Assembly: GCA_031409275.1 (NCBI GenBank) | Contig: JANNXA010000014.1 | Coordinates: 64,001 to 128,000 of the forward strand | DNA length: 64,000 nt | Source of the DNA: Planctomycetota bacterium | GTDB taxonomy: Bacteria > Planctomycetota > B15-G4 > SIAN01 | Reading direction: 5' to 3' | In this document: piece after piece, positions 1-64,000 of the stretch | How positions within the stretch are numbered: position 1 is the stretch's first letter | Layout of the letters: each line of letters starts with the position of its first letter | Position numbers and translations under genes: made by a program | The notes under the pieces: model-generated | The model's input: the letters and a program-made list of their open reading frames with translations, nothing else | Told to the model about the DNA's origin: nothing | Databases searched by the model: none

Positions 1-1
1 T

Positions 2-421
2 GCCGCGCCCCGTGGCGAGGGGTTGATCGCGCTCGTCGCCGCCGGCACGGCCGACTTGCCAGTGGCCGAAGAGGCGCGCCTCACCGCCACGATGATGGGC
101 GCGCGCGTCGAGGCGCACTACGACGTCGGCGTGGCGGGAATCCACCGGTTGCTCCAAGCGCTTCCACGGATCCGTCGCGCTCGCGTCGCCATCGTCGTCG
201 CGGGAATGGAAGGGGCGTTGCCCAGCGTCGTTGCCGGCCTGCTCGATCGGCCGGTGATCGCCGTTCCCACCAGCGTCGGCTACGGCGCGGCGTTCGGCGG
301 GCTTGCAGCGCTGCTGACGATGATCAACTCCTGCGCGGCAGGTGTCAGCGTGGTCAACATCGACAACGGTTTCGGAGCGGGCTATACCGCTGCCCTCGTG
401 AACCGTGCGCCGCGGCGCTGA
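2..421 (+). CDS. larB: LarB-family nickel-pincer cofactor biosynthesis protein (PurE-like), 5'-truncated by window edge
   Basis: Motifs [56 protein letters not shown]; frame is open back to position 2. Confidence 0.9.
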
Positions 422-487
422 TCCACGCCAGCGGAGCGTCGCGGCGGTCACCCGCGCCCGTCACTTCCCGCAACGCGAAGGGCCTCC

Positions 488-1645
488 ATGCACGCTCCGG
501 CCTGGCTTGTCTTCGAAGATGGCACCACGTTCTCCGGCCGCTCGATCGGCCGCGCCGGCGAGACCTTCGGCGAGGTCGTCTTCAACACCTCGATGAGCGG
601 CTACCAGGAGATCCTGACCGACCCCTCCTACAAGGGGCAGGTCGTCGTGATGACCTATCCGCTGATCGGCAACTACGGCATCGCGCCGTCCGACGGCGAG
701 AGCCCGCGTTGCTGGCTCGAGGGCTTCGTCGTGCGCGAACTCTCGAAGGTCCCGTCCAACTTCCGCAGCGTCATCGACCTCGATCGCTGGCTCGACGAGC
801 AGGGCGTCGTCGGCATCGAAGAGGTCGACACGCGCGCCATCGTCCGCAAGATCCGCGCGGGCAAGGTGCAGCGCGTCGGCATCTCGGCGACCGAGCGCGA
901 CCCCAAGCGCCTGCATGCGCGCGTGCTCGCGTCGCCGCGCACCGACGGACTCGACCTCGTGAAGACGGTCACCCGCGCGAAGGCGGAGCAGTGGGTGCAA
1001 GGCCTCGACCTCGCCGAATTCCAGCCGAAGCCCGCCAACTTCTCCGGACCGCGCTACAAGATCGTCGCCTACGACTTCGGCATGAAGAGCAACATCCTGC
1101 GCAGCCTGGTTTCGACCGGCTTCGAGGTCGAGGTCGTGCCGGCCGCGACGTCGTGGCGCGAGGTGATGGCGAAGTCGCCGGACGGCGTCTTCTTCTCGAA
1201 CGGGCCGGGCGATCCCGAACCGGTCCACTACGCCGTCGAGAATGCGCGCGCCTTCCTCGAGCAGCGCGTCCCCTTCTTCGGCATCTGCCTCGGTCACCAA
1301 CTGCTCGGACTCGCGCTGAACGGCAAGACGCGCAAGATGCCGTTCGGTCACCACGGCGGGAATCAGCCGGTGCTCGATCGCACCACCGGCGCCATCGAGA
1401 TCACGGCCCAGAACCATTCGTTCATGGTCGATCCCGAGACGCTCGACCCGGCGCAGGTCGAGATCACCCACATCAACTTGAACGATCAGACGGTCGAGGG
1501 GATGCGCTGCCGGCAGCTGCCCGCGTTCTCGGTGCAGTACCACCCCGAAGCGGCGCCGGGCCCGCACGACTCGCTCTACCTCTTCAAACGCTTCCGTTCG
1601 TTGATCGAACAGCAGCGCTCTGCCACCGCCGGCCTGCCGCGCTAG
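488..1645 (+). CDS. carA: Carbamoyl-phosphate synthase small subunit
   Basis: GEVVFNTSMSGYQEILTDPSY, SNGPGDP, GICLGHQ (catalytic Cys), QYHPEAAPGPHD. Confidence 0.97.
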   Translation: MHAPAWLVFEDGTTFSGRSIGRAGETFGEVVFNTSMSGYQEILTDPSYKGQVVVMTYPLIGNYGIAPSDGESPRCWLEGFVVRELSKVPSNFRSVIDLDRWLDEQGVVGIEEVDTRAIVRKIRAGKVQRVGISATERDPKRLHARVLASPRTDGLDLVKTVTRAKAEQWVQGLDLAEFQPKPANFSGPRYKIVAYDFGMKSNILRSLVSTGFEVEVVPAATSWREVMAKSPDGVFFSNGPGDPEPVHYAVENARAFLEQRVPFFGICLGHQLLGLALNGKTRKMPFGHHGGNQPVLDRTTGAIEITAQNHSFMVDPETLDPAQVEITHINLNDQTVEGMRCRQLPAFSVQYHPEAAPGPHDSLYLFKRFRSLIEQQRSATAGLPR

Positions 1646-1735
1646 TCTCCCGCCCCGCGTCGCGCCGGTGGGAGGCCCCTCCGCCGTGTTCGGCCCACGA
1701 TGGGCCGCGCGCGCCGCCATGAGGGGAACTCGCCA

Positions 1736-3646
1736 ATGGTGTTTCACCTGTTCGCGGCGCTGCTTTTCACGGCGCGCGGAGTGCCGACGCTCGACCAGCC
1801 GGAGCTGAAGCGGCTCGCCGATCGATGCGGCAGCCAGATCGACTGGTTGCGCGACCTGCCCGCGGTGGACGAAGCGGGCGGCGCATTCAACTACGTGCGC
1901 GACGGCAAGAAGCTCGACGCCAACGCGTTGAACCAGGGCGAGCTCCCGCCGGCGGCGCTGAAGCAGAAGATCGGCGAAGCGCTGTCGCGCGCGCGACTGG
2001 AGAAGAAGCTGGTGCTCTGGCACGTCTGGCGCCTCGAAGGCGGTCAGATGTATCGCGCGCCAATCCTCGACGACTACATGGATCAGGTGCTCTGGAGCGA
2101 TCCGGAGCTGGTCGCGCTGGTGAACGCCAACTTCGTGCCGCTGCGCACGCGCCTCTCCAAGGAGGTCGGCGCGCAGTTCGGACTCGTCGCATGGGAGTCG
2201 ATCGAACCGGCGCTCGTCTTCCTGACGCCCGACGGCAAGGTCGTCCACTCGATGGACCGGCTGCGCACCTTCGATGCCCACTGGTTCGCCGACGTGATGC
2301 GACGCGTGCTCGCGGCCCATCCCGAGTTCGATCCGGAAGATCAGAAGCCTGCCGCCGCTGACTCCTTCGCGACGCCCGACGCCGGCGCGCTGGAGCAGTC
2401 GCGCACCGCCTACTACGCCGCGATGGGCGAATGGCTAGCGGGTCGTGACGATGCGGCGCTCGACGGCTGGAAGAAGCTGATCGCGGCGCAGCCCGACAGC
2501 CCGTTCGCCTGGCGCGCCGCCGCCAACTTCGTGATCACGCCCGACAAGACCCCGGCCGGCGCGGCACGCCACGCGTTCGAAGGACCGGGCGCGCTCGCGC
2601 TGCCGACCGACGGCGCGCTGCCGCGCGACACGCGCTGGCGGCGCAAGCCGTCGGACGCCGAGAGCGTGGCGGAGAATGCGCTGCGGTGGCTGCTGCGGAC
2701 GCAGCGAGCCGACGGCTCGTGGAACGATTGCCGCTACGCCTACTGGAGCACGCCGGCGATCACCCCGAATGCCTGGATGGCGATCACCGCGCTGGCCGCG
2801 ACGGCGCTGCTCGAGTGGCGCGACCTGGCGCCCGATGAGGTCGACGCCGCGCTGTCGCGTGCCGAGGAGTACATGTTCAGCAGCGCCGGCGGCCGGATGA
2901 ACCTCGGCGAGAACGAGGAGTGCTACGCCCACGGCTATCGGATCCTCTACGTCGAACGGGTCCTCGCCCAGACCGAGGATGCGGAGTTGCGCGGGCCGCT
3001 GGTCGCGCGCCTGCAAGGGCTCGTGCAGCAGCTGGTGGGCACGCAGCGGCAGGGCGGCCAGTGGGCGCACGAGTACGACAACGCCTTCTGCACGGCGGCC
3101 GCGCTCGAAGCGCTGCGGCGCGCGCAGGCGGGCGGGGCGAAGGTCCCTGAAGCGGCGCTCACGCGCGGCCTCGACGGCCTGCAGGCGGCGCGCTACGCCG
3201 ACGGCACCTACGGCTACGGCGGTGGCGGCGCGCGCGGCAAGCCGGCGCCTCACCCCGACCACGTGAAGGATTCCAGCGGCCGCATGCCGGCATGCGAATC
3301 GGAGCTGGTGGCGGCCGGTCGTTCCGATGCGACCGCGCTGGGCAAGGCGTTCGCCGCGTACCGCCAGTACTTCGATCGCTTCGAGAAGATCTCGAAATGC
3401 GACTTCCACACCGATGGCGAGCTCGGCGGCTTCTTCTTCTTCAACGATCTCTACCAGTCGTCGGTCGCGCTGGCGCAGGTGCCGGCTTCCGCTCGGCCCG
3501 AGCTGCGCCGCTGGTTCGTCGAGCGCATCACCGCGCTGCCGGAGATCGACGGGTCGTTCCTGGATGACCACGAGATCGGCAAGAGCTGCAGCACGGCGTT
3601 CGCGCTGCTGGCGCTGAAGAACGCACTCGCGACGGACGCCCAATGA
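1736..3646 (+). CDS. Exported protein: thioredoxin-like domain without CxxC, TPR-like helix and prenyltransferase/squalene-cyclase-like barrel
   Basis: Hydrophobic N-terminus; VNANFVPLR...PALVFLTPDGKVV (Trx-like); QW-type repeats WLLRTQRADGSW, QRQGGQW, RYADGTYGY. Confidence 0.6.
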   Translation: MVFHLFAALLFTARGVPTLDQPELKRLADRCGSQIDWLRDLPAVDEAGGAFNYVRDGKKLDANALNQGELPPAALKQKIGEALSRARLEKKLVLWHVWRLEGGQMYRAPILDDYMDQVLWSDPELVALVNANFVPLRTRLSKEVGAQFGLVAWESIEPALVFLTPDGKVVHSMDRLRTFDAHWFADVMRRVLAAHPEFDPEDQKPAAADSFATPDAGALEQSRTAYYAAMGEWLAGRDDAALDGWKKLIAAQPDSPFAWRAAANFVITPDKTPAGAARHAFEGPGALALPTDGALPRDTRWRRKPSDAESVAENALRWLLRTQRADGSWNDCRYAYWSTPAITPNAWMAITALAATALLEWRDLAPDEVDAALSRAEEYMFSSAGGRMNLGENEECYAHGYRILYVERVLAQTEDAELRGPLVARLQGLVQQLVGTQRQGGQWAHEYDNAFCTAAALEALRRAQAGGAKVPEAALTRGLDGLQAARYADGTYGYGGGGARGKPAPHPDHVKDSSGRMPACESELVAAGRSDATALGKAFAAYRQYFDRFEKISKCDFHTDGELGGFFFFNDLYQSSVALAQVPASARPELRRWFVERITALPEIDGSFLDDHEIGKSCSTAFALLALKNALATDAQ

Positions 3647-5208
3647 GCGGCCTCCTGCTCGGCGGCGTGCTGGCCGCGTTGGCGCAGGCGAGTGCGACGA
3701 CCGGCCCGCCCACGGTTCGCTACGAGGTCGCCCTCGACGCGTCCAGCGCGGGCGATGCCGCTCGCTGGCACGTGCGCGCCACCTTTCCGCATGAAGGTGA
3801 CGCGCCGCTCGAGTTCTGGATGCCGCGCTGGACCGCGGGCGCCTACCACCTCGCCGAGTACGGACAGTTCGTCGAGAAGCTCGTGGCGCGCGACGCCGCC
3901 AGCGGCGCCGAGCTTGCGGTCGATCGCGACGGGAAGAACCGCTTCGTGGTCGCGGCCGGTCCGGCGAGTTCGGTGACGCTCGACTACGTCGCACGGCCAT
4001 GCGCGCAGGCCAGCATCAACGAGAACATGATCCTCGAGGTCGAAGGCAACCGCATCACGCGCGACTACGCCTTCATTTCGCCCAACTCGCTGCTCGGCTT
4101 CGTGCGCGGCGCGCAGGAGCTGCCGTGCAGCGTGCGCTTCGAATTGCCGTCGGGCTGGACGGCCGCATCGGCGCTGCCAACCGCCGACGATGGCGCCCTG
4201 CAGGCGCCGTCGTGGTGGCGGCTCGAAGACTCGCCGGTCCTGCTGTCGGCGCAGATGACGACGGTGCCCTTCGAGGTCGACGGGATCCCCCACCACTTCA
4301 CGCTGCAAGGCGGCGACGCCGCGCGCGCCGCGACGCTCGCCGACCATTGCCGCCGGATGGCGGAAGCGGGACGCGACTGGATGCAGGGGCTCCCGTACTC
4401 GAACTACCACTTCCTCCTGGTCGTCGATCCGCGCGAGCAGGGAGGCGCCGGACTCGAGCACAGCAACTCGACCTTGATCGCCGTCGATCCAAGCGTCGCA
4501 GCAAGCGACGAGATCGACCATCTGCTGGCGCACGAGTACTTCCACAGCTGGTGCGCGGAGCGGATCCACGTCGCGGCGCTCGATCGCCCCGACTACACGC
4601 AGCCGCTGGTCACCGGCACCATCTGGGTCAACGAGGGGCTGACCGAGTACTTCTGCCGCCACCTGTTGGTGCGCGCCGGGCTGCGCACGCGCGCGCAGTT
4701 CTTCGCCGGCCTCGCCGAAGAGGGGCGCAACGCTCGCATGCTGTGGACGGCGGCGTCGGACCGCTCGTGGAGCGACGTTTCGCGTGACGCCGCGAACTGG
4801 GACGACTTCGGGGACCTGATGGCGTTCTCGGTGAAGCACTACCAGGGCGGCTGCGTCACCATCTTCGCGCTCGACCTCGACATGCGCGCCGCATCGGCGG
4901 GCGAGCGCGGCGTCGCCGACCTGCTGCGCTTCTTGCAGCAGGCATACGGCACGCGCGGCAAGGGGTTCGCCGAGGATGCGATGCCCGCGATCGTGGCCGG
5001 GATCGCGCAGGCGAATCTCGACGCCTTCTTCGCCGAGCACATCGACGGCAAGACGCTGCCGAAGCTGCGCGATCGGCTGAGCACCATCGGCTACGCGGTC
5101 AAGGGCGGCCTGCAGGAGATCGTCCCCGTGCCCGACGCCACGTTCGAGCAAGGGGATGCGCTCGAGGACTTCTTCACGCCGCCGCCCGCCGCACCCCGAT
5201 CCCGCTGA
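3643..5208 (+). CDS. M61-family (glycyl aminopeptidase-like) zinc metallopeptidase, secreted
   Basis: MPRWTAGAY, GAGLEH, HEYFHSW (HExxH), WVNEGLTEY; signal peptide; ATGA overlap with upstream gene. Confidence 0.88.
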   Translation: MSGLLLGGVLAALAQASATTGPPTVRYEVALDASSAGDAARWHVRATFPHEGDAPLEFWMPRWTAGAYHLAEYGQFVEKLVARDAASGAELAVDRDGKNRFVVAAGPASSVTLDYVARPCAQASINENMILEVEGNRITRDYAFISPNSLLGFVRGAQELPCSVRFELPSGWTAASALPTADDGALQAPSWWRLEDSPVLLSAQMTTVPFEVDGIPHHFTLQGGDAARAATLADHCRRMAEAGRDWMQGLPYSNYHFLLVVDPREQGGAGLEHSNSTLIAVDPSVAASDEIDHLLAHEYFHSWCAERIHVAALDRPDYTQPLVTGTIWVNEGLTEYFCRHLLVRAGLRTRAQFFAGLAEEGRNARMLWTAASDRSWSDVSRDAANWDDFGDLMAFSVKHYQGGCVTIFALDLDMRAASAGERGVADLLRFLQQAYGTRGKGFAEDAMPAIVAGIAQANLDAFFAEHIDGKTLPKLRDRLSTIGYAVKGGLQEIVPVPDATFEQGDALEDFFTPPPAAPRSR

Positions 5209-5214
5209 ACTCGC

Positions 5215-6474
5215 TCAGAAGGTGACGTCGACGCGCAGCATCCCGACCCAGGCGTCGTCGACGCTCGCGTCGCCGCCCGGATGGAAGACGCGCTGCAGGT
5301 CAGGTCGCACGATCAGCCACGGCGTGACCTGGATCTTCCAAGCCAGCTCCGCGGCGATCTCTTCGTCTTCGGTGAAGCCGGCACCGGCCTCGCCCGACAG
5401 GTCCACCCATGAGATCGCCAGCGCGAAGACGTCGTCGTCGCGACCCTCGCAGCCGCCGGTCCATTGCAGTCCGATCGCGGCGTGGTGCGACGCCTCGCTG
5501 ACCTCCTCGTCGGCGCAACCCAGCAGGATCGCACAGGCGATTCCCTGCATGTCCTCGGCGTCGTCGGCGTTCTCGCGCCACAACGTCTGGTCGAAGGTGG
5601 CGTAGAAGGTCTCGGTTCCTTCGGTAGTCGAGCCGTCGAAGCGATCGAACGTCCCGCTGTGATGCGACGCGCCGATGGCCAGCCGTCCTGGCAACGTCTC
5701 TTCGCAGCACGACCAGCGCAGACCGAGCTCGCCGATCCAGTAGAGGTCATCGGGCGCGCCGAGGAAGGTCTTCGGTCCGCGACCACCCGTGCGCACGCCC
5801 TCCTGGCCGGCACCGTCGAAGCAGCCGGCCGACAACGAGCCGCTCTCGCTCCAGCTCCAGAACGCGCAGATCGCGGTGGCCGGGTCGGGATAGGTGGGCA
5901 GCCCCGTCGTCGGCGATACCACCAGGGAGCTGTGCAGCAGTTCGCCCGCGTTCTCGACCACGCTGAACTCGGTGCTGGCGTCGATCTTGCCGAGCTTGAG
6001 CCGCCACGTGCCGTCGGCGAAGAGTTGCTCGTACCAGACCTCCGCGATCTGGTGCATGGGGCTTGAATCGAAGTTCGACAGCGCCTGCCAATCGCCGACG
6101 TCGTTCGACACCTGGCGGCCGTTCAGCGAGTAGGCGTCGAGGAAGAGCGTCGCGCCCGGCACGCCGGCCAGCGCTTCGAGATCGAAGGTGAAGTTGACGT
6201 CGAGCAGGTGGTGGAACGTCGAACGCTCGCGAACGCCGCCAGCGAGCACGCGCGCGAGTTCCGCGGTCCAGCCGCCCTCGACCGCGATTCCGGCATCAGC
6301 GAGCGAACTCCGTGCGCCCCCCCACTCACCGGTGAGCTTCTCTTGTTCGAGAATGCCTTGCGCGCTGGCGCGCCCGCCGATGACGAGCAATGCCGTGCTC
6401 GCCGCAGCGAGTCCTAGAGCGCGCTCCAGGCGCGAACGCGTCGGCCCCCCGCTTCCATCGCCGGATCGGTCCAC
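5215..6474 (-). CDS. OprB-family carbohydrate-selective porin
   Basis: LTGEWGGARSSL, EVWYEQ, LKLGKID, PTYPDPA, RPDLQ, C-terminal Phe; GTG start with AGGGGA SD; signal ending ASA-Q. Confidence 0.85.
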   Translation of the reverse strand: MDRSGDGSGGPTRSRLERALGLAAASTALLVIGGRASAQGILEQEKLTGEWGGARSSLADAGIAVEGGWTAELARVLAGGVRERSTFHHLLDVNFTFDLEALAGVPGATLFLDAYSLNGRQVSNDVGDWQALSNFDSSPMHQIAEVWYEQLFADGTWRLKLGKIDASTEFSVVENAGELLHSSLVVSPTTGLPTYPDPATAICAFWSWSESGSLSAGCFDGAGQEGVRTGGRGPKTFLGAPDDLYWIGELGLRWSCCEETLPGRLAIGASHHSGTFDRFDGSTTEGTETFYATFDQTLWRENADDAEDMQGIACAILLGCADEEVSEASHHAAIGLQWTGGCEGRDDDVFALAISWVDLSGEAGAGFTEDEEIAAELAWKIQVTPWLIVRPDLQRVFHPGGDASVDDAWVGMLRVDVTF

Positions 6475-6679
6475 GTGACATCCCCTGTTGTCGATCAAGT
6501 TGATGAAGCGTCGAGTGTCGGACTCGGCACTGCGCGGCTCGATCGGCGCGTGAACGCGACCAGCTCGATCGGCGGGGCCAGGAATGGCGACGCCTCCCCG
6601 GGGGAAAGGGAGATCGTGCAGACGATTCCATGGCGGAGAGCGACGACAGGGCGAAGACCGGAAGGACGTTCCGATGACG

Positions 6680-6711
6680 AGCCGGAGGCGAGGCGCTCCC
6701 CGCCTCCGGCT
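6680..6711 (-). terminator. GC-rich hairpin at the stop codon of the 6710-7081 gene (no U-tract)
   Basis: AGCCGGAGGCG-10 nt-CGCCTCCGGCT, perfect 11-bp inverted repeat. Confidence 0.4.
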
Positions 6712-7081
6712 AGCGGCCGGTGACGAGGTCCACTTGCAGCGACGCCGGCGCGTCGGCCGGCAGCGCGAAGGACGCGGTCGCGCGGCGTGCACGGCGACGC
6801 GGGCTTCGATCGAACGGCAGCGTGGTCAGCGGCGCGCGCGCGATCTCGACGCGTCGACCGCTTTCATCGATCGCGCTCAACACCGCGATGCCGCGCGCCG
6901 CCGAGAAGTCGCGGTCGGCGCGAACCCGCATCGACAGGCGGTCGGCCTGGCGCGAGACCTGCTCGACGACCAGGCCGCGAGCGGTCGTCAGGGCGGAGCC
7001 TGCATCGCTCGCAGTCGGCGCGGCGACCGCGGCCGTCGTCGAGACGAGGGCGAAGGCTAGGGCGAGGAGCGGCCGAGTCAA
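6710..7081 (-). CDS. Small secreted hypothetical protein (123 aa)
   Basis: TTG start with GGAG SD; signal-like LTRPLLALAFALVSTTAAVA. Confidence 0.6.
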   Translation of the reverse strand: MTRPLLALAFALVSTTAAVAAPTASDAGSALTTARGLVVEQVSRQADRLSMRVRADRDFSAARGIAVLSAIDESGRRVEIARAPLTTLPFDRSPRRRARRATASFALPADAPASLQVDLVTGR

Positions 7082-7303
7082 GGGAGCTCTCCGTGGGGAG
7101 GGAGGGACCGGGGGGCAAGCGACTGGACCGCGACGCGTCACCCTTACCGTGCGCGCCGAGGCCGGCCACCCGATCGGACGAACTTTCCGTGGAAAGCGAG
7201 CGCCGCATCCCTCAAGACCCCCGGGAATTCGGCTCCCCCTTGGCCGTCGAACGGGGTCGTGGTTCAATCGCGCGCCCCCCAACCGAATCGGACGATCGTC
7301 CCC

Positions 7304-7678
7304 ATGGCTGCCCCCTCGTCGCTCCACGAACCCGCCGGCACGAACCTCCTCGGCGAGGCGCTCGGCGACTCGCGCCAGAAGTTCCGCCAGCTCGTCGGCT
7401 CGCTCGACGCCATCGTCGCCAGCGGCCGCCTCGAAGAGGGGCGTGCCCACCTCCACAAGCTCGTCGCGATGCAGACCGAGCTCCATCGAATGCTGAACCC
7501 GCGCGACCGCGTCGATGCCACCTCGCTCGCCCAGATCGATCGCGATGTGGCGCGCCTGCAGAAGGCGCTTGCCAAGGGGGTCGCTGGCGCGGTCGGCAAG
7601 GGGATCCTCGCGGTGGCGGTGGCCGGAGTGCTCGGCGTCGCGGCGCTGCTCTTCCTGATGTGGAAGTTCATCGCCTGA
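7304..7678 (+). CDS. Small helical protein with C-terminal transmembrane anchor
   Basis: Typical high-GC codon pattern; C-terminal ILAVAVAGVLGVAALLFLMW. Confidence 0.6.
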   Translation: MAAPSSLHEPAGTNLLGEALGDSRQKFRQLVGSLDAIVASGRLEEGRAHLHKLVAMQTELHRMLNPRDRVDATSLAQIDRDVARLQKALAKGVAGAVGKGILAVAVAGVLGVAALLFLMWKFIA

Positions 7679-7714
7679 TGGCGCTCGTCGCGCGGCGCCT
7701 CACCGTGCGGCCGC

Positions 7715-9991
<2,277 letters not shown>

Positions 9992-10046
9992 CGCAGGAGA
10001 CGAAGGACGCGCGCCGCCGGGAGCGGTGACGCGTCGCGTGGTCGGT

Positions 10047-10358
10047 TCAAGCGCCCGCCGGACGCACCGGCTCGGCGCATCGACATGGGACACCCGTGCA
10101 GCGCGGGCAGCCGGCGCCGTACTTCGCGCGCGCAGCCGCCTCGAGGTCGACGCCCGCGATGCTGGCCAGCGTCGAGAGCCACGCCAGCACGTCGGCGAAC
10201 TCCTCTTCGAGCGGCTTGCCGCGCACGTTGCGGCGCAAGGCGCGCGAGAGCTCGCCGACCTCCTCGGTGAACCACATGAACGTCCCTTCGAGGCCGCGAT
10301 GGCGATCCTTGGCGCCGAAGGTCGCGTCGATCAGGCGCTGGAACTCGGCGACCGTCAT
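10047..10358 (-). CDS. Single-domain MazG-like nucleotide pyrophosphohydrolase with C-terminal Cys cluster
   Basis: EEVGEL...EEEFADVLAWL; tail CPRC...PCRC. Confidence 0.85.
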   Translation of the reverse strand: MTVAEFQRLIDATFGAKDRHRGLEGTFMWFTEEVGELSRALRRNVRGKPLEEEFADVLAWLSTLASIAGVDLEAAARAKYGAGCPRCTGVPCRCAEPVRPAGA

Positions 10359-12055
10359 GCCGTTCCCCCGCCGCCGCGTCGCAGGGTGAGGAACGTCACG
10401 TCGTCGACTGCCTCGGTGCCGGCCCGGTGGTGCTCGATCGCGGCGAGTGTCGCGTTCACGAAGTCGCCGGCGGCGCGCGCTGCAACCTGCGCGAACAGGC
10501 GATGGGCCGCCGCTTCGCCGAGCTCCTTACCGGAGGCATCCTTGATATCGAACAGCGCGCGAGTGCACAGCAGCACGCGCTCGCCGACGGGCAGCTCGAG
10601 CTCCTTGTCCTTGATCGTGCGATCGAAGATCGGCCCCTTGTCGAAGCCGAGCGCGATGCCGTCGCCGTGGAACGGCTCGGCGGCGGCCGCGCCGACCTTC
10701 ACCCGCAGCAGCGGCGTGTGACCGGCGTTCGCCACCACCAGCCGTCCGCCGGCTGGCTCGACCCGCACCAGCAGCGCCGAGACGTACATGCCGCGGCGCA
10801 GGTCGGGCGCGAGCAGGCGGTTCATGCGACGCAACAGCTCGGCCGGTGAGGTCTCGGCTCCGGCCAACGCCTTCAGGAGCGAGCGGGCCATGGTGACGAC
10901 GATGGCGCCTGGGACACCGCCACCCGACGCCGAGACGACGGCGACTAGCTTGGCGCCGCCCGCCATGTCGGAGACGTCGTAGAAGTCGCCCGCGATCTTT
11001 CCTGCGGGGCGCGCAGCAGCGCCGCACTCGAAGCCCGGCACGGCCGGCAGCTTCTCCGGCAAGAGCGCGGCCTGCACTTCACGCGCAACCTCGATCTGAT
11101 GCGCCTGCGCGGCCTGCTGCTTCTGCATGTCCTGCAGGCCAAGCAGGCTCTGCGTCATGCGATCGAAGGTGCGCGCGAGCACGCCGACCTCGTCCGAGCT
11201 GTGCGCGTGGGTGCGATGCTCGAGATCGCCCGCGGCCACCGTCTCGATGTCCTCGGCGAGCTGCTGGATCGGTCGCGTGATGCGCTGCGCCAGCAGCCAC
11301 GACACCAGCACGCCGATGCCGAGGAAGACGAACGTCAGCAGGAGCATGCTCATGAGCACTCGGCTCAGGCTCTCCCCGATCTTCTCGGCCGACAGTGCCA
11401 CGACGGCCTTGGCGGCAACCTTGCCGTCCTGGTCCTTCACGTCGGCGGCGTAGATGCGCGCCTGGGTCCGCCGCTGCTTGTCGGTGCCCGCGTTGGCAAG
11501 GTAGGCGCCTTCCTGGATCAGCACCTCGGCGAAGCTCCGCGACGTGGTCTGCTCGAACGAGATCGCCGAGTCGCCGTTGATCACCTTCTTCATCGCGGCA
11601 TCGAGGATGACGACGTCGAGCAGCTTGGTGCCGCTCGCTTCGACGAGCTCACGAAGTCGGCGCCGATTGAGCGCGCTGCGCTTCTCGTACTGCGCCTTCT
11701 GCTCCTTCTCGAGCGTCACCTGGCCGAGCCCGCCCTCGTCGCGCGCCTTGGCCCCTTTGCCCTCGAGCGCGGTCTCGTGGAACGGCTCCCAGCAGTTGGC
11801 ATCGACCGCGGCGAGCGCGCGCACCGCCTGCACGCCGGTGGCGTCGATCTCGTCGGAGAGGATCCCGGCGAGGATCCGGTAGAGGATCAGGCCGAAGACG
11901 ATCAGCGATGCGGCGACGGTGGCGGCGGTGGCACCGGAGAACTGGGCGGCAACGCCGAGCCCTGACGCGCGTGGTCGTCCGCCCGCCGGAAGGAGCGCGC
12001 TCGATTCGTCGCGCTCGGGCGCGGCGCGCTTGCGGCGAGGTTTGGTGCGACCCAT
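10355..12055 (-). CDS. Membrane sensor with HAMP and SpoIIE/PP2C-family phosphatase domains
   Basis: Two TM helices, ITRPIQQL...DEVGVLARTFDRM (HAMP), AREVQAALLP, AGDFYD, ANAGH, DDVT. Confidence 0.85.
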   Translation of the reverse strand: MGRTKPRRKRAAPERDESSALLPAGGRPRASGLGVAAQFSGATAATVAASLIVFGLILYRILAGILSDEIDATGVQAVRALAAVDANCWEPFHETALEGKGAKARDEGGLGQVTLEKEQKAQYEKRSALNRRRLRELVEASGTKLLDVVILDAAMKKVINGDSAISFEQTTSRSFAEVLIQEGAYLANAGTDKQRRTQARIYAADVKDQDGKVAAKAVVALSAEKIGESLSRVLMSMLLLTFVFLGIGVLVSWLLAQRITRPIQQLAEDIETVAAGDLEHRTHAHSSDEVGVLARTFDRMTQSLLGLQDMQKQQAAQAHQIEVAREVQAALLPEKLPAVPGFECGAAARPAGKIAGDFYDVSDMAGGAKLVAVVSASGGGVPGAIVVTMARSLLKALAGAETSPAELLRRMNRLLAPDLRRGMYVSALLVRVEPAGGRLVVANAGHTPLLRVKVGAAAAEPFHGDGIALGFDKGPIFDRTIKDKELELPVGERVLLCTRALFDIKDASGKELGEAAAHRLFAQVAARAAGDFVNATLAAIEHHRAGTEAVDDVTFLTLRRGGGGTA

Positions 12056-12068
12056 CGAGGCGCCTCCG

Positions 12069-12611
12069 TCACGGCCACTGCAACCACTCGCGGACGATCC
12101 AGACCAGCGCAAACGCGTAGATCCCCGCGACGACGTCGTCGAGCATGATGCCCGCCCCTTTCGGCAGGAACTCGAGCTGACGAGCGGGCCACGGCTTCAC
12201 GACGTCGAACAAGCGGAACGCGAAGAAGGCGAGCGTCAGTTCGCGCCACTCCGGGACGCCTTCCTTCAGCCGCAAGACCGCGACGAGGTAGCCGAGCACC
12301 TCATCGAGCACGAACGGCTTGGGATCCTTGAAGCCGTAATAGCGCTCCGCCCAGCCCCCGAGTGCCATTCCGATCAGCAGCACGACGGCGCCGGCGATCG
12401 CCGCAGCCAGGCCGAAGTGCCAGCCCCACCGCGGGACTGCAACGTGACCGATCAGCAGCGCGAGCACGACGCCACCCAGCGTCCCGAAGGTCCCGGACGC
12501 AACCGGCGCATAACCCAGCCCGAGACTCGAGATGAGGGCGGCGCGAACGCGGTCGAGCGGACCGGGCGGCGGACGCGGTGATCCGCCACCGTGCACTTGG
12601 CGTTGCGTCAC
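12069..12611 (-). CDS. pgpA: Phosphatidylglycerophosphatase A
   Basis: GLGYAPVASGTFGT, DPKPFVLDEVLG, FRLFDVVKPWP, GIMLDDVVAG; GTGA overlap with pgsA. Confidence 0.92.
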   Translation of the reverse strand: MTQRQVHGGGSPRPPPGPLDRVRAALISSLGLGYAPVASGTFGTLGGVVLALLIGHVAVPRWGWHFGLAAAIAGAVVLLIGMALGGWAERYYGFKDPKPFVLDEVLGYLVAVLRLKEGVPEWRELTLAFFAFRLFDVVKPWPARQLEFLPKGAGIMLDDVVAGIYAFALVWIVREWLQWP

Positions 12612-13213
12612 AACCCCTCCCTCAAGTGGATCGCCGCTTTGCGGATGTAGCCGTAGCCACTCCAGACGGTGATCAACAGCGTCAACCAGATCAGCACGAC
12701 CGCCGACCACCACACCATCCGCGGCAGCGCGGGGTAGCGGTCAGCACAGCCGTCGTCGACGATGCGAAACAGCATCACCATCGGGATGGCGACGCACTGC
12801 ACGATCATCTTGACCTTGCCGGCGGGGTCGGCGCCGAAGTCGTGCCCCTTGCGTTCCATGTAGCCGCGCAGCGCGGTGACGATGAACTCGCGGCAGAGGA
12901 TCGCCACCACGATCCAGGGCGGCACGATCGAACGCCCCCAGCTGATCGCCGACAGGAAGACCAGCGACCCGCACACGATCACCTTGTCGGCCGCCGGATC
13001 GGCGATGCGGCCGAAGTCGCTCACCTGGCCCAGTTTGCGGGCGTAGTAGCCGTCGAGCGCGTCGGTCGCCGTGATCAGGATGAAGAGAGCGCAGCATGCG
13101 GAGGCAAGCACCCAGCCCGGCAGCGGGTCACCGCGGCCGAGCAGGTCGAGCAGAACGAACAGAACGACCGCGAGCGCCAGCCGTCCCGTCGTGATCTTGT
13201 TGGCGAGCGTCAC
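12608..13213 (-). CDS. pgsA: CDP-diacylglycerol--glycerol-3-phosphate 3-phosphatidyltransferase
   Basis: ANKITTGR, DALDGYYAR...FGRIADPAADK (CDP-alcohol phosphatidyltransferase motif), GKVK. Confidence 0.9.
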   Translation of the reverse strand: MTLANKITTGRLALAVVLFVLLDLLGRGDPLPGWVLASACCALFILITATDALDGYYARKLGQVSDFGRIADPAADKVIVCGSLVFLSAISWGRSIVPPWIVVAILCREFIVTALRGYMERKGHDFGADPAGKVKMIVQCVAIPMVMLFRIVDDGCADRYPALPRMVWWSAVVLIWLTLLITVWSGYGYIRKAAIHLREGL

Positions 13214-13238
13214 GGCTTGGCGGACGCGCCTCAGGGGA

Positions 13239-15218
13239 TCACCCCTGCAGGCGCTTCTCCCAATCGGAGCGGGTGACTTTCACGGCGCGTGCGAGCGAAC
13301 CCGAGTACGGCGCCACGTAGCCGTCCTTCTCGAGCCGCTCGAAGACGCGCGCCGCCGAGTAGTAGGTGATGCCAAGCTCGCGCTGCAGCTTCGAGAGCGA
13401 GACGCTTTCGAGCTCGAGCAGCATCGACACGGCGCGGTGCAGCAGTTCGCGCTCGTCGTCGGGCAGGTCGCGGAAGAGATGCGGCGGGAGCGCCGCGAGC
13501 GGGGCCGCGAGCGGAGCGACGGTCGGAGCGACCGGCGCCGACGGCAACGCGACGGACTCGACGTCAAGGTCGGGAAGAGCGGAGACGGTGGGCACGGCAG
13601 GAAGTGCGGGCGCGACGTCTTGCGTCGCGCCGGTCACGAACTCGACGGCGGCGGGAGTCGGATCGAGGAGCGCCGACGACTGCGGAGCCGGTTGCGTGGA
13701 CGAGCTCTCGTCGTCGTCCCACTTGCCGTCATCTTCGTCGTCATCATCGGCGACGTCTTCGTCGTCTTCGTCCTCGTCTTCTTCTTCGTCGTCCTCGTCG
13801 TCCTCATCCTCGGGATCGTCGTCGTCGTCCTCGTCGTCGTCCCACTCCTCTTCCTTTTCCTCTTCTTCCTTCTCTTCCTTGTCGCCTTCTTCCTCTTCCT
13901 CTTCCCACTCCTCTTCGTCTTCGCCCTCTTCGTCAGGCTCGGCGCCCGGCTCTTCCTCGCCCTCTTCGTCGGGTTCCTTGTCAGGATCCTCGGCGGGCTC
14001 TTCCGCGGGCTCGTCGTCCTCTTCCTTCTTTCGGCGCGGTGCGAGCGTCTCATCGGTCGGCGCCAAGGGAGCGTCGGGCGCCACCGCAGCCGAATCCTGC
14101 GTCACCGCAGTTGGACCATCGAGCAGCGCCGTGGCAGCGGACGGCGTTTCCGAAACGAGCGCCTCGAGGTCGCGATCTTGATCCAGCACTTGATCCAGCA
14201 CGGGAAGGTCCTTTTGTTCAGGTTCCGGCGAAGCCCCCGCTTCGAGCGACGGCTTCGGCTCTTCCAACGCAGCGTCCGGTCGCACGTCGGCAGGAGCCGC
14301 AGCAGGCGGCAGCGCTTCCGAGCGGCTTGCGCCCTCCGCGAGCGAGGTGTTATGCGTCGCCTCCGCCTCGTTGTCCACCGGCAAGACGCCGCCACTTTCC
14401 AACGTCGACTCCGGCACTTCCTCCTTCACGATCTCGACGTGGGCGCGAGGACGGAATCGATCCCACTGCGTCGACGGCGGCGCAAGGTCGCTGGCCGACG
14501 GCTCCGTGTCATCAACCTCGACTTCGATCGATGCCGGCGGCCCTTCGATCGCGGCGGGTGACGTTTCGATCGGGGCCTGCGCCACTTCCATCGCTGCGGC
14601 GACGATCGCGGCGCTTTCCTGCACTTGCACCGGCGGTGGCGCACTCGGCGCGACCTCCGTCGCCATGGCGCGCGGCGCCGGCGGCGCGAGCGTCGCACTT
14701 GCGGAGTGCATCAGGTTCGCGGCGGCGGCCTGCGCGCGCTGTCGCGCGGCGGCGGCCTGCGTTGCGCGCACCGCGGCCCGCTCCGAGGACGCCCTCGCGA
14801 GGCGTCCCTCGACCCCCGCCAGGAGGGGTGCGAACGGGAGCAGTGGAAGCCAGTCGATCGCCACCAGCAGTCCGAGCACCGAACAGGCGGCCAGGAGCGC
14901 GCCCACCAGATTGAGCAGCAGCGGCGATCCCGCCATCTGCTCCATCAGCGTCTGCTGCGCCGCGAATCCGAGGTAGCCCGCATCGAGTTCCCACGCGGCG
15001 GCGCGCGACGGATGGAGTCCGAGCCACAGCGCCGAGCCCGCGATGAAGGCGAGCCCGCCCAGGATTCGCCAGGGGAAGCGCGCGGTGCGGATGCCCAGCA
15101 GCGCCAGGAACAGCCAGATTCCGACCAGCAGCACCAGGCACCCCTGCGCCCAACCGCCCACGCGATCCGCGAGGCTCGTTTCGAGCCCGGCGGCCGCAAT
15201 CGCTGCAATGCACGTCAT
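13239..15218 (-). CDS. FtsK-like membrane protein: TM domain, long Pro/Ala/acidic linker and FtsK-gamma winged helix, no ATPase motor
   Basis: C-terminal LLHRAVSMLLELESVSLSKLQRELGITYYSAARVFERLEKDGYV parallels the FtsK gamma domain; no Walker A/B; ATGA overlap with ftsK. Confidence 0.75.
   Translation of the reverse strand: MTCIAAIAAAGLETSLADRVGGWAQGCLVLLVGIWLFLALLGIRTARFPWRILGGLAFIAGSALWLGLHPSRAAAWELDAGYLGFAAQQTLMEQMAGSPLLLNLVGALLAACSVLGLLVAIDWLPLLPFAPLLAGVEGRLARASSERAAVRATQAAAARQRAQAAAANLMHSASATLAPPAPRAMATEVAPSAPPPVQVQESAAIVAAAMEVAQAPIETSPAAIEGPPASIEVEVDDTEPSASDLAPPSTQWDRFRPRAHVEIVKEEVPESTLESGGVLPVDNEAEATHNTSLAEGASRSEALPPAAAPADVRPDAALEEPKPSLEAGASPEPEQKDLPVLDQVLDQDRDLEALVSETPSAATALLDGPTAVTQDSAAVAPDAPLAPTDETLAPRRKKEEDDEPAEEPAEDPDKEPDEEGEEEPGAEPDEEGEDEEEWEEEEEEGDKEEKEEEEKEEEWDDDEDDDDDPEDEDDEDDEEEDEDEDDEDVADDDDEDDGKWDDDESSSTQPAPQSSALLDPTPAAVEFVTGATQDVAPALPAVPTVSALPDLDVESVALPSAPVAPTVAPLAAPLAALPPHLFRDLPDDERELLHRAVSMLLELESVSLSKLQRELGITYYSAARVFERLEKDGYVAPYSGSLARAVKVTRSDWEKRLQG
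13705..14025 (-). repeat. Asp/Glu-rich low-complexity coding tract
   Basis: Encodes EEPAEEPAEDPDKEPDEEGEEEPGAEPDEEGEDEEEWEEEEEEG...DDDEDDDDDPEDEDDED. Confidence 0.9.
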
Positions 15219-18169
15219 GCCTTCGCCTCCTCGTCCACTTCATCATCGTCGAACGGATCCGGTCTCTCGTCGCCGGCCAACGCCAGATCGCTCCCGGCAG
15301 CCGCACCCTCGTCGTCACCCCGCAGTTCGGACGGTTTCACTCCGCGCGTGGCGCGCTGCTCGCCGCGCCGCGTCTCCAGTTCCTCGAGACTCGTGCAGAG
15401 TACTTCGCGCGCCTGACTGCCCTTGAAATCACCGAGCAGCCCGTCGTTCGCCATCAGGTCGATCAGCCGCGACGCTCGCGTGTATCCGATCGCGAAGCGT
15501 CGTTGCAGCAACGATGCCGAACCGCGCTGCGTCTCCACCACGAACTTTGCCGCGTCATCGAAGAGATCGTCGATCTCGGACGGATCCTTGTCCGAACTGC
15601 TGCGTTTCTGGACCAGTTCGCGCGAATACTGCGGCGGCCCCTGGTCCGCCAGGAAATCGACGACGCCGCGGATCTCCTGGTCGGTGACGAAACAGCCCTG
15701 GACGCGCGACAGGTCGGCGGTCCCGGGCGGCACGTAAAGCATGTCGCCCTGGCCGAGCAGCTTGTCGGCGCCGTTCTGGTCGAGGATGACGCGCGAGTCG
15801 ATCTTGCTGGTGACGCGGAACGCGATGCGCGTCGGCAGGTTGGCCTTGATGAGGCCGGTGATGACGTTGGTCGACGGCCGCTGCGTGGCGAGGATGACGT
15901 GGATCCCGACCGCACGCGACTTCTGCGCGAGTCGGGTGATCGACTGCTCGACGTCCTTGCCGTGGACCAGCATCAGGTCGGCGAGCTCGTCCATGACGAT
16001 GACGATGAACGGCAGCGTCGTCTCGAAGTCGGCGGAGAACTCGTCGCCGAGCCGACGCTTGACCTCGTCGTCGCCGAGCTTGTTGTACGCATAGATGTTG
16101 CGCACCTCGACCTTGTGGAGCAGCGCATAGCGCTCCTCCATCTTCTCGACGGCCCACTCGAGGATGCCGGCGGCGCGCTTCATGTCGGTGACGACCGGGC
16201 ACATGAGGTGCGGGACGTTCTGGAACGAGGAGAGCTCGACCATCTTCGGATCGATCAGGATCAGCTTCACCTGCTCGGGCGTGCGCGAGAAGAGGATCGA
16301 CATGATCAGCGTGTTGAGGCAGACCGACTTGCCCGAGCCGGTCGAGCCGGCGACGAGCAGGTGCGGCATCTTCGCGAGGTCCTCGATGCGCGGGGCGCCG
16401 CTCGAGTCCTTGCCGAGGCAGATCGGGATCGCGTACTTCGCCGGGTTGTAGCCCGGCCATTGCAGAAGCTCGGACATGCGCACCACGGCGCGCGCATCGT
16501 TCGGGATCTCGATGCCGGCCGTCGACTTGTTGGGGATCGGCGCCACGATGCGCACGCTCTGCGCCGCGAGCGCCATCGCGAGGTCATCTTCGAGGGCGCG
16601 CAGCCGGGTCAGCTTGGTGCCCGGAGCCAGTTCGACCTCGAGCATCGTGATGGCGGGGCCACGCTGCACGCCCACCACCTTGGCGTCGACCTTGAACGAC
16701 TTGAGCGCGGTGGTGAGCTTGCGCGCCGCCTCCTCGGTGAACTTGATGAAGTCGCCGCCGCTGTCGCGCTCTGGCGGATCGAGCAAGTCAAACGAGGGGA
16801 ATTGGTAGGGCACCCGGCTGCGCTCGGGGGGCGCGGACGGAAGCGGAACCACCGCCGGAAGCGACGCCGGTGCGAGCGGCTTCGCGGAGCGCCTCGACGC
16901 GGCCTCGGCGAGCGCCGCGATGTCGACTTCGGGCGCGGCCGGAGCGACGTCTGCCGCCGCGGCGACGGCTGCGTCCGCGTCCGCTTCGACCGCGTCGACG
17001 GCCCCATTCGCGGCCGCCGCTGGCAGCGCAGGCTTCTTGGCGGTGACGCTCTTCAGCTTCGCCGCGAGCTTGCTGCGCAGCGTCGGCTTCGGCTCGCGAG
17101 CGGGCTCAACGTCCACCGCCGGCGCCTCGAGCTTCTCGCCATCGAGATCGACTTCGTCGCGCTCGGCGATGGGCGAAGCGACGATCGCGCGCAGGGGATC
17201 GGCATCGGCTGCGTTGGCGGCGGACTCCTCGTCGCGCTCGGCGTCTTCTTCGTCTTGTGCCTCGTCTTCGCGACGGAAGATCGAGGACGCCGGCTTGACC
17301 GCAGCGGCGGGCTTGGCCACCGCCGGCGCGGTCCACTCATCGTCGAGCGGCTCGGCAATCTCCTCTTCGGGCGCGACGGTGTCACTCTCCATCGCGGCGT
17401 CGACCGCCGACGCGAGCCGCTTCGACCCCTTCTTCCCCTTCTTCGCGGGCGCGGCATCCGAAAGCGCGCGTTCGAGCTCCGCGTCGAGTTCCTCGTTCGA
17501 GACATCGGGCGCGACTCCGCGCCCACGCGCCACCGCCGGGTCCTCGAGGTCGATCGCCGGCGCAACACCGCTGCGGCTCAGCGAACGACGACGCTCGGCC
17601 AGTCCGCTTCCAACGACGACGGCCGGTTCACCGTTGCCGCGCCGCGCCTCGATCCACGCCACCAAACGAGAGAACGACCGCGAGTAGAGCAGGTCGGCAT
17701 AGAGCACGAACGTGATCAGCAGCAGCAGCACCAGCACGATGCGACCGCCGAGAACGCCAAGCCCGCTGTCCATCTTGAGCAGCGCGGCGAGCCAGATGCC
17801 GAACTCGCCACCGGCATCGGGGATGCGCGGACTGAAGGCGCCGAGCAGTTCATGCAGGACCGCAGCGAGCACCGGCATGAAGAGGACGATGCCGAGCGCG
17901 CGCAGCGCGATGGGGCGCGTCGGCAATCGGCCGAACAGGCGCGCGCCTTCGCCGATCAGCGCGATCGGGATGAGGTAGGCGGCGTACCCCAGATGGCCGA
18001 GCAGCCCGCGCGCGACCCACTGGCCGAAGTCGCCGCAGACGTTGTGCCACTGGACCGCTCCGGTGGCAGGGCCGACGTCCTCGACGTAGGACGACATCGC
18101 GGCCAGCAGGAACGTCCCTGCGCCGAACCAGATCAGACTCGACAGCTCTTTCGTCCGCTCGCTCGCCAC
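15215..18169 (-). CDS. ftsK: DNA translocase FtsK
   Basis: N-terminal 4TM, MPHLLVAGSTGSGKS, LIDPKMVEL, DELADLM, LATQRPS, gamma SASLLQRRFAIGYTRASRLID; GTG start inferred. Confidence 0.96.
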   Translation of the reverse strand: MASERTKELSSLIWFGAGTFLLAAMSSYVEDVGPATGAVQWHNVCGDFGQWVARGLLGHLGYAAYLIPIALIGEGARLFGRLPTRPIALRALGIVLFMPVLAAVLHELLGAFSPRIPDAGGEFGIWLAALLKMDSGLGVLGGRIVLVLLLLITFVLYADLLYSRSFSRLVAWIEARRGNGEPAVVVGSGLAERRRSLSRSGVAPAIDLEDPAVARGRGVAPDVSNEELDAELERALSDAAPAKKGKKGSKRLASAVDAAMESDTVAPEEEIAEPLDDEWTAPAVAKPAAAVKPASSIFRREDEAQDEEDAERDEESAANAADADPLRAIVASPIAERDEVDLDGEKLEAPAVDVEPAREPKPTLRSKLAAKLKSVTAKKPALPAAAANGAVDAVEADADAAVAAAADVAPAAPEVDIAALAEAASRRSAKPLAPASLPAVVPLPSAPPERSRVPYQFPSFDLLDPPERDSGGDFIKFTEEAARKLTTALKSFKVDAKVVGVQRGPAITMLEVELAPGTKLTRLRALEDDLAMALAAQSVRIVAPIPNKSTAGIEIPNDARAVVRMSELLQWPGYNPAKYAIPICLGKDSSGAPRIEDLAKMPHLLVAGSTGSGKSVCLNTLIMSILFSRTPEQVKLILIDPKMVELSSFQNVPHLMCPVVTDMKRAAGILEWAVEKMEERYALLHKVEVRNIYAYNKLGDDEVKRRLGDEFSADFETTLPFIVIVMDELADLMLVHGKDVEQSITRLAQKSRAVGIHVILATQRPSTNVITGLIKANLPTRIAFRVTSKIDSRVILDQNGADKLLGQGDMLYVPPGTADLSRVQGCFVTDQEIRGVVDFLADQGPPQYSRELVQKRSSSDKDPSEIDDLFDDAAKFVVETQRGSASLLQRRFAIGYTRASRLIDLMANDGLLGDFKGSQAREVLCTSLEELETRRGEQRATRGVKPSELRGDDEGAAAGSDLALAGDERPDPFDDDEVDEEAKA

Positions 18170-18296
18170 GGATGGACTCGCAGCGAACGGCCTCCTGAAG
18201 CGGGGACACACTGCCCCCCTCCCCGGGCCGCCCAACCGCGCGGGAGTCTACGCACGCCCCGGCGCAAGTGAAGCGGTCGATCGAGAGGTGGCTGAC

Positions 18297-18911
18297 TCAA
18301 GTCGCCGGCGGCGGATCGAGACCGAGCAGCGCCTGGACGGCGAGGATCGTCGCCGCAAGGTCGGAGTTGACGACGACGTGGTCGTAGCGCTCGCGCTGCG
18401 CCATCTCCTGCTCGGCCCAAAGCAGGCGCTGCGCGACGACCTCCGGCGCGTCGGTCCGACGCAACGCGAGTCGCCGACTCAGCTCTTCGATCGACGGCGG
18501 CGCGATGAAGATCGACAGCGCCACGATCTTCTGCGCCCGCATCTGTGCGGCGCCTTGGACGTCGATGTCGAGCAGCATCAGGCGATCGCGGCGACCGCTG
18601 GCGGCAGCGAGCGGCGCGCGCGGCGTCCCGTAGCAGTTGCCGTAGACGCGCGCCCACTCGATGAACTCGCCGGCCGCGACCATCTCCTCGAACCGGGCCA
18701 GCGAATAGAACCAGTAGTCGACGCCGTCCACCTCGCCGACGCGGGGCTGGCGCGTGGTGGCGCTGATCGAGAGTTCGACGCGCGGATCGCGCAGCAGCGC
18801 CTTGCAGATCGAAGTCTTGCCCGATCCCGACGGTCCAGAGAGCACGGCGAGGCCGCCGCGGAACGGCTGCCGCGGAAAGGTCGCCCCCTTCACTGCGCGG
18901 AACTCGCTCAC
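18297..18911 (-). CDS. gmk: Guanylate kinase
   Basis: SGPSGSGKTS, ISATTRQPRVGEVDGVDYWF, YGTP, LDIDVQGA. Confidence 0.95.
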   Translation of the reverse strand: MSEFRAVKGATFPRQPFRGGLAVLSGPSGSGKTSICKALLRDPRVELSISATTRQPRVGEVDGVDYWFYSLARFEEMVAAGEFIEWARVYGNCYGTPRAPLAAASGRRDRLMLLDIDVQGAAQMRAQKIVALSIFIAPPSIEELSRRLALRRTDAPEVVAQRLLWAEQEMAQRERYDHVVVNSDLAATILAVQALLGLDPPPAT

Positions 18912-19789
18912 TCGAAGTTCGCCACCTGCTCTCGCAACTTCTCGAGGCTCGACTTGGCTTCGCGCACCTTGACCAGCAACGCCGCGTCCTGGACCTTGCT
19001 GCCAACCGTCTGCACCTCGCGCCCCATCTCCTGGACCAGGAACTCGAGTTCGCGACCGATCGGCCCTTCGCGCACCAGCAGCTTCTCGAACTCCGCCTCG
19101 TGCGACTTCAGTCGATCGAGTTCCTCGGTCACGTCCGAGCGATCGGCAAAGAGCGCAACCTCGCGCGCGAGCATCGCCGGATCGGGCGCGACGCCCTGCC
19201 CTTGGAGCAGCGCGGTGATCCGCTCGCCGAGCCGCTGCTGGTAGTGGCGGACGGTCTCCGGCACGTGCGTCTGGATCGCGGCGGCGCATTCGGCCACCTT
19301 CTGCACTTCGCGGCGCAACGCCGCGGCGAGCCGCTCCCCTTCGCGCGCCCGCATCTCGAACAGCGAGCCGAGCGCGGCGTCGACCACCTTCTGCAGTTCC
19401 GGCTTGAAATCGGCGGCGAGCTCGTCGGGATCGACCGGAGCCAGCACTCCTGGCAGCCCCAACAAGAGCGAGGCGTCGATCTCCTTGACGAGTTTTCGCT
19501 TCTTCAGGTAGGCGCGCAGTTGCTCGACGTAGTGGTCGGCAACCTTGGTGTCGAGGCGCGCCGCGAGCCGTTCGCCGGCATCGCGCCAGAAGACGGCTAC
19601 CTCGATCGAGCCGCGAGCGAAGCGCTCCTTGACGCGCTGCTCGACCCAGCCTTCGAGCTGCTGCAACGCGCTCGGCAGGCGGGTCTTCGTGGAGAGGAAG
19701 CGGTGGTTGACGGAGCGCGCTTCGCAGAGCAGGCGTGCCCCGCGACCTTTGCCGGCGGCGCGACCGAAGCCGGTCATGCTGGCCGGCAT
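18908..19789 (-). CDS. yicC: YicC/YloC family endoribonuclease
   Basis: SMTGFG, RSVNHRFL, DVTEELDRL, GRELEFLVQEMGRE, LREQVANFE; classic yicC-gmk linkage. Confidence 0.93.
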   Translation of the reverse strand: MPASMTGFGRAAGKGRGARLLCEARSVNHRFLSTKTRLPSALQQLEGWVEQRVKERFARGSIEVAVFWRDAGERLAARLDTKVADHYVEQLRAYLKKRKLVKEIDASLLLGLPGVLAPVDPDELAADFKPELQKVVDAALGSLFEMRAREGERLAAALRREVQKVAECAAAIQTHVPETVRHYQQRLGERITALLQGQGVAPDPAMLAREVALFADRSDVTEELDRLKSHEAEFEKLLVREGPIGRELEFLVQEMGREVQTVGSKVQDAALLVKVREAKSSLEKLREQVANFE

Positions 19790-19793
19790 CGCG

Positions 19794-20408
19794 TCACTTC
19801 CCCGCTTCGGCGGATGCGCCAGCCGCCGGCGCGCGGCTGCCCGGCTTGTAGAACGGCTTGCCCTGCTTGCATTGCGGGCAATCGGCCACGTCCCACGCAT
19901 CGGTCGGCAGCGTCATCAGCGGCCGGAAGGGCAGGTCGCCGAACGGCGAAGGCGCATGTGGATCGGGCGAACGCCAGACGATCGAGCTGACGCCGATCAC
20001 CTCGACGCCCTGCGACTTCAGCAGATCGACGACTTCCTGCGCCGAACCACCGGTGGTGACCACATCCTCCACCACCACGACCTTGCTGGCGGCTTCGAGC
20101 GTGAAGCCGCGGCGAAGCGCCATCTTTCCGGCCTCGCGCTCGGTGAAGTAGCTCGGTGTGCCGAGGTAGCGGGCGACTTCGTGGGCAATGATGATGCCGC
20201 CGATGGCCGGCCCCACCACCGCGTCGACGAGCGCGTCGCTCCAGCGGCTGCCGATGCCGGCGCCGAGCAGCGAGGCGCGAGCCGGCGACGCGAGCACCCG
20301 TGCGCACTGGAAGTACTTGTCGCTGTGCTTGCCGGAGCTGAGCACGAAATGGCCGTTCAGCAGCGCCTGCGTCTCTTCGAGCAGGCGGCGGACTTCAGCA
20401 GCTTCCAC
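19794..20408 (-). CDS. pyrE: Orotate phosphoribosyltransferase
   Basis: GHFVLSSGKHSDKYFQC, VVVEDVVTTGGS (PRPP-binding). Confidence 0.93.
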   Translation of the reverse strand: MEAAEVRRLLEETQALLNGHFVLSSGKHSDKYFQCARVLASPARASLLGAGIGSRWSDALVDAVVGPAIGGIIIAHEVARYLGTPSYFTEREAGKMALRRGFTLEAASKVVVVEDVVTTGGSAQEVVDLLKSQGVEVIGVSSIVWRSPDPHAPSPFGDLPFRPLMTLPTDAWDVADCPQCKQGKPFYKPGSRAPAAGASAEAGK

Positions 20409-20456
20409 GGATCGGCGCTCCGACGGGGGAGTTCGAGAGGCAGTGGCGAGGTGCGT

Positions 20457-20861
20457 CTACTTGCCGTCGCCGGGATTCTGGGGTGGCGTCGCGCCTCCGT
20501 TCGCGCCGAGGTTCTGCGTCGCCTTGTCGATCGCATCCTGGAGGGCCTGCTGATTCGGGTCGAGACGTTCGGGCGAAGGCTTGAAGTTCGGGTCGAGCGG
20601 CGTGGTGTCGGCCTCGAAGTGGAAGCGGTTCAGCACGACGCACAGCGTGAGGAAGACGCCACCGAGGATGGCGGTGAACTTGTTGATGCCGTGCGCCTTG
20701 ACGCCGAACGTCTCGGCGCCAGCGCCACCAAAGGCCTCGGCGAGACCGCCGCCCTTCCCTTCCTGCAGCAGGATCACGCCGATCAGCACGAGCATCGTGA
20801 CGATCAGCAGGAACCAGAGGAAACCGTGCAGGAGCGAGGCGAACGAGAAGAGCAGCATCAT
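20457..20861 (-). CDS. secG: Preprotein translocase subunit SecG
   Basis: ILLQEGKGGGLAEAFGG, two TM helices, follows tpiA. Confidence 0.9.
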   Translation of the reverse strand: MMLLFSFASLLHGFLWFLLIVTMLVLIGVILLQEGKGGGLAEAFGGAGAETFGVKAHGINKFTAILGGVFLTLCVVLNRFHFEADTTPLDPNFKPSPERLDPNQQALQDAIDKATQNLGANGGATPPQNPGDGK

Positions 20862-20875
20862 GGAGTCAAACCTCT

Positions 20876-21640
20876 TCAGCGCGCCCGGTTCGGGCACGCG
20901 GCAATGATCTTCAGCAACGACGCGGCGGTGAGCGACGCGCCCCCCACCAGGGCGCCATCGACGCCCTCGACCGCGAGCAGTTCGGCGGCGTTCTCCGCCT
21001 TCACCGAACCGCCGTAGAGAATGCGAGTCGAATCGGCGAACGCCTTGGAGAAGCGGCGCGCGAGCCAACCGCGGATCAGATGATGCACTTCACATGCTTG
21101 CCCCGGAGTCGCGTTCACTCCGGTGCCGATGGCCCAGACCGGCTCGTAGGCGATCAATAGCGACGCGACGGCCGCCGCCTCGACTCCGCGCAGCCCGCTT
21201 TCGAGCTGCTCGAAGACGACCGCCATCGTCTTGTCGGCCTGCCGCTGCGCGAGCGTCTCGCCCACGCAGAGGATCGGCACGAGGTGCTCCGCGAGCGCAG
21301 CGCTGAGCTTGCGGCCCACGAGATCGGAACTCTCGCCATAGAGGTGACGGCGTTCGGAGTGGCCGACCAGGACGTGGCTGCATCCGACGTCGGCGAGCAT
21401 CGACGCCGAGACTTCCCCGGTGAACGCCCCGAGCGTCTCATGCGAGACGTTCTGTCCGGCCGTCCAGATCGAGCCGCCGCTCAGCACTCCGGTCACGGCT
21501 TCGAGGTAGGGAAACGCCGGCGCCACTCCGACTTCGACCCCAGTCGCCGGCGCCTTCTCCCTCAGTTCACGTGCCAACGCCACGGCCGCGGAGCGGTCGA
21601 GGTTCATCTTCCAGTTGCCGGCAATGACAGGGATGCGCAT
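20876..21640 (-). CDS. tpiA: Triosephosphate isomerase
   Basis: IAGNWKMN, VGHSERR, AYEPVWAIGTG, LYGGSV, LVGGASL. Confidence 0.98.
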   Translation of the reverse strand: MRIPVIAGNWKMNLDRSAAVALARELREKAPATGVEVGVAPAFPYLEAVTGVLSGGSIWTAGQNVSHETLGAFTGEVSASMLADVGCSHVLVGHSERRHLYGESSDLVGRKLSAALAEHLVPILCVGETLAQRQADKTMAVVFEQLESGLRGVEAAAVASLLIAYEPVWAIGTGVNATPGQACEVHHLIRGWLARRFSKAFADSTRILYGGSVKAENAAELLAVEGVDGALVGGASLTAASLLKIIAACPNRAR

Positions 21641-21664
21641 GGGCGGGCCTAGGGAAACCGGGGG

Positions 21665-21692
21665 ACGTTAACGGCGGGGCAGGGGCTGTCAA
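21665..21692 (-). promoter_or_regulatory. Sigma70-type promoter upstream of tpiA-secG-pyrE-yicC-gmk
   Basis: Minus strand TTGACA-16 nt-TAACGT, ending 24 nt before the tpiA ATG. Confidence 0.7.
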
Positions 21693-21787
21693 TTCGCCCT
21701 TGCTCCCACGGAGCGCCCGCCCGCGTGGACCGCCCGACGCGGGCGCCCGCTCGAATCGACCCGAAGGTCGCGTCCGCCGCCCGGTCC

Positions 21788-23284
21788 CTAGCGGGTGTAG
21801 GCCGACTCGTCTTCGACCTGCTTGGTGAACTCACGCAGGTCGATCGTCGCGTTTCCGATCCGCTCGAACGGCACGATCGGCAGGCAACGCGGGTCGCCGC
21901 CACCCTGAGAACGGCGCCACACGACGGCGCGCGCGACGTAGTAGCGAGTCGGCGGCTCGAGCGTGGCGATCGAGACGGTGATCGTGAAGACGTTGCTCTC
22001 GACGGTGAGCAACATCGCGAGCTTCTCCCAACGCTCGGGCGTGATCGAGCTCGAATCGGAGGTGAAGCCGTCGACCTTGCGCAGGTCGTCGATCGTCTTC
22101 AGCGGGTACTTGCCCGTCTTGTCGTCAGGATCGGGCGGCCCCTCGTCTTCAGGCGTCTCGCCACCGCGCGCCTCTTCACGCTTCTTCTTGATCTCGTCGA
22201 GCGCCTCGCGCCGGAACGTCTCGAACTCATCCCATGCCGCGTAGGGAACCTCGGAGTCAGGAAAGAGGCTCTTCAAGACCCAGACGGGCGCTGTGTTGAT
22301 GTTGATGCGACCGTTGTTCACGCCTTGCGCCTCGGGGCGCGCCTTCTGGTCATTGGAGACATTCGCGGGTCCGCCGTCAGCGACCTCGTCGTTGATGTCC
22401 TTGAACTCGAGGTTCGACCAGACCGTGAGACCCTGCGCGAGGCCGGGCACCCACTTCTGGTCATCCGGATCGTCGCCGATCAGGAACCCGGTCAACAGGC
22501 GCGTCGGCTGACCGCCCGCCAGCGCGAACTCCGCCAGCGAGAACGGCGCGAAGGTCGGTTGCGCCGAATCGCCCTTCCAGTCGCCCGATTGCAGTGCCGG
22601 AGTCGCAAGCAAGTCGTTGCCGCGCTCGCCGCGCATCCAACGCTCCATGCGATCCAGCGACTCGGACGCATCGCTGATCGAAAGGTCGTCCGGCTGGCCA
22701 TCGCGCATCAGGTCGAGGCAGCGCTCGAACCGGCTGCGCCACTCCTTGCGATAGTCGGGGTCCTCGGCCGCCAACAGCAGCACGTTCAGCTTCGAGTCCT
22801 CGTCGCTGATGTCGATTCGGGTGCGAAGCTGCGCCTCCTCGCCCAACGAGAAGTCGAATCCCGAGGTCGCCCAGGTTTCGTCGAGCGAGTCGACGTGGCT
22901 TCCCACCGCCCCCGAGTCGCCGGCGCCAGCCCCACCGCCACCGGCTCCGCCCGCACCGCCCGCACCGCCCGCACCCCCGGCACCACCCGCCGCACCGCCG
23001 CCGCCAGCGCCTCCAAGCGCGTCCTCGCCCCCCGCGCCCTCGCTCTTGTCGTCGTCGAGGTCGACGAGGAGACCCGCTTGAGCGCGCAGGATCGCGGCCC
23101 GCGCCAGCGCTTCCATCTGCAGCTCGGTGATGTCGTTGAGCGCCAGTTCGCGCTCGACATGGGCGGAGAAGCAGAACTGCGGCACGATCACCAGCAGCAG
23201 GACGATCACGAACATCGCCAGCACGAGGATGATCCCCGACTGCGAATGGCGGCGTCGATCGGCCACGGAACGGTCGGCGGTCAT
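21788..23284 (-). CDS. gspK: Type II secretion minor pseudopilin GspK-like protein with Gly/Ala-rich insert
   Basis: Class III signal RRRHSQSG|IILVLAMFVIVLLLVI, ISDEDSKLNV, GRININTAP, LTVESNVFTI. Confidence 0.75.
   Translation of the reverse strand: MTADRSVADRRRHSQSGIILVLAMFVIVLLLVIVPQFCFSAHVERELALNDITELQMEALARAAILRAQAGLLVDLDDDKSEGAGGEDALGGAGGGGAAGGAGGAGGAGGAGGAGGGGAGAGDSGAVGSHVDSLDETWATSGFDFSLGEEAQLRTRIDISDEDSKLNVLLLAAEDPDYRKEWRSRFERCLDLMRDGQPDDLSISDASESLDRMERWMRGERGNDLLATPALQSGDWKGDSAQPTFAPFSLAEFALAGGQPTRLLTGFLIGDDPDDQKWVPGLAQGLTVWSNLEFKDINDEVADGGPANVSNDQKARPEAQGVNNGRININTAPVWVLKSLFPDSEVPYAAWDEFETFRREALDEIKKKREEARGGETPEDEGPPDPDDKTGKYPLKTIDDLRKVDGFTSDSSSITPERWEKLAMLLTVESNVFTITVSIATLEPPTRYYVARAVVWRRSQGGGDPRCLPIVPFERIGNATIDLREFTKQVEDESAYTR
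22921..23012 (-). repeat. 9-nt tandem repeat encoding (GGA)n inside gspK
   Basis: Imperfect CCGCACCGC repeats on + strand; translation GGAGGGGAAGGAGGAGGAGGAGGAGGGGAGAG. Confidence 0.8.
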
Positions 23285-23375
23285 GCACGGCTCCGGAAGT
23301 CTCGCCCGGTTCGACCGGAACGCGGCGGCGATCTTCCGGAATCGGGCGCCCGGCGCAATCGCCGGGGTCGGCGCC

Positions 23376-23795
23376 TCACTCGGCGGCCTGCAGATGCAGC
23401 CGGAACAGCGCGCGGCGCGCCGCCTCTCCCTCCAGGAGTTCGAGGGCGACTGGAAGCGGGCGCCACGCCAGCTCGGCTCGGACCGGCAGATCCGTCTGCG
23501 CCGGGTCCCATTGCGGGCGCACGCCGTAGCCCATGCCCCACTCGATCAGATCGAGGTCACCGACGCACTCGTGCGCGCAGACGCGCAGATCGACGAGCCG
23601 CTCGGGCGGTGGCGCGTGCCAGTCATGCTGCATGCTGCGCCGCGTCGCCACTTCGAGCGACTCGGTGTAACCGACCTCAGCCGGGATCGGCGACCACGAG
23701 AATTCCTCGTGCGGCCAACGTCGCTCGAAAAGGTACTCGACGCCGCTGGCGCGACGACGGAAGACGTAGATGAGCACGCGGTGTTCGAGGGCCAT
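23376..23795 (-). CDS. Nudix-fold protein with degenerate Nudix box
   Basis: VLIYVFRR..VEYLFERR..WSPIPAEVGYTESLEVATRRSMQHD..LAWRPL resembles NudB-type Nudix topology. Confidence 0.55.
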   Translation of the reverse strand: MALEHRVLIYVFRRRASGVEYLFERRWPHEEFSWSPIPAEVGYTESLEVATRRSMQHDWHAPPPERLVDLRVCAHECVGDLDLIEWGMGYGVRPQWDPAQTDLPVRAELAWRPLPVALELLEGEAARRALFRLHLQAAE

Positions 23796-23851
23796 GGCGC
23801 TACCTCGCTGATGCTTCGATATCGACGCGATCGAGGCGCGCCACCGCCGCG

Positions 23852-23892
23852 AAAAAAAGACCGCCCCGCGACGCCAATGCGACGCGGGGCGG
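23852..23892 (-). terminator. Rho-independent terminator after the 23929-26061 gene
   Basis: CCGCCCCGCG/CGCGGGGCGG 10-bp stem followed on minus strand by TCTTTTTTT. Confidence 0.85.
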
Positions 23893-23928
23893 CTGCATCA
23901 GGACTTCAGTTTTGCCGCAGCTCGTCAC

Positions 23929-26061
23929 TCAGCCGGTGGTGATGACGACGAGCGGCGAGCCGTCGACCTCGCGCACCTCATAGTTGAATCCGACGATCGC
24001 GGACAACTGCGAAAGGATCACCTCGAGGTCACCGCTGCGCGCGCGATAGTCGACTTCGACGGACGCGAGCGATTCCGGGAAGTCGATGGTGGCGCCAGTC
24101 GCCTTTTCCAGATTGGCGAAGAGAGCCCCGAGCGTGCGGCCTGAAGTCGCGGGCGCCGGAGCCTCGGTCTCCATCGACACCGGCTCCGGCATCGACTGAT
24201 ACTCCATCGCCCGTGCGGTCGTCATGGTCCACGCGGCGGCCGCTGCCATCGTCGGCAGCACTCCGGTCGGCGTGAAGAAGCTGATCGACATTCCGTTGCG
24301 ATCGGACCGGCCCGCGATCCCGATGCCGGTGAAGTGACGCGAAACCACCTCCGCCTCGGGCAGCGCGGCAGGATCAAGGCGACCGCCGCTCCCCTCCTGG
24401 ATTCCGCCCGCGACCATCGGCACGAACTGGTAGCCGATCGAGATGAGTCGCTCGAGGTCGACGAACGCGAGCATCGACAGACCTTCCGCCGTCGGCTTGC
24501 CGGTCAGCGCGTGCAGCACCGTCTGCAGCCGCGCATTGTCGAGCGCGCTGCCGGAGCGGCCGCTCTCGCGCGCCCGCAACGCCGACTTCAGCGCCAGCAC
24601 GTTGGGCGCGATGCAGAGCACGTCGTTGGTGAGCGCCACGACGGGCTGCACCGGCGAACCCTCCGGCACCACGGTGAAACCGTGGCACCCTTCCGGCAGC
24701 CCGCGCGCGTCGTTCACCACGAGCCCTTGCTGCACCATCATCTGGCGCGCCCGATCGAGCAGCTTCTCGAACTGCTGGCGATCCCCGACTTCGAGCATCA
24801 GCATGCCGTCGGGCAGCATCGAGCCGGCGCCCGGCGGCGTCAGGTAGAGGCCGACTTCATCGCCGAACGCCGCCACGAGTTCGGCGCGAACGTCCATGCC
24901 CGTCTCGCGATCCATCTCGCCAAGCGCCATCTCGATCCCTCGCGAGGAACCGGGCGCGATCTGATCCGCCACCGTCACCAGCTTGTCGAGCATCGCTTCC
25001 GGAGCGAGGCGCAGGCCGAGGTAGAAGCCCGTCTCCGCCGGCGCCGACTTCAGGAAATCGAAGCCGCCATCGACGCAGTCGAGCAGCGAGAGGATGCCGG
25101 TCGGCGGCTGCGACCAGCTGATCGCCAGTGAATCGCGTACGCCGCCATCGACGAAGCTCGACGCCAGGCCGATGGACTCGACCGCGGAGATGCCGAGCAG
25201 GTCCATCTCCTCCTTCACGATCGGCGGCACCAGCCGCTCGAAGAGTCGGGCCACGTTGGCGACGTTCACGTACGCCTGGAGAGCCGGGGCTCCTCCGGTC
25301 ACCTGCGCCTGCCACTTCTTGAACGCTCCGCTGCGCGCGAGCGATTCGACCTGCGGAGCGGCAAGGCAACGTTCGAGCGAACTCGCTGAGCCGCTGAACC
25401 ACCAGCGCTTGCCCTCGGCGGCGAAGTAGATCGCCGTGGCCGGAGCATCGGAATCGAAACGAAGCGCGAGGCGGTGCGCGTCATGGCCTGCGATCCGGCA
25501 CTCCTCGGCGCGCGCGTCGAGGCCCGACTGGCGCAGCTGCCCCACCATTTCCTCGAACCAGCCCTTGAAGCGCTGACCGACTTCGACGCTGGCCACGGCA
25601 TCGAGGCCGATCGACACGTTCGCCATCTGGCCGGAGCTGGCGTGCTCGATCAGGCCGCTCAGCTGATTGACCGTGCGCGCATCGAGCGGGTGCGAGGCGG
25701 AGAGTTCGAGACGGCTGCCGCCGAACTCGACCTCGATGCCGCGCACGGCGAGCTCGACACGACCGTCGACGAACTGCCGCCATGGCACCGAATCGAGGAG
25801 CTGACGCAAGCCGGCCGTGGAGATCTCGGCGTGGAGTTCGCCCGCCATCGGTTCGAGGAACTGGCGCACCTGCGGTTCGTCGAGCAGCGTCGTCAATCCG
25901 AGGCTGGTCATCCCGTCGACCATGCGGGTCGTGTCGAGCGAGACGTAGAGCAGGGCGTCGCCGCCAACTCGATCGGCGAGCGAATCGCCACCGACGAGCT
26001 CGACCGGATCGGACGCCGACGAGGCGAGCACGATCGCCAACGGGACCGAGACAAGTTGCAT
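23929..26061 (-). CDS. Large exported hypothetical protein (DUF3352-like beta-rich scaffold)
   Basis: ATG with GGAG SD, signal-like N-terminus, recurrent DALLYVSL/YVNVA/FVDLE segments; family call tentative. Confidence 0.6.
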   Translation of the reverse strand: MQLVSVPLAIVLASSASDPVELVGGDSLADRVGGDALLYVSLDTTRMVDGMTSLGLTTLLDEPQVRQFLEPMAGELHAEISTAGLRQLLDSVPWRQFVDGRVELAVRGIEVEFGGSRLELSASHPLDARTVNQLSGLIEHASSGQMANVSIGLDAVASVEVGQRFKGWFEEMVGQLRQSGLDARAEECRIAGHDAHRLALRFDSDAPATAIYFAAEGKRWWFSGSASSLERCLAAPQVESLARSGAFKKWQAQVTGGAPALQAYVNVANVARLFERLVPPIVKEEMDLLGISAVESIGLASSFVDGGVRDSLAISWSQPPTGILSLLDCVDGGFDFLKSAPAETGFYLGLRLAPEAMLDKLVTVADQIAPGSSRGIEMALGEMDRETGMDVRAELVAAFGDEVGLYLTPPGAGSMLPDGMLMLEVGDRQQFEKLLDRARQMMVQQGLVVNDARGLPEGCHGFTVVPEGSPVQPVVALTNDVLCIAPNVLALKSALRARESGRSGSALDNARLQTVLHALTGKPTAEGLSMLAFVDLERLISIGYQFVPMVAGGIQEGSGGRLDPAALPEAEVVSRHFTGIGIAGRSDRNGMSISFFTPTGVLPTMAAAAAWTMTTARAMEYQSMPEPVSMETEAPAPATSGRTLGALFANLEKATGATIDFPESLASVEVDYRARSGDLEVILSQLSAIVGFNYEVREVDGSPLVVITTG

Positions 26062-26330
26062 GCGATTCTCCACCGACTGCGAAACGCGACCGGCGGGGCG
26101 GCGGGTCGCGCGGCGAGGCTCTGGAACGAGGGCCCCCGTACCTCGGAGCGGCGCTGCTCCGTTCAGGAGAGCGAGGCGCCGGGACGCTGGCGGAGAGACG
26201 CCGGGGCGCGGTGACGTTGCAGCGAAAAAACCAGAGCCGCACGCGAGGGGGTCGCGCGCGGCTCCAGCGTGGTCGCGAACTTCCGGCATGAGCGGCCGGA
26301 AGCCTTGCGTTTTCAAGTAACCCCGAGGAG

Positions 26331-26516
26331 TGAACCCAGCCTCAGTGCCGCAAAGGAAACCGGGCTAGCCTTGAACCTGATCCAACCGAGAGGCCGGTCC
26401 TCACGCCACGGGGTCAGCGTCCTCTTCAACAAAGGGTGTGCCGCTGCGGCCTTCACGATCCCCGCTCGTCGATCGTTCGCGTCGAGCTCGCTAAGTGGTT
26501 GCTCAGGCTCGAATTG
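26331..26516 (-). ncRNA. ssrS: Probable 6S RNA
   Basis: About 185 nt intergenic; 3' part carries AGGUUCAAGG...UUGCGGCAC as in 6S RNAs; 5' AAUUCGAGCCUGAG can pair with 3' CUGAGGCUGGGUU to close a long rod. Confidence 0.55.
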
Positions 26517-26616
26517 AAGTCGCCGGCGCCGCGCCCCCAGCCCGCCCTCGCGCCGTCCCTGCGCCGCGCTTTCGCTCATGCGACGCCAGCGGCATCGGCG
26601 AAGCGCGCAGGTCGCG

Positions 26617-27531
26617 TCAGCGCCGCTTCTTCGGCGGCGCGAAATAGCGCGGGAGCACCTTGGCGAGCTTCGCCCGCGTCGCGCGCGGCTGCTGCTCGGC
26701 GGCCGTGACGATCGCGAAGCGGCACGCATCCGGGCAGCCGCAGGCGCGCGAAGCGGCGGCGACCTTGGGAAGCAGCGTCGGCAACAGCGCTCTCGCCCGA
26801 GCGGCATTCGACGTGAGGTTCGCGAGCACCATCTGGATGTCGACGTCCGCCTCACCGTCACGCCAGCAGTCGTAATCGGTGACCATGCAGACCAGCGCGT
26901 AGCAGAGTTCCGCTTCGCGAGCGAGCTTCGCTTCGGGCAGCGCCGACATGTTGATCAGCCCGGCGCCGAGTTGGCGATAGCTCTGGCTCTCCGCCCGGGT
27001 CGAGAAGAGCGGTCCCTCCATGCAGACGAGCGTCGGCTCGCCGAGTGCACCCGGCAGATTCGCAGCGCGCAGTTCCTGGCGCAGCAGGCTCGCGAGCCGC
27101 GGGCAAAACGGATCCGCGAAGGCGACGTGGCCCACCACGCCGTCGCCGAAGTAGGTGTCGGGACGATGGCGCGTGCGATCGATCAATTGCGCAGGAACGG
27201 CGAAATCGAGCGGCCGCAGCTCTTCGGCGAGGCTGCCGACGGCCGAGAAGGCGACCACCTGCTCGACGCCCAGCGACTTGAGCGCGGCGAAGTTGGCCCG
27301 CCCATTCACCTCGCTCGGGAGCAGTCGGTGGCCCTTGCCGTGACGCGGCAGGAACGCGACCGCCTGCCCGGCGATCTCGACGACGCTGATCGGGTCCGAC
27401 GGCTTGCCCCAAGGCGTCGTCGGGAAGAGCGTGGCGAGGCGCTTCGCGCCGGGGACTTCGTAGAGGCCGCTGCCGCCGATGACGCCGATCCGGACCGGCG
27501 GAAGGCGCCGGCTTCGCGCGCGCTTCGCCAT
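26617..27531 (-). CDS. mtnP: S-methyl-5'-thioadenosine phosphorylase
   Basis: IGVIGGSGLY, TPWGKPSD, LPRHG, CMEGPLFSTRAES, PEAKLAREAELCY, TDYDCW. Confidence 0.95.
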   Translation of the reverse strand: MAKRARSRRLPPVRIGVIGGSGLYEVPGAKRLATLFPTTPWGKPSDPISVVEIAGQAVAFLPRHGKGHRLLPSEVNGRANFAALKSLGVEQVVAFSAVGSLAEELRPLDFAVPAQLIDRTRHRPDTYFGDGVVGHVAFADPFCPRLASLLRQELRAANLPGALGEPTLVCMEGPLFSTRAESQSYRQLGAGLINMSALPEAKLAREAELCYALVCMVTDYDCWRDGEADVDIQMVLANLTSNAARARALLPTLLPKVAAASRACGCPDACRFAIVTAAEQQPRATRAKLAKVLPRYFAPPKKRR

Positions 27532-27532
27532 C

Positions 27533-28219
27533 TCAGACTCCGAGCTTCTTGCACAGCTCGAACAGGTCCTTCACCACCATCTTCGGGGTGATCCCGTCCT
27601 TCAGCTTCGCATTGCCGCGCGCCACGAATGCGCACGCGATGCCGAGCGTTTGCGCCGGCTCGAGGTCGTGGAACGAGGACGAGCTGACGTGAAGCCAGCC
27701 GGCAGCGCGCGAGCCGAGCCGACGCTTCGCATCCTGGAAGTGCAGCGGCGCTGGCTTGTACGAGCGCACGTCCTCGGCCGTCACCATCTCGGCGAACGGG
27801 ATCCCGAGCCGCTCGACGGTCGCCACGAGAGGCGCGCGATCGACGTTCGACAGCAGCAGCAGCGGGAAGTGGCTGCCGAGACGACGCAACGCCGAGACCG
27901 TGTCGGGAAACGCGGGCCAGCGACGCAGCGAGTCGGCGATTCGAAGCGCCGTCGGCTCGTCGAGCGTGCCACCGAACTGCACGAACGCCTCGCGCAGGCT
28001 CACCGCGAAGATCTCGCGGTAGTGCCGGTACGGCAGCGCTTCCCACTCCGCCTCGCGCTGTTCGCGGAAACGCAGGAACTCGTCGAAGCGCGCCTTGACC
28101 GCATCGAAGGCGCCTTCTTCGATGAGCGCGTCTTTCAGCCCCTGCTCCCAGTCCACCAACGTGCCGAAGCAGTCGAAGGTGAGCGCCTGGTAGACCGGGT
28201 TCTCCTTGCCGGATGCCAC
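27533..28219 (-). CDS. HAD-superfamily hydrolase (haloacid dehalogenase type II-like)
   Basis: LTFDCFGTLVDW, LSNVD, SYKP, HVSSSSFHD; GTG start with GGAGG SD. Confidence 0.88.
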   Translation of the reverse strand: MASGKENPVYQALTFDCFGTLVDWEQGLKDALIEEGAFDAVKARFDEFLRFREQREAEWEALPYRHYREIFAVSLREAFVQFGGTLDEPTALRIADSLRRWPAFPDTVSALRRLGSHFPLLLLSNVDRAPLVATVERLGIPFAEMVTAEDVRSYKPAPLHFQDAKRRLGSRAAGWLHVSSSSFHDLEPAQTLGIACAFVARGNAKLKDGITPKMVVKDLFELCKKLGV

Positions 28220-28583
28220 GATCGTCGCCCCTCCCAAAGGAGCGCGGCGGGACGCAGCTGGCGCGTTCTCGGTGCGAACGAGCGCCAGGGGTCTGCACGC
28301 CGCAGATTCCGCCAACGGCGACGCATCCTATCGCTCCAGACCGGCGGCCCTAGCCCGCTTTCTTGACGATCCCCGTGGCGAGACGACAGGAACTCGGCTT
28401 CGGACGAGAAACGGGGCTCGTCTTCGACGACGCCGATTCGCCCACTCGCCGGGAAAGAACCGCGTTCCCGACCACGCGGATTTCGAGGGACGGGGCGCAG
28501 CGATTTCACCCTCACGGCAGCCGACGCCACCACGCGGCGCTTCAAGCCGCCGGGTCGCCCGCGACGACAACGGGAAGGCGCGC

Positions 28584-29480
28584 ATGCCAATCCCCCCTCC
28601 ATCCATCCCATCACCGCCAGCCGGCCGCCTCCATCGCCATGAGTCCGGCGCGGCGCTGAAACGGCAGCGCGCCGCGCTCGAGAGCCGTTACGCCAACCTG
28701 GTGACGGCGCGTCCGCGCCCCGCGCCCACGCTCCACGGCGAGACGCTGCGTGCGCTCGTCGACGCGCTCGACCTGCGCGAACAGGAGACGGCCGGCCACT
28801 CGCACCGGGTCGCGCTCTGGACACTGCTCTTCGCCGCATGGTGCGACGTCGCCGAGAGCGAACTCGAAGCGATCCACGCGGGCGCCCTGCTTCACGACGT
28901 CGGCAAGATCGCCATCCCCGATCCGATCCTGCTCAAGCGCGGTCGCCTCGATGCCCGCGAATGGGTCGTGATGCGGACGCATCCGAGCGCCGGCCATCGC
29001 CTCCTCGCGCGCACGACCAGCTTGCGCAGCGCCGCAGCGATCCCGTGGTGCCATCACGAACGATTCGACGGCAGCGGCTATCCGCGCGGACTCTCGGGAA
29101 AGCGCATTCCGCTATGCGCCCGTCTCTTCGCCATCGTCGATGTCTACGACGCGCTGCGCAGCGATCGACCCTACAAGGTCGCCTACACGCACGAGCACAG
29201 CATCGAGCTGATGCGCGCGCAGTCGGGCCGCCACTTCGATCCGCAGCTGTGCGCGCGCTTCTTCGACCTGCCGCAAGCCGCGCTCGAGCGACTCACCCCG
29301 TCCGCACGGAAGGCGCGTCCCTATGCCGAACTGCGCGAGATCGTCGCGCAGACGCTGGCGTGGATCGCCGCGCGTCCTCAGGGGGGCGGACCGAAGGCGC
29401 CCGATGCGTCGTCCGCGCCCGCATTGCGAGTGAGGTTGATGCCACGCACGCGCACGAGGCTTCCGCGCTCCGGTTCGTAG
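28584..29480 (+). CDS. Stand-alone HD-GYP cyclic dinucleotide phosphodiesterase
   Basis: ETAGHSHRV, LLHDVGK, HHERFDGSGYP, DVYDAL, RPYK, GRHFDP. Confidence 0.9.
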   Translation: MPIPPPSIPSPPAGRLHRHESGAALKRQRAALESRYANLVTARPRPAPTLHGETLRALVDALDLREQETAGHSHRVALWTLLFAAWCDVAESELEAIHAGALLHDVGKIAIPDPILLKRGRLDAREWVVMRTHPSAGHRLLARTTSLRSAAAIPWCHHERFDGSGYPRGLSGKRIPLCARLFAIVDVYDALRSDRPYKVAYTHEHSIELMRAQSGRHFDPQLCARFFDLPQAALERLTPSARKARPYAELREIVAQTLAWIAARPQGGGPKAPDASSAPALRVRLMPRTRTRLPRSGS

Positions 29481-29731
29481 CACCACAGCTCGATCACCTC
29501 GTGGCGCTGACGCGAGAACGCGTAGGGCCGCGGGTGGCGGACGATCCCGAAACCGATGCGTTCCGGCGCGCCTGCCAGATCGAGCAGGTGGCAGCGCGTG
29601 CGCTGATCGGGCCGCAGCGACGTCCCGGCGAGAAGCTTCGGAGTAGCGAACAGGCGGTCGAGCGCGCGCTCCGCCGCGCGCCGCTTGCGGACTCGCTCGC
29701 GCCACGCACGCCAGCGCGTACGCCAGCCCAT
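29378..29731 (-). CDS. Small hypothetical protein (117 aa)
   Basis: ATG overlaps the GT2 stop (TGATG); protein-like MGWRTRWRAW...HPRPYAFSRQRHEVIELW. Confidence 0.5.
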   Translation of the reverse strand: MGWRTRWRAWRERVRKRRAAERALDRLFATPKLLAGTSLRPDQRTRCHLLDLAGAPERIGFGIVRHPRPYAFSRQRHEVIELWCYEPERGSLVRVRGINLTRNAGADDASGAFGPPP

Positions 29732-30690
29732 CAGGCGGCAAACCAGTCGGTGGCAGGCGCGAACGCGCCGTCCTGCGCAACCACCCGCTGACGTGCCGGT
29801 GCGGTGCCGAAGAGGAAGAGGCGCAACGCCCGCTCCCTTCGTTGCGGCAACGTCGCGCCCGGACGCCACTCCCGCGCGACGACATCGCCGTGGCGCTCCG
29901 CCGCCAGCGCCGACTGCCACGCCGAAAGCGTCGCCCCCACGCCGAGCAGGTCGATCGGCCGCTCCGCACCCGGCCCGCGCACGAAGTAGTGAGCCTTGCA
30001 GGCGCGCAACGCCGCGGGGCGATGGATCGCGCTCGTGCGCGTCGATTGGTGTGCGTGCTGGCGCCAGCAGTACAGCCGCTCGCGACAGCGCCCCGCGACG
30101 AAGCCGCGCTCGTGCCATCGCATCCAGAAATCGATGTCGAGCGGCCAGCGCGGATCGCTGACGTAGCCGCCCACCGACGCGAGCGCGGAGCGGCGATAAA
30201 GGCCGGTTTGGTGCAGCGCCGGGATCTCGAGGAAGCGCGCCGCCGCCATGGCCTGCGACGTGCAAAGCCCGTTCTGCCACGCGACGTACCTGCGCATGCC
30301 CGGCGCGTCGAATCCGAAGACGACCGCGTCGCTGACGACGCCGTCCCACTTCGGCTCGGCAGCGAGCGCGGCGGCAAGACGCGCGAGTCGCTGCGGTGGG
30401 CAACGATCGTCCGCCTCCATCTGCGCCAGGAGCGGGTGGCTCGCCTCGCCGAGCGCTCGATCGAGCGCCTGCGCGGCGCCGCCGCCGGCGGTCGCGATGA
30501 CGCGCAATCGCGGCTCGTGACGCGCGCGCTCGAGGAGCCATTGCGCCGAGCCGTCCCTCGATCCGTCGTCGACGGCGACGATCTCGAGATCCACCTCACG
30601 CTGCGCGAGCAGATCGGCCACCGCGGCCGCGAGGTAGGGCCCGCCATCGCGAACCGGCAGGAGGACGGAGATCGCAGGCCGTGACGTCAC
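29731..30690 (-). CDS. Family 2 glycosyltransferase
   Basis: ISVLLPVRD, VAVDDGSRDGS, MEADD (DxD-like), LYCWRQH. Confidence 0.88.
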   Translation of the reverse strand: MTSRPAISVLLPVRDGGPYLAAAVADLLAQREVDLEIVAVDDGSRDGSAQWLLERARHEPRLRVIATAGGGAAQALDRALGEASHPLLAQMEADDRCPPQRLARLAAALAAEPKWDGVVSDAVVFGFDAPGMRRYVAWQNGLCTSQAMAAARFLEIPALHQTGLYRRSALASVGGYVSDPRWPLDIDFWMRWHERGFVAGRCRERLYCWRQHAHQSTRTSAIHRPAALRACKAHYFVRGPGAERPIDLLGVGATLSAWQSALAAERHGDVVAREWRPGATLPQRRERALRLFLFGTAPARQRVVAQDGAFAPATDWFAA

Positions 30691-30772
30691 TCCCGGGCGC
30701 TCCGTTCGAGCAGTACCATGCCGCCGCTTCCTCTCCGATTCATCGCGTCGCGTGCTCCCGCGCAGGAACATC

Positions 30773-31294
30773 ATGGCTCGAAACGTCGTCATCCTCGCCG
30801 CAGCGAGCGGGCCCGTCGCCTACGTCGCGAAGCTCGCCGGGGCCAACGGGGAGGAGGTCGGCGCGGTGCTCACTTCCATCGACTTGCGCCGGGAGAAGGT
30901 CTCCGGCGGACGCATCGAGGAGGAGCGCGCCTACGCGGGCCAGCTCGCCAGCACGCTCGACGAGCCGGTCTTCATCGGTTCCGCGATCGCGCAGCTCGCC
31001 GGCCATTGCGAAACGGTGATCGTCGACTCGCTCGAGCGCTGGATCGAGCGGGTGGTGCAGCGCTTTCCCGACGATCCGATCGAGCGTGATGCCGAGGTGC
31101 TGTCGCTGCTGTCGGTGATGCAAGCGCGCATGGCTGACCTGCTGCTGGTGGCGCGACCCGCCTCCCCCCTCGAGCCGATCGCCCGCGATCTCCTCACGAA
31201 AGCGCTGGCGGGCTGCGCAAAGCACGCCGATAGCGTCGTCGACTTGAGCGGCCCGGCGCCGCGCGCCGTGCAGGGCCCTCTGCCCGACGCCTGA
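30773..31294 (+). CDS. CobU/CobP-like protein with degenerate catalytic motifs
   Basis: RIEEER, TLDEP, VIVDSLERWI, LLLVA, AKHADSVVDLSG are collinear with CobU; P-loop not intact; AGGA SD. Confidence 0.6.
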   Translation: MARNVVILAAASGPVAYVAKLAGANGEEVGAVLTSIDLRREKVSGGRIEEERAYAGQLASTLDEPVFIGSAIAQLAGHCETVIVDSLERWIERVVQRFPDDPIERDAEVLSLLSVMQARMADLLLVARPASPLEPIARDLLTKALAGCAKHADSVVDLSGPAPRAVQGPLPDA

Positions 31295-31455
31295 TCGCGA
31301 AGAGGTCACCGTCGACGACGGCCGCCGTCATCCGCGCATGGCGTTCATCGCGCTGACCCACTTGCTGCTCGCGCTCTTCTGCTGGAAACGCGAGCGGTCC
31401 CGTCGACACCGCATGGCGGCGCGCGACGGGACCGCGTCTGCATCGAGCGAGTCGT

Positions 31456-32550
31456 TCAGTTCGACGGGAGGCGCAACACCGTCCCGACCTTCAGCCGATC
31501 CTTGTCGGTGATGCGGTCGGAGTTGGCGTCGAAGACGAGCTTCCACGCCGACTTGGTGCCGTAATTGGCCAGCGCGATGCTCATCAGCGTGTCGCCCTTC
31601 GCGACCGTGTGCTCGCTCGAAGAGGTGACGCGCTTGGGAGTCGCCGGCGCCGTTGCCGCCGTCTTCTCTTTCGCGGACGGCGTCAGTTCGAGCGCCTTGA
31701 CGGGCACCAGCGGTTCGCTGCCGGAAACGGCGAGCTTGGCCCCCTCCGTCGCGGCCGATTCGATCGTGGAGACCAGGTCCGTCCCCTGCGTCGGCGCCTT
31801 CGGCAGCTTGAGCCGCATGCCGACGCGGAGCTTGTTCTTGTCGGTCAGCGCCGGATTGGCATCGAGGATCGTCTGCCACAGCGCGCCGTCACCGTAAAGC
31901 GACCGCGCCACGCGCTCGAGCGAGTCGCCGCTGCGCACTTCGTACTGGTACTCACGCACCTTGATCGGCGGCTCGAGATCGGCGGTCGCGCCGCCCTTGA
32001 CCACTTTGGGGTCATCCTCGACGACGACCGGCGAAGGAGCCGGGGCATCGCTCTTCTGCGCGTTCATCTCCGCGAGCGCCGCATCGCGCCGCCGGCGCAG
32101 CAGATCGTCGATGAGGGGATTCGCTACGTTCTTCTCCGGAGGCGCGGCACCGTTGCCGTTGGCGACCGGACCGCCACTCGGGCCCGGGGCGTCGGTTGGA
32201 GCGGGCAGATCGGTCGGCAGGCTCAGAGAGCCCACGCCTTGCGGCGGCTGCGCCTTGAGGCTGCCGAGCGGGCCTTCGCGACGCAGGGACGCGCCGTTGC
32301 CGTTCTCCGCCGGCGGCGTGGACTTGGCCACTTTGGGTTCGGTCTTGCGTCCGCCACGCGGGTCGGCCGGCTTCGCGCCGCTCTTCGCGTTGGCCGCCTT
32401 CGGATCGACCGGTTTCGGGACGCCTCCGACCAGCGCGCCTTCGCGCTCCTCGAAATCGCCCGCGCCCTTGATGGCCACCGTCAGGATCGCGCCGATGACC
32501 AGCACGATGCCGACGACCAGAAAACGCTCGATGCTCCCGATGGTGCGCAT
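31456..32550 (-). CDS. Membrane-anchored protein with two LysM domains
   Basis: N-terminal TM; YEVRSGDSLERVARSLYG...ILDANP and HTVAKGDTLMSIALANYG...VFDAN. Confidence 0.9.
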   Translation of the reverse strand: MRTIGSIERFLVVGIVLVIGAILTVAIKGAGDFEEREGALVGGVPKPVDPKAANAKSGAKPADPRGGRKTEPKVAKSTPPAENGNGASLRREGPLGSLKAQPPQGVGSLSLPTDLPAPTDAPGPSGGPVANGNGAAPPEKNVANPLIDDLLRRRRDAALAEMNAQKSDAPAPSPVVVEDDPKVVKGGATADLEPPIKVREYQYEVRSGDSLERVARSLYGDGALWQTILDANPALTDKNKLRVGMRLKLPKAPTQGTDLVSTIESAATEGAKLAVSGSEPLVPVKALELTPSAKEKTAATAPATPKRVTSSSEHTVAKGDTLMSIALANYGTKSAWKLVFDANSDRITDKDRLKVGTVLRLPSN

Positions 32551-32721
32551 CGCCCCTCCCTGCCCCCGAAAAACGGAGACCTTGCCTGCGGACGCGAAAC
32601 TTGATTCGCCTTCAGGCCGGTCCGGATCGCGAAGCCGCCAAACCTCGCCAATCCGTTCGCACGATCACTCCGACGTGGAGCGTTGCGACGAGGCGGGATG
32701 TTAGGTCGCGAAGCGACACAG

Positions 32722-33429
32722 TCAAGGCGAGCGAGTACGACGTCGACGCAGCAGTAGACGCAGAAACGCGCCCATCCGATGGAAGACCCACAAGCGCGTG
32801 AGCCACGCGAAGCGTGCGGCCGCGCGCCGCGCGCGCGCGTCGAGGAGATCGGGTGCGTAACGCGCTTTGAACTTGAGCACGGCCGAGCGATCGAGCCACG
32901 CCAATCGCCGCAGACACCAGCCACGCCAGCCGTTCGGACCGAGGACCCACGCCGACTGGAAGTCGATCAGGAAGACGACACCATCGGGGTCGACAAGGAT
33001 GTTTCGCTTCTGGCGCAGATCGAGGTGGACGACGCCGCGCGAATGCAGTTGCGCGACGCGCTCACCCAACCCGAGACAGGCGACTCGCATCCGCTCCGGC
33101 GCGAAGCTTCGCCGCAACGGATCGGCGGCGAAGTACTCGCTGGCGATGGCGTCGGCATCGATGCGGCCATAGAGACGTGGCACGCCAGGCATCCCGGCCA
33201 GCGCGGCAAGGGCACGCTCCTCGCGGCGCAGCACCCGGCGCCCGTAGAGAGAGCGCACCCATGAGTGCATGCCACGGACGTCTTTGATCAGCAGGTCGCG
33301 ATCGCCGTGACGAACGACGGAGACGCGCGATTTGGTGGCGCTGCCCGGGTGAAGAGGGCGTCCCGGCGACGCGTCGAGCTCGACACGGGTTGGGAGGAGC
33401 TCCGCCGGCGGCGGCGCGCCATTCACCAT
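32722..33429 (-). CDS. Small protein-kinase-like (RIO/Kdo kinase-like) phosphotransferase
   Basis: LLIKD, REERAL, GVPRL, HSRGVVHLDL..RNIL, LIDFQ. Confidence 0.75.
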   Translation of the reverse strand: MVNGAPPPAELLPTRVELDASPGRPLHPGSATKSRVSVVRHGDRDLLIKDVRGMHSWVRSLYGRRVLRREERALAALAGMPGVPRLYGRIDADAIASEYFAADPLRRSFAPERMRVACLGLGERVAQLHSRGVVHLDLRQKRNILVDPDGVVFLIDFQSAWVLGPNGWRGWCLRRLAWLDRSAVLKFKARYAPDLLDARARRAAARFAWLTRLWVFHRMGAFLRLLLRRRRTRSP

Positions 33430-33998
33430 GGGAGCAGGAACTTGCTCCCGAGCACGGCGAGGCCCGCCACCACCAGCAGCGCCGTGCTGACCTCGCTGTT
33501 GTGGACCACCAGCGCCGGGTCGAAGCGTCCGGGCGCGCGCAACCGAGGCCACGGGCTCGGGATGAAGTCAGGAACCTTGCGGTCGAACTCATCCCATTCG
33601 GCGCCGAAGCGGCGGCGCAGGCGACCGCCCTCGACCCGAAACTTGTGGGGCAGGTAGTAGAAGAAGAAGACGCCCAGCGCGAAGGGGAGCAGCAGGATCA
33701 GCAGGTATCGGCTGGCGCTCCCGCGGGCGTCGTTGCTGGCGGCGAAGAAGACCCCCACCATGATCAGGAAGGTGCCGAGGTAGAGCGGGTTCTTGACGTG
33801 CGAGTAGGGCCCGCTCTTGATCACCGCCTGGTTCTTGCGCAGGTGGCCGCACGCCCACAGACGGAGTGCCTCGCCGGCGAGGGCCAGGCCGCAACCGATC
33901 GCGTAGAGCGGCAGAGTCGGGCGCGCCATGTAGAAGATCGTCGCTCCGGCGAGGTAGACGGCGATCCGGCGCAAGGTCGGCTTCTTCGAGGCTGGCAT
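33423..33998 (-). CDS. ICMT/PEMT-family integral membrane methyltransferase
   Basis: GEALRLWACGHL, GPYSHVKNPLYLG, RFGAEW...VPDFIP. Confidence 0.85.
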   Translation of the reverse strand: MPASKKPTLRRIAVYLAGATIFYMARPTLPLYAIGCGLALAGEALRLWACGHLRKNQAVIKSGPYSHVKNPLYLGTFLIMVGVFFAASNDARGSASRYLLILLLPFALGVFFFYYLPHKFRVEGGRLRRRFGAEWDEFDRKVPDFIPSPWPRLRAPGRFDPALVVHNSEVSTALLVVAGLAVLGSKFLLPW

Positions 33999-34085
33999 GG
34001 CGCGACGTTAGCAGCGGACTCCGCCACCCGCCACCGAGGCGACGCCGCCCCTTTGCGCGCTCGCGCGACGCGCTAACTTGCCGCG

Positions 34086-34705
34086 ATGCCGAACGTCGCC
34101 TCGCTCCTCGCCCGAGTTCGTCGCCTCGCTGCCGTGCTGCTGCTCGCCGCGCTGACGCCCTGCACCGGCTGCGTGGGCGGCAACGGCAGAGGGGCCGCCG
34201 ACTGGCAGGGCGCGATCCCGACCGACGAACCGGCGGTCGTGACGATCGAGAACCTGAGCTACTCGCCGGCGCGGATCCTGGGGCTGGTCAGCGACGACCA
34301 TCCCGCCGCCGAGTCGGAAGATGCCGAGCTGCGTCGCACCGGCATCAAACGCATCCCGGCGCACCGCATGGAGGTGCTCCTCGACGAGCTCAGCCGGCAG
34401 GGCTTCCTCGCCAGCTCGCAGCCGCTCGAGAAGTTCGAGCCCAGCGATCCGAAACTGGTGCTGCGACGCCTGGTGGTGACGGTCGGCACCGAACGGCGCG
34501 CCTTCACCCTTCCGCGCGGTCCCGCCGCCGACGTGGCCGAACGCTTCAACGTGCAGGCGCACGCCGTGCAGGCGATGTTCAACGAGGTGGTCGACTTCCG
34601 ACTCGAAGGCTCGGCGAAGAGCTCGCTCCACTTCTACGAACTGCAGCAGAAGCTCTTCGACGCCAACCGCGCCCGCAAGGACGCGAGCGCTCCGGGCCGT
34701 TCTCC

Positions 34706-34709
<4 letters not shown>
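34086..34709 (+). CDS. Hypothetical lipoprotein
   Basis: RVRRLAAVLLLAALTPCTGC lipoprotein-type signal; TTGA overlap with kdsB. Confidence 0.65.
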
Positions 34710-37068
<2,359 letters not shown>

Positions 37069-37092
37069 CCCGATCCTGCTGGCGAGGAACCC

Positions 37093-37395
37093 ATGGAACG
37101 TCCGGAAGCGGAAAGCGAAGACGCCGACGACACGAACTTCGATCCGGCCAGCTTCGTCGGCCTGGTGATCGGCTTGGCGACGCAGGCGCAGGTCTTCTTC
37201 GGCGCGATCGACAATCCGATCACGAAGCAGAAGGAGAAGGTCGACCTGCCACGCGCGAAGAACATGGTCGACGTGCTCGGCATGCTCGAGCAGAAGACCG
37301 CGGGCAACCTCTCGAAGGACGAGGCCGAGTTCATGAAGCGCATCCTGGTCGACCTGCGGATGCGTTACGTGAAGGCCAAGTCGGCCGCCGGCTGA
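37093..37395 (+). CDS. DUF1844 family protein
   Basis: DLPRAKNMVDVLGMLEQKTAGNLSKDEAEF..DLRMRYV. Confidence 0.85.
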   Translation: MERPEAESEDADDTNFDPASFVGLVIGLATQAQVFFGAIDNPITKQKEKVDLPRAKNMVDVLGMLEQKTAGNLSKDEAEFMKRILVDLRMRYVKAKSAAG

Positions 37396-37425
37396 GAGAG
37401 GCTGGAACGGGCAGAGCGCCGCGCT

Positions 37426-38826
37426 TCAGCGCATCGCGCCCGCCGGCCCGCTCGTGGTCGGCAGCGTCTTCTCCGGCACGAAGCGCAGCAGCCACGGCTG
37501 CGCGGTGGGATCCCGCTTCCACTGGTCGAGGATCCGGAGCGCGATCTTCAGGCTGCCGACTTGCGTCGGATGCACGCCGTCCGCGGTGTCCTCGACGCAG
37601 AGCCAGTCGAGCCCGTCCGCGCGCGGCCGGATCCCGTCGCACCACGGGTAGTACGCCCACGTGAGCCACGGCGCGATCGCGGCCACGACGCCGGCGCGGT
37701 AGTTGAGACCGCCCGCCAACTGCGTCTCGATGGCCCACTTGATGGCCCAGCCGTTCTCGTAGCTCTCCGGCTCGACCACGGGCACCGCGTAGCCCTCGTA
37801 GGTGATCGGGGAGAGGTAGGCGAGCGCCGCGTTCGGGAAGCGGGCCTTGGCGTTGACGATGAGGCTCTCGACGCCGTCCTGCACGGTGCGAGCGCGCGAC
37901 GGAAACGTGCCTGCGATGCGTTGCGCCCCGCTCAAGATCCACAGCACCTGCACCTGCGCCGCGGTGACGCCGTTGGCGGCGAGCTCGGTCGGAACGTACT
38001 TCGTCCAGTACTTCGAATTCGGATCGCTCATGTCGATGGCGTCTTCGCCAGCGAGGCAGAGGTCGACCCAGCGGATCGCTGGCGAGATCGCGCCATCCGA
38101 CTGCGCCAGCGGCACGAACTCGGCCCAGATCTTTTTCGACACGCTGAATCCGATGCCCGCGACCACCAAGCTGCCGCGTGCGCTGGGGCGACTCGATCCG
38201 TCAAGCGGCTCGAGCGCGGCCGCGATCGCCTCGCCGGCCTCGCGGTGCGCCTTCGGCGGCTGCACTTGGCCACCCGGCCAAAGCCCTCCCTCTTCGCCGA
38301 GGTAGGTGCCGCTGCCGAGTTCATCGAGCGGCGTGAGTCCATACGACGTCCGCGAGCAGTCGGGCGGGACGAGGACCGAGGCATCACTGTCACGGCCATC
38401 GCGTGTGATACGGCAAGACGCCCCGTTGGAGCGCCGCGGTGGCGCGCCGTCGACGACGAACTGCGCGAAGAAGACGGTGTCGATGAGGTCGGGGGAGTCG
38501 TTGATCGTCGACTCGAAGGAGTGATGGCCACGCGCGTCGAACACGAAACCGTGGTCGCAGAACAGCGGGAAGTCGAGGCAAAGCGAGAGGTGGCCGGCCG
38601 GTGTGGGGCCTTCGCCAAGCGACACCATGAAATGGCCGGACGCGCCGGCCGGACCCTGCATCCGGACGGTGACGATGGACCCCGGAGCAGCGGTCGCCGG
38701 GACGTCGAGTCGCGCGCCCGGATCGCCGTCGCAGCCCTGAGCGTGCAGCGAGTCGGAAATCCCTGCCGCGAGGGCGACGATCAGGATGGAGTGCGACGCG
38801 CAGTGCAACCGGGTCGTCTTGCGCAT
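37426..38826 (-). CDS. Secreted SGNH/GDSL-like hydrolase with N-terminal beta-sandwich domain
   Basis: Signal ending [12 protein letters not shown] (block I-like), [17 protein letters not shown] (DxxH block V). Confidence 0.6.
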
Positions 38827-38957
38827 CTTCGAATCCTCCTGTGAGCCGCCCCGCCCCTCGGCAGCTCACCGCAAACGCCGTACGTGCGAGGGAGCTCGGG
38901 GGACGCCCCCATCCGAGACTTCGCGGCCGCGGCCAACGCGCTTACGCTTGGCGCCCG

Positions 38958-39452
38958 ATGGACACGAAGACTCAGCCCTTGGAAGCGCAGGTCGGCGACA
39001 TCGTGCTCTGCCACGACGCGACCTACCGCGACAACCTGAAGCTCCCGAGCGAGCTCGGACTCGTCCTCGACGCGCGCAAGGACCGCGCGAAGGTCTATTT
39101 CCCCGGCAGCGGCGGCGAACCGTGGATCCCGGTACCGATGCTCGCACGCGTGCGCGCGCCGGTCGGCCACCCGACCGTGCCGCTTTGGATGCAGCGCGCG
39201 GCCTACCTCGCCGGCTCGCTCGACATGCAGTTCATGGAGGTGACGCAGGTCGGCGCGGACGGCTGCGCGCTGCGCCTCTTCCACGGCGAAGCGGAACTCG
39301 AGCAGTTCGACGCGCTGCGAGCCGGGCTTGGCGACGAGCTGCGCTACTGGCGGCTGCTGCCAGCCGGAATGCACAAAATGGAGTCAGCCGTCGCGTTCCT
39401 GGCGCGCGAGCGCACCGACGCACCCGTCCCGCCGCCGCGCGCGCAGGAGTGA
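38958..39452 (+). CDS. Hypothetical protein (SH3/KOW-like N-terminus), first gene of the sigma54-activator operon
   Basis: [26 protein letters not shown] overlap with next gene. Confidence 0.65.
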
Positions 39453-41323
39453 GCGTGGCGGAAGGTCCTCTGCAGCTCGTCTGGAACGATGCCCGCGGCG
39501 AGCACCACGCGATGGCCATCGTGCGCCCGCTTCGAATCGGCCGTGCTCCCGAATGCGAGCTCCATCTCGACGAGGAGGGCGTGTCGCGCATCCATTGCGA
39601 GGTGCGTCCCGACGGTGATCTGATCGCGCTGACCGATCTGCACTCGACCAACGGCACCTACGTGAACGGCACCCGCGTCCACGAGGCGCGCCTGAAGGAC
39701 GGCGACACCATCGTGATCGGCCGCCTGCTGCTGCGGATCGAGGAGCACGCGGGAGCGCACGAGGCCTACAAGACCTGCTCCGTCGGTTCCGACGAGGTCG
39801 AGATCGCCATCGACGCGGCGTCCTCGACCTACCCGCCCGCCGGCCTCTCTTTCGAGAGCGGCCAGCGCCACCTGCAGGCGCTCTACGGAATCCTGCGCGT
39901 CATCGGCGATTCGGCCGACGTCGCCCAGGTCCTGCGCGGCGCGCTGCGCACGATCCTCGACACGCTCGGGCTCGATTTCGGCCACGTGCTGATCGGGCCG
40001 CGACCCAACCCAGGTGCGACCCTCGAGCTGCGCGCCGCGGCCAGCCATGCCACGGACGGAACGGCGCCTCCGTGGAGCAACACGGTCGTGCGCCGCGTGC
40101 TCGAGAATGGCCAGGCGGTGCTCGCCAACGACGTGCAAGCCGAACCGGAACTGAAGGCCGCGAAGAGCATCGTGGCCGCGCGCAGCGTCCGCATCTGCTG
40201 CGCACCGATCCCGTTGCGGGGACGGGTCGGCGTGCTCTACGTCGCCGCGCGCGGGCTAGCGAGCCCCGTGCTGCCGGAAGACGTTGCGTTCCTCTGCGCC
40301 GCGGCGCGGCAGGTCGGACTCGCCGCCGACGCACTCTCCGAGCGCGAGTCGCTCGCGCGAGAGAACGAGCATCTGCGCCAGGCCGTGCCGCAGCGCCAGC
40401 TGGTGGGAGCATCCGAACCGATGCGCCGCTTGCGCGAACTCGTCTCGAAGACGGCGCAGGTCGACGCGACCGTCCTGGTCACCGGCGAAAGCGGCACCGG
40501 CAAGGAGCTCGTTGCTCGCGGGATCCATGGCGCCAGCGCGCGCGCGGCCGGTCCCTTCGTCGCCGTCAACTGCGGCGCGCTGCCGGCGAACGTCGTCCTG
40601 AGCGAGCTCTTCGGCCACGAGAAGGGGGCCTTCACCGGAGCGACGGCGCGCCGCATCGGGCTGGTCGAACTCGCGCGCGGCGGCACGCTCTTCCTCGACG
40701 AAGTTGGCGAGCTGCCGCTCGACGTGCAGGTCATGCTGCTGCGCCTGATCGAGGAGAAGCGCTTCTTCCGGGTGGGCGGCAACGAGGAGGTCAGCGTCGA
40801 CGTCCGCTTCGTCGCAGCGACCCATCGCGACCTCGAAGCCGCTTGTCGCAGCGGTGCGTTTCGCACCGACCTGCTGTTCCGTCTCAAGGTCGTGGCGATC
40901 ACCACGCCGCCGCTGCGCGAACGGCTCGCCGACCTCGAGGAGCTCGCGGCCTTCCTCCTCGACGAGATCGCGCGCGCGACCGGCCGACCGACCAAGCCGC
41001 TGCTCCCCGAAGCGATCGAGCGAATGCGCCAACACGCGTGGCCGGGCAACGTCCGCGAACTGCGCAACGCGCTCGAGCGCGCGCTCCTGCTTTCGAGCGG
41101 CCCGTCGATCGGTGCCGGCGACCTCGGCCTGGCTGCGGCGAGCGTCGTCTCCGACACGACGAGCGGCCCTCTCGTCTCGCTCGAACAGATCGAGCGCGAC
41201 CACGTTCGTCGCGTGCTGGCCGCGACGCGCTGGAACAAGACACGCGCCGCCGAGATCCTCGGCATGGCCCGCATCACGCTCTACGAGAAGATCCGCACCT
41301 TCGGTCTCGAGCCGAGTCCATGA
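39449..41323 (+). CDS. Sigma54-dependent activator with FHA, GAF, AAA+ and Fis HTH domains
   Basis: [65 protein letters not shown]. Confidence 0.93.
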
Positions 41324-43302
41324 ACGGCGGCCAGACGCGATTCTTCTGCCGCTGCGGGCGCCTGATCAGCGTCGACGCCTCGGTGCGCGACGTGGTCTGC
41401 CCGACCTGCCGCGAGAAGAGCGTCGTCCCGAATGTCGGCGTCGCCGCGCCGCCGCCTCAACCTGCGCCATCCGCGCCACCGGCGCCGTCGGTCGGTCCGG
41501 CCGCCACCGCCGTCCTCGGCCTGCGCAGCGCGCAACGGCTCGGCCGCTTCGAGCTGAAGAGCGTGCTCGGGCAAGGCGGCATGGGCACGGTGTGGCGCGC
41601 ACTCGACATCGAGAAGAACGTCGAAGTGGGGCTGAAGGTCCTGCATCCGAACCTGCAGGCGCGCCCCGACTTCGTGTCGCGCTTCCAACGCGAGGCGCGG
41701 GCGGCCGCGGGACTTCACCATCCGAACATCGTTCAGGTGCTCGATGCCGGCGTCGACCAGGCCACGCCGTGGATCGCGATGGAGCTGGTCGAGGGCGAGG
41801 ATCTGCTGGCGGCGGCGCAGCGCGGCGCGCTGCGACCGGACAACTTCCTGCCCGTCGCCGAGCAGGTCGCGCGCGGGCTGCTGGCCGCGGCCGAGATGGG
41901 TATCACCCATCGCGACATCAAGCCAGGCAACCTGCTGCTGCGGCTCGATGGAGTGGTGAAGGTCGCGGACTTCGGTCTCGCCAAGGCGGTCGATTCCGAT
42001 TCGCGTCTGACGGTGACCGGCGAGATCCTCGGCACGCCGCACTACATGTCGCCCGAACAGGGGCGCGGCGAGCGGGTCGACCACCGCTCGGACCTCTACT
42101 CGCTGGGCGCGACTTTCTACCACGTGCTCGGCGGCGCCCCGCCGCATGAGGCCGACACGGCGGTCGCGGTCATCCTGAAGCACCTGCGCGAGGAGCCGCT
42201 GCCACTGCGAGCGCGCAACCATCGCGTCGCGTCGGGCGTCGAGCGCGTCATCCATCGGCTGCTGCAGAAGAGCCCCGATCAGCGCTACCAGACGCATGCC
42301 GCGTTGCTGTCGGACCTCGAGCGCCTAGCCTCGGGACGCGAACCGGTCGGCGGCGCCGATCCGCCGATGCGCCGCGTCCAGCAGGGCGGCACGACATACG
42401 TGCTGCCGCATGAAGCGACGACCGAACTCGTGCTGGAGCCCGCCGGATCGATCCGTCGGCTGCTTGCGTTCGCGCTCGACCTGTTCGCGCTCGAACTGCT
42501 GCTCCACGTCGTGCTCTTCGCCGGACGCGCGCTGCTCGACGAGCCGACGACGCGAGTGGCCGGATTCGCACGGCTGCTGGTCCCCGAGCTGCCTCAAAGC
42601 GGATCCGCAGGCGCCATCACGCTGGCCGTGGTCGGAATCCTCGCCGCACTGATCTACTACGCCGGCGCCGACGCGCGCGGCGGACGGACGCTGGGCAAGC
42701 GCTGGATGCGTCTGCGGCTGTGCCGACGCGATGGCGGCGACCTCGGCGTGCTCCGCGCGCTGCTCCGCACGCTGCTGGTCGCGCCCGGGCTGCTGATGGT
42801 CGCTCCGACGCTGACGGTCTGCGCGCAGTCGCTGCTCACGCTCGCGACGAGTGCCCCGTCGTTGCCACGACAACTGGTCGGCGCCGGGATCGGTTGGTTC
42901 CTGGTGCTCGAACTGCTGGGGCGCATGACCGCATTCGGGCGGCCGCTGCAGGATGGGCTCGTCGGTGCCGTGACCTATTCCGCCCAGACTGCGACACGCT
43001 CCTTGCCGCCGCCCACCGACCGATCGGCACGCTCGCCCGCACGCGCGGTTCGACTGTCGCTGGTGCCGGGCCTAGGCGTCATGTACGCCGGCCATCCGCT
43101 GCTTGGCGTTGCGCTCCTGGCCGCGATCCTCTACGCGCTGGTCGCGGCGCCCGATCCTCGCACCGGACTGGCACTGTGGCTCGCCTCCGCCTTCGTCGCC
43201 CGCGCTCTCGCGCGTCGGAACTCGATGCGGACCACGGATGCGAGCGCGCCGCCGCCCGGACCCGCCGCTGCGACGACGCTGATTCGCCGTCAGGAAAGCT
43301 GA
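41320..43302 (+). CDS. Membrane Ser/Thr protein kinase with N-terminal Zn finger, RDD domain and C-terminal TM hairpin
   Basis: [49 protein letters not shown]...GRTLGKRW...LQD (RDD); ATGA overlap. Confidence 0.92.
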
Positions 43303-43424
43303 CGAGCGTACGGAAAGCGGCCACCGTCGCGGCGCGCGACGCGGCCGCGGTCAGCCGTCGACGAACCGACGCAAGTCGCTTCAGGACACTGAGTTGACGC
43401 GCTTGATTCCGGCCCTGGAGGGGG

Positions 43425-43440
43425 CGGCACGGCGCTTGTT
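43425..43440 (+). promoter_or_regulatory. Candidate sigma54 -24/-12 promoter
   Basis: CGGCACGGCGCTTGTT versus consensus TGGCACGNNNNTTGCW (correct spacing, GT instead of GC at -12), 61 nt before the 43502 start. Confidence 0.55.
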
Positions 43441-43501
43441 CTAGAGCCCACCGTCGACGCGCTCGTGAAACCAGATGCAGCGCTCGGCGGGAGGACTTCC
43501 A

Positions 43502-44101
43502 GTGACCCTGGTCTGCGCGACCCACCCCGCAGTTGAAGCGATTGCTCGCTGCGTCCGCTGCGGTGTGCATCTCTGCGACGAGTGCCGCTCGTTCGAGGGG
43601 GTGCGCAACCTGTGCGCGCGCTGCCACGCGACCGCCCATGCGGCGAGCGGCGCGACGAACCGGGTGAACGCCTCGACGAGCGCAACTCCCGTCGCGACGG
43701 TCGCGCCGCCGCGCCGCCAGCGATCTCGGTGGCTGGCAGCGGCGCTGTCGCTCGTTCCCGGTCTCGGGCAAGCCTACTCCGGTCGCGTGCTGCGCGGCGC
43801 GTTCTGCTTCGGCGGCGCGCTCCTGCTGCGCGATGCACCGTTCATGACGCCGCTGCTCGGCGCGTTCCTCTACGCGTTCGGGTTGTTCGACGCGTTCCGC
43901 TGCGCCGAAGCGACGACGCTCAGCAGTGTCGAAGCGGGCAAGGCGCGCGGCGACGACACGGCGTTCCTGCTTGCTGGCCTGCTGGTCATCGTTGCCACGG
44001 TGACGTCACGCGGCGGCTTCGCAGCCGCGCCACCGCAGCAACTCCTGCCGCTCGCAGCGCTTGCCGCTGGCCTCGTCTTCGCTCACGAGACTCGGCGCTG
44101 A
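43502..44101 (+). CDS. B-box-type zinc-finger membrane protein
   Basis: [34 protein letters not shown] motif; GTG with GGAGG SD. Confidence 0.8.
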   Translation: MTLVCATHPAVEAIARCVRCGVHLCDECRSFEGVRNLCARCHATAHAASGATNRVNASTSATPVATVAPPRRQRSRWLAAALSLVPGLGQAYSGRVLRGAFCFGGALLLRDAPFMTPLLGAFLYAFGLFDAFRCAEATTLSSVEAGKARGDDTAFLLAGLLVIVATVTSRGGFAAAPPQQLLPLAALAAGLVFAHETRR

Positions 44102-44127
44102 ACCTCTCCGCTCCCGGAGCCCTGTCG

Positions 44128-44505
44128 ATGATCGCCCTCACTCTGCCGCTCGCCGCCGTCAACCGCCAATCGCAGTTCATGCCGTTCTGCGTCGGCTGCG
44201 GCATGCGCTTGCCCGAACTGCGCCACCACGCGCTCGCCTGCCCGCATTGCGGCGTCGAGCTCGTCCGCGCCGACGGCACGCGCGCCAGCGCCTCGCGACT
44301 GACGAAGTGGTTGCGCGCGGGCGCGAGCGCCGTTGTGCCAGGGGCCGGCCAGGCCCTGAACGGCGAGCTTGGCAAAGGGCTGCTCGTGCTCCTGACCTTC
44401 TGGCTGGTCGTTCCCTGGATCTGGGGCATCGCGGACGCGTGGCGCACGGCGCAGCGCCTCGCGCTCGCCCCGCTCGCTGCAAGTGAAGCGCACGGACGGC
44501 ATTGA
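44128..44505 (+). CDS. Zinc-ribbon membrane protein (alternative start 44179)
   Basis: FCVGCG..ACPHCG; SAVVPGAGQALNGELGKG TM motif; WIWGIADAW. Confidence 0.7.
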   Translation: MIALTLPLAAVNRQSQFMPFCVGCGMRLPELRHHALACPHCGVELVRADGTRASASRLTKWLRAGASAVVPGAGQALNGELGKGLLVLLTFWLVVPWIWGIADAWRTAQRLALAPLAASEAHGRH

Positions 44506-44552
44506 GCCGGACGACTCGAAATCACCCCCCTTCCGTTTCGGAGGAAACACGA

Positions 44553-45416
44553 ATGTTCAAGTTGATCGGCAAGACCCTGGTGCTCGGCGGCCTTGGCGCA
44601 GGCGCGCTCGGCTGCCTCTACGGCAAGGATCAGCTGCATGCCTGGTTCGATCAGGGCAAGCGCGAGATCGCCACGAAGATCGACGAACTGCAGGGCATGA
44701 AGGGCGAACTCTCCAGCATCGAGTCGCGGGTCCACTCGCTCGAAGGCGAGATCCGCGAACTGCGCGAGCACGCGCTCGAGGAAGAGGTCGAAGTGCAACG
44801 TCTCGACCGCGAAGCGGGCGATCGCAAGCAGGCGCTCGAACGGCTGAAGAAGGGTCTCGAGAAGGCGCAGGCGCTGCTGGCCACCAACGCCAGCCAGTTC
44901 GTGATCGGCGGCATCGCGTACGGTCGTGGCGACGTCGAACGCGACGTGGCCGAGAAGCTCGACCTCTACCAGGTCCAGCAGGACACGCTCGCCCAGCTCG
45001 GACAGACCCTCGACGTGCGCCGCAGCGCGCTGGCGATGGCGAAGGAGAACGTCACCCGCGGCGAGTCTCTGCGCGGCGAGCTCACCGGCAAGCTGCATCT
45101 CCTCCAGGCGAAGCTCGAGAAGCACCGCGCCCGCGAGATCTACGCCGAGGCGGTGGCGGGCGACTTCGACGCCACCGAGTTCCAGACGGTGATCGGCGAG
45201 GTGCGCCAGCGCTGCGCGAAGTTCGAGAGCAAGCTCGAAGTGAAGGGCCGGATCCTCGACGAGCGCATGAAGCTTGCGGTCGGCACGAAGGCCGCAGGCA
45301 TCGACTACGAGGCTCCGGACCGTCCGGAAGGCGGCGGACTCGAGGAGCGTCTCTCGAAGCTGCTCGGCCCGGCGCAGGAACTTCCCGCTTCGGTGGTCAT
45401 CGTCCGCCAGCAGTGA
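44553..45416 (+). CDS. N-terminally anchored long coiled-coil protein, PspA/IM30-like
   Basis: GGAGG SD; hydrophobic Gly-rich N-terminus then continuous heptads; PspA relationship is inferred. Confidence 0.7.
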   Translation: MFKLIGKTLVLGGLGAGALGCLYGKDQLHAWFDQGKREIATKIDELQGMKGELSSIESRVHSLEGEIRELREHALEEEVEVQRLDREAGDRKQALERLKKGLEKAQALLATNASQFVIGGIAYGRGDVERDVAEKLDLYQVQQDTLAQLGQTLDVRRSALAMAKENVTRGESLRGELTGKLHLLQAKLEKHRAREIYAEAVAGDFDATEFQTVIGEVRQRCAKFESKLEVKGRILDERMKLAVGTKAAGIDYEAPDRPEGGGLEERLSKLLGPAQELPASVVIVRQQ

Positions 45417-45487
45417 CTCGTCCTTGAACCTGGTCGCGGCGCCGTGCGAGGGCCTTCCTCGTGCGGCGCCGCCCTCCGGAGCACGCG

Positions 45488-45997
45488 ATGCGCGCCAGCA
45501 CCGTCCTCTTCCTCGGCTTGTTCGGCAGCCTCGCGCTGATCGGACGCGCGCGAGATTCGATGCATCACGACCACTGCCGCGAAGTTCAGCGCGGCCGCGA
45601 CGTCGCCACGCCTGCAGTCCCGCCCGCACGCAGCGCGATCGTGCGCGCGCTCGAACGCGACCACGAGCAGCTCGCACAACGCTGCCGCGAACTCGACCGC
45701 TCCGTCCAGGCGGTCGATGGCTCGCTGCGAACGCTCCGCGATGTCGCCGCGCGCCCTGGTGGCGAAGCGGTGAGCGGCGAGCTCGCGGCCGTCGAAGCGG
45801 GGCGCGCGCAGCTGCAACGGATGCGCCAGTCCTGCGAAGCGCAGCGCGCGGCGCTCCACGCCCGCATCCAGCTCGCGCGTGCCGGAATCACCGAGCGCGC
45901 GCTCGAGCCGCTTGCCGACCCGATCGGCCCCATCGAGGCGCTGGATCAGCTAGAAGTCGAGCGCCGCGTCCGGCCGCTCACTTCGCGCGCGCGGTGA
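45488..45997 (+). CDS. Small exported or anchored coiled-coil protein
   Basis: GGAG SD; MRASTVLFLGLFGSLALIG; heptad-rich body. Confidence 0.6.
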   Translation: MRASTVLFLGLFGSLALIGRARDSMHHDHCREVQRGRDVATPAVPPARSAIVRALERDHEQLAQRCRELDRSVQAVDGSLRTLRDVAARPGGEAVSGELAAVEAGRAQLQRMRQSCEAQRAALHARIQLARAGITERALEPLADPIGPIEALDQLEVERRVRPLTSRAR

Positions 45998-47174
45998 CTC
46001 GCAAGAGCGCCGGTTCAGCGCTGAGAGCCGTCACCAGCGTCACGGTTCCCTCGATCTTGCCCGCCGCGGACGCCACGAGCTTCAGCTTCAGCAGGTAGCA
46101 GTGCCGTTCGAGATCGAGCGTCGTCGAGAGCTCGAGTCCCGGGATGTCCGATTCGAGCTTCGAGATCACGGGAGCCTCGGTGCCGGGGAAGAAGAAGCGC
46201 ATCTCCTTCTCCGACTCCTCGCCGACGGCGACTGACCCGAAGCCGACGACGCCGCGCTCGAAGTACCAAGAAGGCACGATCTCGCCGCGCAGCGGGACGA
46301 GCAGTTCGCGGAAGTCCTTCGGCGCGTTCGGGCGGAAGACGACGGTCGACGCGAACGCCGGGATCGGGGTGTTGCCCTCCAGACGCGCGTGGAGCGTCGT
46401 CACCCAGTCGCGCGTTCCGCCGGTCACGGGCGTGATCGTCGGCTCATCCATCCACAGCTTGATCGGCAGGTCGTGGGTCACGAAGGGTGCGATCGTTGGC
46501 AGCGGCACGGCATCGTCGGGCAGGTGGAGCGTCACTCGCAGCGACGCTTCGCCGCTCTTTCCAGCCTCCACGCGCCCGAGGTCGAGTTGCTTGGGCTCGA
46601 CCAGGATGGTCGGCACCACCGAATAGCGGAACTCGACGCGCGGCTTTGAACGCGCCAGATCGGAGAAGTGCATCGTGACGGCGGTGTTCCGCTGTCCGGC
46701 AGTCGTTGCAGTGATGCGCGCCTTGAGCTTGACGAAACCGCCGGGCGGGATCATCGAGCGATCGTGCTCCAACGTCAGGCAGCGGCACTCGCTGTGGACG
46801 TAGACGATGTTGAACGGACGGTCGCTGCGGTTCTTGACCGCAAACTCGAGCTCGACGACCTCGTTGGGTTCGAGGACACCGAGCTCGAAATTCGGCGGCT
46901 CGATGAGGTAGGCCGAGTCGTCCTTGACCTTGCCCCTCTCGCTGGCGACCAGGACGCGAGTGGGAGGCAGATCGCGCGTCGACGCGGAAGGCGGGGCGTC
47001 CGCCGCCGAGACGTCATCGCCGCCCTCGAGCGGCGCGTTGGCCACTGGCGCCGGAGCGGGTGCCGCGTTGGAGCGCTGCGTCGAAGGCTCCTCTCCGCAC
47101 GCTGACAAGAGGCCCAGGAGCGTCAGAGCGGCCGCGGGGATGGTTCGCAGGAGGGATCGCATGAAGTTCCTCAT
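45978..47174 (-). CDS. DUF1573-domain lipoprotein (Ig-like repeats)
   Basis: Lipobox LLSAC; FELGVL..VKNRSDRP..HSECRCL..IPPGG. Confidence 0.8.
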   Translation of the reverse strand: MRNFMRSLLRTIPAAALTLLGLLSACGEEPSTQRSNAAPAPAPVANAPLEGGDDVSAADAPPSASTRDLPPTRVLVASERGKVKDDSAYLIEPPNFELGVLEPNEVVELEFAVKNRSDRPFNIVYVHSECRCLTLEHDRSMIPPGGFVKLKARITATTAGQRNTAVTMHFSDLARSKPRVEFRYSVVPTILVEPKQLDLGRVEAGKSGEASLRVTLHLPDDAVPLPTIAPFVTHDLPIKLWMDEPTITPVTGGTRDWVTTLHARLEGNTPIPAFASTVVFRPNAPKDFRELLVPLRGEIVPSWYFERGVVGFGSVAVGEESEKEMRFFFPGTEAPVISKLESDIPGLELSTTLDLERHCYLLKLKLVASAAGKIEGTVTLVTALSAEPALLRVTARAK

Positions 47175-48334
47175 CGAACTTTCGCACGTACGGGCAACAG
47201 CATGGGCTCGGTGGACGCCTCGATCGCGATCCTGACCTCGCCCTCGAACTCGCCGGCCGCGGTTGCGAGGAACGTCACCTGCACGCGCAGCGAGCGGCCG
47301 CTCGTCCCCGATTCCGGCAGGGCTTGCGCCTCGAGCTCCGGGCATGAGGTCGTCACGCTCGTGACTTTTGGCGCTTCTTTGACCCAGACTAGCCGCACCG
47401 TGCCACGTCGTGTTTTGCCAATCTCGGCGACGCCGAGGTGGAGTTCCGCGGGATCAAGGTACATGCCTCCGTGCACGCTCCCGGTGAGCGGGAGCTTCGC
47501 CCGACGGTGTCCGGGCGCATCGAAGATCAGTTCGCTGCGGAACGCCGCCAGCGTGCTGCCGCAGTCGAGTTCGAGGCGCAACGGCTGATCCACTTGCGCG
47601 ATTCCGCCGGGCAGCTCGGTCAACGCCGCTTGCCCCAGCACGATGCGGATCGGCAGCACCGCCGCCAGCCGCGGTGCGAACGTCAACGGCGAGACCCCCG
47701 AGGGAAGCTGGTAGCGGACGCGAAGGTCGACCACGGCGGGAGCGCCGACGACGCGCTGACCGAAGTCAGCGCGCGCCGGATCGAAGCGCAGCTCCGGCTC
47801 GATCGAGTAGCGGATGGCGACGCGATGCGTGGTGACCACGCGATCGTTCGCCTGCACGAAGGCGGTCAACAACTTGTTGCCGCGGTTCTCCGCGCGAATC
47901 GTCGTGGAGACTCGTCGGCGGCCGCCCGGCGCCAGGTCGCCGCGCTCGTAGGCGAACGCGACGCAGTCGCATGACCCGTCGATGTTCACGAGCCGCAGCG
48001 GCCGCGCGTCGAGGTTCACGATCTCGAATGAACAGGCGGCGTCTTCGTCGGGACGAAGCACCCCGAGGTCGATCTCGGCGGGCTCCACCGCGAAGGCATA
48101 TGGATCCGCATCGCTCACCACCTGCTTGCCGCGAGGATCATTGGAATGGCGCGCCGCCGGGGCGGGAGTCTCGCCGGCGCCGGCCGCGTCGGGCTCTTTC
48201 GTTGCGGTCGTCGTCGAAACGACGGGCTCCGCGGCCGGCGGCGCCACCGGATCGACTTCGGGCTTGTCGCACCCGACGCCGGCGAGCAACCACGTGAACA
48301 GAAGGCGGCAGCGGCGCCGAGTCCGGTCGTTCAC
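47171..48334 (-). CDS. DUF1573-domain lipoprotein, paralog of the downstream gene
   Basis: Lipobox AGVGC; IDLGVL..IVNLDARP..GSCDCV..LAPGG; both paralogs end in VRAK/ARAK. Confidence 0.8.
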   Translation of the reverse strand: MNDRTRRRCRLLFTWLLAGVGCDKPEVDPVAPPAAEPVVSTTTATKEPDAAGAGETPAPAARHSNDPRGKQVVSDADPYAFAVEPAEIDLGVLRPDEDAACSFEIVNLDARPLRLVNIDGSCDCVAFAYERGDLAPGGRRRVSTTIRAENRGNKLLTAFVQANDRVVTTHRVAIRYSIEPELRFDPARADFGQRVVGAPAVVDLRVRYQLPSGVSPLTFAPRLAAVLPIRIVLGQAALTELPGGIAQVDQPLRLELDCGSTLAAFRSELIFDAPGHRRAKLPLTGSVHGGMYLDPAELHLGVAEIGKTRRGTVRLVWVKEAPKVTSVTTSCPELEAQALPESGTSGRSLRVQVTFLATAAGEFEGEVRIAIEASTEPMLLPVRAKVR

Positions 48335-48702
48335 GGACGCGCATCCGGAGCGCTGCTGCCAGCGAGTTCGGCGAGCAGACGTGGCAGCTCGGCGGCGAGA
48401 TGGGAGCGCGCGATAGCGGCGCGACAACCAGCGGCCCGCGCCTGCGCGAGCAACTCGACGCGCCCGTGCGAGGCGAACGCGATGGTCGGCATGCGACCCG
48501 CGAGCTTCGGCAATCCGGCGAGCGCCGCCGGGCCGGCCGACTCGAGATCGATCAGGCAACCGCGAGCGGCGATCGTGCCGCCTTCCTTGGGAAGGTCGCT
48601 GAGGCAGAGCACCGGCCAGCCTCCCGCGCGCGCAGTCGCCTCGATCTTCGCGCGGAAGAAGAAGTCCTGCACCAGCACGAGGATCGGGGCTGCACGGTCC
48701 AT
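48331..48702 (-). CDS. Atypical single-domain receiver (CheY-like) protein
   Basis: LVLVQDFFFRAKI, CLIDLE, IAFASHG, ARAAGC..IARS. Confidence 0.65.
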   Translation of the reverse strand: MDRAAPILVLVQDFFFRAKIEATARAGGWPVLCLSDLPKEGGTIAARGCLIDLESAGPAALAGLPKLAGRMPTIAFASHGRVELLAQARAAGCRAAIARSHLAAELPRLLAELAGSSAPDARP

Positions 48703-48868
48703 ACGTCGTTTCCCGTTCGCCACCCCTGCCGGCTCGGGGCGATCGCGGCCCGCCCTGTCGACACGCGGGAAGCCGCATGTTCAACGGATGGCGGGCCGCA
48801 CGAGCCACGGCCGCAACGCTGTCTCGCTGCCTCGCTGCGACGGCGCGCCGCAGAAAGGCCTCGATCGA

Positions 48869-49225
48869 TCAGTCGGGGATCGTCAGTTCCTGCCCGACCT
48901 TGATCTGGTCCTTGTTGTTGATGCTGGCGCGATTCGCTTCAAGGATCTTCCGCCACTGCGCCTGATCGTTGTAGTACTCACGTGCAAGGCTGAAGAGCGT
49001 GTCGCCCTTCTTCACGACATGCGTGCGAGTGGCTGCCGGCGCGCCGACCGCCGACGACGAACCGGCCGGCGACTCCGGCGGTGGATTGCGCCACGACGAT
49101 TCGTGGCCGGAATCCGGATCCGAGGGCAGATCCTCCGGGATCGTCTGATCATTCGACCCATTGCTCTTGCACGCGGCCAACGCCAGCAGTGCCGCCGCCC
49201 ACATTCCCTTCGAACGCAAGTTCAT
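48869..49225 (-). CDS. LysM lipoprotein
   Basis: Lipobox LAAC; HVVKKGDTLFSLAREYY...ILEAN...VGQELTIP. Confidence 0.9.
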   Translation of the reverse strand: MNLRSKGMWAAALLALAACKSNGSNDQTIPEDLPSDPDSGHESSWRNPPPESPAGSSSAVGAPAATRTHVVKKGDTLFSLAREYYNDQAQWRKILEANRASINNKDQIKVGQELTIPD

Positions 49226-49294
49226 CGCCAACTCTCCCCGTCCCATTCGCACCCGCACGGACCATCCGGCGTAGCGCGATCGCCAAGGAGCGGG

Positions 49295-49303
49295 ATTGTA
49301 GCA
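49295..49303 (-). promoter_or_regulatory. Extended -10 element upstream of the LysM lipoprotein gene
   Basis: Minus strand TGC-TACAAT. Confidence 0.45.
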
Positions 49304-49329
49304 GCGCGACGAGACCAGAGCGGAAGGCT

Positions 49330-50223
49330 TCAGCGATCGACTTCACCGGCGCCAAGTTCCGGACCGGAAACCTCTTCGCCGACCAGCATGCTGCGCAGCC
49401 TCTGCATCAGGAGCTGGCGATTGGTGTCGCCGCGGGTGCGATGGATCTGCACGAGGTTGCGCAGCATCCGCAACAGCATCGCCCCATCGGACACCGGCAT
49501 CAGGTGGCTCGGGTCGTACTCGACCTGCCGCTCCTCGAGCAGCTGAACGCACTCCGCCTCCCCGAGCACGCGCCCACCGTGGAACGGGTCGAGGAAGCGT
49601 CCCGGCTCTTGGGTGCCGTATCGGACCACGAAATGGCCCGGCAGGCCAATGCCGATCAACGGCAGCTGCAGGCGCCTCGCCACGAAGAGGTAGATCGCAG
49701 AGAGAGCGATCGGGATGCCGACCCGCCGCTCGAGCACGAGGTGGATGAACCAGTTGTCGGGGTCGTAGTAGTTCCTCGGAGCGCCTTGGAAGCCGATCTC
49801 CCGGCCCAGGAAGCGACTCAGCGCGTCGACGACCTCGGTGGGGTCACGCTTCGTCCCGAGACGCGCGGCGAACCCGTCCGCCAACCGATCGAGCGCCACC
49901 CTGACGGTGCTTGCGTCGAGCTCGAAGTCGCGCGTTCGCGCCAGCAGAACGCAGCCAGCCTCGAGCGCCGACTCGTCGCGATCGATGCGCTCTCCGAGGA
50001 GCCGCATCTCGCCTTCGAGGACGCAACCGCGCACCTCGTCGCGGGCGAGACGCGCTCGGCCGCGCAACTTCGCGTCGGGGGAGTCGATCGCTTCGTCGAG
50101 GTACGACAGCGCCTTCGCACCGTGCTCGCGCAGCGCTCGACGCGCTTCCTCGACGACTCGCGGATTTGCGTCCGAGAGCAGAGAAACCACGGCGCGAACC
50201 CGCGCTGGATCCGGACGGTGCAT
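49330..50223 (-). CDS. SirB1/Transglut_core2 family protein with HEAT-like N-terminus
   Basis: YYDPDNWFIHLVLERRVGIPIALS, GIGLPGHFVV, LDPFHGG, LLRMLRNL. Confidence 0.85.
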   Translation of the reverse strand: MHRPDPARVRAVVSLLSDANPRVVEEARRALREHGAKALSYLDEAIDSPDAKLRGRARLARDEVRGCVLEGEMRLLGERIDRDESALEAGCVLLARTRDFELDASTVRVALDRLADGFAARLGTKRDPTEVVDALSRFLGREIGFQGAPRNYYDPDNWFIHLVLERRVGIPIALSAIYLFVARRLQLPLIGIGLPGHFVVRYGTQEPGRFLDPFHGGRVLGEAECVQLLEERQVEYDPSHLMPVSDGAMLLRMLRNLVQIHRTRGDTNRQLLMQRLRSMLVGEEVSGPELGAGEVDR

Positions 50224-50483
50224 CGTCCTACTCCGCGTCAACCCCAGTTGTGACGAGCCGGATCTATAACGCCGCTGCGAGAAGCCACAAGCAGTTCGCT
50301 CCAAGTCGCGCTCCGGGCCGCGCCCGCCCCGGGGAGCCGCATCGGAAGGATCGCGAGCCCGCGTGACTCATCCTCCCGTGCGAGGCGACGGGAGGTCGGC
50401 GCAGGACGAAGCGGGAAATCGCGGCTCCGACGAGGTCATGCGTCGACCGCCCGAGCCGCAGCAGGGGCTCGAGATCAAGCGGG

Positions 50484-51275
50484 CTAGAGACCGGCCGCTT
50501 TCGCCGCCTGCCAGGCGCGCTCCATCTCCTCGAGCGGCGCGCCGGGCAGGCGCCCCGCCAATGCCTGCTCGACGTGTCGAAAGCGCTGGTCGAAGCGCTG
50601 ATTGGCCTCACGCATCGCCTGGTCGGCGTCGACGTCGAGCTTGCGCGCCACGTTCACGACGGAGAAGAGGAGGTCCCCGAGTTCCGCCGTGAAGCGCGCG
50701 CGGGTCGCGGTGCCGACGCGCTCCGCCTCGAGTTCCTCGATCTCCTCGCGCACCTTGGCCAGCGCTCCATCGACGTCCGGCCAATCGAATCCCAGCTTGG
50801 CGGCCTTCTTGCCGAGCTTCTGCGCACGCGCGAGCGCGGACAACCGCTGCGGCACCTCGTCCAGACGTGAATGGATGGCGCCCGAAGCGTCGCCCCGAGC
50901 CGCCCGCTCGGCATCCTTGATCCGGTCCCATTGCGAGAGCACCTGCGCCGAGTCGCGCGCCGTCGCCTCGCCGAAGACGTGCGGGTGGCGATGGATCAGC
51001 TTCTCGCGGATGCGCTGCGCGATCTGCGCAAGGTCGAAGGCGCCGGCCTGCTCGGCGATGCGCCCCATCAGGAAGACGTTCATGAGCAGGTCGCCAAGTT
51101 CCTCGCAGATCGACTCGGCGACGCCGAGCGCGACCGCATCGGCGACCTCGGCGGCCTCCTCCTGCGCGCACGGTGCCATCGTCGCGAGCGTCTGCTCGCG
51201 ATCCCACGGGCAGCCGTCGCGCAATCGATCGACGACTTCGAGCAGGCGCGTAAGCTCGACGATGCGTGGGTCCAT
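50484..51275 (-). CDS. mazG: Nucleoside triphosphate pyrophosphohydrolase MazG (two domains)
   Basis: GCPWDREQT, EELGDLL, KLIHRHPHVFG, GFDW, ELGDLLF. Confidence 0.95.
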   Translation of the reverse strand: MDPRIVELTRLLEVVDRLRDGCPWDREQTLATMAPCAQEEAAEVADAVALGVAESICEELGDLLMNVFLMGRIAEQAGAFDLAQIAQRIREKLIHRHPHVFGEATARDSAQVLSQWDRIKDAERAARGDASGAIHSRLDEVPQRLSALARAQKLGKKAAKLGFDWPDVDGALAKVREEIEELEAERVGTATRARFTAELGDLLFSVVNVARKLDVDADQAMREANQRFDQRFRHVEQALAGRLPGAPLEEMERAWQAAKAAGL

Positions 51276-51307
51276 GCAGTCAGCTCCCGATCACACGGAG
51301 GCGGCGG

Positions 51308-51637
51308 ATGATGCGCTTCGATCCAATGGCTGTCGACTGGAAGCCGACCAGGCGGCGCGGCATCTACGTCGAGCAGCTCTGGACCGACCCGGCGAACGGC
51401 GATGCCGCGGTGCTCGTGCGCATGGATCCGGGCTGCACCTATCCGCGCCACCGCCACGTGCGCGAGGAGGACGTCTTCGTCCTGCAAGGCGGCTTCCGCG
51501 ACGAAGAGGGCGAGTACGCCTGCGGGACGTTCCGCCGCTTTCCGGCCGGCTCGGTCCATGAACCGGTAGCGCTCGCCGGCGACACTCCGTGCGTGCTCTT
51601 CTCCGTGGCTCGCGGCGGCATCGAGCGGGTCGGCTGA
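51308..51637 (+). CDS. ChrR-like cupin domain protein
   Basis: LVRMDPGCTYPRHRH..EDVFVLQG..AGSVHEP. Confidence 0.8.
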   Translation: MMRFDPMAVDWKPTRRRGIYVEQLWTDPANGDAAVLVRMDPGCTYPRHRHVREEDVFVLQGGFRDEEGEYACGTFRRFPAGSVHEPVALAGDTPCVLFSVARGGIERVG

Positions 51638-51661
51638 ATCGAGCGGCTCGCGGCGAGGCGC

Positions 51662-52915
51662 TCACTCCCGCCAGCGTTGCGCCTCGGGAGTGAACTCGGT
51701 GCGCACCAGACCGCTCGGCGCATCACGCGACGAGATCGTGCCGTCTCCATCGAGGTCGAGACGGCGGAACATCGAGCTGCGACCGGGGTATTCGGCCCGC
51801 GCGATGGAGCCGTTGCCGTCGAGGTCGTAGCGAGTGAAGCAGTCGTCGAAAGCGGCGAGCGGTCCTTCGACGCGAGCGGCAGTGACGGCCGTCTCGAGTT
51901 CGCGCAGATCGAGATCGCCGTCGCCGTTCTCGTCGAACCGGATGCGCGTCGCCGCGAAGCGCGCGAGTTCGATCGTCGATAGGCTCCGGTCGCGATCGCG
52001 ATCGAGGAGCTGCATCGCCGTCTTGGCATCGGCCGCCAGGATCATCGGATAGGGGCCGCCGAATGCCCGCGAGCGCGGCAGCTCGGTCCGGTCGAGCGAA
52101 CCGTCGCCGCTGCGATCGAACAGCTCGATCAGGGGCGTCGGGATCCCGAGCTCCTTGACCGAGACCCCGCCGTTCTTGTCGCGATCGAGCTTGATGAAAA
52201 GCGCTCGCCGGTCCACGGCTAGGGGCAGCAACGACAGCTCGCCAGCGGAAAGGAGGTCGTTGCCGTCAAGGTCGGCGCGCGCATGGGCGAGGCGCGTGAG
52301 CTCGCCCGCATCGAAGCGGCCGTCGCGATCACGATCGAACCGATGCAGGTCACCGCCGCCGACGATCAGCCCCCACTCGAGCGCGGGGTTCGCGGTGCCG
52401 AAACTCGCTTGGGAGCGCGCGACGGGCGCGCGCAGCGCGACGAGGTAGTCGACGATGACGCGCGCTTCCTTGTCGCTGATCGCGGCGTCCTTCTTCTCGC
52501 GCATGCGGCGCACGGTGTCGGCCCAACCCGCCGCGCTCTTCGCCGAGCGCTCGACGCGAGTCTCGTCATGGCAGGCAAGACAACGGCGCTCGAACACTTC
52601 GTTCTTCGTGACCAGAGTTCCGATCGCGACCAGCAGGCGGTCGGGAGCCACCGCTTCGCTCGCCGGTTTGAGCGGCGGCGCTTTCGCGCTGCGGCCGAGC
52701 TCACCGGTCGAAAGCCAGCCATCGAGATCGACGTCCAGCGACACGAACGTCGTCCCCGACCCCTTCCACTCCGACCGGCCGACGAACCCGTTGCCGTCGG
52801 TGTCGAGCGTCTTCAGGAACTGGCGCCCTGCCGCGCTCTCGCCCTGCGCCGCCGCCACCGAGGCGCAGAAAACGATGACGAGCGCGCTGGCCAGCATCGA
52901 CGGCGGCTGCATCAT
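51662..52915 (-). CDS. Exported EF-hand-repeat protein with one c-type heme (CLACH)
   Basis: Signal peptide; many DxDxDG loops (LDTDGNG, FDRDRDG, LDRDKNG, YDLDGNG); CLACH with W..TVRRM possible distal Met. Confidence 0.8.
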   Translation of the reverse strand: MMQPPSMLASALVIVFCASVAAAQGESAAGRQFLKTLDTDGNGFVGRSEWKGSGTTFVSLDVDLDGWLSTGELGRSAKAPPLKPASEAVAPDRLLVAIGTLVTKNEVFERRCLACHDETRVERSAKSAAGWADTVRRMREKKDAAISDKEARVIVDYLVALRAPVARSQASFGTANPALEWGLIVGGGDLHRFDRDRDGRFDAGELTRLAHARADLDGNDLLSAGELSLLPLAVDRRALFIKLDRDKNGGVSVKELGIPTPLIELFDRSGDGSLDRTELPRSRAFGGPYPMILAADAKTAMQLLDRDRDRSLSTIELARFAATRIRFDENGDGDLDLRELETAVTAARVEGPLAAFDDCFTRYDLDGNGSIARAEYPGRSSMFRRLDLDGDGTISSRDAPSGLVRTEFTPEAQRWRE

Positions 52916-55851
52916 CGATCGACTCCCAACAACCCGAAGCCGCGCACATCCTCCGCGCTGAGCGGAACGCGCAGCACGCGCAGCAGCTCCTGCGCATCGA
53001 GGAAGCGGGCGCCTTCGTGCGAGACGTCCTTCAGGCGCCGACCATCGGGGTCGCTCATGCGATCGAGCGGGAACTCCTCGAGCACGAGGTCGCGCACGCG
53101 CAGCCCCTCGCCGAACAACGGGCCGATGATCAGCGGCTTGTCGCTCGACGAGGTGTCGAGCACGGATGCGGCCGAGCGGCCGGCGACGAGCGCGCTGCGG
53201 CGCAGGAACGGCGGGTTGTACCAGGCGGCCATCACCAGCCGGAACGCTCCGTCCGGCATCGGCTCCGCCGCGACGATCTTCGGCGACTCGGGATCGGTGA
53301 TGCGCACGATCGCGACCGCTCCCGGCGTCATCGTCTCCTCGATCGGCTGCACCGCGAAGCAGGCGTAGTCGTGCTCCTGCGTCGGCAGGTCGCCACCAGG
53401 ACTGCCAAGGTCGAATCGCGACAGCACCTGCACGTCGAGCACCCGGTTGGTGCTCTCCGGTCGGGCCGACGTCGCCGGCGACTCGACGCGCACCTCGGGC
53501 GGCGGGAAGAGCCGCTCCGGCTGGGTCGGTTCGGTCACATCGAAGAGGAAGAAGCCTTGCAGACCGCCGGCGACCGCCGCGATCTTGCGCGCCTCGGTGC
53601 GTTGACCGAGTCCATCGTCGGGGCGCGCGTACTGGAAGAGGACCTTCACCGCGTGGACATCATCCGCGCGAGTCGGGTCGAGGTTCGGATCGAGGTGACC
53701 GACGAGATCGACTTTGCCCGCGGTCGCGACATCGAAGATCTTCACGCCGGCGGCGCCGTCCGCGACGTAGAGGTGCGGCCAGCTCAGATCGAGCCCGACC
53801 GCCTCGTGCGTGGGCAGCTGCGACAGCGCTTTCGGCTTGGCCGGCTCGCTGACGTCGAAAAGGCGCACGCCGCCGCGACCATCGGCGACGTAGAGGACGC
53901 TGCCGCGCACCAGCAAGGCGCGCGGATCCGTCGTCTCCAGGAAGGCGACGCGTTCGGGGAAGGCCGCGCGACGTGCGTCGACGATGGCGACGCCCGCGCC
54001 GGCGATGGCGACGAAGAGCGTCTCGAAGCGCCCCTGCAGGTCGTCGCAGCGCGCCGCGATCGCGACCCCGCCCGGCAGCGCCAGCGATGCAAGCGGGGTC
54101 GACGCGTCGAGATTCTCGCGATCGACCGCGACGAGGTGGACGCCGCGCAGATCGAGGATCGCGGCGACCTCGCGCGACAGCCCGAAGCTCGGAGAGCCGA
54201 GCCCGACCGTGGCCGGCGAGCGGTGGCACTCGACGCAGCCGCGCGCCTGCGCGCGCGTGGTGTGCAGCTGATGATGGATCATCGTCATCCCGGAGAGTCC
54301 GGCGGCGGTCACCGGCAGCTCCTGGTCGAGGACGAGCGCGCCGGTCGCATCGTGAACGCTGCCCATCGTCGAGAAGCCGACCAGGAACGGCGCGACCTTC
54401 CCTTCGTCGTTCCAGCCGAAATAGAAGTGCTTGTAGGTCGCGAACACCTTCTCCTGCGTGGAGCAGCGTCCGGGTGTCCGGTCGCCGGTGACCAGATCGA
54501 GCTGCGAGAAGGATTCGTTGCGGTCGAAGTGGAAACCGAAGAAGTTGGCGTTCCACGCGGCGTGGCAGGTGTAGCACTCCAGCCGCTCGTGTTGCGGCGT
54601 CATCGCGCGCGCCGCCTTCGCGTTGTATTCGGGCCGCGATGGATCGATGACGTGAGTCGCCTGCGGGATGAAGTGGCGCTTGCCGTCGACCTTCGAAACC
54701 AGGTACGTGAGCCCCGCCTCGACGTGCAGATGGTCGAGCTTGCGGCCGCGAGAGGTCGTCAACGAGGAGACCTCGTCGAAGGTGCCGTGGCAGTCGGTGC
54801 ACTCGATCTCGACGGCGTGCTCCATGAAGCCCCAGATCTCGCCATCCCCCATCACGTCGCGCACGGTGTGGCAATCGACGCAGTGCATGCCGCGTTCATG
54901 GTGGACATCGGGCGGGACGATCGAGCGGTCGTTCACGTAGAAGACGCCGTTCTGCAGCGCCGCGGTCGTTCCGGGCACTTCCGGTCCCGCCGGCATTCCG
55001 GGCGCGAGCTGCGCCAGGCCGCGAAACTGCAGCCCGATCGAGGCGTCGCCGTAGTGGCAGTGCACGCAGGTCTGCGTCGGCGGCGCCGACACCATCGCGT
55101 GGCGCTCGGGATGACCGGGCTCGAAACGGTCGACGGTCGGATCGGCGCTGCGAGAGATGCCGTCGTCAGCGTAGGTCACGTGGCACGCGGAGCAGCCGGC
55201 TCCGCGGTAGTTGCCGTCCTGGCCGAGGCGGCCGCGCACGGCGGTGCCGCCCCCCCATAGATGGCATTGCATGCAGCTCTTGCGGCCAAGGTCGGTGACG
55301 TGACCCGCCAGCGAATCGCGACGCGTCGGGTCGTCGGCGAGCGGGAACCCGGGCAGCTCGGCGTAGGCCCCGTTGGGGCGACTGCGATCGCGATCGACCA
55401 CCGGGAAGATGCTGTAGCGGGTCCGGCGCTCCTTGCTGAGGCCGTTCTCGTAGAGGCTGTCGGAAAGGTGGCCGGCCGTCGTGCAATGCAGCGACTTCAG
55501 CAGGTTCTCGCAGTCGTTCGTGTGGCAGCTGCCGCAGACGCGGCTGGCCACGCGCAGGTCGCCCGGATTGACGAACTGGATCCAGGCTGGATCGTAGTCG
55601 AGCGGCAGCAGCCGCTCGTCGTTGGGCGGCGTCGCGCGCGGCTTCACGTGCGCTTGGACCTTCGTCGTCGCCTTCGCGTCGCCGCCGTGGCACGCCGTGC
55701 AGGTCAGCGGCTGCCAGGGGTGCATCTCCTCGATGCCGCCGTGACACGCCGAGCAGCCCTCCGCTTCCGGCCCCTTCGGTTGCTGGGCGCGCGCGGCCGG
55801 CAGCAGAGCGAGCAGGAGCGTCGCGCTCCACGCGACGACGCGGGTCGCCAT
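52912..55851 (-). CDS. Decaheme cytochrome c fused to LVIVD-repeat beta-propeller
   Basis: Signal ending ARA-Q; 10 CxxCH (CSACH, CTACH, CGSCH, CMQCH, CSACH, CVHCH, CVDCH, CTDCH, CYTCH, CVECH); LYVADG..GV..FDV repeats. Confidence 0.88.
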   Translation of the reverse strand: MATRVVAWSATLLLALLPAARAQQPKGPEAEGCSACHGGIEEMHPWQPLTCTACHGGDAKATTKVQAHVKPRATPPNDERLLPLDYDPAWIQFVNPGDLRVASRVCGSCHTNDCENLLKSLHCTTAGHLSDSLYENGLSKERRTRYSIFPVVDRDRSRPNGAYAELPGFPLADDPTRRDSLAGHVTDLGRKSCMQCHLWGGGTAVRGRLGQDGNYRGAGCSACHVTYADDGISRSADPTVDRFEPGHPERHAMVSAPPTQTCVHCHYGDASIGLQFRGLAQLAPGMPAGPEVPGTTAALQNGVFYVNDRSIVPPDVHHERGMHCVDCHTVRDVMGDGEIWGFMEHAVEIECTDCHGTFDEVSSLTTSRGRKLDHLHVEAGLTYLVSKVDGKRHFIPQATHVIDPSRPEYNAKAARAMTPQHERLECYTCHAAWNANFFGFHFDRNESFSQLDLVTGDRTPGRCSTQEKVFATYKHFYFGWNDEGKVAPFLVGFSTMGSVHDATGALVLDQELPVTAAGLSGMTMIHHQLHTTRAQARGCVECHRSPATVGLGSPSFGLSREVAAILDLRGVHLVAVDRENLDASTPLASLALPGGVAIAARCDDLQGRFETLFVAIAGAGVAIVDARRAAFPERVAFLETTDPRALLVRGSVLYVADGRGGVRLFDVSEPAKPKALSQLPTHEAVGLDLSWPHLYVADGAAGVKIFDVATAGKVDLVGHLDPNLDPTRADDVHAVKVLFQYARPDDGLGQRTEARKIAAVAGGLQGFFLFDVTEPTQPERLFPPPEVRVESPATSARPESTNRVLDVQVLSRFDLGSPGGDLPTQEHDYACFAVQPIEETMTPGAVAIVRITDPESPKIVAAEPMPDGAFRLVMAAWYNPPFLRRSALVAGRSAASVLDTSSSDKPLIIGPLFGEGLRVRDLVLEEFPLDRMSDPDGRRLKDVSHEGARFLDAQELLRVLRVPLSAEDVRGFGLLGVDR

Positions 55852-55859
55852 CGCGCGGC

Positions 55860-57020
55860 TCAGGAAAAGAGCCGCGGCAGCAGTCGCCCGCGAGCGAGCG
55901 GCGACTCGACGCCGAGCAGCTTGCAGACGGTCGGACAGACGTCGATGGTGCTGCAATCGGTCGCGATCGTCTTGCCCGCCTTGAAGTCGGGGCCCCACGC
56001 GACGCATGCCACCTTGTTCAGCTCGTCGGACGCATCGCCGTGGTCAAGGCCGTTGCGCTGGTTCAGGTTCTTGTCGCGGCCGAACTCCGGCAGGACGAGG
56101 ATCGACGTCGAATCGCGCAGCTGCGCGTCACCGAGTACGGTGTCGAGGATGCGGCCGAGCTCCTGATCGTTGCGCTTGATCACATCGACGTACGCGTTGA
56201 AGGAGCCGTGCGCGACGTCCGCATTCGTGAGCGAGACGCACGACAGCACCGGTCGGAAGATCTGCAGGATGTTGCCCGCGATGCGCAGCGCCTTGGCGTC
56301 ACCGGAACCTGGTCCGGTGAGGCTCACGGTCTCGCTCTGCGTGATCTCGTCGACGATGTACTTCTCGACGCGCGCGGCCGTGACCTCGTCGTTCAGCGCG
56401 GGACCGGTGACCCCGTCGCCGATCGCGCCACGCAAGCGATTCAACGCCGCGTACGCCTTCGGATCATCGGCGCGCGGCGTCCCGAACTGGCCGAGCACCT
56501 CGCGGAACTCCTGGTTGAAGATGCCCTCGCCGTCGATCACGTTCGCGCCGAAGGGAGCGCCCCAGCCGCGATTCAATCCGTACGCGAAGTTGACCCCCTG
56601 TGACCCGTTGTTGGCCGACAGCCAGGCGCCGCTCGCCGGGAGCTTCAGCTCCTTGCGGACGTACTCGAAGATGGTCGGGTTGAAGCCGCGCGAGTTCTCG
56701 CGAATGCCCATGTACTCGGGCACTCCGGTGAGGATCGACAGCGACGCGCCATAGTGGCCTAGATTCGCGGCCGCGCAGTTCGGGAAGACGACGCCCTGCG
56801 CCGCGAGCCGCATCAAGTTCGGCACGTTCGCTGGCGTGCCGATCGTGTCCTTGCTGCGAACGCCGCCGGCGAAGAGGACGAGCACGACCCGCTTCGTCTT
56901 CAGCGCGCCCACCGGCGGCGCCGCGAAGAGGGGGTTGCTGAGGGCGAGCGCGCTGGCCGCGACGGCACCCGCCTGCAGGAACCCGCGGCGCGTCACGGAC
57001 GGCAACGATGGCGTGTCCAC
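55860..57020 (-). CDS. Tat-exported DUF1501/alkaline-phosphatase-superfamily protein
   Basis: Twin-arginine TRRGFLQ; VLVLFAGG; DVAH; LVLPEFGRD..GLDHG. Confidence 0.75.
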   Translation of the reverse strand: MDTPSLPSVTRRGFLQAGAVAASALALSNPLFAAPPVGALKTKRVVLVLFAGGVRSKDTIGTPANVPNLMRLAAQGVVFPNCAAANLGHYGASLSILTGVPEYMGIRENSRGFNPTIFEYVRKELKLPASGAWLSANNGSQGVNFAYGLNRGWGAPFGANVIDGEGIFNQEFREVLGQFGTPRADDPKAYAALNRLRGAIGDGVTGPALNDEVTAARVEKYIVDEITQSETVSLTGPGSGDAKALRIAGNILQIFRPVLSCVSLTNADVAHGSFNAYVDVIKRNDQELGRILDTVLGDAQLRDSTSILVLPEFGRDKNLNQRNGLDHGDASDELNKVACVAWGPDFKAGKTIATDCSTIDVCPTVCKLLGVESPLARGRLLPRLFS

Positions 57021-57030
57021 GGTCAGCTCC

Positions 57031-58152
57031 TCAGTAGGACTGGTACTCGGAATGGGTCAACAACGCGCGCAACACGAGCCTCGCGTCCGCGCCACCCTCG
57101 ATCTCGCGCACGAAGGCGGAACTCTCCGCCGCCGTCGGCGGTCGGGCAAGGAAGTGCAGGAATCGATCGGCCACCTGCTCGGCAGGCGTCGCACCGTTAC
57201 CCAGCGCCCCATCCGCGACGCCGGAGTCGAGCATCATCTTGATCAAGACCGAGCGAAGCGGACGCGAGTCAGAAAGCGCCAGGAGCGCGTTGCGGCAGCG
57301 GCGGAACTCCTGGTAGTCCGGCACGCGGCCGAGCAGATCGGCGTAGAGCGACCGCACGAAGACGCGATCGCTCTTCGGGCGCGGCTGCGCAACGCGCTGC
57401 TCGTACGCGAGCGAGCCGAGCCAGCCAGCGACGAGGTCGGGCCATGACAATGGCTCGTTGCGCAGCCGCTCGGAGTCGGCGGCCAGCCGCTTCTTCGGCG
57501 GCGCGTCGCCGAAGATCGCCGTGAAGCGACGCTCGACGAAGCAGGGCTCACTCTGTGGATGCTCCGCGGCGATGCGCACGAAGTCCGCCTGGCTCGACCC
57601 GCTCTTCCCAAGCACATTCGCCGGGTAGCCGTCGTACATCCGCTTGGCTGCTTCCAGCAGCGCCGGCTCCTTCTGAACGGTGATTCCGAGCAATTGCTCA
57701 AGCACCACGGTCGCGAACGTGTCGTTTCCAGGGTTGCGTGCGTTGAAGAACTGGCTCGAAACGATCTGGCGGAGCATCTCGCGGATGGAGAGCTTGCGTC
57801 CAGCGAGCAACTGCGGGATCGCCGCGAACGCATCGGTCGACGGCCGGAAGTTGTCGATCAACAAAAAGTAGAAGAGCTCTTCTTCGTAGCAGCACTCCGC
57901 TGCGACGAAGCTGGACGAGAACTCACGGATCCACTCGCCGCGCGGCTTGCCTTGAGCGGCCTGCCACTCGGACGGCAGTGGCGTACGGCCAGCGAGGTCG
58001 ACGGTCGCGGCGCGGATGAAGCGACGGTCGAGCGGTGCCAGCGTCAACGACCGCTGCAACTCGGCGCCCGGAGCCTCGAGCGCCGCGGCGGCGATGACAT
58101 CTCGCGGGCCTGGCGCGAAGCGCCGAATCGAGAGGCTGACTGGATCGATCAT
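57031..58152 (-). CDS. DUF1549/DUF1553-like planctomycete protein
   Basis: DRRFIRAATVDLAGRTP and DRVFVRSLYADLLGRVP repeats; C-terminal FLARPPTAAE...ALLTHSEY. Confidence 0.7.
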   Translation of the reverse strand: MIDPVSLSIRRFAPGPRDVIAAAALEAPGAELQRSLTLAPLDRRFIRAATVDLAGRTPLPSEWQAAQGKPRGEWIREFSSSFVAAECCYEEELFYFLLIDNFRPSTDAFAAIPQLLAGRKLSIREMLRQIVSSQFFNARNPGNDTFATVVLEQLLGITVQKEPALLEAAKRMYDGYPANVLGKSGSSQADFVRIAAEHPQSEPCFVERRFTAIFGDAPPKKRLAADSERLRNEPLSWPDLVAGWLGSLAYEQRVAQPRPKSDRVFVRSLYADLLGRVPDYQEFRRCRNALLALSDSRPLRSVLIKMMLDSGVADGALGNGATPAEQVADRFLHFLARPPTAAESSAFVREIEGGADARLVLRALLTHSEYQSY

Positions 58153-58290
58153 CCTCGCCCTCGCTTCGCGTTGCGGTCAGCGACGAACCGGCCTGACGCT
58201 GGAACGATAGCGCTGCCCCCGGCCCTCGCACGCGGTGGAGCGGCGCCATTGGCACCTATCGGCACAGAGCCGCGGCATCAGCAAGGCGTG

Positions 58291-58328
58291 AAAAAAGGAG
58301 GCCCGAGCTCGCAAGCCCGGGCCTCCTT
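58291..58328 (-). terminator. Rho-independent terminator after the 58367-59113 gene
   Basis: AAGGAGGCCCG/CGGGCCTCCTT stem ending in a T6 run on minus strand. Confidence 0.85.
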
Positions 58329-58366
58329 CGTTCACGATTCTCGATGCAATTGACCGGAAGTGCGGC

Positions 58367-59113
58367 TTACGCCTTGGTCACCTTCCGCTCATCAGCCCAC
58401 TTCTTCTTCAGGGCCGCTTCACGCGTCTCGACCGCCTTCATCTGGTCGTTCAGCGCCTTCTCTTCCTTGGCCCATTCCGATTCCTTCGCAACCGTGGACT
58501 TGGCCTTCTTGGTCGCGAGGGCGGAACGCTTCGCCTCGATCTGGTCGATCTCGGTGAGGATGGTCTTGGTCTCCTTCACCACCGTCTCGAGGTCGTTCTT
58601 GTACGTCTTCGCAGCCGCGCGCTTCATCAGCGTGAAGAGCTTCGACGGCGAGATGTCCTGTCCCTCGACCGAGCCGATCTTCGCGCCCGTCGTGTCGACC
58701 ACGACCATGCGCGGCAGCTCCTTGCCGCCGAGGATCTTCCAGTACGGATGGCTGTCGGTGATCTTGTTGCCGTTCAGCTTGATCTGCTGAAACATCGTCG
58801 AGCCGATCTGGACGTTCTCGTCCATCAGCGTCGTCGCTTCGACGTTCTTCATGAACTGCGCGTGGTCCTCGAGCGCGCTGGTCAGGAAGACGATCGCCGG
58901 CTTGCCGGAGTTCTTGTAGCTGTCCGGGAGCGAGGAGTAGAGGCTCTCGGGGTTGAATCCTTCGTAGGAGTTGAACTTGGGCTCATCCCACTTCAACTCG
59001 ATGCGCGCCATACTGGCGCCGCAGCGTCCGCCGCCTCAGCCACCCTTCAGATCGGGCGTCAGGGCGAGGGCGGCCACCACCGCCATCACACCCGCAAGCG
59101 CAAACCTCTTCAT
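58367..59113 (-). CDS. Candidate selenoprotein A (248 aa): signal peptide, U26-x4-C, thioredoxin-like fold, Lys-rich coiled tail
   Basis: AAGGAGAGG SD, ATG 59113, MKRFALAGVMAVVAALALTPDLKGG-TGA(59036-59038)-GGGRCGAS in frame with ORF 58367-59011. Confidence 0.75.
59002..59023 (-). promoter_or_regulatory. bSECIS-like hairpin of candidate selenoprotein A
   Basis: 12 nt after UGA: UGCG(G)CGCCA-GUA-UGGCGCGCA, 9-bp stem with one bulge and G-led loop. Confidence 0.6.
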
Positions 59114-59361
59114 CGATCCTCTCCTTCGTTGGCCACAGCTGAGCGGAGGGGGCATCCGTCCGCGGCTGAGCGATGTCGCTTCGATCGTTGATTACGCCAT
59201 CCCGGCTGAAGCGGCGCAAGGTCCTGTGACCGTCTGCTCCGCGGCGACCGGTGCTCGTCCGCCGAGAATCACCGGCACGCCTGTCCATGCCTTCCATCGT
59301 AAAAGACGATCAAAGAAATTTGTATCTCCATGATGTCTCCAACGAGTCGTCGTTCTCGAAT

Positions 59362-60168
59362 TCAGCCCTTCGCAACCTTGCGGTCGTCGCTGAACTTCTT
59401 CAAGAGCTCGGAATCGCGCGTCTGCACGTCCTGCAAGGCCTTGGCGAGAGCGGCCTCCTCGACACCGATCTCCTGCAGCTTCGCGCCCTTCGCAGTCTTC
59501 TTCTGCTCGACCAGGAGCTTCTGCTTCGCCTCGATCTGGTCCATCTCGTCGAGCAGCGAGCGCGTGTCCTTGACGACCTTGTCGAGGTCGGCTTTGTACG
59601 TCTTGCTTGCAGCCTTCTTCATCGACTTGAAAAGATTCGACGCCGAAAGCTCATTGCCTTCAAGGACGCCCGCCTTCTTGCCGGACGCGTCGATCACGAC
59701 CACGCGCGGCAGCGACTTGCCGCCGAGCGTCGGCCAATGCGGGTGGTCCTTCGAGACCTTGTCGCCCTTCATGCGGACCGCGCGGAAGAGGCGAGCGCCC
59801 ACTGCGACGTTCTCGTCGCCGAAGACAGCCGTTTCGAGCTCGGACATCTTCTTCGCGGCATCGGGCAGATCGGTGCCGAGGAAGAGGACGAGCGGCTTGC
59901 CGACTTCGGTGTACTCGGCCGGGAGGCACGAGAAGAAGTTGGTGGCGTCAACGTGGTCGTAGAGGTTGATCTTCGGCGTCTCCCACTTCATCTGGAGACG
60001 CGCAACGCTCGACGTGCCTTGGCGGGAAATACCGCCGCCGCTACGCATTCCACCACCGGATCGGGCGGCTCCGCCGCCCCCACCGCCGCATCAGCCGCCG
60101 CGAAGGTCGGGAGAGAGTGCGAGAGCGGCCGCGACCGCAATCGCTCCACCGAAAAGCCGGATCCGCAT
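59362..60168 (-). CDS. Candidate selenoprotein B (268 aa): signal peptide, U26-C27, Gly linker, thioredoxin-like fold; paralog of A
   Basis: AGGGAG SD, ATG 60168, MRIRLFGGAIAVAAALALSPDLRGG-TGA(60091-60093)-CGGGGGG in frame with ORF 59362-60048. Confidence 0.75.
60063..60079 (-). promoter_or_regulatory. bSECIS-like hairpin of candidate selenoprotein B
   Basis: 11 nt after UGA: GGGCGGC-GGA-GCCGCCC, perfect 7-bp stem with G-led loop. Confidence 0.6.
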
Positions 60169-60383
60169 GTAACGCTCCCTAAGTCGACTCGGCGCCGCTG
60201 GCGGATCGACATGCTTTCGCCGGGCATCCGGCGCAGCGTCCGATCGACGGCGCAATCGGTCTTTTCATAGCAATGGCACGACGAAAAGTGACGGAGGCGT
60301 GTCAAAGCCGCGTTAGTGCGCATTCAGATCCATCGGTGAGGCTCACGCACCGCAATCGGGTCGTCCGATCCGCGCGCGACCAT

Positions 60384-61607
60384 TCAAGTGGTCGCGAGAA
60401 TTCTTCTCGCCGCGTCGAGCTCGGAGGTCAACGCGTCGACCACGTCCGCGGGCGACGGGCAACCGGGCAGGGTCGGCAGCGTGTAGGTCTCGACCTCGAA
60501 GCAGTCGGTCAGGCCGAGGCGCCGTGAGATCCGCAACGCCTGGATCCACTCGCCTCGCGTCGTCAAGAGTCCATCGACCTGCGCGCGATCGATCGGCACG
60601 TGGTAGTGGACGCGCAGCTCCGCACCGACACTCGCGCCGGCAAACGCGGTGATGCCCTCGTCGAGGTCGAGGTAAGGCGCAACGCGACCGTTCGCCTCGC
60701 GAACGAACGATTGATGCAGCCAGCGCGGCTCGACGAAGCGGCGCAGCGCCGACAACTGCTGGTCGGCCGTCCCGTCGGACCGCGCGACGAGGGCGCTCGA
60801 AAGCTGCATCTTGCCGATACGAACGCCGGCCGCCGCGAGCAGTCCGAGCGCCAGTTCCGGCGCTTCGAACTCGACCGCCTGGTGACAGCAGTCGTAGCAG
60901 AGTCCGAGGTGACGGCGGAGCGCTTCGGACGCCGCCGACGATGCCCCTCCCGCCGCAACGTAGCTCGCGCGCGTCGCGGCGCTCGCGAGCGGACCGCTGA
61001 AGAAGGCGACCGCCTCCGCGGATGTCTCGATCGTGGTGAACGGCTCGGGCTCCAGGCACAGCACCACTTCGCGTCCCGTCTCTTCGAACAAGCGCGCGAG
61101 ACCGGCCGCGACGAGCGCGAGGTTCGAGGCGATCGCGCGATGCACCTCCGGGCCATTGCCGTCGAGCTTGCACGCGCCGGCCAACGTCGAGATCGGGACG
61201 ACGGATCCGGCGGGGACCAACGTCGCCGCGACGCGCGCCGCCTGCAGCGTGAAGTCGACACGCGCCGACTCGAGCCAGCTCGGCCGATAGACGTCGCGCT
61301 TCACCCGTTCGCGGTGGAAACCGCCGAACGGAAAGCAGTTGAACGTGGCGATCGTGAGCCGCCGCTGCGCGAGAAAATCGGCGAAGCGCGCGCATCGATC
61401 GGGCTGCGCCAATTCGGACGCGGTCGCGGCGCTGACGAACAGCCCCACCGGAAACGAGGCGTCGCCGACGAAGCGGCGCGCGACGGGGACCACGAACTCA
61501 TCGAGCGACCGCTCGACCTGCGCCAGGGTCTCACCGGCGTGAACGTTCGTGCAGTAGGTGAGGGTCGCGGCGGCGCGGCGTTCGCCTTGTCCCGTTGCCA
61601 TCTGCAT
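60384..61607 (-). CDS. eboE: EboE-family TIM-barrel protein (start uncertain, 61601-61619)
   Basis: LTYCTNVHAGE, FNCFPFGGFH..VKRDVYRPSW, LEPEP, CYDCCHQAVEFE, RVHYHVP, EVETYT. Confidence 0.85.
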   Translation of the reverse strand: MQMATGQGERRAAATLTYCTNVHAGETLAQVERSLDEFVVPVARRFVGDASFPVGLFVSAATASELAQPDRCARFADFLAQRRLTIATFNCFPFGGFHRERVKRDVYRPSWLESARVDFTLQAARVAATLVPAGSVVPISTLAGACKLDGNGPEVHRAIASNLALVAAGLARLFEETGREVVLCLEPEPFTTIETSAEAVAFFSGPLASAATRASYVAAGGASSAASEALRRHLGLCYDCCHQAVEFEAPELALGLLAAAGVRIGKMQLSSALVARSDGTADQQLSALRRFVEPRWLHQSFVREANGRVAPYLDLDEGITAFAGASVGAELRVHYHVPIDRAQVDGLLTTRGEWIQALRISRRLGLTDCFEVETYTLPTLPGCPSPADVVDALTSELDAARRILATT

Positions 61608-61673
61608 CGCCCGCCTCACGCATCATGCGCGCCTCGTTTCAGCCCCACGCGCGGGCACGTTAGCGTCGCTGCG

Positions 61674-62810
<1,137 letters not shown>

Positions 62811-63528
62811 TGCGCCCGAAGAAGAGGTGTCCCGCCCCTTCGATCGTCTCGACGGCACGCAGGTCGGCGAAGCGCCGCGCGAGGTCGGCGGCGTCCGGCG
62901 GCGCAACGAGTTCGTCTGCGCCTGCGAGCACCAACGCGGCGGGCGCCGCGAGCCGCTCGGGCACGTGGCCGGCGTACTTCGCCATCGTCAGCGGCGGCGC
63001 CACGCCAAGCCATCCCTGCGCGCCGCCTTCCGCTGCGCATTCGAGCGCCCGGATCGAGCCGAAAGAGAAGCCAGCGGCCAGCAGCGTCGCCACCGCCGGC
63101 CAGCGCGCCCGCATCCACTCGGCGACGAGACGGTAGTCCTCCTTCTCGCCGCGCCCGCCGTCGTGAATTCCTTCGCTCTTCCCGACGCCGCGAAAGTCGA
63201 ATCGGGCCACGACGCCACCGGCCACCGCCATCGCGCGAGCGCCATGGACGACGACCGAGTTCTGCATGGTCCCGCCGTGCAGCGGGTGCGGATGGCCGAA
63301 GACGGCGAGGAAGCGCGGAGTCGGGTGCAGACGCGGGTCGGGAAGCTCGAGGCGACCGTCGATGCGACCGCCGGCGCCCGCGAGGTGGAACGGTTCGAGC
63401 GGCGGCAGCGGCTGCATGCGGCGGCGACTCCCATTGCGGCGAAAAGCGTGGCCGAGATTCGGCAGTTGAACGCGGGCCCGCCATTTAGAGACTGAAGTTT
63501 TCTCCCGAGAGCGCCCGATCCCACCCCC

Positions 63529-64000
63529 ATGAATCCTCACGTTCGCGAATTCCACGTCGCCCCGCGCATGCCCGACCCGCTCGCGCGGCTCCTCGAGCTG
63601 GCAAAAAACCTCTGGTGGTGCTGGCACCCCGAGGCCGTCGACCTGTTCCAGCGCATCGACTCGGCGGCGTTCGCCCGTTGCGCGAGCAATCCCGTCGGTC
63701 TGCTCGGCGAGATCGATCCACGCCGGCTCGAGCAGCTCTCGGCCGACGCTTCGTTCCGCGCCCACTACGACCACGTGATCGAGGCCTTCGACAAGGACCT
63801 GCGGCGCACCTCGTGGTTCGAGCGCGCCTATCCCGACTTCAAGGGCAAACGCGTCGCCTATTTCTCCGCCGAGTTCGGCATCCACGAGTGCCTGCCGCTC
63901 TACTCGGGCGGTCTGGGCGTGCTGGCGGGCGACCTGCTCAAGTCGGGCAGCGACCTCGGCGTGCCGCTGGTCGGCGTCGGCATCGCCTACCGCTTCGGCT
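63529..64000 (+). CDS. glgP: Alpha-glucan phosphorylase, 3'-truncated by window edge (absent from the ORF track)
   Basis: Manual translation MNPHVREFHV..LAKNLWWCW..VAYFSAEFGIHECLPLYSGGLGVLAGDLLKSGSDLG. Confidence 0.95.
   Translation, partial: MNPHVREFHVAPRMPDPLARLLELAKNLWWCWHPEAVDLFQRIDSAAFARCASNPVGLLGEIDPRRLEQLSADASFRAHYDHVIEAFDKDLRRTSWFERAYPDFKGKRVAYFSAEFGIHECLPLYSGGLGVLAGDLLKSGSDLGVPLVGVGIAYRFG

Follow-up and report, generated by a model that had tools for sequence, protein, structure and literature searches.

Two tandem genes, here called paralogs A and B, in the 64,000-nucleotide stretch of planctomycete DNA that we analysed (the window) carry an in-frame TGA at codon 26 that, on the sequence evidence, is very likely read as selenocysteine (Sec). 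They add a large selenoprotein family that is held in databases as shortened hypothetical proteins. The family is uncatalogued: its Sec placement is absent from the selenoprotein catalogue, and its recoding mechanism and fold are of kinds already known. Our best overall explanation, to which we assign a probability of about one half, is that Sec is inserted via a downstream hairpin and would form an external N-terminal redox arm on a predicted exported thioredoxin-fold protein.

The coordinates given for both genes in the original prediction, each with an upstream ATG and Shine-Dalgarno-like sequence, a 25-codon leader and an in-frame TGA at codon 26, were confirmed (Table 1). The open reading frame list made under translation table 11 does shorten both genes as had been noticed, placing their starts at 59011 (A) and 60048 (B), downstream of TGA26. 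The Cys described near each TGA is Cys31 in A (U-GGGR-C, in the arm sequence G-U-G-G-G-R-C) and Cys27 in B (U-C, in G-U-C). A and B are 44-45% identical, no further close copy of either was found in the genome by tblastn, and no sigma-70 promoter match was found at the locus. Codon differences between the leader of A and those of three orthologues (8-9 synonymous and 5-8 non-synonymous) show the pattern expected of a coding leader. A contig from an independent RNA library (run X2, record 6) is identical to positions 58996-59206 and spans the TGA of A. Five sequencing runs had shares of 0.05-0.09, and the four that were compared, all as contigs, show neither transcription nor a shared transcript. 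Homologues of many families, 102 distinct genes in all, have TGA at the same place; together with the RNA-library contig, this indicates that TGA26 is neither a chance event nor an assembly error.

Table 1. Features of the A and B locus, in positions of the window
Feature	Position	Strand	Details	Basis
Paralog A gene	58367..59113	-	ATG 59113; TGA26 read as Sec; 248 aa; stop TAA 58369-58367	Orthologues in related genomes
Paralog B gene	59362..60168	-	ATG 60168; TGA26 read as Sec; 268 aa; normal TGA stop 59364-59362	Orthologues in G001, G002, G003
Shine-Dalgarno-like AAGGAG	59121..59126	-	Upstream of the ATG of A	Sequence
Shine-Dalgarno-like AGGGAG	60175..60180	-	Upstream of the ATG of B	Sequence
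Predicted signal peptide of A	59042..59113	-	Codons 1-24; predicted cleavage before Gly25	Family pattern, inference
Predicted signal peptide of B	60097..60168	-	Codons 1-24; predicted cleavage before Gly25	Family pattern (small residue at -2, Ala at -4 from TGA), inference
TGA26 of A, inferred Sec	59036..59038	-	Predicted mature position +2	Conserved across homologues
Cys31 of A	59021..59023	-	5 residues past Sec	Sequence
TGA26 and TGC27 of B	60088..60093	-	Inferred Sec (60093-60091) and Cys; adjacent U-C pair	Sequence
SECIS-type hairpin of A	59005..59019	-	6-bp stem, GUA loop 22 nt past UGA, -8.7 kcal/mol; includes ATG 59011	Hairpin test
SECIS-type hairpin of B	60063..60079	-	7-bp stem, GGA loop 18 nt past UGA, -13.7 kcal/mol	Hairpin test
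Predicted thioredoxin-fold domain of A	58598..59002	-	Approximately residues 38-172; S-A-L-E in the columns that hold CxxC in one clade; cis-Pro position retained (Pro134)	Model and alignment
Two long C-terminal helices predicted in A	58391..58591	-	Residues 175-205 and 211-241	Model
Intrinsic-terminator-like hairpin followed by T run	58299..58318	-	3' of A	Consensus match only

Matches to A were found in 32 of 61 related genomes, and a 42-member profile matched at least 104 of the 401 genomes in a search that covered Planctomycetota, a floor set by a stricter filter. The family amounts to 765 clusters at 50% identity with E-values up to 0.001, tandem paralogs are frequent in it, and the stops inside family matches are all TGA among the matches listed, a list that leaves out 25 matches. 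We examined 128 distinct domain matches, namely the returned loci and 73 chosen regions that deliberately included matches without a stop. A script assigned a leader and TGA to 106 of them, leaving 102 distinct genes after removal of duplicates (the rows L022_0, L025, L032 and L054, labelled 'none' in the quick tree, are Sec genes dropped by this de-duplication). The other 22 comprise a Sec-Sec gene, L093, that escaped the filter, six fetched loci with Cys at the aligned site, one gene with TGG (L097), one cut by a contig end, nine with a leader and no Cys/Sec arm, and four whose N-termini were uninspected. The check on homologues suggested with the original prediction thus showed that they keep TGA or have Cys at codon 26, the exceptions being the single TGG and at least nine remote homologues, which have the leader and lack a Cys or Sec arm and from which it follows that the domain can exist without the arm. 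In L097 (G126:C21), TGG (Trp) replaces the Sec codon beside a Cys, and the same genome has Sec and Cys paralogs. A database protein, P0131, has W at the site, probably from a gene call made under another code. A hydrophobic stretch is present at the N-terminus of 47 of 150 cluster representatives, and 32 of these 47 have, by eye, a Cys within a few residues of its end.

The Sec machinery, a search for which had been proposed, is complete in the host genome: selA (484 bits), selB (334), tRNA-Sec (selC, 76) and selD (338.5) all score above curated cut-offs, and the host selD carries an in-frame TGA of its own. Among the Planctomycetota genomes, selA is present in 101 of the 104 with the family versus 189 of the 297 others (related genomes not being independent), and the three family genomes without selA carry selB, so that all 104 have selA or selB. 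TGA is an ordinary stop in the host, including at the end of B. The Sec-type family genes end in TGA (63), TAG (26) or TAA (12), and their Sec site is always TGA. An alternative genetic code was ruled out, as TGA ends many genes and the only fitting tRNAs are Sec(tca) and Trp(cca).

TGA is a normal stop in the host, yet Sec recoding is widely used there, since a codon-usage scan, inspected by eye, pointed to about 20 other likely redox selenoproteins, whose motifs are U-x-x-C, T-x-x-U, C-x-x-U or of MsrA type, amid many ordinary TGA gene ends. They include four TlpA-like proteins with W-U-G-P-C (two on C7, one each on C9 and C47), two Prx-like proteins with T-P-G-U (C34, C45), MsrA (C37), an AhpD-like protein (C51), glutaredoxin-like proteins (C33, C51) and several Trx7-like proteins. 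FG-GAP-repeat-like proteins with an in-frame TGA were seen at C14:295797 (-), C34:64177 (-), C3:2400 (-) and C30:17689 (+); in the first two a strong hairpin follows at 18 nt, and the last two read U-C. A small leader-bearing protein at C18:86342 (+) has Q-C-S-M-U (C-x-x-U) at its predicted mature N-terminus and a hairpin at 19 nt, and a leader-bearing frame at C50:93369 (-) has an in-frame TGA about 20 residues past the leader, a hairpin at 24 nt and then 650 open codons.

Behind the UGA, where the original prediction expected a hairpin, SECIS-type hairpins are present in A, in B and in 76 of the 102 family genes, and those of A and B both satisfy the bacterial SECIS consensus (PMC13188914, section 5). 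The family was scored with our own script, not bSECISearch, which asks for a G[G/U] loop starting 14-30 nt past the UGA and applies a laxer cut-off of -5; 26 of the 102 genes fail the strict test. Synonymous recoding of the same genes gave a mean of 21.2 hairpins and a maximum of 32 in 200 runs. The other controls gave 9 of 63 for true TGA stops of the same genes, 3-10 of 102 for windows shifted downstream and 208 of 3000 for random genomic TGAs, and the hairpin occurs in one of the six Cys homologues. An initial version of the test without the loop motif found 80 of 102, versus 46.6 after recoding and 26.7 after shuffling. Whole-region folding z-scores are weak (-2.33 and -0.20 for A, 0.09 and 0.53 for B) because the DNA is GC-rich, and the position- and loop-specific test was used instead. 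The stems vary in sequence with their pairing kept, and an orthologue of B (L021) shows a double compensatory change in the stem. The Ser codon in the loop is AGT in 38 of 41 genes, whereas in the domain bodies the share of AGT is 3.8%. L045 has the same loop, there out of frame. The hairpin is under RNA-level selection.

These data also bear on the reading of TGA26 as a true stop, giving a 25-aa peptide plus a cytoplasmic protein made by re-initiation, or as Trp or Cys in a selenium-free read-through product, which we consider very improbable. Of the 53 genes whose AGT is in frame, 27 have a possible start codon (ATG, GTG, TTG or CTG) after the loop codon, but this NTG is explained by the 3' arm of the hairpin. 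Only 46 of the 102 genes contain an ATG at all in the stretch from the UGA to the conserved Trp, and only four have one preceded by a Shine-Dalgarno-like sequence, so re-initiation does not explain the family. One homologue with TGG and one database protein with W at the site would suit a Trp reading; against it, the site is always TGA in Sec-type genes despite the mixture of codons at their ends, TGA is an ordinary stop in the genome, and Cys homologues and a full selABCD set are present. The original proposal that TGA26 encodes Sec is therefore upheld at the level of sequence by the complete machinery, the TGA and Cys homologues, the conserved leader and the selected hairpin. Gene callers restart inside the SECIS hairpin, which is why the family was missed in annotation; NCBI holds the shortened form as a hypothetical protein without signal peptide or Sec (e.g. 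MSR47056.1, 214 aa).

The conserved leader that had been proposed was found in 102 distinct genes as a signal-peptide-like sequence preceding the TGA. By pattern inspection, a charged N-region, a hydrophobic core and A-x-A/G are seen across the family, and A and B have L-x-G instead. The position two residues before the TGA is mostly small, and that four residues before it is Ala in 55 of 102 genes. This pattern fits cleavage by signal peptidase I leaving Sec at mature position +2 (or +3 after a Cys), and the proteins are very probably exported. We considered and rejected two other leader types. The lipobox consensus is [LVI][ASTVI][GAS]C directly after the hydrophobic stretch. A lipoprotein processed by signal peptidase II is not supported: the residues seen most at -3 are A, E, G, D, H, S and K, 24 of the 102 genes have Gln at -1, and the site comes after a polar spacer. 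Nor is a double-glycine leader, as the L-x-G-G end is typical of the closest family alone and most members have A-x-A/G before G or Q.

In the 102 genes, the TGA is preceded by Gly (61), Gln (24) or Cys (15), and it is followed by Cys in 44 genes, by Gly in 39 and by another TGA in 14. A second Cys or Sec lies within positions -2 to +8 in 95 of the genes, and the other seven have a single Sec in the arm, six of these also lacking CxxC. The 14 Sec-Sec (TGA-TGA) members offer a natural test of whether SelB can decode two UGA codons in a row and of how an adjacent diselenide behaves.

The structural model of A has a mean pLDDT of 88, and residues 18-27 fall below 50, so that the model is silent on contacts of the arm. 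Compared with solved structures, residues 39-172 best match the C-terminal (gamma) domain of DsbD (2fwe; Foldseek E 4.6e-5, Z 11.0, rmsd 2.8, 113 aligned residues), and an Atlas lead agrees with a thioredoxin fold. No significant sequence match was found in PDB (best E 0.0029). The body is predicted to consist of a thioredoxin fold followed by a helical hairpin. A proline is kept at the thioredoxin cis-Pro position in at least 90% of members. The columns of the CxxC motif read S-A-L-E in A and T-D-L-P in B, so CxxC is absent from both, and Sec lies about 12 (A) or 32 (B) residues ahead of the thioredoxin domain. A CxxC after the first core strand is present in 21 of the 102 Sec genes, which all fall within one clade of the quick tree (support 95), and absent from 81. 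The linker between Sec and the domain core has a median of 101 residues in this CxxC clade versus 56 otherwise, a difference that rests on one clade. A single-sequence fold of a CxxC member reached a pLDDT of 39 and was unusable.

That the arm serves redox chemistry, and not another use, appears slightly more probable than not. In the mechanism that we propose, the hairpin behind TGA26 would direct Sec insertion, and predicted signal-peptide cleavage between Gly24 and Gly25 would expose a Sec and Cys redox pair at the N-terminal tip. The arm may then cycle between a selenolate/thiol and an Se-S ring. In the absence of CxxC, the domain of A and B cannot recharge the arm, and an extracytoplasmic donor would do so. 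The candidate is a DsbD-type protein of the same genome, where a DsbD membrane domain is followed closely by a thioredoxin motif with U-x-x-C (C51:106506 and 106936-107550, minus strand); this gene likely encodes a Sec-containing DsbD. The CxxC-less domain and the helical hairpin could serve as a docking scaffold for client proteins, and in the CxxC clade the long linker might let the arm exchange electrons with the CxxC site. The paired Sec and Cys on a flexible terminus, the cis-Pro scaffold, the long-linker CxxC clade and the DsbD-type candidate donor fit a redox arm; the CxxC-less domain of A and B, the 7 of 102 single-chalcogen arms and the homologues without an arm speak against it.

The main rival, which we regard as rather unlikely, has the arm as a soft-metal or metalloid site (Cu, Hg, As or Ni) in which the free N-terminal amine and the Sec/Cys pair act together in an extracytoplasmic scavenger or metallochaperone. 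The G-U-G-G-R-C spacing of several members is reminiscent of the nickel hook of NiSOD, and the strict +2/+3 position of Sec would suit use of the terminal amine. U-C, C-U, U-U and C-C are interchangeable in the family, and CU/CC pairs have been proposed as metal ligands in SaoB, SaoC, SaoL and HgcAB (accessible parts of bioRxiv 10.1101/2022.07.06.499078; PMC13188914, section 7). However, the predicted scaffold is of the thioredoxin type and retains the cis-Pro position, and the short flanks compared show no recurrent gene for metal transport or resistance next to the family.

The third way to use a Sec-bearing arm, as a covalent tether that joins the protein stably, through Se-S, S-S or Se-Se, to a partner or to a second copy of itself in the cell envelope, with the rest of the protein structural or chaperone-like, seems improbable. 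It would account for the absence of CxxC from 81 of 102 genes, for the existence of single-Sec and single-Cys arms, for a long helical hairpin suited to binding and for the frequent tandem paralogs, and planctomycete envelopes may be disulfide-rich. Sec mostly marks catalytic sites, though, and Sec with a dedicated hairpin would be unusual for a static link; the second chalcogen in 95 of 102 genes favours an internal pair.

A third, remote member of the family is encoded in the same genome (C55:150697-151443, plus strand; L065/L156). It has a leader, a Gly-Sec-Gly-Pro-Gly-Cys arm and a SECIS-type hairpin, and a thioredoxin-like body without the long helical hairpin. It gave 12 scored matches in 11 of the 61 genomes, and 10 of the 12 have leader and TGA. 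Against the family HMM the protein alone scores 1.9 bits, no match, and comparison of its profile with the main-family profile aligns 85 columns at a probability of 95% (E 2e-8). Returning to the redox-arm explanation, we tentatively suggest, with somewhat more doubt than belief, a portable N-terminal selenium arm, unmasked by cleavage, that may have taken the place of the thioredoxin active site in most members of a family found across the phylum and that also sits on a remote subfamily without the long hairpin, carrying Sec-Cys, Cys-Sec or TGA-TGA-encoded Sec-Sec ahead of one hairpin. If true, this arm would correspond, outside the cytoplasm, to the thioredoxin-reductase tail, and bacteria would have a natural protein in which two selenocysteines stand side by side.

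At the 116 loci compared (flanks of about 1.5-4 kb), the neighbouring genes show only synteny at the level of the family and offer no hint of the mechanism. An exported protein with a C-G-C motif, which may resemble DUF1573 proteins, recurs beside the family gene at L038, L039, L040 and L055, all from one family. Downstream of A on the same strand (52912-58152, minus), the window encodes a 373-aa protein with weak DUF1549/DUF4214 matches that is syntenic in the closest family, a sulfatase-like protein with a TAT leader, and a 1031-aa multiheme cytochrome with LVIVD repeats. A further selenoprotein is possible at L116:1062 (+), where C-G-D-G-C-U and a hairpin come after a leader of lipoprotein type, upstream of a family gene.

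In the 42 members scanned, no curated NCBIfam or Pfam family scored above its cut-off. With the NCBIfam models, the best match was unrelated and confined to one member (E 0.0007), with no selenoprotein model at E 0.1, and Pfam gave only coiled-coil-type noise for the same 42 members. The view that the architecture lies outside described bacterial selenoprotein families agrees with the 119-family catalogue (PMC13188914, sections 5 and 7), which has no entry of this kind by name or motif. No description of the family was found by title or abstract in a full-text literature search whose scope left subscription papers mostly outside. According to the accessible parts of PMC13326102, Planctomycetota genomes were among those analysed there, and its database could contain related entries.

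The known thioredoxin-fold selenoproteins of bacteria (Trx, TlpA/Prx-like and the thiol:disulfide interchange proteins of PF13098; PMC13188914, Table 1) are like A and B in their UGA with a SECIS-type hairpin, in Sec/Cys interchange and in fold, but their Sec lies in an active-site UxxC, CxxU or TxxU, whereas that of A and B is outside the domain, behind a signal peptide and without CxxC. The UGC-containing TlpA family and the DUF1573 UGC family are set apart by motif only: the family does not have U-G-C, a Cys two residues past U occurring in at most one of 102 genes. As far as the accessible parts of bioRxiv 10.1101/2022.07.06.499078 go, the selenoproteins SaoC, SaoB and HgcA were likewise hidden by shortened gene calls and have adjacent CU/CC pairs, features shared by the present family; SaoB and SaoC have signal peptides, the CU of HgcA is in an N-terminal extension and the pair of SaoC is C-terminal. 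We found no match to the Sao/Hgc NCBIfam models and no Sao operon near these genes. The group of DsbD gamma, DsbH, AGR2 and ERp19 (2fwe, 2ju5, 9i3f, 1sen) resembles the predicted fold of A residues 39-172 (Z 10-11, rmsd about 3, 16-18% identity), whereas A and B have no CxxC and no membrane-domain fusion, and have an extra N-terminal Sec arm and a C-terminal helical hairpin. Animal thioredoxin reductase has a Gly-Cys-Sec-Gly tail, likewise a flexible, Gly-flanked terminal Sec/Cys pair, and G-C-U-G occurs literally in some family members (e.g. L084, L124). Unlike that tail, the family arm is N-terminal, would be exposed only after the predicted cleavage, varies in order and spacing (U-C, C-U, U-U, U-x4-C), and belongs to a predicted exported protein without an FAD domain.

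Follow-up and report, generated by a model that had tools for sequence, protein, structure and literature searches.

The stem of the Escherichia coli fdhF SECIS element starts 11 nt after its UGA codon. Bacterial SECIS elements are described more generally as hairpins with a loop of 3-9 nt, a stem of 4-16 bp, and a folding energy at or below -7.5 kcal/mol (PMC13188914, section 5 and Fig. 2A legend); a G is found in the first two loop positions, the distance from UGA to loop is 16-37 nt, and most elements follow the signature N1-G-(G/U)-N-N2, in which N1 and N2 are paired (PMC13188914). The two hairpins described here, located in tandem genes of a planctomycete, share with these elements a position in the coding region just after a UGA, a 3-nt apical loop, and a stem of 7-9 bp. 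They differ in no matter of principle; here, the element is carried by the codons of an N-terminal linker of low complexity, and in one of its types it fixes the encoded peptide as A-S-(M/L/V)-A and forces the use of a rare AGT codon.

Known bacterial selenoproteins with a thioredoxin fold include the Sec-Trx, DsbA/DsbG-like, and Prx-like proteins, as well as Trx7/PDZ (NF041199) and VPGUxxT (NF041383) (PMC13188914, Table 1). Shared with the proteins encoded at this locus are the fold itself, the exchange of selenocysteine (Sec) and Cys among homologs, and SelB/SECIS decoding. However, Sec-Trx and the DsbA/DsbG-like proteins carry Sec in a UxxC or CxxU motif of the fold, whereas here it sits on an arm 7 to 82 residues in front of the domain; in the two proteins of this locus, U26 lies about 50 residues before the corresponding site, which has no Cys. 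Additionally, the CxxC of the fold is absent in 100 of the 121 TGA-containing members of the family described below, including both of these, and a helical hairpin follows the domain. A second likeness, by analogy, is with animal thioredoxin reductase, which carries a C-terminal Gly-Cys-Sec-Gly arm: both may present a vicinal pair of Sec and Cys on a flexible, Gly-flanked terminal arm (G-U-C-G in one of our genes). In the present family, however, the arm is N-terminal and exported, no flavin domain is present, the spacing varies (UC, CU, UU, UxxxxC), and homology is not shown.

Literature searches of main texts and listings returned no description of this family. In the available part of the 119-family table of 2026 (PMC13188914), no row has its architecture, with CDD- and PANTHER-defined rows compared by description only; the families of Haft and Tolstoy (2025) were compared through their rows in the same table. 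The main texts of PMC13326102 and PMC12013277, as far as available, make no mention of Planctomycetes or signal peptides, and the accessible part of PMC4807772 treats other planctomycete selenoproteins. No selenoprotein model in NCBIfam 20.0 or Pfam was matched by either protein of the locus or by 42 of the 114 family members with a clear start.

Gene structure and predicted hairpins

The window analysed here is a 64,000-nt stretch of a planctomycete contig, and the genome it comes from is 92.9% complete. It contains two tandem paralogs on the minus strand, termed B and A, which are 44% identical over 215 aa. If UGA26 is read as Sec, gene B (59362..60168, minus strand) encodes 268 aa and gene A (58367..59113, minus strand) encodes 248 aa. 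In gene B, a signal-peptide-like leader is followed by G-U-C, a Gly-rich linker, a thioredoxin-fold domain without CxxC, and a long helical hairpin; gene A has the same type of leader, then G-U-GGGR-C, a thioredoxin-fold domain without CxxC, and a helical hairpin. Orthologs of gene B in G038, G040, and G041 keep the same frame. The predicted signal peptides (residues 1-24) span 60097..60168 in B and 59042..59113 in A, both on the minus strand and both read from sequence, with the putative cleavage site of B taken from the family pattern and that of A likewise putative. The in-frame TGA of B (60091..60093, minus strand) is directly followed by Cys27, and that of A (59036..59038, minus strand) has Cys31 downstream at 59023-59021. 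An inverted repeat with a run of T residues, resembling a terminator, is visible after gene A (58291..58328, minus strand).

A 211-nt contig assembled from RNA run X2 spans 58996-59206, including the TGA of gene A, with zero differences. Contigs from X2 and X3 both span this TGA and its hairpin; they are no demonstration of transcription or read-through, and only small shares of the 64,000-nt window are represented in the RNA runs.

Both hairpins proposed in the earlier note were recovered where it had placed them. The hairpin of B (60063..60079, minus strand) begins 11 nt behind the TGA and has a 7-bp stem, a GGA loop, and an energy of -13.7 kcal/mol, with its loop 18 nt after the UGA. The hairpin of A (59002..59023, minus strand) begins 12 nt behind the TGA; its 9-bp stem contains a single bulged G, and its loop, GUA, lies 22 nt after the UGA. 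The 6-bp core (59019-59005) has an energy of -8.7 kcal/mol, and the full bulged stem -13.1 kcal/mol. The unconstrained fold of A prefers the 6-bp core together with a competing lower hairpin, and when the first 11-12 nt are blocked, as they would be under a ribosome, the minimum-energy fold is the 9-bp bulged stem. The lower 3 bp of this stem are not retained outside the family. With the signatures A-GUA-U at 22 nt and C-GGA-G at 18 nt, A and B lie within the published description in every respect (PMC13188914).

The stability of each hairpin was also compared with shuffled sequences. Dinucleotide shuffles gave folding-energy z scores of -0.31 (A) and -1.49 (B), and synonymous shuffles gave p values of 0.22 (A) and 0.21 (B) for overall folding energy and of 0.21 (A) and 0.29 (B) under a loose hairpin model. 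A strict model requiring a G(G/U) loop returned 0.007 (A) and 0.039 (B), but this model was adopted after the family data had been seen. A search of Rfam over 58000-60600 found no SECIS family, returning six weak matches, all under their gathering scores. The caution attached to the original proposal, that Gly and Ala codons in high-GC DNA form hairpins easily, holds for single genes (p ~0.2) and is overcome only by family comparison. Stability alone does not set the hairpin of A or B apart from chance; their relatives do.

A family of TGA-containing genes in Planctomycetota

A family profile built from 72 proteins was run on 401 sampled Planctomycetota genomes and matched in 123 of them, a count that overstates family membership because the weakest matches include unrelated thioredoxins. 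Inspected weak matches (E ~1e-7 to 1e-8) in G139, G129, G384, and G310 were rejected as other thioredoxin-type proteins. The loci of relatives, the profile matches, and 80 further regions from the top of the ranking together gave 139 distinct genes. A script placed 123 of these in the class with a TGA behind a hydrophobic stretch; two (L092 and L149) were dropped on inspection, as their TGA does not stand behind the gene's own signal peptide. A TGA right after a signal-peptide-like stretch was thereby observed in 121 of the 139 genes, from 95 genome handles. Among the other 18, six have Cys at the equivalent site, one has TGG with a Cys behind it, and the remaining 11 lack both Sec and Cys at the tip or could not be resolved there; the residue is therefore dispensable in some lineages. 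The TGG gene (L108, on contig C21 of G126) has Trp in place of the TGA and a weak hairpin (-4.9), and likely reflects loss of Sec through a single base change.

A third match to the profile in the host genome (G000:C10:178610-179209, plus strand) lies within a 776-codon open frame. Long forms akin to it occur in G306, G121, G348, G145, G165, and G097 and represent a fused form of the domain.

The tips of the 121 TGA genes vary in motif: UC in 49, U-x(2-6)-C in 25, CU in 23, UU in 17, and U alone in 7, so that a second Cys or Sec stands near U in 114. The UU genes, in which two adjacent TGA codons follow the signal peptide, are L036, L037, L103, L107, L117, L121, L123, L126, L129, L131-L133, L137, L142, L143, L150, and L154. 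The -3,-1 rule for signal peptidase I is best satisfied when the first Cys or Sec is placed at position +2 of the mature chain, which holds for 95 of 121 genes as compared with 20-40 at other offsets. A reading of the family as selenolipoproteins was rejected: a lipobox directly precedes the first Cys or Sec in only two of 121.

These distributions bear on whether the TGA is instead a true stop behind a leader ORF, with translation restarting at the ATG at 59011 (A) or 60048 (B) and the hairpins being either a by-product of Gly and Ala codons or a means of controlling the restart. Databases do call the genes in this way (P0003, P0004), NTG occupies the relevant position in 38 of 41 genes of the same type as A, and the single-gene stability results were not significant. 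Yet 121 of 139 homologs retain, in frame, a leader that reads as a signal peptide, TAA or TAG was never found in place of TGA at the site in the homologs examined, the Cys homologs are continuous ORFs through it, the codon is ATG in just 17 of the 41, and many members lack a nearby Met altogether. We regard such a restart as very improbable. With the TGA read as Sec, gene callers would be cutting genes of this family at the UGA, losing both the signal peptide and the Sec residue.

The stem of A does enclose the ATG at 59011, as had been noticed, its first base lying in the loop and the other two in the 3' arm. Its burial is best read as a by-product, because the stem needs NTG, which pairs with CCA.

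Selection on the RNA

Hairpins were scored family-wide as contiguous stems with a G(G/U) loop located 15-30 nt after the UGA and an energy at or below -5 kcal/mol. By this measure, 89 of the 121 TGA genes carry a hairpin, 65 of them at -8.7 or better, as compared with expectations from synonymous shuffling of 29.7 and 10.5, respectively. Background rates in the host genome were close to one another: among 1500 TGA stops, 8.5% were followed by such a hairpin, as were 9.3% of 1500 Cys codons, and the rate for 1082 Gly runs was 9.4%. Moving the search range by 30 nt in the same 121 genes left 12 with a hairpin. Individually, 27 of 121 genes reached p <= 0.05 by synonymous shuffle under the loose model and 60 under the strict model, and the contiguous-stem model found no hairpin in 32. 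Among the six Cys homologs, five lack a G(G/U)-loop hairpin and one has it. The synonymous-shuffle check suggested in the earlier note thus did not separate either hairpin by itself in overall folding energy or under the loose model; for the family as a whole, hairpins exceeded the shuffled expectation. The family-wide tests are decisive for the hairpins being more than chance.

The loop signatures in the family are AGU (51), CGG (19), CGU (9), and others (17). Forty-one genes share with A the peptide A-S-(M/L/V/S)-A, and in all 41 the Ser codon is AGT, which in the bodies of the 121 genes accounts for 4.8% of Ser codons; GCC precedes this AGT in 40. Two facing third codon positions in the stem of this type are paired in 37 of 41 genes (C-G in 24, G-C in 10, and G-U in 3), against a permutation mean of 21.6; this level was reached in none of 20,000 shuffles, a figure that overstates the case because kin are not independent. 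On the protein tree, the G-C state of this pair requires five changes, at least four of them forced by well-supported branches. Covariation, another check that had been proposed, is thereby observed in the type of A, and the stem of B offers a smaller parallel. Across its four orthologs, 28 of 28 cells of the stem are paired, with the third loop base varying and one pair being G-U; one pair shows a compensatory switch, G-C having become C-G with two amino acids altered, although in these four sequences the covariation was reached in 120 of 500 shuffles and is not significant alone.

The idea that structure rather than sequence is conserved therefore needs dividing. Stems differ and tolerate compensatory changes, as that idea would have it, but the loop signature N1-G-(G/U)-N-N2 is kept, and in the type of A the AGU is invariant, so that sequence is plainly conserved there. 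Neither is a stem start at 11-12 nt the conserved distance, as had been supposed: in genes of this type the loop is found 15, 18, 21, or 24 nt after the UGA, and what is conserved is a UGA-to-loop distance within a range. Taken with the published constraints, these family-wide tests strongly support the proposal that both hairpins are bSECIS-like, and the two are very likely bacterial SECIS elements.

The hairpins themselves would then be ordinary elements of a known kind. What the family offers is a natural mutational series for the rules governing them, with some 120 elements that vary in spacing and lie in unconstrained linker codons, together with controls that have reverted to Cys; loop sequence, limits on spacing, and the decoding of adjacent UGA codons become directly testable in it.

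Selenocysteine machinery and TGA use

The host genome encodes SelA, SelB, and SelD, all above their cut-offs, and a tRNA-Sec with a UCA anticodon. Its SelD gene contains an in-frame TGA of its own and, behind it, a hairpin of 9 bp with a GUU loop. Among 42 genomes of the class, selA was found in 40 and tRNA-Sec in 39; across the wider sample, 118 of the 123 genomes with a profile match gave a selA hit, as compared with 172 of 278 others, a contrast between kin that are not independent. No selA hit was obtained in four drafts that carry TGA genes (G007, G034, G102, and G183), where SelB is above cut-off in all four and SelD or tRNA-Sec was identified in three.

TGA ends 1600 of 1994 long ORFs in the host genome. 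As the main stop codon, it must therefore be recoded at specific sites and is not generally reassigned; genome-wide TGA recoding is ruled out. The same count weighs against a reading of UGA26 as Cys or Trp, whether by suppression or by an altered code, for which the homolog with TGG at the site might be cited; moreover, the sole tRNA with a UCA anticodon that was found is tRNA-Sec, and the RNA shows selection of the SECIS type. We consider this alternative scarcely credible. Because TGA and Cys alternate in the family, hairpins follow the TGA, their loop codon is fixed and their stems covary, and SelA, SelB, SelD, and tRNA-Sec are encoded, the UGA codons of A and B are best read as Sec; SelB binding and Sec insertion at UGA26 of both genes are, in our judgment, nearly certain.

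As an internal control, 38 TGA sites of the host genome flanked by coding-like sequence were also inspected by eye: a hairpin of this kind accompanies nearly all of those in recognisable redox motifs and is missing from most that look like gene junctions. About 19 further in-frame TGA sites, scattered over many contigs with coding sequence on both sides, nearly all carry a G(G/U)-loop hairpin. Most lie in redox-like motifs, recognized by eye as those of UxxC thioredoxins, TxxU peroxiredoxins, and MsrA-like and glutaredoxin-like proteins; the genome thus has a large selenoproteome, with its family names assigned by eye. One site (G000:C23:25248, minus strand) has the context D-D-x-S-C-U-G-S-G, which may resemble the surroundings of Sec in animal selenoprotein N. 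Three others (G000:C34:64177, C14:295797, and C3:2400, all minus strand) combine an in-frame TGA and a hairpin in what appear by eye to be FG-GAP-like repeat proteins, and no such family was seen in the available part of the 2026 table (PMC13188914).

Predicted export, fold, and function

Sequence searches of Pfam, NCBIfam, and PDB identified no family for these proteins, the best thioredoxin-like PDB match being 3fk8 (E 0.047). A structural model of A, with a mean pLDDT of 90, predicts a thioredoxin fold at about residues 70-170 (58604..58906, minus strand; no CxxC), in which the near-invariant Pro134 occupies the site expected for the cis-proline loop, followed by a long C-terminal two-helix hairpin at residues 175-241 (58391..58591, minus strand). 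Contact between the arm and the domain is not established by the model because the first 30 residues are of low confidence (pLDDT ~59). The best Foldseek match for A is the C-terminal domain of DsbD (E 2.7e-5), with further matches to AGR2, ERp19, and DsbH. These proteins (PDB 2fwf, 2ju5, 1sen, and 9i3u) are likewise extracytoplasmic thioredoxin folds; they match at 12-22% identity over the central domain only (query TM ~0.35), and none has an N-terminal Sec arm.

Based on the position of the UGA and the cleavage pattern of the family, the products are probably exported and cleaved before Gly25, which would place Sec at position +2 of the mature chain. The proposed course of events is as follows: the hairpin would recruit SelB and Sec-tRNA so that Sec enters at codon 26, and the precursor would be exported and cut, leaving Sec at about residue 2. 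The U26-C31 pair in A, or U26-C27 in B, could then cycle between a selenenyl-sulfide and a selenolate/thiol, with the arm reducing or isomerising bonds in envelope proteins and the thioredoxin domain binding those substrates; the CxxC of this domain is lost in A and B and kept in 21 of the 121 relatives. A position just behind the signal peptide may suit such a protein in two ways, as the SECIS element would fit in a low-complexity linker and failed read-through would free only a signal peptide. That Sec and a nearby Cys serve as a redox arm on the mobile end of a thioredoxin-fold body seems to us an evenly balanced proposition. The explanation as a whole, in which bSECIS elements direct Sec to about residue 2 of a protein destined for export and a redox arm is the predicted function, we hold to be quite likely.

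The fixed position of the first Cys or Sec behind the predicted cleavage site (95 of 121), despite a distance to the domain that ranges from 7 to 82 residues, could also be explained if Sec is inserted through the hairpins and the arm is a metal-binding hook, in which the amino terminus, residue 2, and a second Cys or Sec might hold a soft metal. The nickel hook of Ni-superoxide dismutase is the model for this analogy, and the Cys clusters carried by the Cys homologs would be in keeping with it. However, 39 of 121 members have Gln at residue +1, and an N-terminal Gln often cyclises, blocking the amine; the body has a thiol-oxidoreductase fold, with CxxC in the 21 members noted above; and no recurrent metal-handling genes were found nearby. 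A metal hook is a tentative alternative and a rather unlikely one.

Absence of CxxC from 100 of the 121 members, together with the AGR2/AGR3-like fold match, has a further possible reading: the thioredoxin and helical body might be a non-redox chaperone or adaptor, with Sec acting as a selenium-dependent gate on its production, such that full-length protein would be exported only in the presence of selenium, or as a selenium store. Some members have neither Cys nor Sec at the tip, and the low cost of termination at codon 26, where only a signal peptide is wasted, would suit a gate. A pure gate, however, needs neither the second Cys or Sec found by U in 114 of 121 genes nor the replacement of Sec by Cys, and we think this account improbable.

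The family spans many families of Planctomycetota, and with the UGA read as Sec, this residue lies outside the fold, on an N-terminal arm, in four spacings that include tandem Sec-Sec. It may represent a class of exported selenoproteins spread through the phylum: a free arm with selenium at residue 2 of the mature chain (Sec-Cys, Cys-Sec, Sec-Sec, or Sec-x4-Cys) would have replaced catalysis by a thioredoxin fold that lacks CxxC, the SECIS would be encoded within that arm, and in the 17 UU members one hairpin would serve both Sec codons; we give this broader view about an even chance.

Neighbouring genes

A scan of the neighbours of 98 of 116 candidate ORFs indicated that gene context is not conserved beyond the taxonomic family, and it gave no hint of a substrate. 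Within narrower groups, two arrangements recur: an eboE-like TIM barrel gene upstream in genus g1, and lipoyl synthase downstream in five loci of family f4. In the latter (L028, L029, L030, L031, and L033), the family gene stands directly upstream of the lipoyl synthase gene, which is itself followed by a gene for a dehydrogenase E1 or a pyridine-nucleotide disulfide oxidoreductase. In the window, the gene upstream of B (60384-61619, minus strand) encodes an EboE-family TIM barrel that scores above the NCBIfam cut-off, and an EboE-type gene, assigned by Pfam class, is likewise upstream in G038 and G040.

Downstream of gene A, the region at 52912-58152 (minus strand) encodes a DUF4214/DUF1549-like protein, a TAT-exported sulfatase-like protein, and a multiheme cytochrome c. 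The cytochrome (1031 aa, with LVIVD repeats) resembles ExtM, which belongs to a selenite/tellurite reduction operon, at a score below the cut-off (213 of 800 bits). Beyond the EboE-family gene, the ORF at 61654-62810 (plus strand) appears by eye, from its sequence motifs, to encode a MutY-like adenine glycosylase.
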